The translations under genes were made by a program, and so were the position numbers. From positions 10,059 through 74,058 of the forward strand of contig JAKAKI010000034.1 of NCBI GenBank assembly GCA_021813505.1: DNA of 64,000 nt, given 5' to 3'. Below the pieces are notes generated by a model. The model was given only the letters and a program-made list of their open reading frames with translations. It did no database searches and was not told the DNA's origin. Shown here piece by piece: positions 1-64,000 of this stretch (positions are counted from its first letter, which is position 1; each line of letters begins with the position of its first letter). The DNA is from a bacterium. Lineage in GTDB: Bacteria > Zixibacteria > MSB-5A5 > WJJR01.

Positions 1-676
1 GATCAGCATCTGGAGGAAGGATCGTGTCCGGCTGAGCGGGAGCGAATTGCTGCAGCCCCGCTGGTCCTGGCTCATCGATGTCAAAGTGCCTGATGAAGTT
101 GGGTTGCGCATAAGCACACAGTCCGGTTGCGTAGTACGCCTCTGCCACGTCAAGGGATGAACCTCCAAGCTCAGGCCGTACACGAACGCGGTACAGAAGT
201 GGTCTGTCAGAGTCCGGGGAATTTGCATACACGGACAGCGCAGCATTTACCGAATCAATAGCGGCCTGGGGAATGCCGTTGCGAAACTGGACATTGAGTT
301 GATCGATCATCCAGCACACATGAGAAGATCCGCTTTGGATAACAGGATTTGCCATCCGTACGAGTGGGTCTAAGCGCACCTGTTCGAGTACGGTTTCGAT
401 TGCCAGACCCGGCACAACGCCGAATACGTAGAAGCCATCGGTTAGTTCCCACGGGACATATGTGTCGAGCAATTCTGGGCGAAGGTGAGCGAATTCCACT
501 GCATCGGCGACACTCGATTCCAGAGAAGCCAACTGCACGGCCACAACCGAGTCGGCCACCCGGAGAAGCTGCGACGAACCATCGAGATTGTGCATTTGCC
601 ACTCTCGGGCATCCCCGCGCGATCCCATCAATAGACTACATATCACAATTGACATACCCAATGTATGGCTGCTCAT
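1..676 (-). CDS. Secreted hypothetical protein, truncated at its 3' end by the window edge (signal-peptide-like N-terminus; weak resemblance to a subtilase/S8 pro-domain)
   Basis: The minus-strand frame is open from the ATG at 674-676 to position 1 with no stop. The start is preceded by TAAGGAGGAGCC (AGGAGG Shine-Dalgarno) and an in-frame TAA. The ORF is absent from the supplied track, probably because it has no in-window stop. The N-terminus MSIVICSLLMGS is hydrophobic, and ...YRVRVRP...AEAYYATGLCAYAQPNFIRHFD resembles the end of an S8 propeptide. Function is uncertain. Confidence 0.5.
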   Translation of the reverse strand, partial: MSSHTLGMSIVICSLLMGSRGDAREWQMHNLDGSSQLLRVADSVVAVQLASLESSVADAVEFAHLRPELLDTYVPWELTDGFYVFGVVPGLAIETVLEQVRLDPLVRMANPVIQSGSSHVCWMIDQLNVQFRNGIPQAAIDSVNAALSVYANSPDSDRPLLYRVRVRPELGGSSLDVAEAYYATGLCAYAQPNFIRHFDIDEPGPAGLQQFAPAQPDTILPPDAD

Positions 677-685
677 GGCTCCTCC

Positions 686-1813
686 TTATGGACGCGGGGC
701 GAGATCGATATCTTCCGTAAACCGGCCGGATTCTGAGAAGATCAGTTTGTAGAGTTTCTTTGTCCGGCTGTTAACAACCAAGATGGGGCCGCGAACAGAA
801 TTGATGTACACTTTGTCAGAGTTGGGCAGAAACCGAATGCTCCACGGTCTCAAGATTCCGGCGAATCCAGGTTCTGACCAGGATAACGAAACTGTATCCT
901 TTAATACGCCGGTGACTGCGTCGTAGACATGCACGCTGGGTTTGTGATCCGGATCCCATCCAAGTCGATCACCATAATCGGCGGTCCAAACTTCGCGGCC
1001 GTCCGGACTGACGCGACAATCGTGGGGTATATAGCCAGTCCTCTGAAGGAAGACCAGTGAGTGGTTGGCCAGATCATAGCCCGCCAGGGATACTGGATAA
1101 ACGTTTCCGAAAGCGATCCCATAGAAATGAGTCCCGTCTTGAGAGAAGGTGAAAGGCAGATCGACTTGAAGCAGGGTACCAGAATCCGGGCGTATGGCAA
1201 ACGAATCTATTGGCGCGCCGTTGGAATCAAATACCACGTACTGATAGGAAGGATGAGACATTGAGTCGTGCTGGTTATCCGCGCTGGCCACACGTCCACT
1301 CGATCCAAGTGGTCCGGTCATCCATCGCGGGCGTGCCCATACTTCTTTCAAGTTGAAGCCTGGAATGTTGTAAACAAGACTGCTATCGAACTGAGGACAG
1401 ATGATAATTCGCTCCGATGGCAGAAAGACCGGTGGGAGTGATGGCGCTGACAAACTAGTTAGAGGTGTGCGTGTGACTGCATCGAAGATCTCCGGTGGGC
1501 GCCCTGAGCCCAAGACGGCAAAGTACTTTCCGTCGGGGCAAGCGACAATTCCCGGTCCTGTTTGGAAGCCATGAGTGATGCTGTCAATCACGGAGTCGGT
1601 GGCGCAATTGATGACGGCTATCCAGCCCTCGGAGTAGCCGTGCATGGCCGCGTAGAGCAGGTACTCCGGTTCCGGTTGCGGCTGAATTCCGGATTCACAA
1701 CTCGTTAATGACGACAGGACCCAGGCAGTGATCGCCAGCCTGGCGAGCCAGGGGACGAGAGTCATTACGCCCCTCCCAGCACAGCGCTTCTTCATTCCAA
1801 CGGCGTGTGTCAT
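686..1813 (-). CDS. Beta-propeller (YVTN-type repeat) lipoprotein, paralog A
   Basis: The start MTHAVGMKK... is preceded by GGAGGTGAA. The signal peptide with lipobox LSSLTSC follows. Repeated ...PDGKYFAV.../...SPDGREVWT... blocks are typical of YVTN beta-propeller repeats. The track ORF 686..1903 extends upstream, but the start chosen here is SD-supported. Confidence 0.6.
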   Translation of the reverse strand: MTHAVGMKKRCAGRGVMTLVPWLARLAITAWVLSSLTSCESGIQPQPEPEYLLYAAMHGYSEGWIAVINCATDSVIDSITHGFQTGPGIVACPDGKYFAVLGSGRPPEIFDAVTRTPLTSLSAPSLPPVFLPSERIIICPQFDSSLVYNIPGFNLKEVWARPRWMTGPLGSSGRVASADNQHDSMSHPSYQYVVFDSNGAPIDSFAIRPDSGTLLQVDLPFTFSQDGTHFYGIAFGNVYPVSLAGYDLANHSLVFLQRTGYIPHDCRVSPDGREVWTADYGDRLGWDPDHKPSVHVYDAVTGVLKDTVSLSWSEPGFAGILRPWSIRFLPNSDKVYINSVRGPILVVNSRTKKLYKLIFSESGRFTEDIDLAPRP

Positions 1814-1886
1814 TTCACCTCCTATGACCGGACTTCGTGATACTGAATTCTCCAAGCATGTCTCACGTTCTTCATCGATTCCCTCC

Positions 1887-3014
1887 TCATGGACGTGGGG
1901 CAAGATCGATGTCCTCGACCCACCGGTTGAAGTTGGGAAAGATCAATTTGCCGACAGTCTTTGTTCGCGCATTGATGACGAGCAGCGGCTGAAGGCCCGC
2001 AACAGAATTCACGTAGACCTTATCCGATCCGGGGAGGAAGCGAATGTTGGACGGTGCCAGAGTTCTGTTGGGATCGGCGTAATAGCCGGTGATCGGTACA
2101 GTGTCCTTGTGAAATCCCGTGGATGCATCATAGACGTCAATGCGGCCGTGCCAGTCGGGAGCAAAACCGAGCAAATCACCATGATCGGTGGTCCACACCT
2201 CCAGTCCGTCCGGACTGACGCGGCAGTGCTGGAATGCACCGGCAGGCTGGAGAAAGAGAAGTGAGTGATTGCTCACATCATAACCGGCGAGAAATGGCCC
2301 GCCTTGGATACCATAGGCAAGTGCATAGAACCGGTTCCCATTAGGAGAAAACGTGAAGGCTCCAATGCTGAGCGCAGTGTCGCCGTGCTTGATGGAGAAC
2401 GAATCAACGGGAGTGCCGTTGGGATCGAACACTACGATCTTGTGGAGATCGTGCCGTGGGGGCTGTTCACGTTGGGAGTCGAGACTGGCAGTCCTACCGT
2501 CGCTTCCAGCAGGCTCCGTGAGCCAGCAAGGACGTGGCCACGTCTCCCGGTACTCAAAACCCGGTATAGTGTAGACGCGCGTGCTGTCATAATCCGGCGC
2601 GAGAATCATGTGCGCGGAGGGAAGAAACACCGCTGGCAATGATGGCGCCGCCAAGTACGTGATTTGCGTCCGGGAGCTCGCTTCGAAAATTTCTGGTGGT
2701 CTATTGGAGCCAAGTACGGCAAAATACTTCCCGTCGGGGGAGGCAACGACGCCAGGGCTGGACTGGAAGCCACGAGTGACGCTGTCGATTACAGAGTCAG
2801 TTGCACAATCGATGACGGCGATCGAACCCTCGCTGACACCGTGCATGGCCGCGTAGAGCAGGTACCTCGGTTCCAGTTGCGGCTGAATTCCGGATTCGCA
2901 ACTCGTTAGTGACGACAGGACCCCGGCAGAGATTGCCAGCCTGGCAAACCAGGGGACGAGAGCCCTTACGCCACTCACGCCATAGAGTTTCTTCATTCCA
3001 ATGGCGTGTGTCAT
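1887..3014 (-). CDS. Beta-propeller (YVTN-type repeat) lipoprotein, paralog B (tandem duplicate of A)
   Basis: It has the same N-terminus (MTHAIGMKK...LSSLTSC lipobox) and the same C-terminus (...EDIDLAPRP) as paralog A. Its 5' leader is nearly identical (catttcacctcctatga(c/t)cggacttcgtgat) with the same SD. Confidence 0.6.
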   Translation of the reverse strand: MTHAIGMKKLYGVSGVRALVPWFARLAISAGVLSSLTSCESGIQPQLEPRYLLYAAMHGVSEGSIAVIDCATDSVIDSVTRGFQSSPGVVASPDGKYFAVLGSNRPPEIFEASSRTQITYLAAPSLPAVFLPSAHMILAPDYDSTRVYTIPGFEYRETWPRPCWLTEPAGSDGRTASLDSQREQPPRHDLHKIVVFDPNGTPVDSFSIKHGDTALSIGAFTFSPNGNRFYALAYGIQGGPFLAGYDVSNHSLLFLQPAGAFQHCRVSPDGLEVWTTDHGDLLGFAPDWHGRIDVYDASTGFHKDTVPITGYYADPNRTLAPSNIRFLPGSDKVYVNSVAGLQPLLVINARTKTVGKLIFPNFNRWVEDIDLAPRP

Positions 3015-4073
3015 TTCACCTCCTATGATCGGACTTCGTGATCCTCGACTTGGTTTTTGAATATCACGGCCTGACGCCCTCCGCTACGTCCCAAACGGCG
3101 GGACCTGGATGGGAATTAACCTCCTGACAACTCGGTTGTTTCTGGCGATCTCGTTTCAAAGGTCTGATGAATCTGTCCTAAACGACCCCTTCCCTTCTGA
3201 AGGCGCACTCACAGGTGCGTCCCGTTACTCTGGCCGACTCAAATGGCGCAATGATAAGTTGATTGTCTCTTGGGGGTGATGAGGCGCGATGAGCCGCCTA
3301 TGGCCGCGGCAATTCCAGCGGATCAATGGGGGATTGACCTGACCCGGAACTAGTAAGCGCACCTCAAGATGGTTGAGGGCATTCGAATTCGTCTGGGAGA
3401 CAGGTACAAACGGGCGGGCGCACGCTACGGCACGCTTGCCCGGGGCTAAACCCAATCGTCGATGCGGAATATTCACGTCCGCTCAAAATTTGATACTGCT
3501 TCAACGGCCGAGCACCGGTGCTGCTCCGGCACTGTGTTAATAACTTCGGCAACCGCATAACACATGTCAAGACAATTCATAGCATGTTGAAACCCAAGAA
3601 CTAGCAACCCCAGTATCATATTGGTAACTGCCACTCCCTCAGGAAGTTGCGTTACCCGACGGGAGGCTTCGATCGCGTCCGACTCATGGTGCATTAACGA
3701 ACACAAGTTCCCGCTCATCCCACCTTTTCCGTCTTCCGGCACGGACAGCCAATATGACATAATGACAACTCCGGGAATGCAGACAAAAGCACTCCCGTCG
3801 CCGTTCACGGCATGTGATCGGCAACCATCAAGCGAGTGGTGCTCGGCATCAGTCACGAACAATGAGGACTCGCCACATCCACTAAACAGCGTTTGCACAG
3901 CCCGGCTCCGCACGGGACGCGGCACCGTGCAGCCATCATGAAAAAGTGCCCTGTCCCTTGTCAAGATGTATTTTGGGGGCGTGCGACGCGGCCGGTGGAA
4001 GACGGCTCCACTGGTGCCCCACTCGGGTGTGCCCGGGACTGGAGCAGGACATCAACTTGTGCAGGATCGATCT

Positions 4074-4925
4074 TTAGGGGATATCTTTGCCGGCAATCTT
4101 ATCGCGCTCGCTCATGTCGATGGGCGCGAAGTTGTCTTTGGAGAAGCTGTTCAGCACAACAATGGCAATGCGGCGATTGGCCGGGTCCTCGGGTTTGTTT
4201 AGGAAGCGGGGGTGGGTGTCGGCGAAGCCGCGAACCTCGTTGATTTTGGAGGGATCCACACCGTTTTGCTCGAGAATCCGTCGGGCGGCATTGGCACGAT
4301 CGGCCGACAATTCCCAGTTCGAGTAACTGCTACGGTTGGCGTACTGCTTGCTGTCGGTGTGCCCTTCCAGGGCGACTTTGTATCCAAGCGGTCCGATGTG
4401 GCTGGCGATCATTGAGACAGCATGGATGCCCCCGGAAGACAATTGGGCACTCCCCAGTTCGAAGAAAGTCGAGTCCCCACCCTCGGTGAGTTGAATGCGG
4501 AGGCCTTCGTCGGTGACCTGAACCTCGACGAATTTCGAGAGCTCACCCAATCCGTTGTCACCCTGCAATGCCCTGGTCAGTTCTTCCGCTTTGGCCTGGA
4601 GTTTCTCGCGCACCACCTTTTCCTGGGTTTTGCGAAAGTCCTCAGTCTCCTTCGCACTCTTGGGTGGATTGATCGCGCCGGAGGAACCCTCGAGGACGCT
4701 GCTCCCCGCCTTGTCCGCGAAGCCAACGGGATCGCGAAAATACCCGCCGACGCCCTCTTTGACCTTTTCACTCTGATTGACCAGCCACATCACCAGGAAG
4801 AACGCCATCATCGCCGTCACAAAGTCCGCGTAGGCAACCTTCCACGCACCGCCGTGATGGCCTTCGTGCGCGCCGTGCTTCTTGACGATGATGACTGGTG
4901 CCTTGTCGTCTTTTTCGGCTTCCAT
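4074..4925 (-). CDS. motB: Flagellar motor stator protein MotB (OmpA-like peptidoglycan-binding C-terminus)
   Basis: The single TM segment WKVAYADFVTAMMAFFLVMWL is the MotB signature. The C-terminal ...NRRIAIVVL... is an OmpA-like motif. The gene lies immediately downstream of motA. Confidence 0.88.
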   Translation of the reverse strand: MEAEKDDKAPVIIVKKHGAHEGHHGGAWKVAYADFVTAMMAFFLVMWLVNQSEKVKEGVGGYFRDPVGFADKAGSSVLEGSSGAINPPKSAKETEDFRKTQEKVVREKLQAKAEELTRALQGDNGLGELSKFVEVQVTDEGLRIQLTEGGDSTFFELGSAQLSSGGIHAVSMIASHIGPLGYKVALEGHTDSKQYANRSSYSNWELSADRANAARRILEQNGVDPSKINEVRGFADTHPRFLNKPEDPANRRIAIVVLNSFSKDNFAPIDMSERDKIAGKDIP

Positions 4926-4948
4926 AAGTCCTATTGCGGCAGAAGTTG

Positions 4949-5806
4949 TTAACCCTTGGTTGCGCGGCAGGCTTCTTCGAGCTCAGTGAATCCCGGGCGG
5001 ACGTCGCTATAGATGGAACGGCGGGCGAACTCAACGGCGATCGCCGCGACGCAGCCCTTGTGGAATGCCAACAGGACCTGCTTCAGTGCAACAAAGTAAC
5101 GGCCATTCTCTTCCGCCTTGCTGGCCAGGTTGGCGGCCAGCGGCTGAACGAAGCCGTACGACAACAGCACGCCCAGGAATGTCCCCACCAGCGCCGCGCC
5201 CACTTTGTGCCCGATTTCCTCGGCAGGACCGTCGATCGCGCCCATCGTGATGACAATGCCCAGTACGGCCGCCACGATCCCCAGACCGGGCAGAGAATCA
5301 CCGGTGGTCTGCAGCACCTTCGAGGGTTTGGTGGCTTCCTCGTGGTGCGTTTCGAGGTCGACGTCCATTAACGCGTCCAAATCGTGCGCCTGGACCCCCG
5401 ATCCGGAGATGATCAGCCGCATCGTGTCGGCCAGGAAACTCACCGCGTGATGGTTTTTCGCGAAGCTGGGATACTTGCCGATGATCGCACTGCCTTCGGG
5501 CCGTTCGATGTGACCCTCCAGGGCCATAATTCCATCGCGGCGCGCCACGGTCAGCAGTTCGTACAGCATCGAAAGCAGATCGAGATAGTCTTTTTTTGTG
5601 GGGCCGATCTTGGGCAGACTCGCCAGTTGCGAGATCATCGTCTTGAGTGTCTTGGGGCCGCTGCCAATGATCAGTGCCCCCCCTGCCGCGCCTCCGATGA
5701 TGAGGAATTCGGCGGGCTGGAAGAGGACGAGGAGCTTGCCGCCCTCCATAAGATAGCCACCGAGAATGGCGGCAATGACAATGCCGATCCCTGCAAATGC
5801 AATCAC
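4949..5806 (-). CDS. motA: Flagellar motor stator protein MotA
   Basis: The 285-aa, 4-TM protein is collinear with E. coli MotA (GGYLMxGG, YQPAE, RLIISG, ETHEE, GDSLPxFGIVAAV, MVGTFLGxLLxYGF, PIAVEF motifs). Confidence 0.9.
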   Translation of the reverse strand: MIAFAGIGIVIAAILGGYLMEGGKLLVLFQPAEFLIIGGAAGGALIIGSGPKTLKTMISQLASLPKIGPTKKDYLDLLSMLYELLTVARRDGIMALEGHIERPEGSAIIGKYPSFAKNHHAVSFLADTMRLIISGSGVQAHDLDALMDVDLETHHEEATKPSKVLQTTGDSLPGLGIVAAVLGIVITMGAIDGPAEEIGHKVGAALVGTFLGVLLSYGFVQPLAANLASKAEENGRYFVALKQVLLAFHKGCVAAIAVEFARRSIYSDVRPGFTELEEACRATKG

Positions 5807-5925
5807 GCTCTTCCTCCCGTCCGGCCGAATGGCCGGACCCTATTGGAGTATCGTCAGTTAGTGGAAGTTCTGCAGCGGTGCAGGAGATTCGGCTGCGCCC
5901 GATTAGGTGGGCGGAGCCCATCACT

Positions 5926-6031
5926 GGGAGGGCGAGGCTCCCGCCGAGCCTTGTTACCGCGCAGATACCCTTATTAACGTAAGCCACAACACCCGCGCGG
6001 CAAAGAGGCTCGGCAGGACCCTCGCCCTCCC
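5926..6031. repeat. REP-like palindromic element, copy 1 (25-nt GC-rich inverted arms around a 56-nt spacer)
   Basis: Left arm gggagggcgaggctcccgccgagcc (5926-5950) pairs with ggctcggcaggaccctcgccctccc (6007-6031) at 23/25 positions. The spacer carries an inner ccgcgc/gcgcgg sub-palindrome. Near-identical arms recur at 48277-48346. Confidence 0.6.
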
Positions 6032-6090
6032 GGTGGCGGCGTACGCCTACACAATAACTCACTATGTCGAGTCGCCGGGGTGCGTTGCCC

Positions 6091-6852
6091 TCAATACTGG
6101 GATTCGGCCTGGGGGCCCAGGATGCGGATGAAGTTGCGAAACAACTCAAGCCCCGGCCACTGTTTGTGGCGAAGCTCTTGATGATCGGCGATCCAGCGAG
6201 GGATCAGGGGTATCGGAATCAGCCGGGGCGATTCACCGCTCAACTCCGCTGTCAGCCGGGCCAGCGGAACCGTCAACGGGAGCGGCATGGGGACCTTGTC
6301 GATGTCGTTGGCGATCGGATCGACGCAGAGTTCGGCGGGAGAGGTGACGTTGTATTCGCGGCATACGACCGGGCGATGCAGATGGATGCTGCACAGTTCA
6401 TCCACCAGAAACGGGCACGCCATCCCGAGGAGAAAATACTTGCGCGCGATCGGGAGCACAGCTTCGTCGACATATTCTGGATTGAGCAGTTCATCGATCA
6501 TCTGCAATCGCTCGAGTTCGCCGGCGATTCTACTCATGCGTGACATAACTTCATCGCGGTGAGCCGGCTCAAATGAATCGATCAGATCCTGCAGGTAGAA
6601 TGCTTCCGGCGGCGAAATCGCGACCATGTGGTGGCAGCAGGCTGCGCACCGGGCACGGCAGGAAACGTGGCGTCCTGCGTGCACTTCGCGCCGATGGGCC
6701 TGGGCCACCAGAACGTTGGTCAATTCAAAAGCGGTCGGCACGAGTTCCGCCAGCCGCATCGGGCCCGTGTCGACCTCGACGCGGCCCCGCATGACGCCTT
6801 CCGGTGTCTGGAGCGTGACGGACATTAGTGCTACGCGACTGTCGCCCGTCAT
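6091..6852 (-). CDS. YkgJ/UPF0153-family Cys-cluster (putative Fe-S or zinc-binding) protein
   Basis: The cysteine cluster CRARCAACCHH (C-x3-C-x2-CC) is close to the CxxCxxCC signature of the YkgJ / flagellin N-methylase (FliB) family. The start overlaps the upstream gene by 4 bp. Confidence 0.45.
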   Translation of the reverse strand: MTGDSRVALMSVTLQTPEGVMRGRVEVDTGPMRLAELVPTAFELTNVLVAQAHRREVHAGRHVSCRARCAACCHHMVAISPPEAFYLQDLIDSFEPAHRDEVMSRMSRIAGELERLQMIDELLNPEYVDEAVLPIARKYFLLGMACPFLVDELCSIHLHRPVVCREYNVTSPAELCVDPIANDIDKVPMPLPLTVPLARLTAELSGESPRLIPIPLIPRWIADHQELRHKQWPGLELFRNFIRILGPQAESQY

Positions 6853-7613
6853 TTGGTGAATACCGGATCAAGATGCAATTGGAAGATGTGGCCGCAGTAC
6901 CGGCACCGGATTCGTTCGCCCTCCCGCCCCTGCCGCACACCCAGGCTCCGATTGCAGCCATCACAGCCGATCCATGACACGGGTTGTGAGTAGTCCACCG
7001 GTCCGCTGGGGCGGTCGAGATACTCCACCTGATGGGCAGCGTAGATGCCGGCTGCAATCGGCTGCCAGGTTGAACCTCCACCCATTGCGGCGTCGCGTTT
7101 GTGAATCGCCTCGCGATGGCTGGCGTCGCCGTGGGCGATCACATACTGGCTGACGGTTTCCCAGAAGGGAAGGCTGTCCGTCTGATCGAGGCAGGTAATC
7201 CAAAGATCGACGGCCGCATGAGGGTCACGAGAAACAACTGCCCGGCCCACGTTGAAGATTACCTCGGGATCGGAGTCCCCTCTGAACCGGCCCGCGAGCC
7301 ATTCCCGGTCACCGGGATGGAACTGAATCAGATATCCTGCTGCTTTGCCGCGTGCGGGAGCCTCAGGATTCTCCAGGGTGCGGCGGCCAAGTTCACGGAG
7401 CCTGTCATCGGCAGACCCACGGGTGAACAGCATCCAGATCATGTAACACACCGAGGGTGATGTTTCTCGCGTCAGCACATCAAGGAGCGTTCCGATCCCA
7501 TCGCTGACTTTCAGGCGCTTGCCGACAACCTCTGTCAGCAGGGCGCGTAAGCAATCGAGTTTTTCCTTTTCGTCCTTTGCATCAAGCAGGGACTCGAATT
7601 TAACCTGGCTCAC
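6849..7613 (-). CDS. Hypothetical HEAT-like repeat protein with C-terminal zinc ribbon; candidate Rhs immunity protein
   Basis: It has a 4-bp start/stop overlap with the Rhs gene. Composition is balanced and non-low-complexity. The C-terminal CDGC...CRYCGH is a zinc ribbon. The internal repeats are HEAT_2-like (DDRLRELGRR..., DSDPEVIFNVGRAV...). The immunity role is inferred from position only. Confidence 0.4.
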   Translation of the reverse strand: MSQVKFESLLDAKDEKEKLDCLRALLTEVVGKRLKVSDGIGTLLDVLTRETSPSVCYMIWMLFTRGSADDRLRELGRRTLENPEAPARGKAAGYLIQFHPGDREWLAGRFRGDSDPEVIFNVGRAVVSRDPHAAVDLWITCLDQTDSLPFWETVSQYVIAHGDASHREAIHKRDAAMGGGSTWQPIAAGIYAAHQVEYLDRPSGPVDYSQPVSWIGCDGCNRSLGVRQGREGERIRCRYCGHIFQLHLDPVFTK

Positions 7614-10600
7614 GAAGATCCCCCCGAACTACCGCCACCGCCGGAAGGATCGAGCGGCTCGAGCCTTTCGGGATTCGGGTGATCCGGTAGCGTGCTGGGC
7701 CGCTCGGGCGCACCATCGGACATGATGGGCGTATGCAGCGGCCTTTGAAAATCGTCCATTCGTCGTGTGTACTCCGGTGAATCGCGCGTTTCGCCCGGCC
7801 CGGGCTGCGGCGCAGGACCGGCGGGAGTGCCATCATCGTGGTAGTGCGTCGTCCCGGGGACACGGCTTCGTGGTTCGAGGAAAGATTGCTCATTAGGAGT
7901 CATGCCTGTCCCACCCGGTCCGAGCGGCGTACTTTCCGGTGTCGCTCCCGAATCGAAACTGCTCCGATGAACATGTGGCGGGAATCCAGCCGGCCCCATC
8001 GATTCCGCGTGCCCCCATGGATCGACGCGAACTGCGTGAGTCGTCCCATCGGCATCCCGCATCATCCAGATGCCGCTAACCTCTTCTTGATTCCCCGTCC
8101 GAGGGCTTCGGTCTGTTCCGGGGGGACGCACTTCCACATACCCTGCCGCCCGGAGCATCTCGGTGATCTCGGCATAGGTTCGATAGGCCATCGACGGGAG
8201 TTCTTGCACCGGCATCCCCGGACGCACCTCCGGCTCCTCTTCGCTGGGATGCGGGGTCGTACTGGAGCAATCATCGCTGAGCCCGGATGGATCGATCTTG
8301 CGCCAGGGATTGGACGGGTACGCGTAGATGTTGATTCCGCCTTTGAGCAGAATCGGATCGGGCTCCAGAAACCGGGCTGTTGCCGGGTCGTAGTAGCGAA
8401 ACCCGTTGTATCGCCAGCCGGTTTCACGGTCATAATATTGCCCGGGAGATCGCAGGTTGAACTCGATGCCCTGGCTCTCATCCACAATCCCTTCGCCGTA
8501 TGGCTCAGGCTCCCAGGACCAAACACAGCGCCCATCGCGATTCGTGATCGCACGGGGCAGACCGATGTCATCGGAATGAATGTAGTAGGGAACAACAACG
8601 CCGTCGCCACCCACAGCTCCCGTTTGTTCAACAAACATGAACGGCGCATTCGCGCCGTCGAGATAGAGATAGATCCTACGGTGATTGTCGTCAGAGATCT
8701 CACGCAGCAGGCGGTGCTCGTCGTACTGGAACGTGACTCTCTTGCCGTCGCACTCCTTCCACTTCCTTCGTCCCAGCGCATCGTAGCCAAAGGTGACAAT
8801 ACGGCCCTGTTCTGTCCTGACCTTCAGGAGCCGGCCGTTTCCATCATAGGAGACTTCACGGACGCCCTGCGATGTTGCGATCTGCTTCGGACAACCCCTC
8901 GAATCATAGGTGTACGTGCGGTCGTCGACACGGTTCAGGCGATTCCCAATACCGAATTCCCACGCCTTCCCGGGATTGACCACGATGTTTTCCGCCGCAT
9001 CATAACGGAAGTCGGCACGACGGCTTTCCGAACTCTGGGCGCTGATGATGCGATCCAGATCGTCGTACCCATAGGAATTGTGCGAACTGCGAAGCCAGTC
9101 GGTCTCGCGCAGACGGTTGCCGTCGGCATCGCACTTGTACTGCCGGAGAACCAACCGCTTCTGACGGTTCTCCAGCCGCTCCACCCGGTGCCACTCCAGG
9201 ACGCCCTGTGGCGTCATCGACTTAACTTCCACCCACCCGTTGGGGAAAACGTGTGAGCGCAAGTCGCCCCCCGCACCGCTGATTTCATGCTTATCACCGA
9301 GCGGATCGATCAACTCGATCGTGGCGCCCGTCGCACTGTAGGCGAACTTCGCGCTGAAGCCCTCTGACCATTCAATCTTCTCGACGTTGCCGTTAGCGCT
9401 GCGATGAAATGCCACCGACCCTTCGCGACATTCGATCATTGCCGGCTTGCCGTGACGGTCGTACTTGGTCTTGATGTCATCGCCGTCGTTCGTGGCCTTG
9501 ACAACACGCCCACAGGCATCTGGCACGAACTCGGCGGTGCAGGCCCCCGCCGGCTCTTCTTTGATCTTGAACCTTCCCGGCCCGTATTCGCGACGGACAA
9601 GTATTGCCCCATCGCCGTCATACACCTCTTTGACATTCCAATCGGCGTCGAAAATACGGCGGGAAAAAGGCGTCTGATCGAGGGTGATCACCGCCGGCCG
9701 GTCTTTGTGATCCCGTTCAAATTCGGTCTGATGCCCTGCACCATCGACGACCTTCACCATCTCATCGGCTCGATTGAATGAATAGCGGATGGTCTGGCCG
9801 TTGGGAGCACGCGTGGCGACACACTTGTTCCACGATGAGTATTCGTAGCGCCGGGTGCGGCCCCGTGGATCGGTATCCGATGTGAGATTCCCCTCGGCGT
9901 CATACTGCCGCTTCGATTGCGATCCATCCGGGAAGGTGATCTCAAGGAGACGGCCCAAATCGTCGAAGCGATACCGCATCCGACGGTCCCCCTCCCGCCG
10001 TTCAATGATCCTCCCCCAATCGTCATAGCGGAAGGCGGTGAGAAGCGCACCGGGGTCATTGAAGATGGCGATGAGCCGGCCCCCGTCATCGTAGCGGAGA
10101 TTGGTCGCCTTGCCACTCGGATCGATCTTTCGGGAGAGACGATTTCGGGAATCGTATTCGTAGAGCGTCACATCGCCGGACGGGCTCATCTCGCCGTCCA
10201 GGTTCCCCCGATGATCGTAGGACCATTTCGTCGTGTTTCCGTCCGGGTCAGTCTCTTCGATCTTCAGGTTCAGGTCGTTGTAGGCGCGCTTGGTGGTTCC
10301 GCCAAAGGGGTTGGTCTCTTCAACGACATTCCCGAAATCATCATACTTGTACTTCCTGGTGCTCCCCGTCTCGTCGACTTCGGCGACTTTATTGCCGGCT
10401 TTGTCGTACTCGAAGACCTGGACCCCGCCATATGGATCCATGCGCGAGGTGATCAGTCCACGCTCGTCGTAACGATAGATAATCTTGCCGCCGGTGGGCG
10501 AATGCAGAATGGTAATGCTCGCCGGAGGCAGATACTCTACCGTACCGGCATACAGGTCATCGTCACCGCGCGACTTGATGCAGCGGCCGTCACGGTCATA

Positions 10601-12019
10601 GGCATAATGGAACGAGTATCCGTTGCGGTCGGTCTTGCGCGTCATTTGGTGCTTGTCATCGTAGGTGTACTTGTACCGCCTGCCCACCGCATCAATGACC
10701 GCCACCATGTCGCCGTGGTCGTCGTATTCGTAGGCCACCAGCGGCCGGAGCTTGCCGTCACTGCAGGCCAGCGCGAGGCGGGTGATGCGGCCGTCGGTGT
10801 GCGACTCGACTTTGATTCTCTGCCCGGTGGAATGTACGATCTCGTGCAGCCGTCCTTTGGGGTCGTAGCGGAATCCGATCGCCTCACCGGCGCGGTTCGA
10901 GAGGCGTGCGATCCACGCCTGGTCTGATTTCGGTAGTCGCACGAACTGCGCGGTCATACCGTCGATCCCGCTTACGGTGAATTGAGTCGCGGACTGTCTC
11001 GTCAGCGTGAGTTTTTCGAACGGCAGAAATTCAGACCCGCCATCCTTCTCGATGACCGGGAAGACAATCGACCGATTCTGTTCGTTGTGATAGACGATTG
11101 TCGCATGATGGAATTCCAGCCAGCGCTGATACTGGTGGCTCCAGTTCCAACCCAGCGGACCATCCGTCCCCAGAGTGTTGGCATAATACCGCTTCCAGGA
11201 AAGCTGAAGAGGCCCACCGATTTCGAAATCTGTCTTGTCCTCGAAGTTCGAGCCGGAGACGAGATCAATTGGCTCGAGTCCCAGCCGGCAGCGATTGCGG
11301 TCAATGAACCTGCCGGCCGCCTTCGATCCGGCATAGCCGGCGGCTGCCGTGATCGCGTTGGTGACGAATGCCTCGACCAGTTGCGCAAAGGTCATCCCAA
11401 CCTGGACGTGTGAAAACGCGATCACTGTGGCATTGGGAACGATCGGAATCTCGGAGCAGGACGCGCCTCCCAGGGGAACTCCCAAGGCCATTGATCCGCC
11501 ATTGACCGACACGGTCGGCGAGCCGATGGCGGTGTTCCCTTCGGCGCCAGGCAAAGGGATCGGCGGAATAAGCATCTGCGCCCATGTCTGCCACATCGTG
11601 AACGGCTGGAAGGCACCGGTGATGCCATCCCACACCGCTTTCGAGGACGAGACCTGGGGATCGGTTAACGACGATGCGATTCCTTTGACCACACCGATCA
11701 TGATATTGGCTGCGAGAGTGAAGAGGGTCACGAAGCCGACGGTGATGAGATTAGTGATGTACCAGACTTTGAAGGTGACCTTCGGAATATCGACCCACGT
11801 TCCCTGGGGAATGTGGATCGAGTACCCTTTGGCGCCGGAGCAGCACGCGGGACTGCCGTTGATCATCACATTGGACATCGGGAACTTCGGCGACGTCCAG
11901 AGCATGAGCACGCCGACAAACGGATGCGGATTGAGTGGAACGGGCGGAATCGCGGTCGAATGCGCATCAATCCCGATCAGCATCGTGTTGCCGGTCGTGC
12001 ATGCTGGGAAAAGCGGCAT
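7610..12019 (-). CDS. rhs: T6SS effector: N-terminal PAAR-like (DUF4150) domain, TM helices, Rhs/YD-repeat cage and a C-terminal variable region
   Basis: There are many YD repeats (RYDDGGRL, YDAEGNL, YEYDxxxR...). The Rhs core ends with GQYYDRETGWRYNGFRYYDPATARFLEPDPI...NIYAYPSNPWRKIDPSGL. The N-terminus MLIGIDAHSTAIPPVPL...VMINGSPACCSG is PAAR-like, followed by hydrophobic helices. The gene lies immediately downstream of vgrG and DUF2169. Confidence 0.9.
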   Translation of the reverse strand: MPLFPACTTGNTMLIGIDAHSTAIPPVPLNPHPFVGVLMLWTSPKFPMSNVMINGSPACCSGAKGYSIHIPQGTWVDIPKVTFKVWYITNLITVGFVTLFTLAANIMIGVVKGIASSLTDPQVSSSKAVWDGITGAFQPFTMWQTWAQMLIPPIPLPGAEGNTAIGSPTVSVNGGSMALGVPLGGASCSEIPIVPNATVIAFSHVQVGMTFAQLVEAFVTNAITAAAGYAGSKAAGRFIDRNRCRLGLEPIDLVSGSNFEDKTDFEIGGPLQLSWKRYYANTLGTDGPLGWNWSHQYQRWLEFHHATIVYHNEQNRSIVFPVIEKDGGSEFLPFEKLTLTRQSATQFTVSGIDGMTAQFVRLPKSDQAWIARLSNRAGEAIGFRYDPKGRLHEIVHSTGQRIKVESHTDGRITRLALACSDGKLRPLVAYEYDDHGDMVAVIDAVGRRYKYTYDDKHQMTRKTDRNGYSFHYAYDRDGRCIKSRGDDDLYAGTVEYLPPASITILHSPTGGKIIYRYDERGLITSRMDPYGGVQVFEYDKAGNKVAEVDETGSTRKYKYDDFGNVVEETNPFGGTTKRAYNDLNLKIEETDPDGNTTKWSYDHRGNLDGEMSPSGDVTLYEYDSRNRLSRKIDPSGKATNLRYDDGGRLIAIFNDPGALLTAFRYDDWGRIIERREGDRRMRYRFDDLGRLLEITFPDGSQSKRQYDAEGNLTSDTDPRGRTRRYEYSSWNKCVATRAPNGQTIRYSFNRADEMVKVVDGAGHQTEFERDHKDRPAVITLDQTPFSRRIFDADWNVKEVYDGDGAILVRREYGPGRFKIKEEPAGACTAEFVPDACGRVVKATNDGDDIKTKYDRHGKPAMIECREGSVAFHRSANGNVEKIEWSEGFSAKFAYSATGATIELIDPLGDKHEISGAGGDLRSHVFPNGWVEVKSMTPQGVLEWHRVERLENRQKRLVLRQYKCDADGNRLRETDWLRSSHNSYGYDDLDRIISAQSSESRRADFRYDAAENIVVNPGKAWEFGIGNRLNRVDDRTYTYDSRGCPKQIATSQGVREVSYDGNGRLLKVRTEQGRIVTFGYDALGRRKWKECDGKRVTFQYDEHRLLREISDDNHRRIYLYLDGANAPFMFVEQTGAVGGDGVVVPYYIHSDDIGLPRAITNRDGRCVWSWEPEPYGEGIVDESQGIEFNLRSPGQYYDRETGWRYNGFRYYDPATARFLEPDPILLKGGINIYAYPSNPWRKIDPSGLSDDCSSTTPHPSEEEPEVRPGMPVQELPSMAYRTYAEITEMLRAAGYVEVRPPGTDRSPRTGNQEEVSGIWMMRDADGTTHAVRVDPWGHAESMGPAGFPPHVHRSSFDSGATPESTPLGPGGTGMTPNEQSFLEPRSRVPGTTHYHDDGTPAGPAPQPGPGETRDSPEYTRRMDDFQRPLHTPIMSDGAPERPSTLPDHPNPERLEPLDPSGGGGSSGGSS

Positions 12020-12022
12020 AAC

Positions 12023-13135
12023 TCAGGCATCCCCGACGATGACGTCCATGCGGGTCATATCCACGAAATCGGGACGGCCATCGTAGATTACGGCCCCGCG
12101 CCACACCAAATCGACAACCATCTGTTCGCCGAAGATCGCCACCGTATGGAGAACCACCGGCGGCTTTTCGGGTCCCTTGCCCCAGTCGATGGAAATGACG
12201 GGCGTCATTCCCGGGAGATTAAACGACAGTTCTCCCGACGGTTCGAGATTGCGCAACTGGATTGGCTCGTCGCCTTTGAGGTACGGGACTGCCAGACCTA
12301 CAGAGGCTCCGTTGAAGAGCCGAAAATCCAGCATCGGCAATTTCAATTTCTTCTGCGCTTCGACTTGGTCCTTCTGAACAACACCCAATGTCATCTCGTG
12401 CAGCTCTTCGTACATCGGCATGTACGCCGGCAGCACTCCAGCGAAACTCGCGCGTGGGTACCAGCCAAGCCCGAACCAGCTCAGCCCGGCGGGCATCGGT
12501 TGCTTGTGCCACTTCTCGATCGACCCGGTTATCAGACGCTGAGGAGTCAGCAGGTCCTGCGGGTCCTCGAAATTGGGAAGTGCCAGACCATCGACGGCTT
12601 CTTTGGTGTTCCTCACCACAAAGCCCGTCCCGATGAAGTTCCGGGCATACGCCATCGGCACTTTGGGATCGGCGTGAATGTCCACGCCGCCATAGGCGCG
12701 TTCATAGCGCAGATCGATGGATTGAAAGGGCGCGGGATTGGTGAAGATCGGTATGCCGGCACTGTTGAATGCACAGCGCCGTTCGCCGAACGCCGCGATT
12801 GTCTTCTGATGATTGCCGACTCGCAGCGACGCGATACACTGTGTGGCGGGTTTGCCCGCGGGAGCGTACACCTTGCCGGTAAACACGACATCGGTGAGTG
12901 GCTTATACGGGTACAAATCGGTTTCGATCTCAATTGAACCGATCATGGGATCGTTCTTCTCGTAGTAGCGCGTGGCCTGGGTCAACGGCGATTGCTCTGG
13001 CACCGGCTTGCAGACCGCCTTGGGTTCAATCTTGAATCGGCGTTTGGCGAGAACGGAGAAGATCGTCTTGCCATCCGGGTCAGAGCCGGGGAGCATCACG
13101 AATGCGTAGATATCGTCAGGTTTGCTTGCCGCCAT
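12023..13135 (-). CDS. DUF2169-family T6SS effector adaptor/chaperone
   Basis: A ~370-aa protein between vgrG and a PAAR-like effector, the position occupied by DUF2169 adaptors such as Atu3641 in the Agrobacterium vgrG2-tde2 module. The sequence is ...YERAYGGVD.../...LSWFGLGWYPRASF.... Confidence 0.75.
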   Translation of the reverse strand: MAASKPDDIYAFVMLPGSDPDGKTIFSVLAKRRFKIEPKAVCKPVPEQSPLTQATRYYEKNDPMIGSIEIETDLYPYKPLTDVVFTGKVYAPAGKPATQCIASLRVGNHQKTIAAFGERRCAFNSAGIPIFTNPAPFQSIDLRYERAYGGVDIHADPKVPMAYARNFIGTGFVVRNTKEAVDGLALPNFEDPQDLLTPQRLITGSIEKWHKQPMPAGLSWFGLGWYPRASFAGVLPAYMPMYEELHEMTLGVVQKDQVEAQKKLKLPMLDFRLFNGASVGLAVPYLKGDEPIQLRNLEPSGELSFNLPGMTPVISIDWGKGPEKPPVVLHTVAIFGEQMVVDLVWRGAVIYDGRPDFVDMTRMDVIVGDA

Positions 13136-13167
13136 TTGGCTGATCCTCTGCTGGTGAAGACTGCCGA

Positions 13168-15339
13168 TTATGGATTCAGCAGAATCATCCCGCCTTTAAT
13201 TGTGTTGGAGGCCTGCGCGGTTGATGAGACCATGGCACCCGAGGTATCGTTGGCGGTGGTGGCCTTCGACTGAATAGTCTGACCCTCGATCTTTACACCT
13301 GCGGTACTGATCGTGATCGTGCCCCCGGCGCCCTTGATCTCAACCGTTCCGTCGAGCTTCATAGTGAGTTCGCTGCCACCGCATTTGACGTGAAACTTGT
13401 CGGATTGAACCGTGATATCGTAGGGGCCCTTGATATTGTCCGTCTTGGTTCCCGTCAGCACGTTGAGCGCTTCATTCCCGGTGTTGACGTTGACGGTACG
13501 GTTGCCCGTGAGAATGTTGAGTTCGTCGTTACCGGTGTTGACGTTCACGGTCCGGTTGCCTGTCAGGACATTGTGCTCGTCATTGCCGGTGTTGACGTTG
13601 ATAGTGCGATTCCCGGTGTGAACCGTGACCTTCTCGTTTCCATCCTGGATGTCCTCGGTACGATCTCCCTTGATCGTAATTGTCTCTTTGCCGTTGACCG
13701 TTTCCGTGCGGTCGTTGGTCACCGTGGTCGTTTCGTCATGTGTAACCGTCTTGGTGCGGTCGTGGCCGATCGAGAGCGACTCGTCGTGGCCCGTGGATTG
13801 GTTCTTGTCGTTGACGGTTGTGATCGTCAGGTTCTTCTGGGCATGCTGGTAGATCTCCTCGGAACCTTTCTTGTCCTCGAATCGGTATTCGTTGAAACCA
13901 CCGTGGCCCTTGGTGGAATCCGACTTGATCGTGCTCTTGGTCTTTTCCTGATCCAGCGGGTAGGGCGGCATGTTGTCGCCATTGTAGATGCGCCCGACGA
14001 TGATCGGCCGGTCGGGATCCCCTTCGAGAAAATCTACGATGACTTCGTGGCCGATCCGAGGAATCCACATCGCTCCCCAACTGGCACCCGCCCAGAGCTG
14101 GGAAACACGAATCCAGCAGGATGATTTTTCATTGCGCTGTCCTTCGCGATCCCACGGGAACTGCACTTTGACGCGGCCGTATTTGTCGACGTAAATCTCC
14201 TCACCGGACGGCCCGGTCACGACAGCGGTCTGTGTACCCTCAACCACCGGCTTGGTCGTCTTTCGCACAGGACGGTATGGCGTGTTCGAGGGAATGCACT
14301 GGAAACGATTGTCATAGGTGAACCGGCCGCTGGCATCATCCTGCCCCAGTGGCTGGGTGCCGACATGCCGCACCGAGATCAGCAGATATTCCTGGTTGAA
14401 CGAATTGCGCGTGTAGTCGGCGAGCGTGAATTTGTACCCCGGCACGAGCCGGCGGCAAACGCTCTGCCCTTCACCCAGCAGCCGTTTTGCCTGGGATGAT
14501 TCCAGACGTATCCGGGTGAGCTCGGCGCCGGTCCCCTCGTCCATGTAGAGTCCGGGAAACTCGTAGACTTCGAGTGCGGGATCGCGGTCCGCCGCCTGGT
14601 TCTTGGTCAGGTCGAGTGTCGGCCGCTCGAAGTTGTAGTCGCGCAGGACGGACGTGCCGGACTTGATCTGCTGCGAATAGCGGAAGTCGTAGATAAATTC
14701 CTCGGCTTCGACCGCTCCCGACGGATCGCGGAAGACGACATCACTGGCGCCGTCGATGGGGACATAGACATCGCTCGAATCGGCCATCACCAGGACTTCT
14801 TTGCCTTCCTGATGTTCGAAGAAGTAGAAGATCCCCTCCTCTTCGAGAAGCCGGGAGATGAAGTTCCAGTCACTCTCGCGGTACTGCACACAGTAATCGC
14901 GCTTCACATAGTTTGTCCGCTGCAGGGCAAACCGGAAATAGTCGGATTGGATTTCTGCGTCGGTCAGTACCTGTTCGACGATCTCCTTGACAGTCTTTTC
15001 CTGAAAGATCCGGCTCTTGGAGCGCTGGGTGAGCAGCCACACCCGGGGCACGAATTCGGCGTAATACGGAGTGAACGTCTCACCGGCGACCCCTTGCTCG
15101 AACCGGCTGACAATGCCGTAGATGGATCGCGTACCGTCCTCGTAGTTGATGTCCAGTTGTGCGGGGATTCCGACGATGGCATCCAGATCGATTTCGCCAT
15201 CACGCGCCGCGAGCTCGATTTTGAAACTGAACAGCTCGCTCATCCCTTCCGTGCCGTTGACACGCAGGACGCGCAACTCATCGGAATAACCGTCGGACTC
15301 GAACGTGAAGATCGATTCATCGGAAAGCAGGCTAGGCAT
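13168..15339 (-). CDS. vgrG: T6SS spike protein VgrG (TssI)
   Basis: The N-terminal gp27-like region is followed by a gp5-like region (...VSQLWAGASWGAMWIPRIGHEVIVDFLEGDPDRPIIVGRIYNGDNMPPY...). The C-terminal beta-helix has tandem TGNRTVNVNTGNDExNxL repeats. There is no C-terminal effector extension. Confidence 0.95.
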   Translation of the reverse strand: MPSLLSDESIFTFESDGYSDELRVLRVNGTEGMSELFSFKIELAARDGEIDLDAIVGIPAQLDINYEDGTRSIYGIVSRFEQGVAGETFTPYYAEFVPRVWLLTQRSKSRIFQEKTVKEIVEQVLTDAEIQSDYFRFALQRTNYVKRDYCVQYRESDWNFISRLLEEEGIFYFFEHQEGKEVLVMADSSDVYVPIDGASDVVFRDPSGAVEAEEFIYDFRYSQQIKSGTSVLRDYNFERPTLDLTKNQAADRDPALEVYEFPGLYMDEGTGAELTRIRLESSQAKRLLGEGQSVCRRLVPGYKFTLADYTRNSFNQEYLLISVRHVGTQPLGQDDASGRFTYDNRFQCIPSNTPYRPVRKTTKPVVEGTQTAVVTGPSGEEIYVDKYGRVKVQFPWDREGQRNEKSSCWIRVSQLWAGASWGAMWIPRIGHEVIVDFLEGDPDRPIIVGRIYNGDNMPPYPLDQEKTKSTIKSDSTKGHGGFNEYRFEDKKGSEEIYQHAQKNLTITTVNDKNQSTGHDESLSIGHDRTKTVTHDETTTVTNDRTETVNGKETITIKGDRTEDIQDGNEKVTVHTGNRTINVNTGNDEHNVLTGNRTVNVNTGNDELNILTGNRTVNVNTGNEALNVLTGTKTDNIKGPYDITVQSDKFHVKCGGSELTMKLDGTVEIKGAGGTITISTAGVKIEGQTIQSKATTANDTSGAMVSSTAQASNTIKGGMILLNP
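13447..13608 (-). repeat. In-frame 3 x 54-nt tandem repeat encoding the VgrG beta-helix (TGNRTxNVNTGNDExNxL x3)
   Basis: Three consecutive 54-nt units share ...ggtgttgacgtt.... This is a coding repeat, not a CRISPR array. Confidence 0.7.
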
Positions 15340-15621
15340 TTCACACCTCGTGGGCGGGATTCACTTCGTGACCCAGTAGACCTCTTACGGCTTCACGCAG
15401 GTTCATGGCGATCATCAACAGGTCTCAGTTTCATGCCACGTCATCGCGTGAATCTTTGGTTCGTGCCGCGCGCATTTGCTTCGGTGATCACCGGTTTGGA
15501 TTTCTCCACGGCGGCCCATCGGCACGTTCAAACGGCTTCCTCCAGCAATATCTTCCTGGTTTGCGGCGCGGAAGCCAATCGCCGTAACGGTGATTTCACC
15601 GCAGACTTCATACGATCCTGG

Positions 15622-18309
15622 CTACTTTGCCGCGGCCACACCGCCGTCACCGAATTCAAACGTGAATTCGCCGTCTCCCCCGATACCGAGAGTCAGCGCC
15701 TCGGGCAGCGGCCCCAACGTCATGCGCTCCAGGATCTCGGTCGAAATCCGGGGCAAGAGCGTGCCCTGAAGGATGTGGTCGATATTGCGCGCACCGGTTT
15801 CGACCTCGGTGCAGCGCGCCGCGATCTGGCCGACCACGTCGTCACTGTAGAGAAGCTTCATCTTGTGGCTTTCCGCCAGACGATTGACCAGCCGTCCCAA
15901 CTTGAGAACTACGATCCGCTTGATCGCCTCGGATTTGAGCGGGAAAAACGGCACGATGGTCATGCGCCCGACCAGCGCCGGTTTGAAATGCTTGTTGAGC
16001 ACCGGGCGTATGGCCGATGTGACCTGCTCGTGCGTTGGCGGTGGATCTTGAAGTCCCAACTCGGTGATAATGTCGGTTGCGAGATTCGAGGTCAGGAAGA
16101 CAACCGTGTTCTTGAAATCGATCACCCGTCCTTCGCCATCGGAGAGCATGCCTTTGTCGAAGACCTGATAGAACAGGTTCATGACTTCCGGGTCCGCCTT
16201 CTCGACCTCGTCCAGGAGCACGACCGAGTAGGGGCGTTGCCGCACGGCCTCGGTCAGAACTCCGCCCTCGCCAAAGCCGACATAGCCCGGAGGCGAGCCA
16301 ATCAGACGCGACACCGTGTGTTTCTCCTGGAACTCGGACATGTTGATCGTGGTCATGAAGCGTTCACCGCCGAACAGCAGATCGGCGACACCGAGTGCGG
16401 TTTCGGTTTTACCCACACCAGATGGACCGACGAACAGAAACACGCCGATCGGTTTGGAAGGGTCTTGAAGTCCAGCCTTGGCCGCGCGGATACCGGTCGC
16501 AACCGAACTCACGGCAAAGTCCTGCCCCTTGATCCGCTCCTTGAGCTTCTGGTCGAAAGTGAGTACTGCTTGGGCCTCGTCCTTGACCATCTTGCCCACG
16601 GGAATGCCGGTCCAGTCGGCAACGACTTTGCCGACGACATCGGGCGAAACCTCCAGCGGAATCATCGGGTCGGGACCTTGAACTTTTTCCAGTTCCGCGA
16701 GCGCGGCTTTCAAATCACCGGCGGTAGCCGGTTTGTCTGGGCTGTCTGGCGTATCACCGGCTGGAGCGGCTCCGCCGATCTTACCGAGCACGGAGTCGCG
16801 GACCTTCAAGTATTGGTCGACCGCCTCTTTCTCCTTGAGCCAGCGTTCTGTGTGTTCGTTCAGATCTTTTTGAAGCGTGGAAATGCGCGACTCCAAATCA
16901 GCGATGCGCGCATCGTCCGCCTCTCCCTTGCTGCCCAAATCCCGGCGATAGGCGTCGCGTTCGCGCGAGAGCGTCTGAATCTGGCGATCCAGGTCTTCGA
17001 GCGAATCCGGTCGGCCGGTGAGCCCGATCTTGACGCGAGCCGCAGCGGTGTCGATCAGGTCAACGGCCTTGCGCGGAAGCTGGCGTCCCGAAATGTACCG
17101 TCCCGACAGTTCCGCTCCTGCGACAAGCGCGCTATCCGGAATATGCACATTGTGGGCGGCCTCGTACTTCTCGCGCAAACCGCGCAACATCACGATGGTC
17201 TGGGCCACTGATGGTTCATCCAGCTTCACAAGCTGGAAACGGCTGGCAAGGGCGGGGTCTTTCTCGAAGTATTTCTTGTACTCGGACCATGTCGTGGCGG
17301 CGATCGTGCGCAATTCACCGCGCGCCAATGCCGGCTTCAATAGGTTTGCGGCATCAGAGCCACCGGCTGAGCCACCGGCGCCGATAATCGTGTGGGCCTC
17401 ATCAATGAACAGAATGATCGGCTTGGGGGAGGCTTTGACCTCGGTGATCACCTGTTTCAACCGGTTTTCGAATTCACCTTTGACACCAGCGCCCGCCTGG
17501 AGAAGTCCCAAGTCGAGAACAAGCAGCGACACATCTGCCAGGAAAGCCGGGACATCGCCCTGCGTCACGCGCAACGCCAGACCTTCGACGACCGCCGTCT
17601 TGCCGACACCGGATTCGCCCACCACGATCGGGTTGTTGCGGCGGCGCGCTGCCAGAATGTCGATCATCTGGCGGATTTCGCGATCACGCCCGAAGACCGG
17701 ATCGATCTCCCCGGCGCGTGCACGGGCCGTAAAATCGAGACAGAAGCGCCCGAGGGCGCCTTCCCCAGTCGGAGCCCGGCCCGCTTCTCCAGGTGCGCCG
17801 CCACCGGCCGGTGTCGCGGCCCGCGCCTGTTCGGATTCGACCGACGCGTCGAGAATCGAGCGAAATTCCTTGACCAGGACCGAACTATCGACTCCGGCAA
17901 GCTCGAGGATCTCGCCGCCAACGAGGTAGCGATTCGGATTGTCGAGCAAGGCCATCAGGAGCGTACCGGAACGCAAGAGCGGTTCGCCAAGATTGATCGA
18001 TCCGATCATCCACGCTTCTTCAAGCCATTTGGGCAACAGCGGCGAAAACACCGGCTTGCCGGTGTTGCCGGTCTTGAATCCCTCGACATTGTGCTGCAAC
18101 GCCCCGGTGACACGCGACGGCTCGATTTCGAAATGCCGCAGAATGATCTGCAAGTCGGCATTCGGATGATCCATCAATTTGAGCATCAGATGGTCGACCG
18201 TGATTTCGTAATGCGAGCGGCCGACGCATAATCCCGCCGCATTCTCAAGTGCCGTGCGGCTGAAATTGTTCAGCTTGCGAACGAGTGCAATAGGTTCCAA
18301 CTTCGCCAT
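15622..18309 (-). CDS. clpV: T6SS AAA+ ATPase ClpV (TssH)
   Basis: It has the ClpV-type N-domain (MAKLEPIALVRKLN...LENAAGLCVGRSHYEITVDHLMLKLMD), two Walker-A AAA+ modules (GESGVGKT, GPSGVGKT) and a coiled-coil middle domain. Confidence 0.93.
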   Translation of the reverse strand: MAKLEPIALVRKLNNFSRTALENAAGLCVGRSHYEITVDHLMLKLMDHPNADLQIILRHFEIEPSRVTGALQHNVEGFKTGNTGKPVFSPLLPKWLEEAWMIGSINLGEPLLRSGTLLMALLDNPNRYLVGGEILELAGVDSSVLVKEFRSILDASVESEQARAATPAGGGAPGEAGRAPTGEGALGRFCLDFTARARAGEIDPVFGRDREIRQMIDILAARRRNNPIVVGESGVGKTAVVEGLALRVTQGDVPAFLADVSLLVLDLGLLQAGAGVKGEFENRLKQVITEVKASPKPIILFIDEAHTIIGAGGSAGGSDAANLLKPALARGELRTIAATTWSEYKKYFEKDPALASRFQLVKLDEPSVAQTIVMLRGLREKYEAAHNVHIPDSALVAGAELSGRYISGRQLPRKAVDLIDTAAARVKIGLTGRPDSLEDLDRQIQTLSRERDAYRRDLGSKGEADDARIADLESRISTLQKDLNEHTERWLKEKEAVDQYLKVRDSVLGKIGGAAPAGDTPDSPDKPATAGDLKAALAELEKVQGPDPMIPLEVSPDVVGKVVADWTGIPVGKMVKDEAQAVLTFDQKLKERIKGQDFAVSSVATGIRAAKAGLQDPSKPIGVFLFVGPSGVGKTETALGVADLLFGGERFMTTINMSEFQEKHTVSRLIGSPPGYVGFGEGGVLTEAVRQRPYSVVLLDEVEKADPEVMNLFYQVFDKGMLSDGEGRVIDFKNTVVFLTSNLATDIITELGLQDPPPTHEQVTSAIRPVLNKHFKPALVGRMTIVPFFPLKSEAIKRIVVLKLGRLVNRLAESHKMKLLYSDDVVGQIAARCTEVETGARNIDHILQGTLLPRISTEILERMTLGPLPEALTLGIGGDGEFTFEFGDGGVAAAK

Positions 18310-18373
18310 TAATCATCCCTTCCTTCAACAGCCATGAAATCTGAGACCACCCAACGGGGCCCCATGCCGTCCA

Positions 18374-19375
18374 CTATGCAAACACCACGGACACGTCCGC
18401 TGATGCTTCCGAAAAGAGCCCCGTCGTCCAGCCCAAATGCGAGTCCTTCGAAAGTGTCACTCCCAGCCTGGGGGTCATGTCACCGCGCAGGATCACCTCG
18501 ATGTCAAAGTCGAGCCAGTCGGGGCACGCCAGTTTCGCCAGGTTCCGCATCGTCGTCAACTTCTCCCGACCGGGCAGGAATTCGCAATACGTATCGAAAT
18601 CGACGGGGCCGACCGCGACCCGGAATTTCCCCATCCGGTCCGAGGTCCGCTTCCCAATGGTTGCATCATCACCCAGACGGCACGAATTGCGCCCCAGCAG
18701 ACACTGCAGCCCGGCGGGCAGATAAAACCATCGCCGGACACATTGGTGAACCCGTACCGGCAGCCCGGCAAAGTAGGTCCGCAGCATCGACGCGACGGCG
18801 GCCGCCGAGCGAGGCTTTTGACAGAATAAACCGGCAAAACGCAGCAGATGCGCCGACGGTACGCCGGCCTGTGACGGATCGGCATCCGCACCCAAGCCGG
18901 ATAATGCAAACAAGCGCCAGGAATACTCATCCGATGCGTCCGGCTGATACATCATGTGACCGCGGAACTTCAGCAGGCCGCGCGTCAATAGGGAGAGAAG
19001 CCGGTGGTTGAAGATATCGAGGAAGGAGCGGATTGGATCGTCTTCGTCGGCGCGGTGAAGAATTTGCTCGGCATAGAAACCCGGCAGCGGGGAATGGGCG
19101 CCGTACAGTCCCATGAAGGCTACCGTCACGTCGTAGCGCGGCAGTTCACCCGGAATCCGCTCGACCTTCTCGATGTCTCCCGGTGGAAACGTGAGAGAAG
19201 TGCTCGGGCGCAGACGAACGCCTTCCTGGTTCGATGGGCCCTGGAAGCCGACGGGCAGAGTGCCGTACTGAGACCGCGAGAGCAGCCACATCGCCTGAAT
19301 GAAGGCGAAATGCGCGGCCCGTGTCTCGAGTGCTTCGCCTACAGTAATGCGTGCTGGCCCAGCATCGGTGGCCAT
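18374..19375 (-). CDS. tssG: T6SS baseplate protein TssG
   Basis: TssG/ImpH-like sequence (ITVGEALETRAAHFAFIQAMWLL...). The gene is between tssF and clpV and overlaps tssF by ~37 bp. Confidence 0.8.
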   Translation of the reverse strand: MATDAGPARITVGEALETRAAHFAFIQAMWLLSRSQYGTLPVGFQGPSNQEGVRLRPSTSLTFPPGDIEKVERIPGELPRYDVTVAFMGLYGAHSPLPGFYAEQILHRADEDDPIRSFLDIFNHRLLSLLTRGLLKFRGHMMYQPDASDEYSWRLFALSGLGADADPSQAGVPSAHLLRFAGLFCQKPRSAAAVASMLRTYFAGLPVRVHQCVRRWFYLPAGLQCLLGRNSCRLGDDATIGKRTSDRMGKFRVAVGPVDFDTYCEFLPGREKLTTMRNLAKLACPDWLDFDIEVILRGDMTPRLGVTLSKDSHLGWTTGLFSEASADVSVVFA

Positions 19376-21084
19376 TCGTAAATCCCGCCCTGCTGTGTGC
19401 CTTTAACACGCAGCCGTGTGAACGCGTTCATGGTCACGTACAGATTGAGAAAATTGTTGAGAACGGAGGCGAACAAGTACATGTCGCCTTCACCCGCGAA
19501 TTGGTCCTCATTCAGGTCAAGAGCGATCGAAACACCACGGTAGGTCGATCCATGCCGGAGGATCTCGTCCGGGTGCGCTTTGATGGCCGTGATTCCAGAG
19601 AGCCGCAGCTCATTGGCCCGGGCGGCCTGACGATCCACCAGCGCATGGAAATTGTAAAGTCCCAACAGACCGCGGAGCGACTCCAGATTGGTGAGCGAGA
19701 GGTAATTGAGCGACTGATGGGCGATGAGCCGCCAGAGCAGCCGTCCCTCCAGAGGCGGAGATACCGAGGTGGTCACGCGCGCGATATTCTCGAATGCGGC
19801 GAACGCCGGGGACTGCGAGGTGGCGACACTGATATCGCCGGGCCGGAGTTTTTCCCCGAGGTGCCGGTTGCTGCACGTCAGGTCGGCCGCCACGGTTTCG
19901 GTGGACGGCATGATGCCGGTTTCCCCGGCCGTGACAAACGACAGGTAGGTTTCGGTGCCGTGTCCCACTGTGGCCGGCCGCAACCGCAGTTGGTAATATT
20001 CCCGCTTCTCGTTGCCCGGCGCAGACGTGTGCTGGTATGTGAAAAACGGGAGGTACTCGTGCTCCCGAACGGTTCCGCGCAACCAACCCAGCACCCGGTC
20101 GACGGAGAACACTTCATAATGGTCCGGATTCGGACTGTCGGCCCGCAGACGATACTCGGTTTTCTCAAAGTCCACGCGAATCGGCGAGGAGCGAATCGAC
20201 TGCAAATTCACGATCGGCGTACAGCCGATGCGCACCGAGCCGGGGGCAACGCGCAACGTGTCCGGAGGCCGCTGATCGAACTCGATAATGATATCGAACC
20301 GCCCGCCGGCATCCATCCGAGCCAGAGGCGAAAGATCATGCAGATCGATAAACAGGAATTTCTCCGGCAGGGAGAAGTACTCCTGGAGCAGCCGGTACCC
20401 TGGGAAGGCATCGGTAGGATATGGCAGAAGGGCATCGCTGTCGGAAAACCCGCCGGCCGACAATGCATCGCGATCGAGGCGGACCTGACGATCCCCCACA
20501 CGATACGTCACCGCACGCGTGTGGCGGCATAGCCATAGATAGAGACCAAATGCAATCGCGGGCTCCCCGTGCAAGTACAGCCGGAGGGCGCCGAGATTGA
20601 GCTTGGCGAGATTGGCTTTCTCAGAAACAGTGAATCCCAGTGTCAGCGTCGACGGCTTCGACAATGGAACATCGAGATTTGTCGCATCCAGACTGAATGG
20701 ATAGAGCAGAACATCGGATGTCGTTTGGAACCGGCAGCGGGTCCCATCCACGGGAACCGAATCCAGATCGGTGCCGCGAGGAATTGTTTGGACGTCCTGC
20801 AGAGTGGCCGTCGGCCGGAACTGGACCACCGACATGGCCGGAATCGGACGCAAATAGTGGGGCCAGAGCAGGCCGACGAATGCGTGAGTCAGCTCCGGCA
20901 GTTCGCTATCCAGACGCTGCCGGATACGGCCGGTCAGGAACGCGAATCCTTCCAACAAGCGCTCGACGTCCGGATCGGTACCGGTTTCGGCAAGCATGTG
21001 GCCGATCTGGGGGTGCGCGTGCGCGAATTCCTGCCCCAGTTGGCGAAGATACGTCAGTTCGTCCTGATAGTATTTATTGAACAT
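19339..21084 (-). CDS. tssF: T6SS baseplate protein TssF
   Basis: The N-terminus MFNKYYQDELTYLRQLGQEFAHAHPQIGHMLAE is the characteristic TssF/ImpG start. The protein is 581 aa. Confidence 0.88.
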   Translation of the reverse strand: MFNKYYQDELTYLRQLGQEFAHAHPQIGHMLAETGTDPDVERLLEGFAFLTGRIRQRLDSELPELTHAFVGLLWPHYLRPIPAMSVVQFRPTATLQDVQTIPRGTDLDSVPVDGTRCRFQTTSDVLLYPFSLDATNLDVPLSKPSTLTLGFTVSEKANLAKLNLGALRLYLHGEPAIAFGLYLWLCRHTRAVTYRVGDRQVRLDRDALSAGGFSDSDALLPYPTDAFPGYRLLQEYFSLPEKFLFIDLHDLSPLARMDAGGRFDIIIEFDQRPPDTLRVAPGSVRIGCTPIVNLQSIRSSPIRVDFEKTEYRLRADSPNPDHYEVFSVDRVLGWLRGTVREHEYLPFFTYQHTSAPGNEKREYYQLRLRPATVGHGTETYLSFVTAGETGIMPSTETVAADLTCSNRHLGEKLRPGDISVATSQSPAFAAFENIARVTTSVSPPLEGRLLWRLIAHQSLNYLSLTNLESLRGLLGLYNFHALVDRQAARANELRLSGITAIKAHPDEILRHGSTYRGVSIALDLNEDQFAGEGDMYLFASVLNNFLNLYVTMNAFTRLRVKGTQQGGIYEWPPMLGQHALL

Positions 21085-21105
21085 TTAGACTCGTCGCTCG
21101 AAAAA

Positions 21106-21525
21106 TCACTCCACGACTTCGATTCCCGTTGCCGAACCGACGTTGGTCGTGAATGACACCGGGACATCCTTGTCATCGGTCACCAGACGGGCGGTTATCT
21201 CAAAACGAATATTCAGTGGGTCGTCCTCGTCCGGCACCCACGTGGCGCGGACGTTCTTGAGCCGGGGCTCGTACTTCTCGATGGATGTCTGGATTGCCTG
21301 GCGCATCGGCTCTTTGGATTCCGGGAAGGCATACATGAATTCGTTTAAGTCCGGAATGCCATAATCGGGCTGCGCAGGTGCGTGACCATGGCGGCTGTTG
21401 AGCATGTTTCGCAGGTGGCCGAGAACCGAACGCCGCAGCCGGGCGACATCAAGCCGGGTCACATGCCCGCCTTGCGGAGTGGATGCGGCGAGCCGCTCGA
21501 ACAATGTGCGATCGTTGATCACCAT
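21106..21525 (-). CDS. tssE: T6SS baseplate wedge protein TssE (gp25-like)
   Basis: A 139-aa gp25/GPW-like protein between hcp and tssF (...LRRSVLGHLRNMLNSRHG...). Confidence 0.82.
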   Translation of the reverse strand: MVINDRTLFERLAASTPQGGHVTRLDVARLRRSVLGHLRNMLNSRHGHAPAQPDYGIPDLNEFMYAFPESKEPMRQAIQTSIEKYEPRLKNVRATWVPDEDDPLNIRFEITARLVTDDKDVPVSFTTNVGSATGIEVVE

Positions 21526-21651
21526 GCGTCTTCCACATTACCCTCAACTGCAAGGGGCCTTCTTTCCGGAACACGGCGCCCCTGTAACTGCGTGACGGTT
21601 CCGTATGGCAACGGAACCGCCAGCAGCGTGACGAGCGAATGGTTCTGGGCG

Positions 21652-22140
21652 CTACTGCCGGCGGACGCGCCAGTCGTCTTCGGCCGCGATTCCATCAGGC
21701 TCCCACGTCCACATGATCTTGCGATACGTGAACGAGATGTCTTCCATGTGCGAGTAGCTCGCGAATTGGGGATCGAGACAGCAAGGCGTGTTCGGACGCA
21801 CGGATACCACGATGGCGTCCTCCAGTGCGATGGTGAAGTAATGTTCTTCGGTCCCGGCGGGATCGATGCGGTACCATTTGAGGGTGACGTTCTTCATCCG
21901 CTCGCCTTCGCACAGGGCCTTGTACAGCTTTGGCGAGGCCTTGTCGTAGACCTTGGTGATCCTCATCGGATTGTGAACGCGCAGCCCGGTCGGCTGGCCG
22001 CTCTGCGGATCGCGCGGGATGGCGATTTCGTGCTCGAACGCCTGGCAGAGAATCGTGCCCTCCCGGCCTGTTTGGTCGCAGGACCCCTCAATGTTACCCT
22101 GATTGACGCCCTCGAGCGTCATGTAGAATGGCATTGGCAT
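21652..22140 (-). CDS. hcp: T6SS inner tube protein Hcp (TssD)
   Basis: The start MPMPFYMTLEGVNQGNIEGSC... has a perfect SD (cacAGGAGGaagctgtcATG) at 22138-22140. The protein is 163 aa, Hcp size. The track ORF extends 49 codons further upstream with no SD. Confidence 0.9.
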   Translation of the reverse strand: MPMPFYMTLEGVNQGNIEGSCDQTGREGTILCQAFEHEIAIPRDPQSGQPTGLRVHNPMRITKVYDKASPKLYKALCEGERMKNVTLKWYRIDPAGTEEHYFTIALEDAIVVSVRPNTPCCLDPQFASYSHMEDISFTYRKIMWTWEPDGIAAEDDWRVRRQ

Positions 22141-22413
22141 GACAGCTTCCTCCTGTGATTGTGTACACTCCATCCCGGCACGCCATCCCGATTGTGCGGC
22201 GAGACGGCCGTCGGATTTCTCTTGTGCGCACTCTGTGCCGGCGTCACGGCATCGACTTCGGCTGGACCAACCCGGTATTCCGGACAATCAAGGTGAAATG
22301 GTATCGCCATGTAAATTCGATCCCTTTGCGACTTCCCGGGCCGGCGACGACGAACCTCCCACCGTTGCCCGCGCCGTCATGACGCGGGCAACAGGGGATG
22401 AATCAGTTGAAAA

Positions 22414-23895
22414 TCACTTCTTGTCCAGTTTGCCCACCAGGGAGAGCGTGAAGAACGCGCCCATGTATTTGAAATGGGGACGAACCTTCATGTCGACCTT
22501 GTACCATCCGGGCTCGCCTTCCACGTCCTCCACTGTGATCTGCGCTTTGCGCAAGGGACGGCGGCTGCGGACGCCGGGCTGCGGATTGTCCATATCGGCG
22601 ACATACTGGCGGATCCAGTTGTTCAGCTCGCGCTCGAGATCGGAACGCTCTTTCCAACTGCCGATGTTCTCACGCTGCAGGACCTTGATATAGTGGGCCA
22701 GCCGGGAAACGACGAACATGTACGGCAACTGCGTCCCCAGCTTGTAATTCGTTTCCGCTTCCTTGCCTTCGGAGCTCTGCCCGAAATACTTCGGCTTCTG
22801 GCATGAATTCGCCGAGAAGAAGCAGGCGTTGTCGGTGTCCTTGCGCATCGTCAGGCCGATGAAACCCTCCTCGGCCAATTCGAATTCGCGGCGTTCGGTG
22901 ATCAGGACTTCGGTGGGAATCTTCGCCTGGACCTCGCCCATCGCCTCAAAGGTGTGAATCGGGAGATTCTCAACGGCACCACCACCCTTGGGGCCAATGA
23001 TGTTGGCGCACCAGCGGTATTTCGCGAAGCTGTCGGTCAGCCGCGTGGCAAAGGTGAAGGCGGTGTTCCCCCAGAGGTATTTCTCGTGGTTGTCGGACAC
23101 GGTCTCATTGTAGTCGAAGGTCTTGACCGGGTTGTCGGCTTTGCTGTACGGCAGCCGCAGCAGGAATCGGGGCATGGTCAGACCGACGTAACGCGCATCC
23201 TCGGACTCGCGGAACGCACGCCACTTGGTATGGCGCGGGCCTTCCATGATCGCCTTGAGGTCCTTGAGATTCGGGAATTTCAGCCAGCTCTCCTCGCCGA
23301 AGAACTGCGGGCCCGCGGCCGCCAGAAACGGCGCGTGCGCCATGGCGCCGACCGAAGCGCAGTATTGCAACAGAGAAATGTCCTGCGAACCGGGGCCAAA
23401 CTCGTAGTTGGCAACCATCCCGCCCACGGGCGATCCGCCAAACTGCCCGTACTCGCGGGAATAGATCAGCTTGTACAACCCTGACTTGGTCACCTCGGGG
23501 GAGTCCTGGAAATCATTCAGCAGGTCTTCTTTGGAGACGTTCAGAAGCTCCAGTTTGATATTCTCCCGGAAGTCGGTGCGGTCAACCAGGAGCTTCAGTC
23601 CGCGCCAGGCGGATTCCAAACCCTGGAATTCCTTGGCATGCAGGATTTCATCGAGCTGCTTGCTCATCTTCTGGTCGATTTCGGAGATCATTTCGTCGAC
23701 AATCTTCTGCTGAACCCGCTCCCCCTTCTTGTCCGGCGTCGACAGGAGCGCGATCAATTCCCGCATCCCCTCACGGGCAATGGAGAATCCTTCGTCGGAG
23801 GGTCTCAGCTTTGTTTCGAGCAGAATTTCTTCAACCAGGGAACCGCCGGATTCGGCGGCCGCGCCGGCCTGTTTTTGTTCTTGTGCATCCGCCAT
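22414..23895 (-). CDS. tssC: T6SS contractile sheath large subunit TssC (VipB)
   Basis: A 493-aa protein with ...GEESWLKFPNLKDLKAIMEGPRHTKWRAFRESEDARYVGLTMPRFLLRLPY... typical of TssC. Confidence 0.93.
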   Translation of the reverse strand: MADAQEQKQAGAAAESGGSLVEEILLETKLRPSDEGFSIAREGMRELIALLSTPDKKGERVQQKIVDEMISEIDQKMSKQLDEILHAKEFQGLESAWRGLKLLVDRTDFRENIKLELLNVSKEDLLNDFQDSPEVTKSGLYKLIYSREYGQFGGSPVGGMVANYEFGPGSQDISLLQYCASVGAMAHAPFLAAAGPQFFGEESWLKFPNLKDLKAIMEGPRHTKWRAFRESEDARYVGLTMPRFLLRLPYSKADNPVKTFDYNETVSDNHEKYLWGNTAFTFATRLTDSFAKYRWCANIIGPKGGGAVENLPIHTFEAMGEVQAKIPTEVLITERREFELAEEGFIGLTMRKDTDNACFFSANSCQKPKYFGQSSEGKEAETNYKLGTQLPYMFVVSRLAHYIKVLQRENIGSWKERSDLERELNNWIRQYVADMDNPQPGVRSRRPLRKAQITVEDVEGEPGWYKVDMKVRPHFKYMGAFFTLSLVGKLDKK

Positions 23896-23929
23896 ATCGT
23901 TTTCTCCTCTTCACTCAACGGTGATACCG

Positions 23930-24424
23930 TCAGGCCGACGGTGTGGTGCCGATTCCCAGCTCCTTCAAGAGTTTTTCGCGGGCCGCGTCATTACCCATGA
24001 TTTCCATGATCTTCTTGCGGAAACCCGGGACATTGCCCAATGGACCCTTGAGCGCGGTCAGCGCGGTGCGCAACTGCAGAAGCTTGCTGAGTTCGGGCAC
24101 CTGCCGGACGACGGCTTCGGGGCCGAAGTCGTTGACGTGATCGAAATTCAATTTCACCGGCATCGTCGCGTTCTCATCTTCACCGAGCGCATTCTTCACA
24201 CTCATCTCCGCCGACAGCTTCAACCCTTTCATCACTTCGTTGAAGTTGTCCTTGTCGATGTTGATCGGCTTGCGCTCTTCCAGCGGGGTATCGTCGCCGC
24301 GCTGGGTGAAATCGCCGAGCACGACCATCTTGAGTGGGAGTTCCACTTCCGCGTCCACACCCGTGGAGGGCTGGTACACGATATTGACTCGTTCACGCGG
24401 AGCTACAGATCCTTCTTGTGCCAT
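23930..24424 (-). CDS. tssB: T6SS contractile sheath small subunit TssB (VipA)
   Basis: A 164-aa protein with VNIVYQPSTGVDAEVELPLKMVVLGDFT typical of TssB. The gene is directly upstream of tssC. Confidence 0.9.
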   Translation of the reverse strand: MAQEGSVAPRERVNIVYQPSTGVDAEVELPLKMVVLGDFTQRGDDTPLEERKPINIDKDNFNEVMKGLKLSAEMSVKNALGEDENATMPVKLNFDHVNDFGPEAVVRQVPELSKLLQLRTALTALKGPLGNVPGFRKKIMEIMGNDAAREKLLKELGIGTTPSA

Positions 24425-24525
24425 ACGCTTTCACCTCGTCTCTGAAGATTGTCCAATCAGAAAGATAATGATTTTCGTTTTCTTTCGCCACCCCTCCATC
24501 AGCTATTTTTCAATACGACCGGATT

Positions 24526-26106
24526 CTACTTTCCGTCCAGGGATAATGCGGCCGCGGCATTGAGCCGGCAAAGCCGCTCGTGAGTTTGGTTCGTTTTGAG
24601 GGCCAAATCCGGAGTAGCGCGTTTCGGGTCCTTGAGAAGGGCCCGGCGGGCGCTAAGAAGAGCCATATAGACCTGCAGGCACAGATCCGGCTCCCAACCT
24701 TCGAGACCATGGCGTTCAATTTCAGATTCCAGGACTTCCAAATTGGCAATCGCCACCCCCGCCCGGCCGGCATCGAGGCACAACCGTGCCATTTCGAGCC
24801 GCCAGATGAAGTGGGCGCGCTTCTCCCCTGCTGCCGCCATCCCCTCCTGGAACAGCTTCAAAGCCGCAGCCAGTTTTCCCCCCGCGACCAAGCGGCGCGC
24901 GTCCTCAGCCGCTTCCACCAGTCCCGTGGGGACATTGGTGGTTGCGACCCGGGAGGCTCCCTGGCCATCCCCGCCGACGGTGAACCGTTTCAGCTCACTC
25001 CCCAGCCAGATCTTGGTTTCGTTCGAGGCAAACATCACGTTGCCGCCCGCGAACTTGAGGTCGGGCAGGTTCGGAACACGGGCGAGGAAGGCAGCCAATG
25101 ACCCCATAACGGCATCGGAGGCAGCGGCGTGGGTCGCACCCAGCGCCGCTAGCGCCTGAGCCAGCCAGCGCTGAAGATCAAGCCAGAGGGCGAAGTTGGG
25201 GAAGGCGTTCTCGACCGCCTGGGCCAGATTCAACCAGTCGGACTTCTGCTGGAGTTCGTTGAACCGGGTTGCCAGATCGGGCGGCGGCGCCGGAATCTGG
25301 GTCTGGCCGTTTGTGTTGGGCGGGACATCCTTGATCGGGTCCCAGGTTATGGCCCGCATCAGGCGGTAGGGGACGGGATCCGCCGGGTCCTGTTTGCGCC
25401 AGAAATCGCAGAGCTGTTTGGTGGATGATTGGATTTTCTTAAGAAGCTTCTTGGCATCCTCTGGTGTGCTGAGTTCATCGATTTCACCAGAGGCGATTTT
25501 GGCGGCTTGCAGTTTCTTGGCGGCCTCTGCCGCCTCGGCGGCTTTGGCGGCGGCCACCAGGTCCGCGACGTGTTTTTCGATACTGCGATTCAGGTCACCG
25601 AAAGAGGGCGCATCATTGCCGAGTTTCTCCGACAGTTTGGCGGAGATGTCCTTGATGCATTGGGCGCAGGTATCGAGCGCCTCTTTGTCCTCACGTTTCG
25701 GCTTGAGGTCCGCCGCCGGTTTGCCGCAACGTTCGGCGAGCCAGGTGATCGTCTCGATTCGTCCCCGCTTGCGTTTGACGGGCGGCTCCATCTGATCCCA
25801 GAAGTTTGCGGCGAGATCGCGGCAGATGGTCAAACCACAGGCGAGGCCGGGATATTCGAATTCTTCGAAGAGGGCGAGCGTTAGATAGGCGGCGACCACG
25901 AGGTGCTTGGACCGGGTGCCCAGGATATCCGAGCCGGTGTCGATAATCATCCGCCAGTTGAGCGGGTCCTTGTTCACCGAGTCCAGCTTTTGGATCTCGG
26001 TGCGCAGGGTCTCATAGGCGGGGTCGAACTCAATCGACGATCCGGCGGGATTCTCCCCCGGAATCGGCTGCACGCCCAGTTTCACCAGTTCATTCAGGTC
26101 AGCCAA
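24526..26106 (-). CDS. tssA: T6SS protein TssA (ImpA N-terminal domain)
   Basis: The N-terminus has the ImpA_N signature (NPAGSSIEFDPAYETLRTEIQKLDS...WRMIIDTGSDILGTRSKHLVVAAYLTLALFE). Confidence 0.85.
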   Translation of the reverse strand: MADLNELVKLGVQPIPGENPAGSSIEFDPAYETLRTEIQKLDSVNKDPLNWRMIIDTGSDILGTRSKHLVVAAYLTLALFEEFEYPGLACGLTICRDLAANFWDQMEPPVKRKRGRIETITWLAERCGKPAADLKPKREDKEALDTCAQCIKDISAKLSEKLGNDAPSFGDLNRSIEKHVADLVAAAKAAEAAEAAKKLQAAKIASGEIDELSTPEDAKKLLKKIQSSTKQLCDFWRKQDPADPVPYRLMRAITWDPIKDVPPNTNGQTQIPAPPPDLATRFNELQQKSDWLNLAQAVENAFPNFALWLDLQRWLAQALAALGATHAAASDAVMGSLAAFLARVPNLPDLKFAGGNVMFASNETKIWLGSELKRFTVGGDGQGASRVATTNVPTGLVEAAEDARRLVAGGKLAAALKLFQEGMAAAGEKRAHFIWRLEMARLCLDAGRAGVAIANLEVLESEIERHGLEGWEPDLCLQVYMALLSARRALLKDPKRATPDLALKTNQTHERLCRLNAAAALSLDGK

Positions 26107-26122
26107 TTCAACATCCTCTGCA

Positions 26123-27151
26123 TCAGGCCTGCACGGCGCGGATGAAATCCTTCAATGACATGTTCGGCATATCGAGCGCCGAGGCCACTGATTCGCCCAG
26201 CTGGTCGCGCGCCGTGTCGAGGCGGTCGCTTCCCATAGTCTCAATATTCCAGATTGAATCATGCAAGGTTTGCGGTGCGAACAAATAGGAGAACATGTTC
26301 GACGCCGGAGCGCGAAAGAACAGATAGCACCCGGTGGGGGATCCTTCCCCGCCGGCGAACCAAAAGAGCACGGACTGGTCCAGCGGGTTGCCGCCCAGAG
26401 TTGCCTGGCAAAGCCGCAGCCATGTGGCGGTCTGCAAACCCACCTGATCCGGATCTCCCGAGGTCGGCATGCGCATCGCAAACCCAAAACGAGAAACGTC
26501 GTGGCCGCGCCGTGGAGCGAGCGTGGCAAACACGTTCTTAACGACCAGGTACTTTCGGCGGTCCTGAAAATCTCCGTAGAGTCCCCGCCAGAAAGACTCC
26601 ATCGTTACATCGCTCAAATATCGATCGAATCGCTGTTGCGATTCCACCAGATTCTGCGGCAGGATCGACGCCAAATTCATAATCTGTGCGGCGCGATGGT
26701 TATCGATTCCGTCGGCGCAATCGACGACGGCGATTCGCCGTGCCGCATTAAGGAACATCGCATATCCTTGCGGGACAACATGAAACGCTGAACCGCCCCG
26801 CCCCAGCGCGGCATGCGCAAAAATCAGAAACGGGTAGCGCCGCCCCCCGTGATCCCGCCCTGGACGGCAGACCCCGACCAAGGCCTCGGCGGGGTCTTTC
26901 GACCGGAATACAAAACACAGCGGCGCTGCATGATCAAAGGCGGCCTCCCAGCCATTCCCCATCTGCGTGCGCATTGCGGACAGCCCCTCCTGCATCCATG
27001 TATCCAGGACGCGCGCCAAGGGACTCCCTGCGTTCATACGCACGAAATCGGGATGCGACGGAAGCTTCCCGAACAATCCGACCAGTGGTGCCGCCATTAC
27101 TGCTTTGATCCCTCCACGCCTATGAGTCTTGTACGCTGTCCCGGTCGACAA
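26123..27151 (-). CDS. tagF: T6SS-associated protein TagF (ImpM/DUF2094)
   Basis: MAAPLVGLFGKLPSHPDFVRMNAG matches the TagF GxFGKLPxxGDFV signature. The gene is directly downstream of tssM. The true start may be the internal ATG near 27097. Confidence 0.8.
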   Translation of the reverse strand: MSTGTAYKTHRRGGIKAVMAAPLVGLFGKLPSHPDFVRMNAGSPLARVLDTWMQEGLSAMRTQMGNGWEAAFDHAAPLCFVFRSKDPAEALVGVCRPGRDHGGRRYPFLIFAHAALGRGGSAFHVVPQGYAMFLNAARRIAVVDCADGIDNHRAAQIMNLASILPQNLVESQQRFDRYLSDVTMESFWRGLYGDFQDRRKYLVVKNVFATLAPRRGHDVSRFGFAMRMPTSGDPDQVGLQTATWLRLCQATLGGNPLDQSVLFWFAGGEGSPTGCYLFFRAPASNMFSYLFAPQTLHDSIWNIETMGSDRLDTARDQLGESVASALDMPNMSLKDFIRAVQA

Positions 27152-27187
27152 TCTGAACCAATTTGATCTTCAATTGGCCAATGCCCT

Positions 27188-30100
27188 CTATCGACACACC
27201 GACTGAGGGCATTGGAATTGGGAGAACCGATGATTCAGGATGAAATCGGCGCCCTCTCCGGTGACCGTGAGCACGACTTTCTGGGTCTGTCCCGTACGGG
27301 CCTTAAACGTCCAGATCAAATTGGAACCGGACCGCTCGGCCTGATCGATCAAGTGGAACAGTCCCCAATCCCCGCTGTATTGCAGCGGCTGGAAGAAGAC
27401 GCCGTTGGTGGTCGATTCGATGGACAACTCGGTCCTGGCATCGCCAACCTGCGGCCACACGTACTCCACCGGGTACGGAGTGCCGGAGACATATTCAAGG
27501 TCCGGGAAACCGGCATACTTGAACCGCAGCACCTTGATTCCGGCCATGCTCCGCGCATCAGCCACCATGCTGAATCGGAGTTTCTCGCGCCCTTTCTTCA
27601 AGACACGCTGGATCTGCTGCGCTTTTTCGATCTGGTCCTGGAATCCGCCGGGAACGGACACTCCTCCCGCACCACCAAGCTCCGAGGTCACGAAATCGGA
27701 AAACTTATCGAAGAACGACTCCATGTTGGCTCGATCCACGCCTCCGTCATCGGTCTGCGTGAACGGATACATGCCGCTCAGGTTCGTGTTGTAGAAGTCG
27801 TAGACGCGGGCTTTCCACGCCTGATCCAGGCAGCCACAGCCACCGAGGAATGCCGCGCTCTGGGCTCCGCTGATGGGCTGACAGAGCAATTTGGCGGCAT
27901 CCTGCGCCAAATCGGATTGGTTGAGAAGCTTTTCGACGTTTCCGGAGATTTCGCGCATGTCGCGTCCGAAATCACGCAACGCGTCGCCGCAGTGGGCGCC
28001 CCCCTCCAGCTTCTTCTGAACCTCCTTGAGCTTGCCTGCCACCTGGCCGAGAAGCTCGTTGTACGTCTTCTTGGGCGGATCCCCGCTGGCCTGAATCAAA
28101 CCGAAGAACCGCCCCAACGGTGTGAACTGCTGCTCCACTTTCTTCGCGGATTCCTTATCGAGGTCTTTCAGGTTGCCCTGTTCATACACCTTGTTCAGGA
28201 CCGTGAGCGCGGGAGAGTTGTCGCCCGTGAATTCCTTGAGGCCATCGTTGGCATCGTCCAAATCGCGGAACGTGGAGATCATTCCTGATTGAATGAACTG
28301 CCGCCAGACCGCGATGAACTCGGTCACATATTTCTGCGTGAGCCGCTGCTGAATCTGTTCGTCTGTAAACATCGAGAAGGCCGGCTTCTTCATTGGGTCG
28401 GCCCTCAGCACCTCCGGCATGCGTTCAATGGCGGGCTGAACGTCTTTTTGCCAGGTTTCGGCCATGAACGCACGAGGGACGCGCACTTTTCCGCTGAGCC
28501 TGATTGAGGCCGGTACGGCTTCCGAGTATGTGAATTCCGATTCCTTGCTGCTGATATCGCTGATCATCACATTGTAAATCAGGTCCATCGTCCAGTGGCT
28601 GTTCATCTGCGAAGTCGCGAAGGACAGCACCCGCTGGCTTCCTGAGGCTCGCAGCCACCGGATCGTCGCATCCGGGCGGTACTTCCAATAGAAGGGCAGC
28701 TGCTTCTCATTCAACTGAGCGAACTGCCGGAAGGATTCCTGATCCATGGAGGACTGGAAGATCGAATCCACCTGATCACGGAGCGTGCCAGTCGCCTGCG
28801 ACGCGGAATCGTAGGGAACAGTCAGCATCTGGTACGCGGTAAACGTCGTGTAATAGTTGATCACGTCCGTGTTCGAAGCGGCGCGATCAAGGGGCAGCAT
28901 CAGCTTGTCCGCCAGACGCTGGGCGACCGGCTCCAGCAGGATGTCGTGGTATCGCTGGAAGTAGACTTCAAGCCCCTTGCGGACGACTACATCACCGCTA
29001 TAAAGCCCCCAGCGCAGCCGGAGCGGGATGCTGGCGCCTGCCCTGGCCAACTCATCGCGCAACTCATCAAGCGTGTTGAGCGCACTCACAGAGGGACTTG
29101 CCTGAGAGCTCGTGGCATCCGCAACACGTTTGATCGTTGCCGCCAGTTCCGCGTTGTGACTGCAGTTGTTGACGTAGGAAGTGCCCATGGCGAGGATGAG
29201 CAATCCGGATACGACCGCTTGCGCGGCCATGGCGGCGATCCGAAAAGCCCGGCGCCGCCTCGCGGCCTTTGTCGTGGGGTAAACCTTGGCTTCGTCGGGA
29301 AGTATGATCTCCTGGAAGAGATCCTTGATGAAATAGGCCTTGGTCTCCTTGGGCGGTTCGAATTGCGCCATGAAATCCGACACCAGGCCGAAATCCTTCT
29401 GCATGGATTCCATCACCTGGGCAATCGGAGTCCCTTCCTGGGTGCCGCTCGTAAAGTAGAATCCGCGCACGAGAGGATTTTGCTGATAGGGATTCGGCTG
29501 GAACAGTGCTTCGACGAAGGTGGCGAGCTTCCGGCCGGCAGCGGCGAATTCAACGGAGAAAAGGTAGGTGCCGCGTTTCTGCGCTGGACGCATTTCACCG
29601 GCAAGCTGGCGCGAGCGGCGATTCTCCAGCACACCCGACAACAGGGCGAACTCCTGCTCAAACTCCTCACGCATGGGACGGCGGGCCGGCTCGTACTTGC
29701 GCGTCCAGCCCCAGATCTGTTCCCGGTCGGCCTTGGTGAAATCGCCGAAGAACTCGACAAACCCGGCGACCAGATCGCATTTGGTGAAGACAACGTAGAT
29801 GGGATACAACACTTGCAGCTTGACGATCAATTCATCAATGCGGCTGCGCATGGCGCGGGCGTGCGCCTCGATGCCGTCCGCATCCTGATGCAGAAGATCC
29901 GCCATCGAGACTGCCAAAATCAGTCCGTTGATCGGCGCACGGGGACGTGCCTTCTGCAGCATCTTCAGGAAATTCGACCATTCTTCCCGGTCTTCCTGAA
30001 CATTGGGAGAGAGTGTGTAGCGGCCCGCGGTGTCGAGGATGATCCCCTCATTGGTGAACCACCAGTCGCAATTGCGTGTGCCTCCCAGCCCTTTGACTTT

Positions 30101-30583
30101 CCCCGGATCCTCGGAGTCGGGATCGACCGGCGGGAAATGCAGCCCGGAATTGCGAATCGCTGTCGATTTGCCGGACGCCGACGGCCCGATGATCATGTAC
30201 CACGGGAGCACGTACAGCGCTTCGGCCCCCCGCCGCCCACGGGCAATGCGGGATTTCTTGAGAATCCCGACCGCGCGATTCATCTTCTCTTTGATCGCCG
30301 CGAGTTCGTCCTGAACATCCGGGCGTGAGGAGAGAAGTTGATCATCGGCCTGCTGGTTGAGAAATTTCTCCAGCATGCGCGCATTCTTCTTGGCACGCAG
30401 TTTCTTGATGAGCAGGTACAGGAGGAAACCGACGACGATGAGTATCGCCAGGCCGTAACACCACCAGCGATACTTGTACCCGACCACCCTCGGCCCCCAC
30501 AGGACCAGCACCAGAGCGATGACCAGCACCGCGCCCAGCGCGGCGAGTTTCGATTTGAGTATGGGCAGAAGGAGGCTGAACAT
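27188..30583 (-). CDS. tssM: T6SS membrane complex protein TssM (IcmF family)
   Basis: A 1131-aa protein with N-terminal TM helices, a Walker A motif (GPSASGKST) and an IcmF-like periplasmic region. Confidence 0.93.
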   Translation of the reverse strand: MFSLLLPILKSKLAALGAVLVIALVLVLWGPRVVGYKYRWWCYGLAILIVVGFLLYLLIKKLRAKKNARMLEKFLNQQADDQLLSSRPDVQDELAAIKEKMNRAVGILKKSRIARGRRGAEALYVLPWYMIIGPSASGKSTAIRNSGLHFPPVDPDSEDPGKVKGLGGTRNCDWWFTNEGIILDTAGRYTLSPNVQEDREEWSNFLKMLQKARPRAPINGLILAVSMADLLHQDADGIEAHARAMRSRIDELIVKLQVLYPIYVVFTKCDLVAGFVEFFGDFTKADREQIWGWTRKYEPARRPMREEFEQEFALLSGVLENRRSRQLAGEMRPAQKRGTYLFSVEFAAAGRKLATFVEALFQPNPYQQNPLVRGFYFTSGTQEGTPIAQVMESMQKDFGLVSDFMAQFEPPKETKAYFIKDLFQEIILPDEAKVYPTTKAARRRRAFRIAAMAAQAVVSGLLILAMGTSYVNNCSHNAELAATIKRVADATSSQASPSVSALNTLDELRDELARAGASIPLRLRWGLYSGDVVVRKGLEVYFQRYHDILLEPVAQRLADKLMLPLDRAASNTDVINYYTTFTAYQMLTVPYDSASQATGTLRDQVDSIFQSSMDQESFRQFAQLNEKQLPFYWKYRPDATIRWLRASGSQRVLSFATSQMNSHWTMDLIYNVMISDISSKESEFTYSEAVPASIRLSGKVRVPRAFMAETWQKDVQPAIERMPEVLRADPMKKPAFSMFTDEQIQQRLTQKYVTEFIAVWRQFIQSGMISTFRDLDDANDGLKEFTGDNSPALTVLNKVYEQGNLKDLDKESAKKVEQQFTPLGRFFGLIQASGDPPKKTYNELLGQVAGKLKEVQKKLEGGAHCGDALRDFGRDMREISGNVEKLLNQSDLAQDAAKLLCQPISGAQSAAFLGGCGCLDQAWKARVYDFYNTNLSGMYPFTQTDDGGVDRANMESFFDKFSDFVTSELGGAGGVSVPGGFQDQIEKAQQIQRVLKKGREKLRFSMVADARSMAGIKVLRFKYAGFPDLEYVSGTPYPVEYVWPQVGDARTELSIESTTNGVFFQPLQYSGDWGLFHLIDQAERSGSNLIWTFKARTGQTQKVVLTVTGEGADFILNHRFSQFQCPQSVCR

Positions 30584-30614
30584 ATTCCACCGTTCCCTGG
30601 CTCACAGTCCGCCG

Positions 30615-31301
30615 CTACATGCGCGACAAACTCCGCACCGCATCGTCCGCATTGGAGTGAGAGAGATAATTGAGCACAACGAATATGAGAAAGAGCACCA
30701 CCATGCATGCCAGCGTGACCGCCCACCAGGGCAGTTCCTTCTTGACCCGTTCCAGAAGTTCATCCGGAGGCGCCCAGTGCGGCGAGAGATCAATGACGCG
30801 TCCCCTGATCCGCTCGATGTCACGCCCCAGAGCCTCAATCAAGCTGCGCAACTGGCGCGGATCGACCAGCGCGTACTTGCCCTCGAAACCCAGCGCCAGG
30901 CAGGTGTAGTAGACCTCGAGCACGCCCACCCGGGCCTCCGCGCGAAGCCGGAGTTCATCGAGCCGGCTGAAGAACTCGTCGCCCGCGTTGTTGGTGCTGA
31001 AATACTCCAGCGCCAGCGGGCGCTGTGCCCAGTCGCGTTTTCCGAACCAGTCGGAGCGGGCGATCGCTTCATCGATAAACGCGGTGAGAGCGAAGCGCGC
31101 CGACAGGATGTCCTCGGTGGCGATGGACGCCATCCGGGCGTCGCGTTCGATGCCGGCGAACATCGAGGCGACATTGGCGCGCAGTTGCTGGACGTCACCG
31201 AAGTCCCGCCCCTGCACAAGTGTCAGGATCAGAGAAAAGGCCCGCTCACATACTTTGGAAAGGGTCGCGGACACAGGTTCTGCCGCCGTTTTGGCCGCCA
31301 T
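30615..31301 (-). CDS. tssL: T6SS membrane complex protein TssL (DotU family)
   Basis: DotU-like cytoplasmic domain with a C-terminal TM helix (WWAVTLACMVVLFLIFVVL). No OmpA extension. Confidence 0.83.
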   Translation of the reverse strand: MAAKTAAEPVSATLSKVCERAFSLILTLVQGRDFGDVQQLRANVASMFAGIERDARMASIATEDILSARFALTAFIDEAIARSDWFGKRDWAQRPLALEYFSTNNAGDEFFSRLDELRLRAEARVGVLEVYYTCLALGFEGKYALVDPRQLRSLIEALGRDIERIRGRVIDLSPHWAPPDELLERVKKELPWWAVTLACMVVLFLIFVVLNYLSHSNADDAVRSLSRM

Positions 31302-31348
31302 AGAAGTGTCTCCTTGCCGTGGTCAGCCACAGCCGGGAATAGAAGAGC

Positions 31349-32707
31349 TCATTTCTGCACCGCCAGACATTCGATATCCATCGACGGAAATTCCTGAGGC
31401 GGAACGTAAATCGCGATTTGTGACGCGTTCTTAATGTAATCCCATCGGTCGCCCCGGGGATCGATCCGGAAGTAGACCATCCCGGCCTTGCGCGGAATGG
31501 CGGCCGGCGGCAATTGCACGAATACCAGACCGGCGCCCGGAATGGCATTGCCGATGAGACGGCTGATCATGGCCGGTGAGATGACCTTGGCATACTTGGG
31601 GAATTCGCCTGCGATCTTGCTTTCGGACAGCTCGGCCGTGACGCCCAAATAAAAGTCTGAATTCGTAAACAACTCCGCGTCACTGATGTCACCATCGTAA
31701 CGGCCGGCATCGAGCCGCCGGAGCGGAATCTTCACGTACCGCGCCTCGACGGTTGCTTCCAGCAATTCGCGCAATTTCGAAATCAACGGAACGAACACGC
31801 CACCCAGATCATCGTGGCGGTAGATCGGCAGATTCCGGGGATGTTCACCGATCTTGAACGCACACAAGTTTCCGGCGTAGCGCGAGAGAATGTCGAACAA
31901 CTGCACCGGGTGCACGCTGCGCGGGTAGCTGTGCATGTGCACCAGCGGCGGTATGTAGGCATTGACCGTGTGCAGCTTCAGGAAGTTCGGCATGTCCGAT
32001 GTCGAGAATTCGGTCAGCAGCGGCGTCCGCTGCCGCACCTGGTCGGCCAGAGACTGAGCCTTGGCCGAGGCAGTCTCCAGCAGACCGCGGAGTTGATTGG
32101 TAAGCCAGGGGGATGCGCTCACCGATAGCAGCGGGGGAACGAATGTCTCGTGCAACTGGGGAACACCCTCGGCATTGCGCTCGATCTCCGCCACCTTGAT
32201 ACAATCGAAACCGTCGACGTCCTCACCGGAAAACAGCAGCGTCAGACGCTTCTTGGCGACTGGGATTTCGCGCTCATTCTCGCCGGTGACCTCATCGGCA
32301 ACGGTCGAAAAAGTGCGCACGAACCGCGTGGGTGTCCGGGGTTCCTGCTCTTCCATCTTGACCCCGGGAGCGCCGCCACGCAAACGGGGCAACCCGAGAT
32401 ATACGGACAGGACTTTTTCCGTCGGCTTGAAGTAGCTGTCGAATGATCGTGACGGCGGCGCATCGTCGACAGACGGCGCCCGCACCGTGGTTCCATCCGG
32501 AAGAATTCCGTCGAATTCCGTGAGGGTGAAGAGCCGGTTGGCGACCGCCTCGGTATCGATGAGGATGTGTGCTGCTCCCCAGGCAAAGGGTACCAGCGAC
32601 CGCGCCAGGAACCACCGATCCTGCTCATGGAATGTGTCGAATTGCTGAAAGTGATGCTGGGTCAGGAAGAGACCTTCACTCCAAAGCACCTTATGATACT
32701 GAGCCAT
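31349..32707 (-). CDS. tssK: T6SS baseplate protein TssK
   Basis: The N-terminus MAQYHKVLWSEGLFLTQHHFQQFD is the canonical TssK start. The protein is 452 aa. Confidence 0.9.
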   Translation of the reverse strand: MAQYHKVLWSEGLFLTQHHFQQFDTFHEQDRWFLARSLVPFAWGAAHILIDTEAVANRLFTLTEFDGILPDGTTVRAPSVDDAPPSRSFDSYFKPTEKVLSVYLGLPRLRGGAPGVKMEEQEPRTPTRFVRTFSTVADEVTGENEREIPVAKKRLTLLFSGEDVDGFDCIKVAEIERNAEGVPQLHETFVPPLLSVSASPWLTNQLRGLLETASAKAQSLADQVRQRTPLLTEFSTSDMPNFLKLHTVNAYIPPLVHMHSYPRSVHPVQLFDILSRYAGNLCAFKIGEHPRNLPIYRHDDLGGVFVPLISKLRELLEATVEARYVKIPLRRLDAGRYDGDISDAELFTNSDFYLGVTAELSESKIAGEFPKYAKVISPAMISRLIGNAIPGAGLVFVQLPPAAIPRKAGMVYFRIDPRGDRWDYIKNASQIAIYVPPQEFPSMDIECLAVQK

Positions 32708-32751
32708 TAATGTGCCGTCCTTCTCTTGAACTCAGGCGCGCCCGGATGGGT

Positions 32752-33300
32752 TTACCGGGCCTTCTTGATGAAATCTCTGCCGACCTCAATCTTCACGCGT
32801 TGCTCGGTCTTCTTGGGAATGTTCAATGCCAGCCGCTCCTGGGCGACGCCGGCCGACCGGTAGAAGTCGGCAATGGCGCACAAAACCGGCTTTGCCTTTT
32901 TGACCTTAAAGTAATTTCCCTCCAGCTCCACGGTGGCTGTCCCTGAGGGGCTTACGATGACGCTGCCGCTGTCCAGGATGTCATTGCCGAGCACCGAGGC
33001 AAGCTGGTCGTGGTACGAGGGATTGAAGAAGACATCCTTATCGGTCCCGGTGAATCCCGCGGTGCTGGTCAACAGATACACTTTGACCCGGATCGTATGG
33101 GCCGAGTTGCCGTCGAAGTTCAAATCGGACGTCCCGTTGAGAACGACTTCGACGTGCATGGGCTTTTCCTGCTTGCCAAACAGCCAGCCGCATCCGGAGA
33201 TGGAAGTCAAAATCAAAATGCCAAGGCATGCAGTGGCGAACCTAGCTCCGATCCAGCGGCGCGTTGCCGGGCGCCTACCCTCATTGACAGTCAGGCTCAT
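32752..33300 (-). CDS. tssJ: T6SS outer-membrane lipoprotein TssJ
   Basis: Signal peptide with lipobox LTSISGC, ~180 aa. The gene is first in the J-K-L-M order. Confidence 0.78.
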   Translation of the reverse strand: MSLTVNEGRRPATRRWIGARFATACLGILILTSISGCGWLFGKQEKPMHVEVVLNGTSDLNFDGNSAHTIRVKVYLLTSTAGFTGTDKDVFFNPSYHDQLASVLGNDILDSGSVIVSPSGTATVELEGNYFKVKKAKPVLCAIADFYRSAGVAQERLALNIPKKTEQRVKIEVGRDFIKKAR

Positions 33301-34082
33301 TGATCCCCCTTGCCGGATGAGTGTTGATCCCCCTGCCGGGACTTCATTTTCGCGAGCATCACTTCACGATATCCCCGGCGGAATACAGGACGAAACAGCT
33401 TTTCGAACTGCCCGGTATCCTCGGATACCAGTTCTTGATAGCGCCTCTGATACTCTTTCCACAAGAGCAAATTCCGAAACGGATTCAGCCGCCGGAACAG
33501 GTTCGCGCCCCCATCCCCTTCTTTGCCAATGACTTCAGAACGGATCGTCTCCGGGGCCAGGGTGCGCAGGACCTCCAGGGTCCCCTCGCGGCTGCTTTGC
33601 TCGTAGCCGGCCAGGAGCGCCAACTGGTGGTATTTCAATTCGTCAATAGCGGCGCGCAGTTCTTTGATCTGGGTGTCATCGAGCGACGTCGATTTCCAAT
33701 CGAACAGGCGGCGCAGCATGTCCTGAAAATTCTCAGAACGCCATACGCGCGTCGCTGAGTCGGCCGCTGCGCGATCAAGGCCGAAGTCTTTCTGGAAGCT
33801 CTTGCGTCCCGATAAGAGTTCACGGAATTCCTGGATCAGGACATCGATCCCGTGGACAATGCGCTCGCAGAATGCGCGAATCTGGTCGGGATTCTCCAGC
33901 GCGGCCTCCTCGCCGGAGAAGCGATGCGCGAGACGTTCCAGGTAGTGCAATGCGGTCCGGTTCAATTCGAGCTGCTGCCGGAGACGGGCATTTTCCTCGC
34001 GCAATTTCTCGACTTCGCCGGTTCCACCGGCACTCACCTCGTCCATGGTTTTCCCTGTCTCCGAGCTCTTGCGATTTCGCAT
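33297..34082 (-). CDS. Hypothetical coiled-coil protein, first gene of the T6SS operon (possible accessory/regulatory component)
   Basis: A 261-aa, charged, heptad-rich protein (EVEKLREENARLRQQLELNRTALHYLERL...). Its stop overlaps the tssJ start by 4 bp. The upstream intergenic region carries a palindromic operator-like site. I recognise no family. Confidence 0.45.
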   Translation of the reverse strand: MRNRKSSETGKTMDEVSAGGTGEVEKLREENARLRQQLELNRTALHYLERLAHRFSGEEAALENPDQIRAFCERIVHGIDVLIQEFRELLSGRKSFQKDFGLDRAAADSATRVWRSENFQDMLRRLFDWKSTSLDDTQIKELRAAIDELKYHQLALLAGYEQSSREGTLEVLRTLAPETIRSEVIGKEGDGGANLFRRLNPFRNLLLWKEYQRRYQELVSEDTGQFEKLFRPVFRRGYREVMLAKMKSRQGDQHSSGKGDQ

Positions 34083-34142
34083 GCCAAGCCGGCACCGCCC
34101 AGCGGCCTGCCAGCCGGCTGAGGGTTATACACTCAAGGAAAA

Positions 34143-34159
34143 TTGACAATCATTGTCAA
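34143..34159. promoter_or_regulatory. 17-bp perfect palindrome TTGACAAT-C-ATTGTCAA, candidate operator/promoter element for the T6SS operon
   Basis: ttgacaatcattgtcaa lies ~60 bp upstream of the start codon of the first T6SS-operon gene (34082). It is between that gene and the tRNA-Ser 3' end. A TTGACA -35-like hexamer is embedded in it. Confidence 0.45.
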
Positions 34160-34205
34160 GTATGTTGAAGGCCACCCCCGCCTCCAGGCATGGCGTCAAT
34201 CCATG

Positions 34206-34292
34206 CGGAGAGGGGGGGATTCGAACCCCCGGACCTCGTGAAAGGTCAACGGTTTTCGAGACCGCCCCGATCGACCGCTCTGGCACCTCTCC
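34206..34292 (-). tRNA. tRNA-Ser (anticodon CGA), class II with long variable arm
   Basis: The reverse complement folds as GGAGAGG-TG-...-GCGGT CTCGAAA ACCGT-(GACCT TTCACG AGGTC)-GGGGG TTCGAAT CCCCC-CCTCTCC-G. The anticodon loop is CT-CGA-AA. There is a 5-bp variable stem and discriminator G. CCA is not encoded. Confidence 0.8.
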
Positions 34293-34325
34293 GGGGGCGA
34301 ATATATAATCCCGCCCCCGGTCTTG

Positions 34326-35024
34326 TCAGTGTTTTTCCGGCATGCCTTCCCCAAATCTCCGCGTTCGGAGATAGTCGAGGAACTGGGTCATGTCGCGCCG
34401 GAATTGGACCTTGCCGGTGAATTTGATAGTCTCGTCGGAGGCATCCATGGAGAAGATCAGGTGGGCGAAGGGCCGCCACTGGGGTTCTTCCGTGCCGAAG
34501 TCACCACACGCGACGGCGGCATAGACCGGCATCGAGGTGGTCTGCCAGTAGCCCTTGAAGACGAAATACACAGTGATGCTATCATCAGAGAGGACGGCAC
34601 GTTGGAAGCCGCCGGAGAACAGGTCTCCCCAGGTTACGAATCCGACGGTATTGCCCTCGCCCAGGACCTGCAATTGGGGCTCCTTGAGGAATCCTGCGGC
34701 GGGCAAGGTGACCATGCGCGACCAAAGGTCGGTGATTCGCTTCGTAAACAAGGAGTCCATATTGGCCACACCGTAGCGCTGGACCAGAAGCGTGACCGCG
34801 TCGAAATCGCCATGTCCCACATGGTACCACAGCGCGACGGCCACCGACTCGGCTTCCTCGACGTGCAGGCGGCCCCACTTCGCTGCCTCTACATCCGTCA
34901 GTTGGTACTGGTTCCTCAGCGCATCAATTCGGGTCTCGGGTTTGCCGCAACTTGAAATGTACACACCGGCAGCCAGTATCAAGCTACTTGTCAGGAGGAT
35001 GGGAGCCGACCAATGCCGCGTCAT
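34326..35024 (-). CDS. Hypothetical lipoprotein
   Basis: An internal start MTRHWSAPILLTSSLILAAGVYISSC gives a signal peptide plus lipobox. The track ORF begins at an upstream GTG with a Pro/Arg-rich leader that is unlikely to be coding. Confidence 0.45.
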   Translation of the reverse strand: MTRHWSAPILLTSSLILAAGVYISSCGKPETRIDALRNQYQLTDVEAAKWGRLHVEEAESVAVALWYHVGHGDFDAVTLLVQRYGVANMDSLFTKRITDLWSRMVTLPAAGFLKEPQLQVLGEGNTVGFVTWGDLFSGGFQRAVLSDDSITVYFVFKGYWQTTSMPVYAAVACGDFGTEEPQWRPFAHLIFSMDASDETIKFTGKVQFRRDMTQFLDYLRTRRFGEGMPEKH

Positions 35025-35032
35025 AGAGGACC

Positions 35033-35518
35033 TCAAAGATTCCGGGCTGATTCGAGCGTTTCGTCTATCAGATCCCCTGTCGGCCGGAGCAGACGGTAGG
35101 CCAGCAGGGTCAGCAGCCCGAAGAACGCCAACTGGCGGAGATCCCCGCCGATCAGGTAGACAACAACTCCATACACGATCGGCGAGGCTCCCAAGGCAAA
35201 AATAACGAATGAGGAACGCACAACCCACTGTTCAATCTGAATGGGGTCATGGCAGAAGGGGGCCACACGCGCCGGTGAAAAGAACAGGCGCCGTAGAAAA
35301 TAGGCCGCCGCCAACTCCATCAACGCCACGGCACCCAGAATGTAAAAAAGCGGTTGAAGAAACTCGGGCATCGCTTCGGGCAAGCGCAGCAGACGGCCCT
35401 CACGCAAGAGCACCGCCACAGCGACGATCAGGGCGGGGAAGCCCAAGTTGACCAGGATTCCGATTCGGGTCGCCCGGTCGGCGAGATGTTCGGTACTAGA
35501 GCTCATTATTCCAATCAC
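35033..35518 (-). CDS. Hypothetical integral membrane protein (4 predicted TM helices)
   Basis: A 161-aa protein with several hydrophobic helices (ILVNLGFPALIVAVAVLL, LFYILGAVALMELAAAYFL, VIFALGASPIVYGVVVYLIGG...). I recognise no family. Confidence 0.4.
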   Translation of the reverse strand: MIGIMSSSTEHLADRATRIGILVNLGFPALIVAVAVLLREGRLLRLPEAMPEFLQPLFYILGAVALMELAAAYFLRRLFFSPARVAPFCHDPIQIEQWVVRSSFVIFALGASPIVYGVVVYLIGGDLRQLAFFGLLTLLAYRLLRPTGDLIDETLESARNL

Positions 35519-35521
35519 CGA

Positions 35522-36019
35522 TTAGGTTTGCCGGGCGCTTTCCTTGCGCCGGCGAACGAAGAAGTCCCTCATCAGCGCGGCTGCTTCCTCGGCAAGGACG
35601 CCGGCGACGACATCGATGCGATGGTTGAGGCGGGGGTCTGTCGCGATGTGGAAAAGTGACGAACATCCCCCGAACTTGGGATCGGGTGTCCCATACACGA
35701 TCCGGTCAAGCCGTGCCAGCACCGCTGCTCCGGAGCACATGACACATGGCTCGACAGTTGTATACAGTGTGCCGCCAATCAGACGCCACGACTCGAAGTG
35801 TTCGGCCGCAGCGCCGATCGCGAGAATCTCGGCGTGGGCGGTCGGATCCCCCAGACGCTCGGTCTGGTTGTGTCCGCGTCCAACCACAATACGGTCGTCT
35901 TTGACGATGACGGAGCCAATTGGCACTTCTCCCTCATCGAAGGCCACCGCGGCTTCGTTCAACGCCTGCCGCATGAAATACTCGGCGCGTTCAAAGTCCA
36001 AAGGCAGGATCGGTTCCAT
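35522..36019 (-). CDS. tadA: tRNA-specific adenosine deaminase TadA
   Basis: The CDA-fold zinc motifs HAEILAI and PCVMCSGA are present. The protein is 165 aa. Confidence 0.85.
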   Translation of the reverse strand: MEPILPLDFERAEYFMRQALNEAAVAFDEGEVPIGSVIVKDDRIVVGRGHNQTERLGDPTAHAEILAIGAAAEHFESWRLIGGTLYTTVEPCVMCSGAAVLARLDRIVYGTPDPKFGGCSSLFHIATDPRLNHRIDVVAGVLAEEAAALMRDFFVRRRKESARQT

Positions 36020-36094
36020 AAGAGTTGGGCGCCGGGCAGAACTGTCCGGCGCTATTCAAGCACCCTTCTGCTGCCGTATCTTGAAAGAACATTG

Positions 36095-37399
36095 TCAGGT
36101 CCGAAAGAGAACGGACTCACGTTCGAATATTCGTGTGGTCACAAAGAGCATGAACGCCGCGTACAGCGCCGTGGTGCCGAATACCGCAAAGAGCTGTGCC
36201 GGCTTGGCGATTCCCAGAAGAACCTCCTTAAGCGCCAAACAGAGATTGACGACAGGGACGAAAGTCAGCGCCCAATTCAGTTCGATACCGGGTACGAACG
36301 AAATCATGGCCGGCATGATGACCACCATCAAAAGCGGTGTCGCGTAGCTCTGCGCCTCCTTGTAGCTGCGGGCGGAGATCGACAGAACAACCAGAAGTGA
36401 AGCGAACAGGATCGCCATCGGAATCATCAAAAACAGGATCCATCCGAGCGTGGCGCCCGGCATCGAGAACGAGATGGCGCCGCCCTCTTCGGCCATCTGG
36501 GCCATGCCCCACTTCATACTGACCGTCATGGAGGTCATCGAGAGCAACATAGTGACGAATCCAGCGGTCAGCACGGTGAGGAATTTCCCCAATGCCAGAT
36601 GCCATCGCGCCACCGGCGCGGCCAGCAGGGTCTCCAGCGTGTTGCGTTCCTTTTCCCCGGCGGTAATGTCCATGGCCGGATACATCCCGCCGGTCATGGT
36701 GAGAATCATGAGCATGTACGGTAACATCATCGCCATGAACCGCCCCGCCTGCTTCGACTTGGGAGCGACGTCCTGTGAGGCCACCCAGAATGGCTGGAGT
36801 GTCCGGCGATTGGTTCCGAACGCGGCGAGGCGCCGCTCGATCAGCGAATCGTTGAGTGCCCGGCCCCATTCCCGGATGTGGTCTCCTGCGGCGTCGGATT
36901 TGATATCCGCGCCGTCGATGAAGACACCCAAGACGAGCGAGTCGTTACCCGTGCCGGAGGCGGGCACGTCCGGGGGCACCTCGACAACGGCTTGAATCCA
37001 TTTCTTGGAAATCGCTTTGTAGTAGATACGCGCTTTCTCTCCGTGCGGAATCCTGGTCGGATCACCGGCGAAGATCCTGTCAATCGTCTCGGAATTCAAA
37101 GTCGTGTCGATCCGCGCTTCCGCCAGAAGAAGCGTGTGGATCGAGTCTGCCGAAACGATGCGCACGCTTGTATCCGCCGCCAGCGAGGCCCGCATCGAGG
37201 GAGCCGCGCCGGCCGGAAGCAGCATGACCGGCTGGCGTTCCGCCCGCGTCTTCTCGATCTGGGAGGCAATCACCCGGCCAAGGCCCATGGTCAGCAATGG
37301 ATAGAAAAGCAGGGGGACGATCACCATCGAGATGATCGTGCGGCGGTCGCGCAGGATGTCTTTGATCTCTTTGAAGAAGACCGTCAGCGTGCCGTTCAT
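36095..37399 (-). CDS. ABC-2 family transporter permease (NatB-like)
   Basis: A 434-aa protein with an N-terminal TM helix, a large extracytoplasmic loop and C-terminal TM bundle. Its start overlaps the upstream ATPase gene by 4 bp. Confidence 0.7.
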   Translation of the reverse strand: MNGTLTVFFKEIKDILRDRRTIISMVIVPLLFYPLLTMGLGRVIASQIEKTRAERQPVMLLPAGAAPSMRASLAADTSVRIVSADSIHTLLLAEARIDTTLNSETIDRIFAGDPTRIPHGEKARIYYKAISKKWIQAVVEVPPDVPASGTGNDSLVLGVFIDGADIKSDAAGDHIREWGRALNDSLIERRLAAFGTNRRTLQPFWVASQDVAPKSKQAGRFMAMMLPYMLMILTMTGGMYPAMDITAGEKERNTLETLLAAPVARWHLALGKFLTVLTAGFVTMLLSMTSMTVSMKWGMAQMAEEGGAISFSMPGATLGWILFLMIPMAILFASLLVVLSISARSYKEAQSYATPLLMVVIMPAMISFVPGIELNWALTFVPVVNLCLALKEVLLGIAKPAQLFAVFGTTALYAAFMLFVTTRIFERESVLFRT

Positions 37400-38145
37400 T
37401 GCGCTGTCCCTCCGTTGCCCTCGATGGCCGCGACAAAGATGTCATCGAGATCGTCATGTCCATACTGCGTCCGGAAGTCCGCCAGCGTCCCCACGCGGCG
37501 AATCCGCCCGGCGTGCAGGATCGCGATCCGGTCGCACAACTTCGCGGCCTCGTGCATGATATGAGTGGAAAGCAGGACACACTTGCCTCGCGTGCGGGCC
37601 TCACGGATGAAGTCAACGATGGCCCGCGAAGTCACTACGTCGAGACCGATGGTCGGCTCATCCAGGATCAACAGCGGCGGATCGTGCACGAGTGTCCGGG
37701 CTATCGACGTTCGCTGCTTCTGGCCGCTGGACAGTTTGTCCACGCGGCTGTCGGCGAATTCCTTCATGCCCAGCCGCGCAATGAGATCGTCGGAGCGCCG
37801 GGCAATCGTGGCGTTGTCCAGTCCTGCTAGTTGACCGAAATAGGCCAGGATTTCGCGGGGTGTCAGCCGCAGATAGAGGCCGGTCGATCCCGTCAGGAAT
37901 CCGATCTTGGAACGAACTTTCTCCGGATGGACCTGGGCGTCGACGCCATCGATCAAGATGGACCCGCTGTCCGCACGGAGGATGGTGGCGAGCAACCGCA
38001 AGGTCGTCGTCTTGCCAGCCCCATTGAGCCCCAACAACCCGAAGATTTCCCCCTGCCTGCATTCCAGATCCACGCCGTCCACAGCGCGGATGGTACCGCG
38101 CTTCTTGTCGGTAAAATGCTTTGTCAGCTGTTTCGCTTGCAGCAT
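37396..38145 (-). CDS. ABC transporter ATP-binding protein (ABC-2/NatA-like)
   Basis: Walker A GLNGAGKTT, ABC signature LSSGQKQR, Walker B LLILDEPT. Confidence 0.85.
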   Translation of the reverse strand: MLQAKQLTKHFTDKKRGTIRAVDGVDLECRQGEIFGLLGLNGAGKTTTLRLLATILRADSGSILIDGVDAQVHPEKVRSKIGFLTGSTGLYLRLTPREILAYFGQLAGLDNATIARRSDDLIARLGMKEFADSRVDKLSSGQKQRTSIARTLVHDPPLLILDEPTIGLDVVTSRAIVDFIREARTRGKCVLLSTHIMHEAAKLCDRIAILHAGRIRRVGTLADFRTQYGHDDLDDIFVAAIEGNGGTAQ

Positions 38146-38176
38146 GCAATGTACTCCGGGCTAGCGGGGGGCACGG

Positions 38177-39559
38177 TTATTTGTTGCGGTCGAACGTCCC
38201 CTGGTTCACCTGGGCTTCCCATTTGGGATCGCGGCGTTCACCGCGAGCCGTCGAATGAACCATATTGTATTCGCCGTAACCACTCTCGTCGATGAATAGG
38301 AAATAGACCTGGCCTTGGCCGGTCAAATTGTCGTAGAACCACATTTCCGCCGGCGAGCCTTCCGGAGTGAAGGGGTACCGCTCAATTGTGTTCGGCGGGC
38401 CATACACGATGTAAACCCGCCCCATGTCGGTGCGCCAGCCATCGGTGCGATTCTGGTAACCGATCGAGAATCGTTCGTTGGCGTAGTTCATCCGGCGCAT
38501 GTGCTCGTCTTTGAATTCGTTCTCCGTCGTCCCGGTGCTCGGATCACGATCCTTCCAGAATTGCACCCAGAATGCCTTCTTCCCGGTATTGTTGAGGCGC
38601 TCGAACGTCTGCGATTGTTCGGGCGTGATAATATAGGCAAAAATATCACGCATGCGCTGGACATCGGAAGCGCTCAGCGAATCACCCATGCTCTGGGCGA
38701 CCACCTGGAATCTCTTTTTCGCGCGCGCTGTCTGGCCCGTCGCCGGATCGGTCACATCGATGCGCAGACAGTACAGGCCAGCCGGCAATTCCCGGACGTC
38801 GATGCCAGAGGCCAGCACGGCGCTGGTCCCCGCCTTGGTCAGCTTCTGCACTTTCACAACTTTCCCGGCCACGCTGTCCGGGGGCGCCACACTCACGGCG
38901 ATGTCGTACGAGTTGTCGCGGGACGGATCGAACGCCAGATTATAGACCTCGGTGTAGAAGAACAGGCGCGGGCGGTCCGCTCCCAGCACCCCACGGCAGT
39001 CAGGATAAACCTTGTACCGGTTCTTCACCAGCACGTCCCCGAGGGTGGCACCCGTGTCGGGCGGCTGCGATATGATGTCATACCCGAATTCGACATCGGA
39101 CATGTGCAATGCCGGCCGCGAGAAATCGGGGATGGCCAGCGGCAACAGCGCTTCTGAGGCCGCCTTGCTAACCATATCAGTAACCACCAGCCGGGCATTG
39201 TACGAACCGGGCGGCAGAATGAGTGCCCGCGCGAAGAAGACGATAAAGTTCGAATCTGTCAGCGCTGACGAATCGGAGGCAATCGACCGAAAGGCGCCAC
39301 CGACCGAATCCACCGGCGCGCCCGATGTATCACTCACGTGAACCCAGGCGTGGACTTCCGCCTGGTAGAGGCTGTCGAATGGATGGAATCTGAAATCGAC
39401 GCGCTTCAGCTCGAGGTAGAATTCCACATAGCTCTCGCGGGCATTGACCGCCTTGCGGTAAGCCGCATAGTCGGCACGGAAGCGCAACGGTCCGGTTCCC
39501 TCCACGGCTTGTGTGCCGGGCGCTCCCAAAAGCAGCGCCATGACCGAAAGCAGAAGCAT
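38177..39559 (-). CDS. GWxTD-domain secreted protein, paralog 1
   Basis: The C-terminal ...GYQNRTDGWRTDMGRVYIVYGPPNTIERY... matches the GWxTD domain signature. The signal peptide MLLLSVMALLLGAPGTQA follows the internal start. The track ORF starts 27 codons upstream. Confidence 0.6.
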   Translation of the reverse strand: MLLLSVMALLLGAPGTQAVEGTGPLRFRADYAAYRKAVNARESYVEFYLELKRVDFRFHPFDSLYQAEVHAWVHVSDTSGAPVDSVGGAFRSIASDSSALTDSNFIVFFARALILPPGSYNARLVVTDMVSKAASEALLPLAIPDFSRPALHMSDVEFGYDIISQPPDTGATLGDVLVKNRYKVYPDCRGVLGADRPRLFFYTEVYNLAFDPSRDNSYDIAVSVAPPDSVAGKVVKVQKLTKAGTSAVLASGIDVRELPAGLYCLRIDVTDPATGQTARAKKRFQVVAQSMGDSLSASDVQRMRDIFAYIITPEQSQTFERLNNTGKKAFWVQFWKDRDPSTGTTENEFKDEHMRRMNYANERFSIGYQNRTDGWRTDMGRVYIVYGPPNTIERYPFTPEGSPAEMWFYDNLTGQGQVYFLFIDESGYGEYNMVHSTARGERRDPKWEAQVNQGTFDRNK

Positions 39560-39649
39560 GCGCGCCACCGGGGCCGGGCACCACTTGGCGCGCCGGCCAC
39601 GGACGCCAATCACGTGCCTGATACACTCGTAAGTTCGCACGGAATCCTC

Positions 39650-40975
39650 TCAGCGAATGATGCCATCGTACGGATACTGCAAATCGTACTCGCCATTCCC
39701 CTTGGTATCGATAAACGTAAACTGGCGGCGCTGGGCGTAATAATGCCAAATTTCGTACGGTTTACTGTCCAGTTCGAATGGGTAACGCTCCACGTCGTCG
39801 GGCTCGCCATAACGGATATAAACGGTCCCAAAGTCGGTGCGCCAGCCCGGCTGAAATGGATTCGTGAATTGCTGGTTGGCGAAGCGCACGCGCCGGTAGT
39901 ACTCCTCTTTCCATTCATTCGCATCGGATCCAGGGCTCGGATCCTTGGAACGCCAGAATCGGTCGAACGCCGCCTCGCGATCCGGGGCCGCGACCTTGCG
40001 GAGGGAATCCAGCTCCTGGCGCGACGCGATGTGGACCAGCATGTCCACGACGTCCTTCCAATTGTTGGCCACCATGGAGGCCAGTGACCAATCGATGAGA
40101 ATGCCGCAGGAGAACGGGGCACCGGCTTTGCGTCCGGCATGATCCAACGCCACCAGCTCCATGCGGGCGTCACCGGTTTCGAATCCCGGAATCGGTTTCT
40201 GATAGAATACCGGAATGATCTTAAGTGCGGTGTCGACTCGGATTGTATCGGTGAAGTAGTGGTGCCCGGCCTGCTGTATCAGCGTGATCACGACCGATGA
40301 CGCGGGGTGGTGCGCCGGCTGGTAGATTTCAAAATACAGCGACAACGGCTGATCGTTGCCGCCCAGGGATCTGGTGACATTGGGTACGAAGGCAGAAGTG
40401 TCCTTCTGGAAACGCGGGTCAGCAGGGGGGGCAACCCCGGGAATGACAAACTCCGGCCCGCCAATCACCCAGTCGGGGCCGGTTTGATCGTGAATATCCA
40501 CGGCCCGGTGGACGGTATGTGTGCCACCCGAGATGCGATCGTTGACCGTAACCACCAACTCGTACTGTCCCGGAACAACCCTGACAGCCAGGATATTGAT
40601 CAAGAACCCCGAGGTACGCCGGGTTTCATCGAACGTTTCGAGAACGTAGTTCTCGCGGTTGCTGGCCGTGGCCGCCTGTTCGTCCCCACGCCCCTTGAGA
40701 ATCGCCGAGATTTCGTACGACGCGGCGTACTGGTTCCCCTTTTTGACATAGGAGAGATGCGGATTGGTGATCCGGTAGTAGATTTCCAGACGCACGCTGT
40801 CGCCCGGAATCCGGAACGCGGCCCAGTCCAGGTCGAACACCGGTTCGCCCGGCTCAGGGAGTCCGGAAAATTCAGTTTGAGCCAAGAGATTGCCAGTCGG
40901 GAAAAACAGGATGGCCCAACAGATTACGCCCCCGAGCACTGGCACCACGCGTCGCAAATTAACCAGGCAGCGCAC
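39650..40975 (-). CDS. GWxTD-domain secreted protein, paralog 2
   Basis: C-terminal ...NPFQPGWRTDFGTVYIRYGEPDDVERYPFE.... N-terminal signal peptide. The protein is collinear with paralog 1. Confidence 0.6.
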   Translation of the reverse strand: MRCLVNLRRVVPVLGGVICWAILFFPTGNLLAQTEFSGLPEPGEPVFDLDWAAFRIPGDSVRLEIYYRITNPHLSYVKKGNQYAASYEISAILKGRGDEQAATASNRENYVLETFDETRRTSGFLINILAVRVVPGQYELVVTVNDRISGGTHTVHRAVDIHDQTGPDWVIGGPEFVIPGVAPPADPRFQKDTSAFVPNVTRSLGGNDQPLSLYFEIYQPAHHPASSVVITLIQQAGHHYFTDTIRVDTALKIIPVFYQKPIPGFETGDARMELVALDHAGRKAGAPFSCGILIDWSLASMVANNWKDVVDMLVHIASRQELDSLRKVAAPDREAAFDRFWRSKDPSPGSDANEWKEEYYRRVRFANQQFTNPFQPGWRTDFGTVYIRYGEPDDVERYPFELDSKPYEIWHYYAQRRQFTFIDTKGNGEYDLQYPYDGIIR

Positions 40976-41129
40976 AATACACCCCCGCGGTTGAGTTCAG
41001 CCGCACTGGGAATATATACACCCTGGCGGTGTGAACCAGCGGAATTCGACGGCCAGAGCCAAAGTGCCTCCCGCGAATTCCATTGGGAACGAAATCGGGC
41101 GAGGCGATCTGCCACCGGTTTAGGCGGAC

Positions 41130-42380
<1,251 letters not shown>

Positions 42381-42416
42381 GAGTCTTCCTGATGATCTCG
42401 GTCCGCCTCGACAGCG

Positions 42417-43637
42417 CTATTCGTAGCGTAGCGCCTCGATCGGATCGAGCCGGGCCGCCTTCATGGCCGGATAAACGCCAAAGACCGTTCCGATGCCGCC
42501 GGAGACCAGAATCCCGGCCACAATCGACCAGATCTCTATCCCCATGGGAATCCCCGACAAGGCCGACAATCCCTGGCCCACGGCGATTCCTCCCAGAATT
42601 CCCACTGCGCCGCCCAGCACCGACAGGGTCAGCGCTTCGGACAAAAACTGCCACATGACGCTGGCTTTGCGCGCGCCGATGGCCTTGCGGATTCCGATTT
42701 CGCGGGTGCGCTCGGTCACCGAGACAAGCATGATATTCATGATCACAATCCCGCCCACAACCAGTGAGATCGAGGAAATGCCGATCATGACGATGAAGGC
42801 GCCGCGCGAGAAATTCTCCCACATGCTCATGATGTCGCCGGCAGTGAAGATTTCGAAGTCGTCCGCATCAGCATATTTCAACTTGTGCCGGGCCCGCATG
42901 GTCATGCGCACCTCATCCTGTGCCGAGGCGATTCCCTCGAATGTCCGCGCCTTGACGAAGATATCGAGCGACCGGCGCTGCCCGAACTGCTTCTCGAACG
43001 TAGACAGCGGGATGATCACATAATTGTCGTGGCTGTTCCCCAGAGTGGAACCGCGCCGCTTGCCGTTGCCGATGACGGTGTATTCCTGGCCGGAGATCGT
43101 GATCACCTTCCCGATGTGCGACATTCCGGGGAACAATTCATCCATGATGTCATAGCCAATGAACGCCACCGGACGCCGGTGTTCGTTGTCCGCTTCCGTG
43201 GGGTAGTGCCCTTGTTCGATTTCGAAGTTGACGATTTGGGGGAAGTTCGCGGTTGAGCCCATGATGAAAACGTCGTTCACGTACCGATTGCCGGATTTGA
43301 CCTTGCGCATGGTCATTTCACGGCCACCGACGTACTCGCATCCCTGACACGCCGCGGCCACCTCGTTCATGTCCTCGACTGTCAGTTTCTTGCGCTTCAT
43401 CCGTTCCCACCAGGTTTCCTCGCTGGTGATGATCCCTTCCTTATCCACGATGAAGGTGGTGGCGCCGAGCTGGTCGATTTCCGCGGCGACATACTGGTTC
43501 ATGCCGGTGATCAAGGAGACGATGGCAATGATCGTGGCGACGCCGATGATCATTCCAATCAAAGTCAGCGTGGTGCGCAGCTTGTTGGCCCACAGCGCGG
43601 CCAGGGCGATCTTCACGCTTTCGATGAACTGGCGCAT
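42417..43637 (-). CDS. ABC transporter permease, FtsX/MacB-periplasmic-domain family (second paralog)
   Basis: Same architecture as the adjacent permease (...IVIMNIMLVSVTERTREIGIRKAIGA...). Confidence 0.8.
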   Translation of the reverse strand: MRQFIESVKIALAALWANKLRTTLTLIGMIIGVATIIAIVSLITGMNQYVAAEIDQLGATTFIVDKEGIITSEETWWERMKRKKLTVEDMNEVAAACQGCEYVGGREMTMRKVKSGNRYVNDVFIMGSTANFPQIVNFEIEQGHYPTEADNEHRRPVAFIGYDIMDELFPGMSHIGKVITISGQEYTVIGNGKRRGSTLGNSHDNYVIIPLSTFEKQFGQRRSLDIFVKARTFEGIASAQDEVRMTMRARHKLKYADADDFEIFTAGDIMSMWENFSRGAFIVMIGISSISLVVGGIVIMNIMLVSVTERTREIGIRKAIGARKASVMWQFLSEALTLSVLGGAVGILGGIAVGQGLSALSGIPMGIEIWSIVAGILVSGGIGTVFGVYPAMKAARLDPIEALRYE

Positions 43638-43640
43638 CAG

Positions 43641-44339
43641 TTACGCCGCCCTCTTGCGGCCGGATTCTTCCCGCTCGATCTGGCCATCGCGGATGTGGAC
43701 GATCCGATTCGCGTACTGGGCCACGTCATGCTCGTGGGTCACAATGATGATCGTGTTGCCGGCCTCGTGCAGGCGGTCGAACACGCCCATGATTTCGACG
43801 CCGGTTTTGGTGTCGAGATTGCCGGTCGGCTCGTCGGCCAGAATCAGCGAGGGGTTGTTGACCAGGGCGCGGGCAATGGCGACACGCTGGCGCTGCCCGC
43901 CGGAGAGCTGGTTGGGGCGATGCATCATGCGGTCGGAGAGATCAACCATTTCCAGCGCCCGCTTGGCCAGGTCGATTCGTGTTTCGGCCGTAGTGCCATT
44001 ATAGATCAGCGGGAGCTCAACATTGTGCAAGGCGGTCGCGCGCGGCAGCAGGTTGAAAGTCTGAAAGACGAACCCGATCTCCTTGTTGCGAATGAAGGCG
44101 AGTTCATCGTCGTTCATCGATGCCACCTGGCGGCCATTCAACTGATACGTGCCCTTCGACGGAGTGTCGAGGCAGCCGATCAGGTTCATCAGCGTGGACT
44201 TGCCGGAGCCCGATGGGCCCATGATGGCCACGTATTCGCCCTTGTCGATGCAAAAGGTGACGCCCCGCAACGCGTGCAGCTCCTCGCCGCCCATGTTGTA
44301 TGTCTTCCACAGATTTTCTGTTTTGATCAGCATGTGCAA
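43641..44339 (-). CDS. ABC transporter ATP-binding protein (MacB/LolD-type)
   Basis: Walker [10 protein letters not shown], signature LSGGQRQR, Walker [12 protein letters not shown]. The [10 protein letters not shown] motif is typical of the LolD/MacB family. Confidence 0.88.
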
Positions 44340-44378
44340 CCCACCTCGCCTGAGACGAGCGTTGAACGACCGAACGAA

Positions 44379-45731
44379 CTAGGCACCGTCACCGGAACCC
44401 TCTTTGGCGCCCTCTTTCCCCTTCATCCCCATCTTCTCTTCTTTGGCCTCGACGCGTTCGCCATCTTCGAGTGACCGGAGTGTACGGAACGGCCCAACGA
44501 TGATCTCGTCGCCCTTCTGCAGACCCGATTTGACTTCAATGTTTTGCTGGTCAGCGATACCCGTAGACACGCTGACGAAGGTGGCCTTTCCGCCGCGAAC
44601 CACAAAAACGCCCTCGATGGGTTTCTTCTTGACGATCTCGTCTTCATTCTCGCGGGCTTGGGCCGAATCGCCATCGCCGGCGGCCACCGCTTCGCTGACG
44701 CCAACCGCGGCCGACGATTCCGGCGTCGTACCTTTCTTCTTCAGGATGCTCTCGTCGCGCAGCACGACCGCGCCGATCGGGATCTTGACCGCGTTCTCGC
44801 GTTCATTGGTGGTAATGTCACACGTTGCCGTCATGCCGGGCTTGATATTGGGAACGCTGTCCGTCAGAAGGATGGTGACGAGGAAGTTCGTGACCTGATC
44901 CTGGGTTCCCAGAGCAGAGACCTTTGCCGTGTTGCCGATTTCCGTAACGCGGCCCGCGTACGAGGTATCCGGCATGGCATCGAGCTTGATCTTGCTCGTC
45001 TGCCCGAGGGCCACCTGATCGACGTCGGTTTCATCGACTTCGACTTCAACCTCAATCGCAGACAGGTCGCTGACCACCATGATCACCGACGCCTGATAGT
45101 TTAGGGAGCCCATTACGATTTCGCCGAGTTCGGAACGAAGATCGGTGATGTAACCGTCAATGGGAGAGCGAATGGTCGTGTAGCTCAGCCCCTCGGTCGC
45201 ACGATCCGCTTCCGCTTTGGCCTGCTGGACACGCGAACTCGCGGCTTCGAGCGAAGCCTGGGTCGACTCGTATCGCGTGCGGGCGGCGTCGTACGCTTCC
45301 TGCGAGGTCAGCTTCTTCTCGAAGAGTGTCTTCTGGCGCTCATAGACAAGCTTGGATTCGTTGGCAGATGCGGCGTCAAGCTTCTGGCTGGCGAGCGCCG
45401 CGTCGTACCCTGCCTTCGATTGGCGCAATTGCGCTTCATACTGTTTGGGTTCAAGCTGAACGAGGAGATCGCCCTTGCTGACGCGCTGGCCTTCGACGAC
45501 AGGCAGTGCCACTATCTCACCGGACACGTTGGCCGAGATCTTCACTTCGGTCTTGGGTTTGACCTTGCCGGAGGCAGTGACCAGGGAGACGAGTTTGCCC
45601 TGCTTGACTTTCGCGGTGGTGACCTTGGTCGTCTTGCCGGAGGAACGCGTGAAGTTGACGATCACCAGCACAGCGATGACCAGCACAGCGCCACCGATAA
45701 TGAACAGTTTCTTCTTTCCCTTTTTCGTCAT
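44379..45731 (-). CDS. HlyD-family periplasmic adaptor (membrane fusion) protein
   Basis: The start MTKKGKKKLFIIGGAVLVIAVLVIV is an N-terminal anchor. It is followed by coiled-coil, lipoyl and beta-barrel regions. The track ORF extends 28 codons upstream. Confidence 0.78.
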   Translation of the reverse strand: MTKKGKKKLFIIGGAVLVIAVLVIVNFTRSSGKTTKVTTAKVKQGKLVSLVTASGKVKPKTEVKISANVSGEIVALPVVEGQRVSKGDLLVQLEPKQYEAQLRQSKAGYDAALASQKLDAASANESKLVYERQKTLFEKKLTSQEAYDAARTRYESTQASLEAASSRVQQAKAEADRATEGLSYTTIRSPIDGYITDLRSELGEIVMGSLNYQASVIMVVSDLSAIEVEVEVDETDVDQVALGQTSKIKLDAMPDTSYAGRVTEIGNTAKVSALGTQDQVTNFLVTILLTDSVPNIKPGMTATCDITTNERENAVKIPIGAVVLRDESILKKKGTTPESSAAVGVSEAVAAGDGDSAQARENEDEIVKKKPIEGVFVVRGGKATFVSVSTGIADQQNIEVKSGLQKGDEIIVGPFRTLRSLEDGERVEAKEEKMGMKGKEGAKEGSGDGA

Positions 45732-45908
45732 ACCCACTCCGATTTTGGTCTGCGCAAGTTCGAGACTATGGGCCGTTCGAGATCGTGCACTTCGAACGGC
45801 CGATCCACCTTCCACTTATCCGTATACGGCAGTACGGTGCTGGAGATTCAGAAAAGACGCCGTGAATTGACAGGTCATGAGCGGCATTTCCCGCCCCGAC
45901 AGAACAGG

Positions 45909-47258
45909 TTAGCGGCCACGCCCCATCGAGTTTTCGAGGGCGGCAACCGCCAGATGGTAGTCGTAAAGCGCGTTGACCTTGTCGGTCTGCGCCTGCGTTA
46001 GAGACACTTGGGCATCCAGCAGTTCGAGGATTGTGCCGGCGCCCAGATTGTACTTCTCCTGGGCCAGATTGAAGTCCTCCTGGGCCGATTTTTCGGTCTC
46101 GTCCGCCAGCGCCATCTTGTCGTGAGCCAACTGCCAGCTTAGGAACGCCTGCCGAACCGCCAAGGCGACGTTGTTTTCCTCTTGCGTCAATCCCTCGCGG
46201 GTGGTCTTGAGGGATACGCTGGCACGCGAATAGTTGCTCTTCTTGACGAATCCATCGAAGATCGTGTAACTGAGGCTCAACCCAATGCCCCAGCGGCCAT
46301 TGTCGCCTTTGAAGAGGTCTTTGCGCTCCGCAGCGTAGTAGTTGCGGCCTGCGTTCCAGGAGAGGTCCGGGAAGTAGGCGGCGCGGGCGATACCCAGAGA
46401 ACTCCGCTTCGCTTCCACGTCGGCACGGGCCGCCAGAAGCAGCGGGGAATTGTCCTTGGCTTCCTTCAACGCCTGGTCATAGCTGAGGCCCAAGTCGGGA
46501 GCCGTACCAACGTCGGCCAGATCAAACGGCGTGGACACGTCGCGGTTGAGAATGTTGTTGAGTGCGGCGATCGCCACCCCATAGGCATTTTGGCGAGAGA
46601 TCAGAGACACTTGTGCGGTTCCCAGCCGAACCTTCGCCTTAAGAAGATCCGAGCGGGACTTGGATCCCAGATCGAACATCGATTGAATTGTCTCCAGGTC
46701 TTTCTTCGAGCGTTCGACGGCGCCGGAGTCAACGATCAGGAGTCCTTTGGCGCGCAGGACATCGTAATAGCTCTGCTTGACCTGGAGAATCAACGACAAC
46801 TCGGCGGACCGGTATTGCTGCCGGTAACCGGTGAGTGACTGCTGCGCTTCGCGAATCGTATAGTAATTGGCCAAGCCGTCGAAAAGACGCTGGTTGATGC
46901 CAAGGCTTGCGCTCCAGCTGTTGGTCGTGCCGCCTCCGAGCGCGGTGTCGGTCGTCCCTGTATAGGGATTGGCGAATATCTTCACGCTTTGCGGCGATTT
47001 CGACCAATTGTAGTCCACGCCACCGGACAGCGACGGAAGAATACCGCCCCAAGCAGTCCAGACACCCTCGCGCGCGGAGGTCATGCCCGTCTTGAGTCCG
47101 GGCGTGAGAATCGTTGCATTCTGGCGCAGAGCCAGGTCGATACATTGATCCAAAGTCAGCGTCTCGGCCGCGGCAGGCCGCGCCGGCACGGCTAGCAGTG
47201 ACAATGCAATCACGAGAACTACACTCAGTTGCCTTCTGGTCATGTCTTGCTCCTTCAC
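45909..47258 (-). CDS. TolC-family outer-membrane efflux protein
   Basis: Signal peptide ...LLAVPARPAAAE, then two repeated halves with TolC-like ...LTLDQCIDLALRQN... and ...AQEDFNLAQEKYNLGAGTILELLDAQ... motifs. Confidence 0.8.
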   Translation of the reverse strand: MKEQDMTRRQLSVVLVIALSLLAVPARPAAAETLTLDQCIDLALRQNATILTPGLKTGMTSAREGVWTAWGGILPSLSGGVDYNWSKSPQSVKIFANPYTGTTDTALGGGTTNSWSASLGINQRLFDGLANYYTIREAQQSLTGYRQQYRSAELSLILQVKQSYYDVLRAKGLLIVDSGAVERSKKDLETIQSMFDLGSKSRSDLLKAKVRLGTAQVSLISRQNAYGVAIAALNNILNRDVSTPFDLADVGTAPDLGLSYDQALKEAKDNSPLLLAARADVEAKRSSLGIARAAYFPDLSWNAGRNYYAAERKDLFKGDNGRWGIGLSLSYTIFDGFVKKSNYSRASVSLKTTREGLTQEENNVALAVRQAFLSWQLAHDKMALADETEKSAQEDFNLAQEKYNLGAGTILELLDAQVSLTQAQTDKVNALYDYHLAVAALENSMGRGR

Positions 47259-47282
47259 GTCCCGATCTATTCAGGCCCCACG

Positions 47283-48038
47283 CTACGCGCCAAACTGTAC
47301 ACCCAAAGTCGCCAGCCCGCCTTGGACCACGACCCAAACCAGCCATGCCACAAACACTGCCACCAGCGCCTTCTTTCCCGGCACACGCGCCAACACCGAC
47401 ACGGCGACTGAGGACAGCCATACCTGCCATAACGCAAACAACTCGAAAGACGATATCAGTTTCTTAATGAATGGACCGGTATCGGCTGAGGTCAGAACTC
47501 CGAGACCAATGGAGACATCCATCGAACCTTTGGCCATGACCATCGGCACCGTCACGATGCTGCCGGGGATGACGATCATCATCGTCCAGGCATAGGCGTT
47601 CAGCATCTTCAAGTACGAGCAATTCCCGCCCAGGAGAATGTTACCCAGAAACAGAAGAATTCCCGCGACCACAGCGAGCACCACCAGTTGCGTAGCGGGA
47701 ACGAAGAGCAGATATAATGGATTCTCGAATTGTGATTCCATCTTTTCGAGAATCTCGGCCCGCTGCGTTTCAGTCACTTGCGGATTGGCTTTCAATTGCT
47801 CCGTAACTCTCTCGATCTGGCTCTGCTTGACGACGTCTTTGATCGGCATGTAGGCGCAGATACTGATTGCCGCAACCACGACCCAAAGAATGACCCACTC
47901 ATGGTTGGGTTTGATGCTGGCGAAGGTCTTGCGCGGGTCAACAAACAGATTCCACAGCTTTCCGAAAAATCCCAGCTGTGGCTCCTCATTGATTGGTGGC
48001 TGTTCCACCATCTCCATGGGTTCACTGTTCAGGTCCAT
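47283..48038 (-). CDS. Yip1-family membrane protein
   Basis: The internal start MDLNSEPME... is followed by FFGKLWNLFVDPRKTF, typical of bacterial Yip1/DUF1282, and then 5 TM helices. The track ORF has an Arg/Cys-rich upstream extension that is unlikely to be coding. Confidence 0.5.
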   Translation of the reverse strand: MDLNSEPMEMVEQPPINEEPQLGFFGKLWNLFVDPRKTFASIKPNHEWVILWVVVAAISICAYMPIKDVVKQSQIERVTEQLKANPQVTETQRAEILEKMESQFENPLYLLFVPATQLVVLAVVAGILLFLGNILLGGNCSYLKMLNAYAWTMMIVIPGSIVTVPMVMAKGSMDVSIGLGVLTSADTGPFIKKLISSFELFALWQVWLSSVAVSVLARVPGKKALVAVFVAWLVWVVVQGGLATLGVQFGA

Positions 48039-48276
48039 GATTATCCACCTCCGATGTACAGGGCCGCGACCGCCGGGCGCCGCGACACATGGAAGTATCA
48101 GACGGCACCGGCAGCATAAAGTTTCAAGTTTCCGGCGGGGACGACCCCGCCCCCGCACCGGTTAGTTACCCCTTTTCACTCTGAAATTCAACGGCTGAAT
48201 CGGATGCGGATTTGGCAAAATCGTGGCAATTGCAGGTTGATGATACTGTTCGTTCAACGGGTATAAGCCGAATGTT

Positions 48277-48346
48277 GGGAGGGCAAGGCTCCTGCCGAGC
48301 CTTTTCGCCGCGCGGAAACATGGCTCGGCAGGAGCCTCGCCCTCCC
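48277..48346. repeat. REP-like palindromic element, copy 2 (25-nt arms, 20-nt loop)
   Basis: gggagggcaaggctcctgccgagcc (48277-48301) pairs with ggctcggcaggagcctcgccctccc (48322-48346) with 1 mismatch. The loop ttttcgccgcgcggaaacat contains a cgccgcgcgg palindrome. The arms are >90% identical to copy 1 at 5926-6031. Confidence 0.6.
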
Positions 48347-48359
48347 CGGGAAAGTCGTC

Positions 48360-49679
48360 TCAATTGCGCCAGACCTGAATGGTTTGGTAGAAGAACTTTC
48401 CGACAATCGTTTTCAAGATGATTGCGATCATCAGAGAACCCGCAAAGACCATCGTCATCCTTCGCGGCGCATTGGCAAGCCAGACCCGGACACGGGCGAA
48501 CCGCTCGTGGACCAGCCAACCACCGGCCATGGCGATCAACGTGTAGGCGGGAAAGACGTAGCGGTCCGCCTTTCGTTCGAAGAATGCCATTAGAAGGACG
48601 AGCGTGGCGGCGGATACCAGCAGCCAGCGCCACGCAGTGGAGCCGGGATAGACCTTTGAGGCCGAATCACGCCGCGGCCACCATCGGGCTGCCAGCAGGA
48701 AGAGGCTCCACGGCAGAGCGAAATACAGGATGCGACCCAGGTACCAGACCAGATTGTAGAGCTTGCTCCATGGCGAAAGTGACTTTACGGCAATCCCCGC
48801 CTGGATTGTCATGTAGGTGAACCAGAACTCCTCGCCCGTATGAAGGCGATATCGCCACTCGAACAGGGCGCAGATCAGCAGCATAAAAACGGTTCCGAAT
48901 ATCAGGGTAAGGAAGCGCCAGCGATCCCGTGTCCAAAAGAGCCAGAAGATGCCAGCGAAAATCGGCACGATCAGCCCCTGCATTCCTTTGACGAATACCG
49001 CGAATGTGACAGCTGCCGCGAATAGAAGCCGGGCGAGCGGCAGACGGTCGGCTCGCACGAAGGCGTAGAGTCCCATCACCGTGGCCAAAGTCAGCGGCGG
49101 TTCGAGGTTCCCGCGAATCAGGTATTGCAGGGTGACCGGTATGAGGAACGCGGCCCAGACCATCGCCCAACCAAGTGTTGGTCCGTCGAGGTGGCGCCCA
49201 AATTTGAAGATGAAAAGGAAATTCAGGAGGTAGTATAGCAGATTGGCGATCGCCGCCGCCTGCCCCGCCGGGGCGCCCAATCGAATCAGCGACGCCGATA
49301 CCCAGAGGACACCCGGCGGGTGCTCGCGGAAGAGTCCCTCCCGGTCCCAAAATCCCGACCACTGGGGTGCGATCCACTCACAGATCGGCTGCTTTGCGAT
49401 CGTCTGGGCGATGTCGCTGTAAAGCTTCGAGTCGGCGTCGCGGAACTGCACATCCACCGCCCACACGAGAATCACGAAGGTGAGAATGAGGATCAGCCAA
49501 ATCGCCCAGAGCGCGAAATCCGGCGTCTTTCGTGATGCGACCAACTCAGGCACAGGAGAGGATAGTCGTCCCCGCCTAGATGTTGCAAGGGCTTTCCCGG
49601 AAGTGCCTAACGGGAAGGGCGTGTAACGGACATCGGCCCGGACTCCCACCCGGAGGGGGCGTGCTGAAAAATAGGCCAA
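48360..49679 (-). CDS. Polytopic membrane protein, possibly glycosyltransferase family 39/ArnT-like (PMT_2)
   Basis: A 439-aa protein with >8 TM helices. The first extracytoplasmic loop has acidic residues (VDVQFRDADSKLYSD). Overall topology resembles GT-C membrane glycosyltransferases. This is a weak call. Confidence 0.4.
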   Translation of the reverse strand: MAYFSARPLRVGVRADVRYTPFPLGTSGKALATSRRGRLSSPVPELVASRKTPDFALWAIWLILILTFVILVWAVDVQFRDADSKLYSDIAQTIAKQPICEWIAPQWSGFWDREGLFREHPPGVLWVSASLIRLGAPAGQAAAIANLLYYLLNFLFIFKFGRHLDGPTLGWAMVWAAFLIPVTLQYLIRGNLEPPLTLATVMGLYAFVRADRLPLARLLFAAAVTFAVFVKGMQGLIVPIFAGIFWLFWTRDRWRFLTLIFGTVFMLLICALFEWRYRLHTGEEFWFTYMTIQAGIAVKSLSPWSKLYNLVWYLGRILYFALPWSLFLLAARWWPRRDSASKVYPGSTAWRWLLVSAATLVLLMAFFERKADRYVFPAYTLIAMAGGWLVHERFARVRVWLANAPRRMTMVFAGSLMIAIILKTIVGKFFYQTIQVWRN

Positions 49680-49711
49680 TGATCAACTCGAAGGCTTGTC
49701 TATTCGGGTGC

Positions 49712-49836
49712 CACGGACAAGGAAGACCGAGCGGCTTTTCTGCTCGGTCTTCCTTGTCCGTGTCGTTCCTCTGTTGGCGAGAAGAAGACACGGACAAGCA
49801 GATTCTCCAAGGAGCCGGAGAATCTGCTTGTCCGTG
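49712..49836. repeat. Two tandem GC-rich hairpins sharing a CACGGACAAG core (21-bp stem/9-nt loop and 20-bp stem/8-nt loop)
   Basis: Hairpin A pairs 49712-49732 with 49742-49762 perfectly. Hairpin B pairs 49789-49808 with 49817-49836 perfectly. Both left arms begin cacggacaag. They lie in the intergenic gap between the DUF4175 stop and the downstream membrane-protein start. Confidence 0.6.
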
Positions 49837-50002
49837 GCACCCTGTTGGAATGCCGGGCTCGTAACAGGCCCAATCGAGTGGCGCATCGAGCGCTTCGTCA
49901 TCGGGGATTGAGTAAGCGCGTGTGCGGGCGATTGACAATCGTCCAAACGAAAACGGGCGCCGATTCGGCACCCGTCATCATGGAAGTCAAGGTCAGGATC
50001 GT

Positions 50003-53000
50003 CTACTTCCCGCGAGCCTCAACCAAGGCGCGGAAGTAGGCTTTGATGGTCTCTTCGTATTCTTTCGGATAGCCTTCTTCCTGATAGCGGGTCAGGAGAC
50101 GTTCGTATTCCTCGTCGGTGAGGCCGCGTCCGGCATCAAGCGGGCCGGGAGACTGGCGCAGCATGTTATCGCCGAACTGTGCTTTGCGCTCCTCTTTGTA
50201 GTCTTGCTTCTGCATGGAACGCTGGAAATCGAGCATCCGCGTGTAGATGCGGCGCTGGCGGTCCCGTGTTTCCTCGGTCACTTTGGACTGATCCAAATCC
50301 GAGATCACCTTTTGCATTTCCTCGCCGAGTTTGTCGAGGCGTCCGGGCAGATCGCGGCGATCACCCAGTTCTTTACTAACCTCGCTCACACCCTTCTGAA
50401 TCGCCTGCTGTTCGGCGCGCAGGCGGGCCATCTGCTGTCGCTCTTCATTGGACATCGAGCCGCCCGTCTGGTCACTACCAGGCATCTGGCCATTCAGTCT
50501 TCCCTGCTGCTGTGACAATTGCTGCATCTTGCCCATGGCGCCGTTGCCGCCCGGCTTGTCGCAGGAGCCGGAGCCAGGATTCTTGCATTGCCCTGAGTTC
50601 TTTTCCATCGCATCGGCGATTTGCTGGGCGGTCTGATTCAGATCGAACAGCGATTCGCGCTGGTTGCTCTGGGCGGTTGGTCCCTGGCGCTGTGAGAGCG
50701 CTTCGGCGGAAGACTGCATCCGGGACGCAGATCCCGAAAGGTTCTGCCCCATCTGATTGGACAGGCAGGTCGATTTCTTTCCGAGTTCCGCCAGTTGGGT
50801 GGCCAGCTTTTCGGTCGAGGAGCGAAGCGCCTCCTGCTCGGCGGCCATATCCCGTAGCGAGAGTGACGTGGGATCCACCTGACCCGTCTTGTCCATCAGT
50901 TCTTCTTGTTTGTCCGATACGTAAAGGACCTTGTCCAGCGCTTCCCGGAGCTGCTTGGCCATTTCGGCCTGCATCTTCGAGGACATTTGCTGCTGGAACG
51001 ACTTCATCTCATCCAGCAGGGCTTTGAGGGAAGTGGAGCACTGGCCGCCTGACTGCTGCGCGGCATCTTTGTTCTGCTCCGACATGTTCTGGGCTGTCTG
51101 CTTCATCTGCGACGGCGCGGGCGACTTTTGCGCGGCTTGCGTAAACTCCTGAATCTTGGGGGGCGCCGCCACCTGATTGGCCGCCAGCATCGACTCCGCA
51201 GCCATCATGTCCTGGGCAAGCTTGTCGAAATTCGATTTGAGCTTTTCCTGGGATGGCGCCATGTCGGGAAGCTTATCCTTGGGTGTTTCCCCGGCTTCCT
51301 TGTTGAGCGCATCCTGCTGGGCCAGCATCTGCTCGACGCGTTTGATGAAGGCGTCGACTTTCTGCTCCGCCTGGAGCTTCTTCAGATAGGCGAGGGTCCG
51401 TTCGAGGCGCTTAAGCATCTCCTCCTGGGAGAGATCCATCTTCGCGAGTGCGTCCTGAACCTCCTTGGGATCAAGCTGCTTCATGGCTTCCTGCAGCTTG
51501 CGCATCGCCTCTTTCATTTCATCCGTGGCCACTTCGTTGAATAACTGCTGGGCCTCGATCATCTTCTGGATCAGTTCCGCCGATTGCAGCTTTTTCTGCT
51601 GGGCCTGCTGGATCTGCTCCTGCATGCTCTGGGCAATATCATCCAGTTCTTTGTTGAGCTTCTGCCCCTGGGAGGCGACTTCCTCCAGGCCCTTCTGCTT
51701 GTTCCAGTCGATTTCTTTTTGGCCGGCAATCTCGCGGCGCAAGTCTTCAAGCTTGTTGTTCAACTCCCGCTCACCCTCGAGGATTCGATCGAGCGCACTC
51801 ACGTCCTCATCGCGCGCCATCTCGTTCTCGGCGATTTGCTCATCGAGCGAGGGCAGCCGGACCGAGAACGTTTTGCTCGACCCGTTTTGCGGCGCGGGGT
51901 TCTGATCGTTGTCCCAGACTTCGGCGTAGTAGTGGACAACGTCCTCGGGGAGCAGGCCCCAATTCGCCAAATCCCAGAAGTACCCCGTCTCGAGACGCTC
52001 ACCCGTCAGCGCGGAACCCGGAATCACGAAATCGCGCACCGCCCGTTCGCGGCCTTCGGACAACCAGCGCGTGTGCAGCACCATCTTGGTGAAGCCGTAG
52101 TCATCGTGCGCCACAATTTTGAGGTCGACCGACATGGCGTCGCTGAGGTCCATGTTGTGGCCGGGCATGACAATCTCGACAGTCGGCGCCCGGTCGGGGA
52201 TCGCCGTGATCGAATACTCGATCGGATGCGGATTGGAGCGGCCACTGGCATCGAGCAGCGTGACATGGTAAGAGCGATTCTTGTCGATTGTCAGTTCGGT
52301 CGAGGCGCTCTGGGAGCGAATCTCCAATGCCCGGCTGCTGCCATCCGAGAAGGCCATGGAGGCCGAGGAGAGCGGACGGTTGCTTTCCACCCGGAATTTG
52401 ACGGTGGTTCCGACCGGAGCGGAAATCGTGCCGTCGTTTTCATCGACGACACTGGGAGCGATTCCCGTGTATTTCGGCGGGAAGATCTCCAGACGCAAGC
52501 CCGTGACAACGGGGCGGTCGACGGCGGTGACCTTGTAGGTGGGCGAGGTCCGCTCGCCGGCGGTGACGAAATACTCGAAGTCGTATTTGATCTGGGAAAT
52601 CGTGTGGCGGAACTCAGCCTGGCTGACTCCCTTGGCGCCGCCCTCATCCCTGGTCACGGCCAAAGCCGGGACGGGTCCCAGGATTCGCCAATCACCACCG
52701 GCGCTGCGCTGGTGAATGGTGGCATTCTCGGGCAGACTGGCGCCGGTGACCCGGGCGACGATCTTGAAATCATCGAATTTGACGGCCTCGACCGAACCCG
52801 GCTCGATGCTCAGATCATACGGCACCGACGCTGAGTAATCGGTCAATGGGTTGGAATACGCCTGCCATGACCGCGAGGCCAGACTGGGAAACAGCAATGC
52901 CAGCAGAAGCCCGCTGCCCAAGCCAATGCCGGCGAGACGCGCCGACCGTTTGACACGGGCGCGGTCCAACGAAGCGGCAAAGTCGATGCCATTGCACATC

Positions 53001-53407
53001 TCCATCGCCTGCCGGATTGTCAGATCGATCAAATCCAGCGAGTACCCCTCCGGGTTGGCGCGCGCCCGATCCGCCAACTGCAGGGCGGCAATCAGGCGAT
53101 TCTTCAACTCCGGATTGCGATGTTCGACGGCCAGAGCCAGATGGGCATATTTGGGGGCACGCACGGTTGATTTGGCCACTGCCCATAGCACCAACCCCAG
53201 CGCCGACGCACCGAGGATCGAGACAATCGTGACGCGGACGGTCGTCGATGGAATCACCAGTGCCAGCGTCGCGGAGAGAACCACAAAGGCAATTCCCAAG
53301 GCCGCGAGCAGAAGACTCATCTGTGTCGCCCACTCGAGTGCGATCCAACGGCGGCGCATACTTCTGAGGCGGTCTATCAGTTGGCTGTAACCCGGCATCG
53401 GTGACAT
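50003..53407 (-). CDS. DUF4175-like large membrane-anchored protein (N-terminal double TM anchor, long Gln/Glu/Lys-rich coiled-coil C-terminal half)
   Basis: An 1134-aa protein with two N-terminal TM helices (WIALEWATQMSLLLAALGIAFVVL, VTIVSILGASALGLVLWAV). There is a beta-rich middle region. The C-terminal ~500 aa are low-complexity coiled coil (QEQIQQAQQKKLQSAELIQKMIEAQQ...). It pairs with the adjacent DUF4159 gene. Confidence 0.5.
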   Translation of the reverse strand: MSPMPGYSQLIDRLRSMRRRWIALEWATQMSLLLAALGIAFVVLSATLALVIPSTTVRVTIVSILGASALGLVLWAVAKSTVRAPKYAHLALAVEHRNPELKNRLIAALQLADRARANPEGYSLDLIDLTIRQAMEMCNGIDFAASLDRARVKRSARLAGIGLGSGLLLALLFPSLASRSWQAYSNPLTDYSASVPYDLSIEPGSVEAVKFDDFKIVARVTGASLPENATIHQRSAGGDWRILGPVPALAVTRDEGGAKGVSQAEFRHTISQIKYDFEYFVTAGERTSPTYKVTAVDRPVVTGLRLEIFPPKYTGIAPSVVDENDGTISAPVGTTVKFRVESNRPLSSASMAFSDGSSRALEIRSQSASTELTIDKNRSYHVTLLDASGRSNPHPIEYSITAIPDRAPTVEIVMPGHNMDLSDAMSVDLKIVAHDDYGFTKMVLHTRWLSEGRERAVRDFVIPGSALTGERLETGYFWDLANWGLLPEDVVHYYAEVWDNDQNPAPQNGSSKTFSVRLPSLDEQIAENEMARDEDVSALDRILEGERELNNKLEDLRREIAGQKEIDWNKQKGLEEVASQGQKLNKELDDIAQSMQEQIQQAQQKKLQSAELIQKMIEAQQLFNEVATDEMKEAMRKLQEAMKQLDPKEVQDALAKMDLSQEEMLKRLERTLAYLKKLQAEQKVDAFIKRVEQMLAQQDALNKEAGETPKDKLPDMAPSQEKLKSNFDKLAQDMMAAESMLAANQVAAPPKIQEFTQAAQKSPAPSQMKQTAQNMSEQNKDAAQQSGGQCSTSLKALLDEMKSFQQQMSSKMQAEMAKQLREALDKVLYVSDKQEELMDKTGQVDPTSLSLRDMAAEQEALRSSTEKLATQLAELGKKSTCLSNQMGQNLSGSASRMQSSAEALSQRQGPTAQSNQRESLFDLNQTAQQIADAMEKNSGQCKNPGSGSCDKPGGNGAMGKMQQLSQQQGRLNGQMPGSDQTGGSMSNEERQQMARLRAEQQAIQKGVSEVSKELGDRRDLPGRLDKLGEEMQKVISDLDQSKVTEETRDRQRRIYTRMLDFQRSMQKQDYKEERKAQFGDNMLRQSPGPLDAGRGLTDEEYERLLTRYQEEGYPKEYEETIKAYFRALVEARGK

Positions 53408-53561
53408 GGGTGCTGCTCCCTGGTAAGCTCAAACGTGATCAGTAATCAAATGAACGACAGCGCCCTCCGGCGCTTACACCTTCTACGTTCTATCCTTTGA
53501 TATCGACGGCGCGATAATGGGACTTGGGGGGCTCTTTGCAGACGATTTTCATCCGCATAAC

Positions 53562-54326
53562 TCAATGCGTCAGTGCGTAGACGGCGAGATTGGTCCCCAG
53601 CCGCAGAGCCTCCAAGCGCTTCTCCGGCGGGTCCTTGTGCACCTGGGGATCCTCCCAGCCGTCGCCGATGTCCGATTCCACCAGGTAATAGACCACGACC
53701 CGGTCGTGATCGAGGATCGCATATCCCCGGGGCGGCTTGCCGTCGTGCTTGTGAATCTTGGGCGGTCCGTCGGGAAATTCGAACGGCTCATGGTAGATGG
53801 AGTGGGAAAACGGCAGTTCCACCATGTCCCGATCCGGGAAGATGCGCCTGAGTTCCCGCCGCACCGCCGCATCCATCCCGTAAGAATCGTTGATAAACCA
53901 GAACCCGCCACCCAGCAAGTAGCGGCGCATTTGTTCGAGCTCCGCATCGGAAAATCGCATGTTGCCGTGCCCGGTGCAGTAGATGAAGGGATGGTAGAAA
54001 AGATCGTGGTCCGATGGCTTCGTCCGTACCTCCTGATCGTTGATAAGGATGTCGGTGTTCTCTTTGATAAAGCCGAGGAGGTTCGGCAGCGCCGACGGCC
54101 CCCAATACCAGTCCCCGCCTCCCGGGTATTGCAGACGGGCCACGGTGAACTGAGAAGGATCGGCCGGAATCGGTTCCGGCGCGGGCCCTCGACGGGTTAC
54201 CTGACTGGAAACCAGTGAGGCAGAGACGCCGGTCCAGAGCAGGGTGAAGATGATTGGTGCGATCAGGCGGCGGGGAGTCATAGGGTTACCACACTTGACA
54301 TGAACGAGACACGGGATCAACAGCAC
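53562..54326 (-). CDS. DUF4159-domain protein (secreted)
   Basis: ...HPFIYCTGHGNMRFSDAELEQMRRYLLGGGFWFINDSYG... matches the DUF4159 core. The signal peptide starts at the internal MTPRRLIAPIIFTLLWTGVSASLVSS (~54281). Confidence 0.55.
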   Translation of the reverse strand: MLLIPCLVHVKCGNPMTPRRLIAPIIFTLLWTGVSASLVSSQVTRRGPAPEPIPADPSQFTVARLQYPGGGDWYWGPSALPNLLGFIKENTDILINDQEVRTKPSDHDLFYHPFIYCTGHGNMRFSDAELEQMRRYLLGGGFWFINDSYGMDAAVRRELRRIFPDRDMVELPFSHSIYHEPFEFPDGPPKIHKHDGKPPRGYAILDHDRVVVYYLVESDIGDGWEDPQVHKDPPEKRLEALRLGTNLAVYALTH

Positions 54327-54366
54327 AACTCAAAGCGGCCTTCACCGCCCAATTGCGTCTTACCCG

Positions 54367-54855
54367 TTAACGGGCCGGCGGGTTGTCATAGACCCGGTCT
54401 TTTCCGTCGAATCCCGGCGAAAAGACAGATATGACCACAGCCGGTTTGGCTCCCATGTTATAGAACGAATGCGATGCGCCCTTGGGGATGTGAATCACCT
54501 GCCCGGCGGCGACTTTGTACTTCACACCATCGACCACCAAGCGCCCGGAACCGCGAATGACCCACACGTTTTCCTCGTGGGCCAAGTGCCGGTGCGACTG
54601 GATCACGCCCCTGATCTGCGTCAGATGAATGCTGGAAAGCGAGTCGTGCTTGATCTCATCGGTGCGCATCGGCTGATCAGCCGCCAATGGGTGATCCATC
54701 AAGAGCGTGTCGATATCGTACACCCCAAAACCAGGAGTTGGTGCGGCGCTGGCACCGATAGAACTGAGCCATACGATCGCGGCGACCAGCGCCACGATCT
54801 GAAAGCCGTGTTTCACGTTTCTGGACATCATACCTCCCTGCCCTCTACGAGGCAC
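54367..54855 (-). CDS. Cupin-domain protein (secreted)
   Basis: N-terminal signal peptide. Cupin_2-like motifs HRHLAHEENVWVIRGSGRLVVDG...GQVIHIPKGASHSF. Confidence 0.6.
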   Translation of the reverse strand: MPRRGQGGMMSRNVKHGFQIVALVAAIVWLSSIGASAAPTPGFGVYDIDTLLMDHPLAADQPMRTDEIKHDSLSSIHLTQIRGVIQSHRHLAHEENVWVIRGSGRLVVDGVKYKVAAGQVIHIPKGASHSFYNMGAKPAVVISVFSPGFDGKDRVYDNPPAR

Positions 54856-54920
54856 GGCGACAAGATAAAGGCGCCGGACCTCTGGCGCCTTGAAATTTCC
54901 TCAAACCATTGGTCCAGAAC

Positions 54921-55850
54921 TCAGGACTTAAACCGTTTCGGGCTGCGGCTTTCCCATTCCACATAGATGGGAGAGGCGACAAGCCACGACGAGTAGGTAC
55001 CGATCACCACACCGAGGATCAGGCACATTGAGAAGTCGCGCAGCACGGGGCCGCCAAACAGATAGAGCGCAATAACCACCGCCAGTACCGTGCTGGAAGT
55101 GAGGATGGTTCGCGACAGCATTTCATTGATGGACGTGTTGATGGCCGGGATGAAATCGGCCTTCTTGTGAAACTTCTTAAGGTTTTCCCGGATTCGGTCA
55201 TACACAATGACGGTGTCAGTCAATGAGTACCCGGCGAGTGTCAAGAGTGCAGTGATCACCAGAATCGTGATCTCGACATTGAAAATGTAGAGGATACCCA
55301 GCACTGCCAGAATATCGTGGAAGGTGGCAATTGTGGCCGCCACTCCGAACCGGAAGTCAAAACGCACCGTGATGTAAACGAGAATCCCAAGGAGCGAGAC
55401 CAGCACGGCCCACCGCGCCTGACTCTGGAGTGTCTTGCCCACCGCCGGTCCAACCTCATGGATCGAGTCCATGTGGAACGAGTTCCCGGGGAATGCCTTC
55501 CGGATTGCTTCCAGCACCGTCTGACCGGCCTGCTTGCTGAGCGCGGGGTCGGCCTTGACACGAACGAGGAAGCTGTTGGCCTGCGCGCGTCCCTGCAATT
55601 GCTGGATTTCCGCATCGGCGAACCCTGAGGACGACAGGGCGCTGCGCAGCGCACCGACGTCAACCGGCTGCTCGAAGTACCCCTCCAGCATCGTGCCGCC
55701 GATAAACTGGATTCCGAGGTTTCCCTTCCCCATGGAAAGCATGACCATGGCCACGAGTCCCATGGCCACCAATATCCCGGAAACGAGGAAGGCTATCTTC
55801 CGTTTGCCGATGAAATCGACATGTGTATCGCCAATAATGCGAATGGGCAT
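54921..55850 (-). CDS. secF: Protein translocase subunit SecF
   Basis: A 309-aa protein with ...FGVAATIATFHDILAVLGILYI... and 6 TM helices. It is immediately downstream of secD. Confidence 0.88.
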   Translation of the reverse strand: MPIRIIGDTHVDFIGKRKIAFLVSGILVAMGLVAMVMLSMGKGNLGIQFIGGTMLEGYFEQPVDVGALRSALSSSGFADAEIQQLQGRAQANSFLVRVKADPALSKQAGQTVLEAIRKAFPGNSFHMDSIHEVGPAVGKTLQSQARWAVLVSLLGILVYITVRFDFRFGVAATIATFHDILAVLGILYIFNVEITILVITALLTLAGYSLTDTVIVYDRIRENLKKFHKKADFIPAINTSINEMLSRTILTSSTVLAVVIALYLFGGPVLRDFSMCLILGVVIGTYSSWLVASPIYVEWESRSPKRFKS

Positions 55851-55902
55851 TCTTCAACTCCTCAATAACGACGTCAGTCTGCTGGTCCTCGTCGACTCCC
55901 GA

Positions 55903-57603
55903 TTAGATCGACAGTGTCTTGTATTCCCGGCGGATATCAAACACAACCCGCGTTCCGACAACGGCGGTGAAAAGACTGATCGCCACGCCCCAGAAGAGAG
56001 TCACGGCGAATCCCTTGACCGGACCGGTGCCGAACATAAACAGCGCCAGTGCGGTGATCAGCGTGGTCACGTGCGAGTCGATGATCGTCACCATCGCGCG
56101 GGAATACCCGGCGTCAATGGCGTTTTTGACGCTCTTGCCTGCTCGAAGTTCCTCGCGGATGCGCTCGAAAATCAGAACGTTTGAGTCGACCGAGATACCG
56201 ACCGTGAGCACAATCCCCGCGATACCCGGCATCGTCAGTGTCGCGTGCAGAACCGCCAGAACCGCCATGAGGAATAAGACGTTGAGCATCACGGCGAAGT
56301 CGGCGATCACACCCGACAATTGATAGTAGATGCCGATGATGAGTACGACCGCAAGGCCTCCCAACAGCGACGCGAGAAATCCTTTGGTGATCGAATCGCT
56401 TCCCAATGACGGACCGATCACATTGTTTTCGATGATCTTCACCGGAGCGGGAAGCGCACCGGCGCGCAGCACGATTGCCAGGTCGTTGGCCTGCTCATAG
56501 CTGCTGCCGGTTCCCATGGTGATCTGCCCGCGGTCGTTGATGCGGGATTGAATCTCGGGGTCGGATTCGACTCTGCCGTCCAGCACGATGGCCAGAGGCT
56601 TGCCGATATTGGCGCCCGTCAACCGGGCAAACTGCCGTCCACCCTCACGGGTGAGCTGGAACGACACGATGGGCTTGCGGAACTGATCGAAGCTCGGCTT
56701 GGCATCCGTGAGGTACTTCCCCGACATTTCGGTCTGCTTCTTCAGTACGTAGAGCTGCTCTTCTTCAACCCCGCCCGTGAACGAGCTCTTGGTGCTCCAG
56801 GCGAATTCGACGTCGGGCGGGATCAGCTTTTGAACCTCGGGCCGGGCCAGCAGATTCTTAACCAGCGGCACCTCATCCTTGCGAACCGACCAGGTGCCAC
56901 CACGGCGCCCGGGGTCGAGCAGCGAGGACAAAGGCCGCTCTTTGGGGATTTGTGGCGGCAGCACTTCGCCGGTGTCCTGTGAGGCCAGCGCACCAGTGGA
57001 GTCGCTTTTGGGCTTAGTTGAATCTTTCGAGAACAGGTCTTTCAGGACATCGTCTTTGGGCTTGTCTGTCGCCGTGGACGTATCCGTCGGCGAGCTCGAG
57101 GTATCGCTCCCACCGATGGCTTCGAGGCTCTTGTCAATCCGATCAACCAGGAGTTGAGCTTTTTCCGGGGTCTCGGTCAGCTTGAACTCCAGTTGGGCGG
57201 TACGCCCGATAAGTTCTTGGGCGCGTTCGACATCGGTAATTCCCGGCAGTTCCACGACGATACGGTCGGGGCCCTGCTTTTGAATCACGGGCTCTGTCAC
57301 GCCAAACGCGTCGACACGATTCCGCAGGATTTCTTTCGCCCGGTCAACGGCATCGGTCGCTTCATCCGGATTCAGTTTGGAGCGGTCGACTTCGAGGACT
57401 ACGTGCATCCCACCCTTGAGGTCCAAACCCAGCTTGATTGCCTTGCGCTGGAGATCAATCCACCCCTTCGGGTCATTCTTTGCCATTTCGTCCCGTTCAG
57501 CCGAACTCATCTGCCACAACTGAATACTGGGGTAGAGATACCAGAGCGAACCCAGTATCAGGAAGACAATCAGGCCGATTTTCCAAGCTACGCCACGCGG
57601 CAT
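55903..57603 (-). CDS. secD: Protein translocase subunit SecD
   Basis: A 566-aa protein with a large periplasmic domain (LGLDLKGGMHVVLEVD) and a C-terminal SecD/F TM bundle. Confidence 0.9.
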   Translation of the reverse strand: MPRGVAWKIGLIVFLILGSLWYLYPSIQLWQMSSAERDEMAKNDPKGWIDLQRKAIKLGLDLKGGMHVVLEVDRSKLNPDEATDAVDRAKEILRNRVDAFGVTEPVIQKQGPDRIVVELPGITDVERAQELIGRTAQLEFKLTETPEKAQLLVDRIDKSLEAIGGSDTSSSPTDTSTATDKPKDDVLKDLFSKDSTKPKSDSTGALASQDTGEVLPPQIPKERPLSSLLDPGRRGGTWSVRKDEVPLVKNLLARPEVQKLIPPDVEFAWSTKSSFTGGVEEEQLYVLKKQTEMSGKYLTDAKPSFDQFRKPIVSFQLTREGGRQFARLTGANIGKPLAIVLDGRVESDPEIQSRINDRGQITMGTGSSYEQANDLAIVLRAGALPAPVKIIENNVIGPSLGSDSITKGFLASLLGGLAVVLIIGIYYQLSGVIADFAVMLNVLFLMAVLAVLHATLTMPGIAGIVLTVGISVDSNVLIFERIREELRAGKSVKNAIDAGYSRAMVTIIDSHVTTLITALALFMFGTGPVKGFAVTLFWGVAISLFTAVVGTRVVFDIRREYKTLSI

Positions 57604-57812
57604 CGGTCATTCCCTTTCACAATCAACCATGGTGACGGCCAATCTGGGAGACTCCCCGACCGGCCGGGAAAACAAGCCGACAATATACCACATCTTCCTT
57701 TTCGGTCAACCGGTTAAATGCTTTGCCAGACAATCTGAGTAGACGCCCAGACGCCCCCAAAAAGGTCTGCTGGTCTTGACTGAGACGCCGAATCTCGGTA
57801 AGCTTGGGCCAG

Positions 57813-57886
57813 GGCGGTGTAGCTCAGCTGGTCAGAGCAGCGGAATCATAATCCGCGTGTCCGGGGTTCGAATCCCTGCACCGCTA
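57813..57886 (+). tRNA. tRNA-Met (anticodon CAT), elongator-type; tRNA-Ile2 (lysidine) cannot be excluded
   Basis: GGCGGTG-TA-GCTC AGCTGGTCA GAGC-A-GCGGA ATCATAA TCCGC-GTGTC-CGGGG TTCGAAT CCCTG-CACCGCT-A. It has a G1-U72-type acceptor stem rather than the initiator C1:A72. CCA is not encoded. Confidence 0.8.
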
Positions 57887-57942
57887 CTTGCCCGAGTGGA
57901 ACCAATCAAGAACCCTGGAGCTTCCGGGGAAGTCAGTCATCT

Positions 57943-59616
57943 ATGCACCGAAAACTGCCAGTAGTCCTGCTTTGGGCGGCAATTCAAAGCCTCAGCGCCG
58001 ATGCAGCTACGCCTCAGGCTGACCTCATAATCCAAGGAGCTCACGTATTCACCGCCGATCCCGCCCGACCGGTCGCCGAAGCGGTTGCGGTACTTCAGGG
58101 CCGCATTCTTTATGCCGGATCCGAAGACAGTGCCTCGACCTTCGCAGGGCCTGCCACGCAGACTCTGAAGTTGAATGGCGGGCTTGTCCTCCCGGGGCTG
58201 ATCGACGCCCACTGCCATCTCGTAAATCTCGGCAAGTCCCTATCGGAATTGGACTTGAAGGGAATTCGCTCGCCCAGGGAAGTCCTCTCCAAGGTGCAGG
58301 ATAAACAGCGCACAACCCCCAAGGGAAGCTGGATTCAAGGGCGCGGCTGGGACCAGAATATCTGGCCCACAAAGCGATTTCCAACCGCAAGCGATCTGGA
58401 AGGAACCGATGACAATCCCGTGTACCTCGGGCGCGTCGACGGGCACGCGGCGTGGGTCAATCAGGCCGCAATGGCACTCTGCGGAATCACGCGCGATACG
58501 CCCGATCCCGATGGTGGCCGAATCATCCGCGACTCATCCGGATCACCAACGGGAGTGTTCGTTGATAACGCCGAAGACCTGATTGTCTCTCATATCCCCC
58601 CACCCCCATTCGACGAGCAGCTCTCGCGGGCGAAGTTGGCGATTAAGGAGTGCAACCGATTTGGCCTCGTGGGCATCCATGATGCCGGTGTCGATTCCAG
58701 CACGCTCGAGGTCTACCGGCAGCTCTATCGTGACTCACTTTTGACCCTCCGCGTCTATGCCATGCTGAGTCCGGTCGACACCGGCTTCTTCTCTCGTCAG
58801 GTCGAGAAGGGCCCGAGTGTGGAGGCCGATGGACATTTGGTCATCGGGGCCGTGAAGTTCTACGCCGATGGCGCACTCGGATCACGAGGTGCCGCGTTGC
58901 TGGAACCGTACAGCGATGATCCCGGCAACAAGGGACTTCTGGTCAGTAAACCTGAGTATCTGTACGACATGACCCGCCGGGCACTCGGCCGGGGATTTCA
59001 AGTGTGCACGCACGCGATCGGCGATGCCGGGGTCCACACGGTTCTCGATGTTTATGAGAAGGCACTCCGCGAGTCCTCTCCACCCGATCCGCGATTGCGG
59101 ATCGAGCATACGCAGGTGGTCGCCCCGGACGACATACCGCGCTTCGCCAAACTGGGCGTCATTCCCGCCATGCAGCCCACGCATGCCACTTCAGACATGG
59201 GATGGGCCGAGGCACGTCTCGGCCCGGAGCGTGTCAAAGGCGCCTACGCCTGGCGGACGCTCTTGAAAGCCGGGTGCCGGATACCCTTTGGCTCCGACTT
59301 CCCGGTCGAGTCACCGAACCCGCTTTGGGGCTTCTATGCCGCGGTGACGCGGCAGGATCATGACGGGAAACCAGCCGGGGGTTGGCAACCGGACGAGCGA
59401 TTGACCATCTACCAGGCCATCAGGGGATTCACGCTCGATGCAGCGTATGCGGAATTCGCTGATTGGATGCGTGGTTCTATTGAGATGGGCAAAGCCGCTG
59501 ATTTTACGATTTTGGACAAGGACATTTGCATGATGCCGCCGGACAGTATTCTGGCAACGCGTGTGGCCTATACCATCCTCGCCGGCAAGATCGTTTATTC
59601 TGCGCAAGCCAAATGA
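57943..59616 (+). CDS. Amidohydrolase-family metal-dependent hydrolase (Amidohydro_3/YtcJ-like), secreted
   Basis: N-terminal signal peptide. The metal-binding motif PGLIDAHCHL and a later ...VCTHAIGDAG... histidine motif are present. The protein is 557 aa. Confidence 0.8.
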   Translation: MHRKLPVVLLWAAIQSLSADAATPQADLIIQGAHVFTADPARPVAEAVAVLQGRILYAGSEDSASTFAGPATQTLKLNGGLVLPGLIDAHCHLVNLGKSLSELDLKGIRSPREVLSKVQDKQRTTPKGSWIQGRGWDQNIWPTKRFPTASDLEGTDDNPVYLGRVDGHAAWVNQAAMALCGITRDTPDPDGGRIIRDSSGSPTGVFVDNAEDLIVSHIPPPPFDEQLSRAKLAIKECNRFGLVGIHDAGVDSSTLEVYRQLYRDSLLTLRVYAMLSPVDTGFFSRQVEKGPSVEADGHLVIGAVKFYADGALGSRGAALLEPYSDDPGNKGLLVSKPEYLYDMTRRALGRGFQVCTHAIGDAGVHTVLDVYEKALRESSPPDPRLRIEHTQVVAPDDIPRFAKLGVIPAMQPTHATSDMGWAEARLGPERVKGAYAWRTLLKAGCRIPFGSDFPVESPNPLWGFYAAVTRQDHDGKPAGGWQPDERLTIYQAIRGFTLDAAYAEFADWMRGSIEMGKAADFTILDKDICMMPPDSILATRVAYTILAGKIVYSAQAK

Positions 59617-59710
59617 TCCACCAATCGTGCCGCTCGCACTCGCACCCGTGTTGACCTGAGGCTTGAAATCGCCATATTGCCAATGCACGAGTTGACGCAG
59701 GAGGCTGGCA

Positions 59711-60997
59711 ATGCGCAGGTTGAGATGGCTGGTACTGCTGACAGTGGTAATCAGCGGCTGCTCCGACAAAACGATAATCAACAACAACTACTACTCGTTT
59801 ACGGCCGGTGCGATCGCCGGGCGCGTCGTGCCGGGGGACCCGGGAACGCTGGTGATGACCAGCGACAGCGTTCGGGTCAAGCAGGTCGATCCGAGTGGAT
59901 ACTTTGTCCTGGATTCGCTGCCGACCGGCGTCTACGGCATCGTCGTCATACCGGTCAACTACTCACGCCGGGAGATTTCCAATCTGACCGTTGCCGCCGG
60001 ACAGATCCTGTCCATTGGCGATGTAGCCCTGTCGAACTTCCCGTACCCGTTCTACCAGAGTGCGCCGGAAGACGGCCGGGATTCGGTCCGGTTGAGCACC
60101 AGTATCAGCCTGTACGCCGATGAGCGCGTCATTCTCGATGACCTGGCGAGTTCGGCGACAATAACCCCCGAGCTAAATGGGGAGTGGAGCGAGCGATCGT
60201 GGGCATCGAAAACGTACGGAGGCTCGCAGTACATGTTTTATCCGACGGAACGGTTGCGACTCGCAACCGATTACACGGTCAGAATTCCAGCGTCGGTGCA
60301 CTTGGCCGGCGGAGGGACACTGGCGAGCGATCTTGTCCTGCACTTCACGACGGAGCCGTTGATCCTGAAGCTCAGGAGCTTTCCATCGGGTATCAACGGC
60401 GGCGTTCCCTTGATGGAATTCAGCCCGTCGTTGTCATTCAATGTGGTCATCGATGAAGATTCATTGACGAAAGCGGTGAGATTTGTACCGGCCATCCAGG
60501 GTTTGTGGCTGCAAACGGCCAAAGGATCGAGTGGCGGACAGTATTCATTCATGGCGACCGGCACGGATCCATTGTTACCGGAGACCAACTACCTGATGAT
60601 CATCAGCGGTACTGTTCCACTTGATGGACCTCGAACCCTACCGCAAACGGATACCGTTCGCTTCACGACCGAACCCAGCGGCGTGATTCAGTCATATCCT
60701 CAGAACGGCGCACGAATGCACTGCACCGTTTGTTCAATCTCGCTGGTGTTCAATGCCCCGATGGATACGGCATCGGTCCGCGCGGCATTCAGTCTGGGCC
60801 TGTTCGCCACCGACTCGCTGATTCCCGGAACCATCACCTGGTACAGCAGCCCGCGACAAATGCAATTCAGCCCTCAGGGTGCGTTGATACCGGGCACGGT
60901 CTACACTTACAGGCTCGCACGGTCGGCCCAAACGACCTCGGGACACACCATGTCGCAGGACTACTCGGCGTCGTTTTTGGTCGAGGAGATGCAGTAG
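59711..60997 (+). CDS. Lipoprotein with N-terminal carboxypeptidase-regulatory-like domain and Ig-like (SbsA/Big) domains
   Basis: Lipobox LTVVISGC. GRVVPGDPGTLVMTSDSVRVKQVDPSGYFVLDSLPTGVYGIVV is a CarbopepD_reg-like beta-sandwich. The repeated beta-rich segments are compatible with Ig-like folds. Confidence 0.55.
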   Translation: MRRLRWLVLLTVVISGCSDKTIINNNYYSFTAGAIAGRVVPGDPGTLVMTSDSVRVKQVDPSGYFVLDSLPTGVYGIVVIPVNYSRREISNLTVAAGQILSIGDVALSNFPYPFYQSAPEDGRDSVRLSTSISLYADERVILDDLASSATITPELNGEWSERSWASKTYGGSQYMFYPTERLRLATDYTVRIPASVHLAGGGTLASDLVLHFTTEPLILKLRSFPSGINGGVPLMEFSPSLSFNVVIDEDSLTKAVRFVPAIQGLWLQTAKGSSGGQYSFMATGTDPLLPETNYLMIISGTVPLDGPRTLPQTDTVRFTTEPSGVIQSYPQNGARMHCTVCSISLVFNAPMDTASVRAAFSLGLFATDSLIPGTITWYSSPRQMQFSPQGALIPGTVYTYRLARSAQTTSGHTMSQDYSASFLVEEMQ

Positions 60998-61003
60998 GAT
61001 CGA

Positions 61004-62059
61004 TCAGCAGATTCGCGGCAATTGCTCGCCACTTTGCATATCAACAACACGGTCCACGCCAATCCGTGTGGTCATCGTGACCCGGCCGGAAGGACTGTCT
61101 TTCACCCCGCCGATGAGAACCGCGCCTTCGCCCGGCGAAACCGACCTCATCAATTGCAGAGCCGCCGCCGCTTGCGCGCGTGGGAGGAAGCAGACCATGC
61201 GGCCTTCGTTCGCCACATAGAGCGGATCAAATCCCAATAACTCACAGGCACCCTGGACTTGTTCGTTGACTGGCAGTGCCGATTCATCGATGCGAATTGA
61301 GAGGCGGGATGTCTGGGCGATCTCGACAAGCGCGCTGGCCAATCCGCCACGTGTTAGATCACGCAGGCAATGAATCTCCATTCCGGCATCCAAAAGGTGT
61401 TTCACCAATCCGCCGAGCGGGGCACAGTCGCTTTCGATCGCTGTCTCGAACGCGATTCCCTCACGTGCGGCCATCACGGCGATACCGTGGCGGCCGATGT
61501 CACCGCTGAGGAGAATCGCATCCCCCGGGCGGACGCTCGCGGGAGCAATCACCAGACTGTGTTCGATCACGCCGATTCCGGCGGTGTTTACGAAGATTCC
61601 GTCGCCCTTTCCCCGATCGACGACTTTCGTATCCCCCGTAACGATCCTGACACCAGCCCGCTCGGCCGCGTGGCGCATTGATTGCGCAATTCGCCACAGT
61701 GACTCGGTTGGGAATCCCTCCTCGATGATGAATCCGGCGCTCAGGTACAACGGCCGCGCACCGCTCATCGCCAAGTCGTTCACCGTGCCGTTGACCGAGA
61801 GAGTTCCGATATCCCCGCCGGGAAAGAAGAGCGGCTTGACTACGTACGAATCAGTCGTGAACGCCAGGCGGCAGGTGCCGGCTTCGAATACCGCAGAATC
61901 ATGGCGTGTGGCAAGCAGCGGATTATCGAAACTGGCGACAAACACCTTTTCGATCAATTGCTGCATCAGCCGTCCGCCTCCCCCGTGCGCCATCATCACA
62001 TGCGGGTAGTCGGCAATTGGCAGTGGGCACGAAGCGTGGATTTCGGTGTCAGGTGTCAT
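61004..62059 (-). CDS. hypE: Hydrogenase maturation factor HypE
   Basis: AIR-synthase-related fold. The N-terminal ...[18 protein letters not shown]... is the HypE signature. The protein is 351 aa. Confidence 0.88.
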
Positions 62060-62099
62060 GGGTCACTCTCGCCTTCTCAACAGGGACCGCTGCGGCCAT

Positions 62100-63185
62100 T
62101 CAATCGCGCCGATACCGGAAGTAGGCCGCGCAGGCGCCCTCGGAGGAGACCATGGTCGCCCCCAGTGGATGCTCCGGCGTGCAGCGCGTGCCGAAGGCCG
62201 CGCATTCGTTGGGCTTCAGAATCCCTTGAAGAATCAGTCCGCTTTGGCACTCCGCGGGTTCTTCGACGACCTGGCCTGCCAAGCCGAACCGTGACTCGGC
62301 GTCGAACGGTGCGTACGGCGCCGTGAGCCGCAGGCCGCTGGCGGGAATCTCGCCGATGCCGCGCCAGCGGCGAGGCCCAATTTCGAATACCTCACGGATC
62401 AGCTCCTGCGCCGGACGATTCCCCTCACGGCGGACAGCGCGGGTATACTGATTCTCGACGTCGGCGCGCCCCTCCTCCAATTGCTTCACGCACATCATGA
62501 TTCCCTGGAGAATGTCCAACGGCTCAAAGCCGGTGACCACAATCGGGATATGATACCTGGCGGCGATCGGTTCGTATTCAGTGTAACCCATGACTGTGCA
62601 GACGTGGCCCGCCGCGAGGAATCCCTGCACGCGATTGTTCGGTGACGAAAGGATCGCCTCGATGGCGGGCGGCACCAGTACATGCGAGACGAGCAGGAAG
62701 AAGTTTGAGACGCCTTCGCGTTTGGCCTGATGCACCGCCATGGCGTTGGCTGGAGCAGTTGTTTCGAACCCGACCGCAAAGAAGACGACCCGCCGGTCGG
62801 GATTGGCGCGCGCGATTTTGAGGGCGTCCATCGGCGAGTAGACAATCCGGACATCGCCGCCGGTTGCCTTCACGCTGAGCAGGTCCCGGTCAAGACCTGG
62901 AACACGCAACATGTCTCCGAACGAACAGAAGATGACCCCGTCGGTCGATGCGATCTGCAAGGCCTTTTCAATCAGCTCGAGTGGGGTCACGCAGACAGGG
63001 CAGCCGGGACCATGGACCAAAGTCAGGCCCGCGGGCAGCAGCTCGTCGATCCCATAGCGCACGATCGCATGGGTCTGCCCGCCGCACACCTCCATAAGCG
63101 TCCAAGGTTTCGTGACAAGCTCCGCCAGCGCGGCGGCGTAGCGGCGTGCGCTTGCGGCGTCACGGTACTCATCGATGAACTTCAC
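62100..63185 (-). CDS. hypD: Hydrogenase maturation factor HypD
   Basis: MKFIDEYRD..., [13 protein letters not shown] and CxxC-containing HypD motifs. The protein is 361 aa. Confidence 0.9.
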
Positions 63186-63454
63186 GGATGTTCTCCGGAT
63201 GCCGCATCTTCGGTACCAAGGCCGTCCAGTTCACCAATCTCACGGAGGTACTCGAACACCTTTCCCGCTTCGCTTTCGTCCAGTGTACTGATCGCGAATC
63301 CCACGTGCACGATCACATAGTCGCCGACATTCGCCTCGGGCACATACGCCAGATTGATCTCTTTCACGATTCCGCCGAAGCTGACGCGACCGGTGCGGGT
63401 GAGCGGATCATCGCCGGATACACTTTCGATCTTCCCCGGAATTGCCAGGCACAT
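63182..63454 (-). CDS. hypC: Hydrogenase maturation factor HypC
   Basis: It starts MCLAIPGKI (the HypC signature N-terminus). The protein is 90 aa. It overlaps hypD by 4 bp. Confidence 0.85.
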
Positions 63455-63457
63455 GAA

Positions 63458-64000
63458 TCACTTCCCTTTCGAAAGTTCTCTGGTGGCGGCGAAGATCTGG
63501 CCGAGCGAGATGCCGCCGTCGTTCGGCGGAACTCGCTGGTGCCAGAAGGGTGTGAAGCCGGCATCACGCAACCGTCCCACCGTCCGTTCGCTCAGATATC
63601 GATTTTGGAAGCAACCGCCACTTATTGCGACCGATGGCAGTCCGATCCGTTGGGCGAGAGCGACAACACTCTCTGCCAGGGCATTGTGGAACCTCAGCGA
63701 AACCACCGAGGTGGCGGCTCCGCTGCCCACGTCTCGCATGACTTCTGAAACCAGGGATTCCCAGTCCACAACGATTGGTGACTCATCACTTTGCAATTCG
63801 ATTGGATAGGCAGAGTCGCCACTGGCATCCTCCAGCGCGAACTCCAGCTCCATCGCGGCCTGGCCCTCGATCCGCGAGATCATTCTGAGCCCCGTGAGGG
63901 CTGCGATGGCGTCGAAGAGACGCCCAGCACTGGACGTACGCGGGCAATTCGTCCCGGCGCGCAGCATGGAATGGACTATGCCGAGTTCGGCATTGGTGAA
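63458..64000 (-). CDS. hypF: Carbamoyltransferase HypF, C-terminal part (gene continues beyond the window end)
   Basis: The C-terminal ...FWHQRVPPNDGGISLGQIFAA... matches the HypF YrdC/Kae1-like C-terminus. The track ORF start at 63967 is probably an internal Met because the N-terminal acylphosphatase and Zn-finger domains are missing. Confidence 0.75.
   Translation of the reverse strand, partial: FTNAELGIVHSMLRAGTNCPRTSSAGRLFDAIAALTGLRMISRIEGQAAMELEFALEDASGDSAYPIELQSDESPIVVDWESLVSEVMRDVGSGAATSVVSLRFHNALAESVVALAQRIGLPSVAISGGCFQNRYLSERTVGRLRDAGFTPFWHQRVPPNDGGISLGQIFAATRELSKGK

Follow-up and report, generated by a model that had tools for sequence, protein, structure and literature searches.

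Organisation of the T6SS locus

The window, the whole stretch of 64,000 nucleotides of Zixibacteria DNA analysed here, carries a T6SS cluster on its minus strand. The first gene of the cluster encodes a 249-aa protein with the TagH C-terminal domain (PF20232) and without an FHA domain. This tagH-like gene overlaps tssJ and is followed by tssK, tssL, tssM, tagF and tssA, while tssB, tssC, hcp, tssE/F/G, clpV, vgrG, a DUF2169 gene and the gene for an Rhs protein lie downstream of tssA. The exact TssK protein is also encoded on contig DAIEEF010000115.1 of MAG GCA_027457325.1, and close homologues carry a Zixibacteria annotation. At the distal end of the cluster, a CxxCxxCC protein (PF03692, putative zinc- or iron-chelating) is encoded at 6091-6852, two genes beyond that for the Rhs effector; it might matter if the T6SS is under metal control.

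A tRNA-Ser(CGA) gene, which did not figure in the original prediction, precedes the tagH-like gene on the same strand and has a sigma-70-like promoter of its own (Table 1). The 17-bp palindrome is located in the non-coding DNA between this tRNA and the first T6SS gene, 46 nt downstream of the tRNA 3' end, and is followed by TTTTCC. Its sequence lies exactly where it had been reported, and the TTGACA said to be embedded in it is present. Past the palindrome, the minus strand reads TTTTCCTTGAG, GTGTATAAC (which includes the TATAAC at 34129..34124), a leader of ~75 nt, GGAGACAGGGAA and the ATG at 34046. In the leader, AGCCGGC...GCCGGCT (34085-34118) could pair as a 7-bp stem, and a CTTGGC..CGAAA stretch beyond this stem is partly conserved in relatives.

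The locus was compared with relatives whose TagH-like proteins show 97% (L005), 89% (L006), 76% (L007/8), 65% (L009/10), 61% (L011/12) and 55% (L013-15) identity. The seven lineages referred to below comprise the window with L005, L006, L007/8, L009/10 with L140, L011/12 and L013-15. The original prediction had measured ~60 bp from the palindrome to a start codon at 34082, which is the first ATG of the tagH-like open frame. Public MAG gene calls instead begin at 34046 (MDE...), and this start is conserved across relatives together with a ribosome-binding region, GGAG...GGGAA; positions 34047-34082 show non-triplet indels in relatives. Since the public annotation and sequence conservation agree, the true start of the TagH-C-like gene is probably 34046, and the dyad centre would then lie ~105 bp upstream of the start codon.

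Table 1. Positions of the genes, promoters and sequence elements discussed in the text
Feature	Position	Strand	Remarks
tagH-like gene, first of the T6SS operon	33297..34046	-	TagH C-terminal-domain protein; overlaps tssJ
tRNA-Ser(CGA)	34205..34292	-	same strand as the T6SS operon
tRNA-Ser promoter	34300-34329	-	CTGACA-18-TATATT, sigma-70-like
G+C-rich hairpin	34171..34194	-	directly after tRNA-Ser; from folding
Perfect 8-1-8 palindrome	34143..34159	-	TTGACAAT-G-ATTGTCAA (T6SS coding strand); putative operator
15-bp 7-1-7 core (box 1)	34144..34158	.	TGACAAT-N-ATTGTCA, Fur-family-like
Candidate promoter P1, -35	34154-34159	-	left-arm TTGACA
Candidate promoter P1, -10	34131..34136	-	TTGAGT, 17 bp on; putative
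Candidate promoter P2, -35	34148-34153	-	ATGATT, weak
Candidate promoter P2, -10	34124..34129	-	TATAAC, 18 bp on; putative promoter role
Box 2	24463..24477	-	CGAAAATCATTATCT; Fur-like 7-1-7 (3 mismatches); ~40-55 nt before the ATG of tssB (24424)

The palindrome sequence, TTGACAATCATTGTCAA, is present as a single copy in the window, even when up to three mismatches are allowed. Perfect palindromes with 8-nt arms and a 1-nt gap occur twice in the window. Under a first-order Markov model, a mean of 1.5 such palindromes per 64 kb is expected and 80% of random 64-kb windows contain at least one. As perfect 8-1-8 palindromes are common by chance, the case for the site depends on its position and its conservation.

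The proximity of the tRNA suggests two further explanations for the palindrome. That it is the intrinsic terminator or a processing hairpin of tRNA-Ser is very improbable. Its RNA can fold into a hairpin (7-bp stem, 3-nt loop) that precedes UUUUCC, but this hairpin has a stability of only -5 kcal/mol and contains two G-C pairs, and the consensus fold of six lineages has 5 bp, -3 kcal/mol and no compensatory pairs. The T-run is not conserved either, relatives having CTTGCC, CTTGGA or GTTTGG; a terminator scan was blank at the site, and the G+C-rich hairpin that immediately follows the tRNA is stronger. We therefore reject a terminator on the basis of the weak hairpin, the lack of covariation and the non-conserved T-tract. 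The sequence of the G+C-rich hairpin is not conserved, and the spacers of five related loci (L006, L007, L009, L011 and L013) show candidate G+C-rich inverted repeats by eye. If these repeats hold up, this hairpin is probably a likelier tRNA 3'-end, terminator or processing structure than the palindrome.

Even less probable is an att site, or the boundary of a T6SS island integrated at the tRNA-Ser 3' end. The T6SS cluster does begin right after the tRNA 3' end, and more distant Zixibacteria have the cluster elsewhere, without the tRNA, as an island boundary would allow. Against this, the tRNA 3' end is single-copy in the window, the scanned ORFs of the window include no integrase, and the G+C content is flat across the junction. 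Furthermore, the synteny of deaminase, 157-aa protein, 232-aa protein, tRNA-Ser and tagH is kept down to 48% TagH identity.

Several minor observations concern these neighbours. The conserved 157-aa and 232-aa proteins are membrane- or secreted-like and have no Pfam match. Two Logan contigs that are independent assemblies of the same strain (L003 and L004) both end ~230 bp upstream of tagH, inside tRNA-Ser; strain variation, or a repeat at the tRNA, might account for these breaks. In L013, a tRNA-Arg(ACG) at 1764-1839 lies at the very start of a TadA-like deaminase gene (1812-2426) in synteny with the T6SS locus; this tRNA is the known substrate of TadA.

Conservation and putative promoter geometry of the palindrome

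In all relatives at 97-55% TagH identity, tRNA-Ser is located directly upstream. The 45-75 nt that follow it are unalignable between lineages, whereas a block consisting of TTGAYWWTGAWTGTCAR-N13-TATAAY is nearly invariant, with fixed spacing, in the seven lineages; mean identity over the tRNA-to-start-codon interval in the same alignment is 56%. Around the hexamer, GTGTATAAY is nearly invariant across the aligned lineages, and the -10 hexamer is degraded in the L012 contig. In the 15-mer core, T1, G2, A3, T7, G8, A9, T11, G12, T13, C14 and A15 are invariant and positions 4-6 and 10 are variable. Only the window and its 97% relative have a perfect palindrome, and the other lineages retain six of the eight arm pairs. 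Among the seven lineages, only L006, which has TCAG, departs from the symmetric ends TTGA...TCAA. Of the two arms, the left is the less conserved, and a -35 role might by itself explain why it is retained. The clusters with 48% TagH identity (L016/17, L018/19 and L020) have no dyad and carry ordinary promoters in its place, namely TTGATT-17-TAGACT, TTGTCA-17-TACTAT and TTGTCT-17-TAGTAT. Its absence from these clusters suggests that the dyad is a clade-specific elaboration of the promoter region.

A promoter scan found no canonical sigma-70 promoter on the minus strand at the palindrome. By eye, two candidates were recognised, TTGACA-17-TTGAGT (P1) and ATGATT-18-TATAAC (P2), with one weak hexamer each. 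The -10 position of P1 is poor in the window and good in L011 (TAGATT), L012 (TAAATT) and L016 (TAGACT). The -35 of P2 coincides with the invariant dyad centre, WTGAWT, and its -10 is strongly conserved as TATAAY. Sigma-70-type promoters elsewhere in this genome include those of tRNA-Ser (Table 1) and of tRNA-Met (TTGACT-17-TAAGCT). Under either P1 or P2, the dyad would extend over the -35 and into the spacer, from ~-42 to -20.

Three other arrangements were considered and set aside. A sigma-54 promoter (GG-N10-GC) does not fit, the leader stretches TGGCAT...TCGCA and TGGCAG...TGGGC placing GC one base too far by eye and not being conserved. A MerR-type spacer operator requires a spacer of 19-20 bp, and no -10 lies at that distance. 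A known cis-regulatory RNA is not indicated, as Rfam returns only the tRNA, and its other matches fall below the gathering score and overlap the tRNA.

Taken together, the site is a dyad-symmetric, non-coding element upstream of the first gene of the operon, within an upstream block that is conserved in orthologues while the flanking non-coding DNA has diverged. In these respects the geometry that was originally proposed, an operator lying over a promoter, is supported, but the identity of the -35/-10 pair beneath it is ambiguous. The fixation of the dyad and TATAAY while neighbouring intergenic DNA diverges is the pattern expected of an operator that overlaps a promoter. On balance, these comparisons lead us to favour, with modest confidence, a repressor operator over the T6SS promoter. 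The palindrome would form the core of a promoter-operator module of ~40 bp serving the T6SS membrane-complex operon, from the tagH-like gene to tssA. A dimeric DNA-binding protein would sit on both arms and, when bound, would keep RNA polymerase off the promoter; it is this predicted exclusion that assigns the protein the role of a repressor. A conserved operator of this kind would offer a concrete entry point to the regulation of the T6SS in an uncultured phylum; as the operator itself is ordinary and promoter-proximal, the gain is incremental.

It is unlikely that the block is simply a promoter, with TTGACA as the -35, the bases downstream of it reflecting spacer and discriminator preferences, and the dyad symmetry incidental. 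Such a promoter would be in keeping with the chance frequency of perfect 8-1-8 palindromes given above, with the imperfection of the dyad in most relatives and with the TTGTCA-17-TACTAT-type promoters that distant clusters carry at the equivalent place. Yet the spacers of sigma-70 promoters are not normally invariant, and here TGAWTGTCA, within the would-be spacer, is the best-conserved part. The retention of the symmetric TTGA...TCAA ends in nearly all lineages likewise argues for an operator rather than for a promoter only.

Identical 17-mers and candidate regulator families

The original prediction had proposed looking for a TetR/MarR/XRE-type regulator and for further copies of the palindrome that would define a regulon. 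A Pfam scan of the ORFs in the 64-kb window revealed no gene for a TetR, MarR, XRE, Fur-family or other regulator. A position weight matrix built from the orthologous sites was run over ~130 kb of Zixibacteria DNA and yielded no further strong site. The exact 17-mer was then scanned against 185,579 species genomes, one per species of bacteria and archaea, and matched at least 119 stretches. Among the matches listed, the only Zixibacteria locus was the orthologous one (L040, which is the L005 locus), and the related Zixibacteria genome had no second copy. Most of the matches examined in G+C-rich genomes look intergenic, often lying within longer dyads, and chance matches in such genomes are very rare by a rough estimate from composition. 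Two matches in E. coli fall within the tqsA coding sequence and were dismissed as chance.

The remaining matches precede genes of several kinds. In at least six Actinomycetota loci (L034, L047, L053, L102, L104 and L125), the 17-mer is directly upstream of a ZnuA (PF01297) gene. There it takes a -35-plus-spacer placement, so that the architecture proposed for the T6SS site is found in front of a classic Zur target. In a Mycobacterium MAG (L055), the gene downstream of the 17-mer encodes a small His-rich protein. These Actinomycetota 17-mers, before znuA and in L055, are presumably Zur boxes. In about nine Bacteroidota loci (L058, L112, L126, L045, L100, L121 and L138, and also L021 and L042), it lies 15 nt before an XRE-type HTH_3 gene. 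A near-identical stretch of ~200 bp is common to several families among these Bacteroidota loci and has the look of a mobile element that encodes an autoregulated repressor. Two alphaproteobacterial loci (L036 and L066) have the 17-mer upstream of TetR_N genes. In Acidobacteriota / Aminicenantes, TTGACAATAATTGTCAA is conserved upstream of a gene for a pilB-like ATPase (T2SSE + MshEN), which is followed by a pilT-like gene (L032, L128, L137, L031 and L083); there the left arm is placed as a -35, and a -10-like hexamer follows after 16-17 bp. At another Acidobacteriota locus, the 17-mer is upstream of a sigma-54 response regulator. Since identical 17-mers precede XRE, TetR and pilB-like genes, the sequence alone cannot name the regulator family, and TTGACA-based dyads evidently lend themselves to use as operators by several protein families.

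These matches bear on a reading that we consider doubtful, though it carries some weight: that the palindrome has nothing to do with metals and binds a dimeric regulator from outside the Fur family, such as an XRE, TetR or MarR protein, or a class-II-type activator. Many HTH dimers typically bind odd-centred 17-bp dyads such as this one. The occurrence of the identical DNA directly upstream of the presumably autoregulated XRE and TetR genes is a further likeness. However, XRE, TetR and MarR operators usually lie beside their own gene, and whereas the regulator gene is adjacent in the Bacteroidota and alphaproteobacterial loci, no XRE, TetR or MarR gene adjoins the T6SS cluster here or in the relatives examined. 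An activator would suit the weak -35 and -10 at the site, which could create a need for activation, but a class II site of the CRP/FNR type is even-spaced and centred at -41.5, and this dyad is odd-centred at ~-28 to -34 from the inferred transcription start.

The Acidobacteriota / Aminicenantes matches also raise the idea that TTGACAAT-N-ATTGTCAA is the operator of one regulator, common to several environmental lineages and controlling envelope machines. We regard such a shared regulator as improbable. It would control the T6SS in Zixibacteria and, in Acidobacteriota/Aminicenantes, the pilB-pilT-type ATPase operon, with the left arm doubling as the -35 in each case.

Resemblance to Fur-family boxes

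The Fur-family 7-1-7 consensus is TGATAATnATTATCA. The 15-bp core of the palindrome is AT-rich, has the same 7-1-7 layout and differs from TGATAATNATTATCA at two positions. At three or fewer mismatches, the Fur consensus matches five times in the window, compared to 0.95 expected, and two of the five matches are T6SS intergenic boxes. G/C pairs occupy positions 2, 8 and 14 of the core, and T-G-A...G...T-C-A is invariant in the seven lineages. The same three G/C pairs are the signature of the 7-1-7 Zur box in S. coelicolor (PMC9371925). The actinobacterial Zur box before znuABC resembles the Zixibacteria core in being a 15-bp 7-1-7 element, TGAnAAT-n-ATTnTCA, with G/C at 2, 8 and 14 (PMC9371925), and at several of the actinobacterial znuA sites the left arm likewise provides TTGACA, with a -10-like hexamer ~17 bp on. 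In contrast, positions 4/12 are C/G in the Zixibacteria core, T/A in Fur boxes and A/T in Zur boxes. The two settings also differ in phylum and in target, which in Zixibacteria is a secretion system and not a metal transporter. Metal-homeostasis genes were not found in the 64-kb window or in ~100 kb of related loci. If the palindrome is an operator, a Fur-family metalloregulator (Fur, Zur or Mur type) is the most likely family of binder, with about an even chance, and we offer it as a lead only.

PMC10441874 describes the control of T6SS clusters by Fur or Zur in Yersinia, Burkholderia, Pseudomonas and EAEC. The cases named there are the main and internal promoters of EAEC sci1, T6SS4 of Yersinia pseudotuberculosis, T6SS4 of Burkholderia thailandensis, and Pseudomonas aeruginosa. 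The Fur/Zur-repressed T6SS clusters of Proteobacteria resemble the arrangement proposed for the Zixibacteria locus, in that a metalloregulator-type box overlaps the operon promoter. They differ in that binding was demonstrated by EMSA, footprinting and genetics, whereas in Zixibacteria it is inferred, and in that no GATC/Dam overlap is present at the Zixibacteria site. With a regulator of the Fur family, the T6SS would be de-repressed under metal limitation; a Fur- or Zur-type protein would thus tie the system to metal scarcity, as in Proteobacteria. A full-text literature search found no paper on T6SS regulation in Zixibacteria or other uncultured FCB-group lineages.

The second T6SS intergenic box, box 2, lies in the tssA-tssB gap and was first picked out by a pattern devised post hoc. 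It is kept as YGAAAAYCATTATCTTT in L220, L221 and L140; conservation extends to relatives with as little as 65% TagH identity, although the flanks diverge, and the box is lost in L144. Box 2 may serve tssBC-hcp as an internal promoter or operator. It is more like Fur boxes than like the 17-bp dyad, which argues against an operator of another family. The presence of one box at the operon start and one before tssB parallels EAEC, for which PMC10441874 describes a second box at the internal promoter. A Fur/Zur-type regulator may gate the T6SS via two boxes in this uncultured FCB-group phylum, and if such two-box gating is true, a metal-acquisition role would be implied for this T6SS.

The original prediction had also pointed to a half-site, TTGGACAATC, in the same gap. 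This sequence is present on the minus strand at 24447-24456, just downstream of box 2, but it is not conserved in relatives. What is conserved in the tssA-tssB gap instead is a different box, GAAAATCATTATC, which adjoins the half-site.
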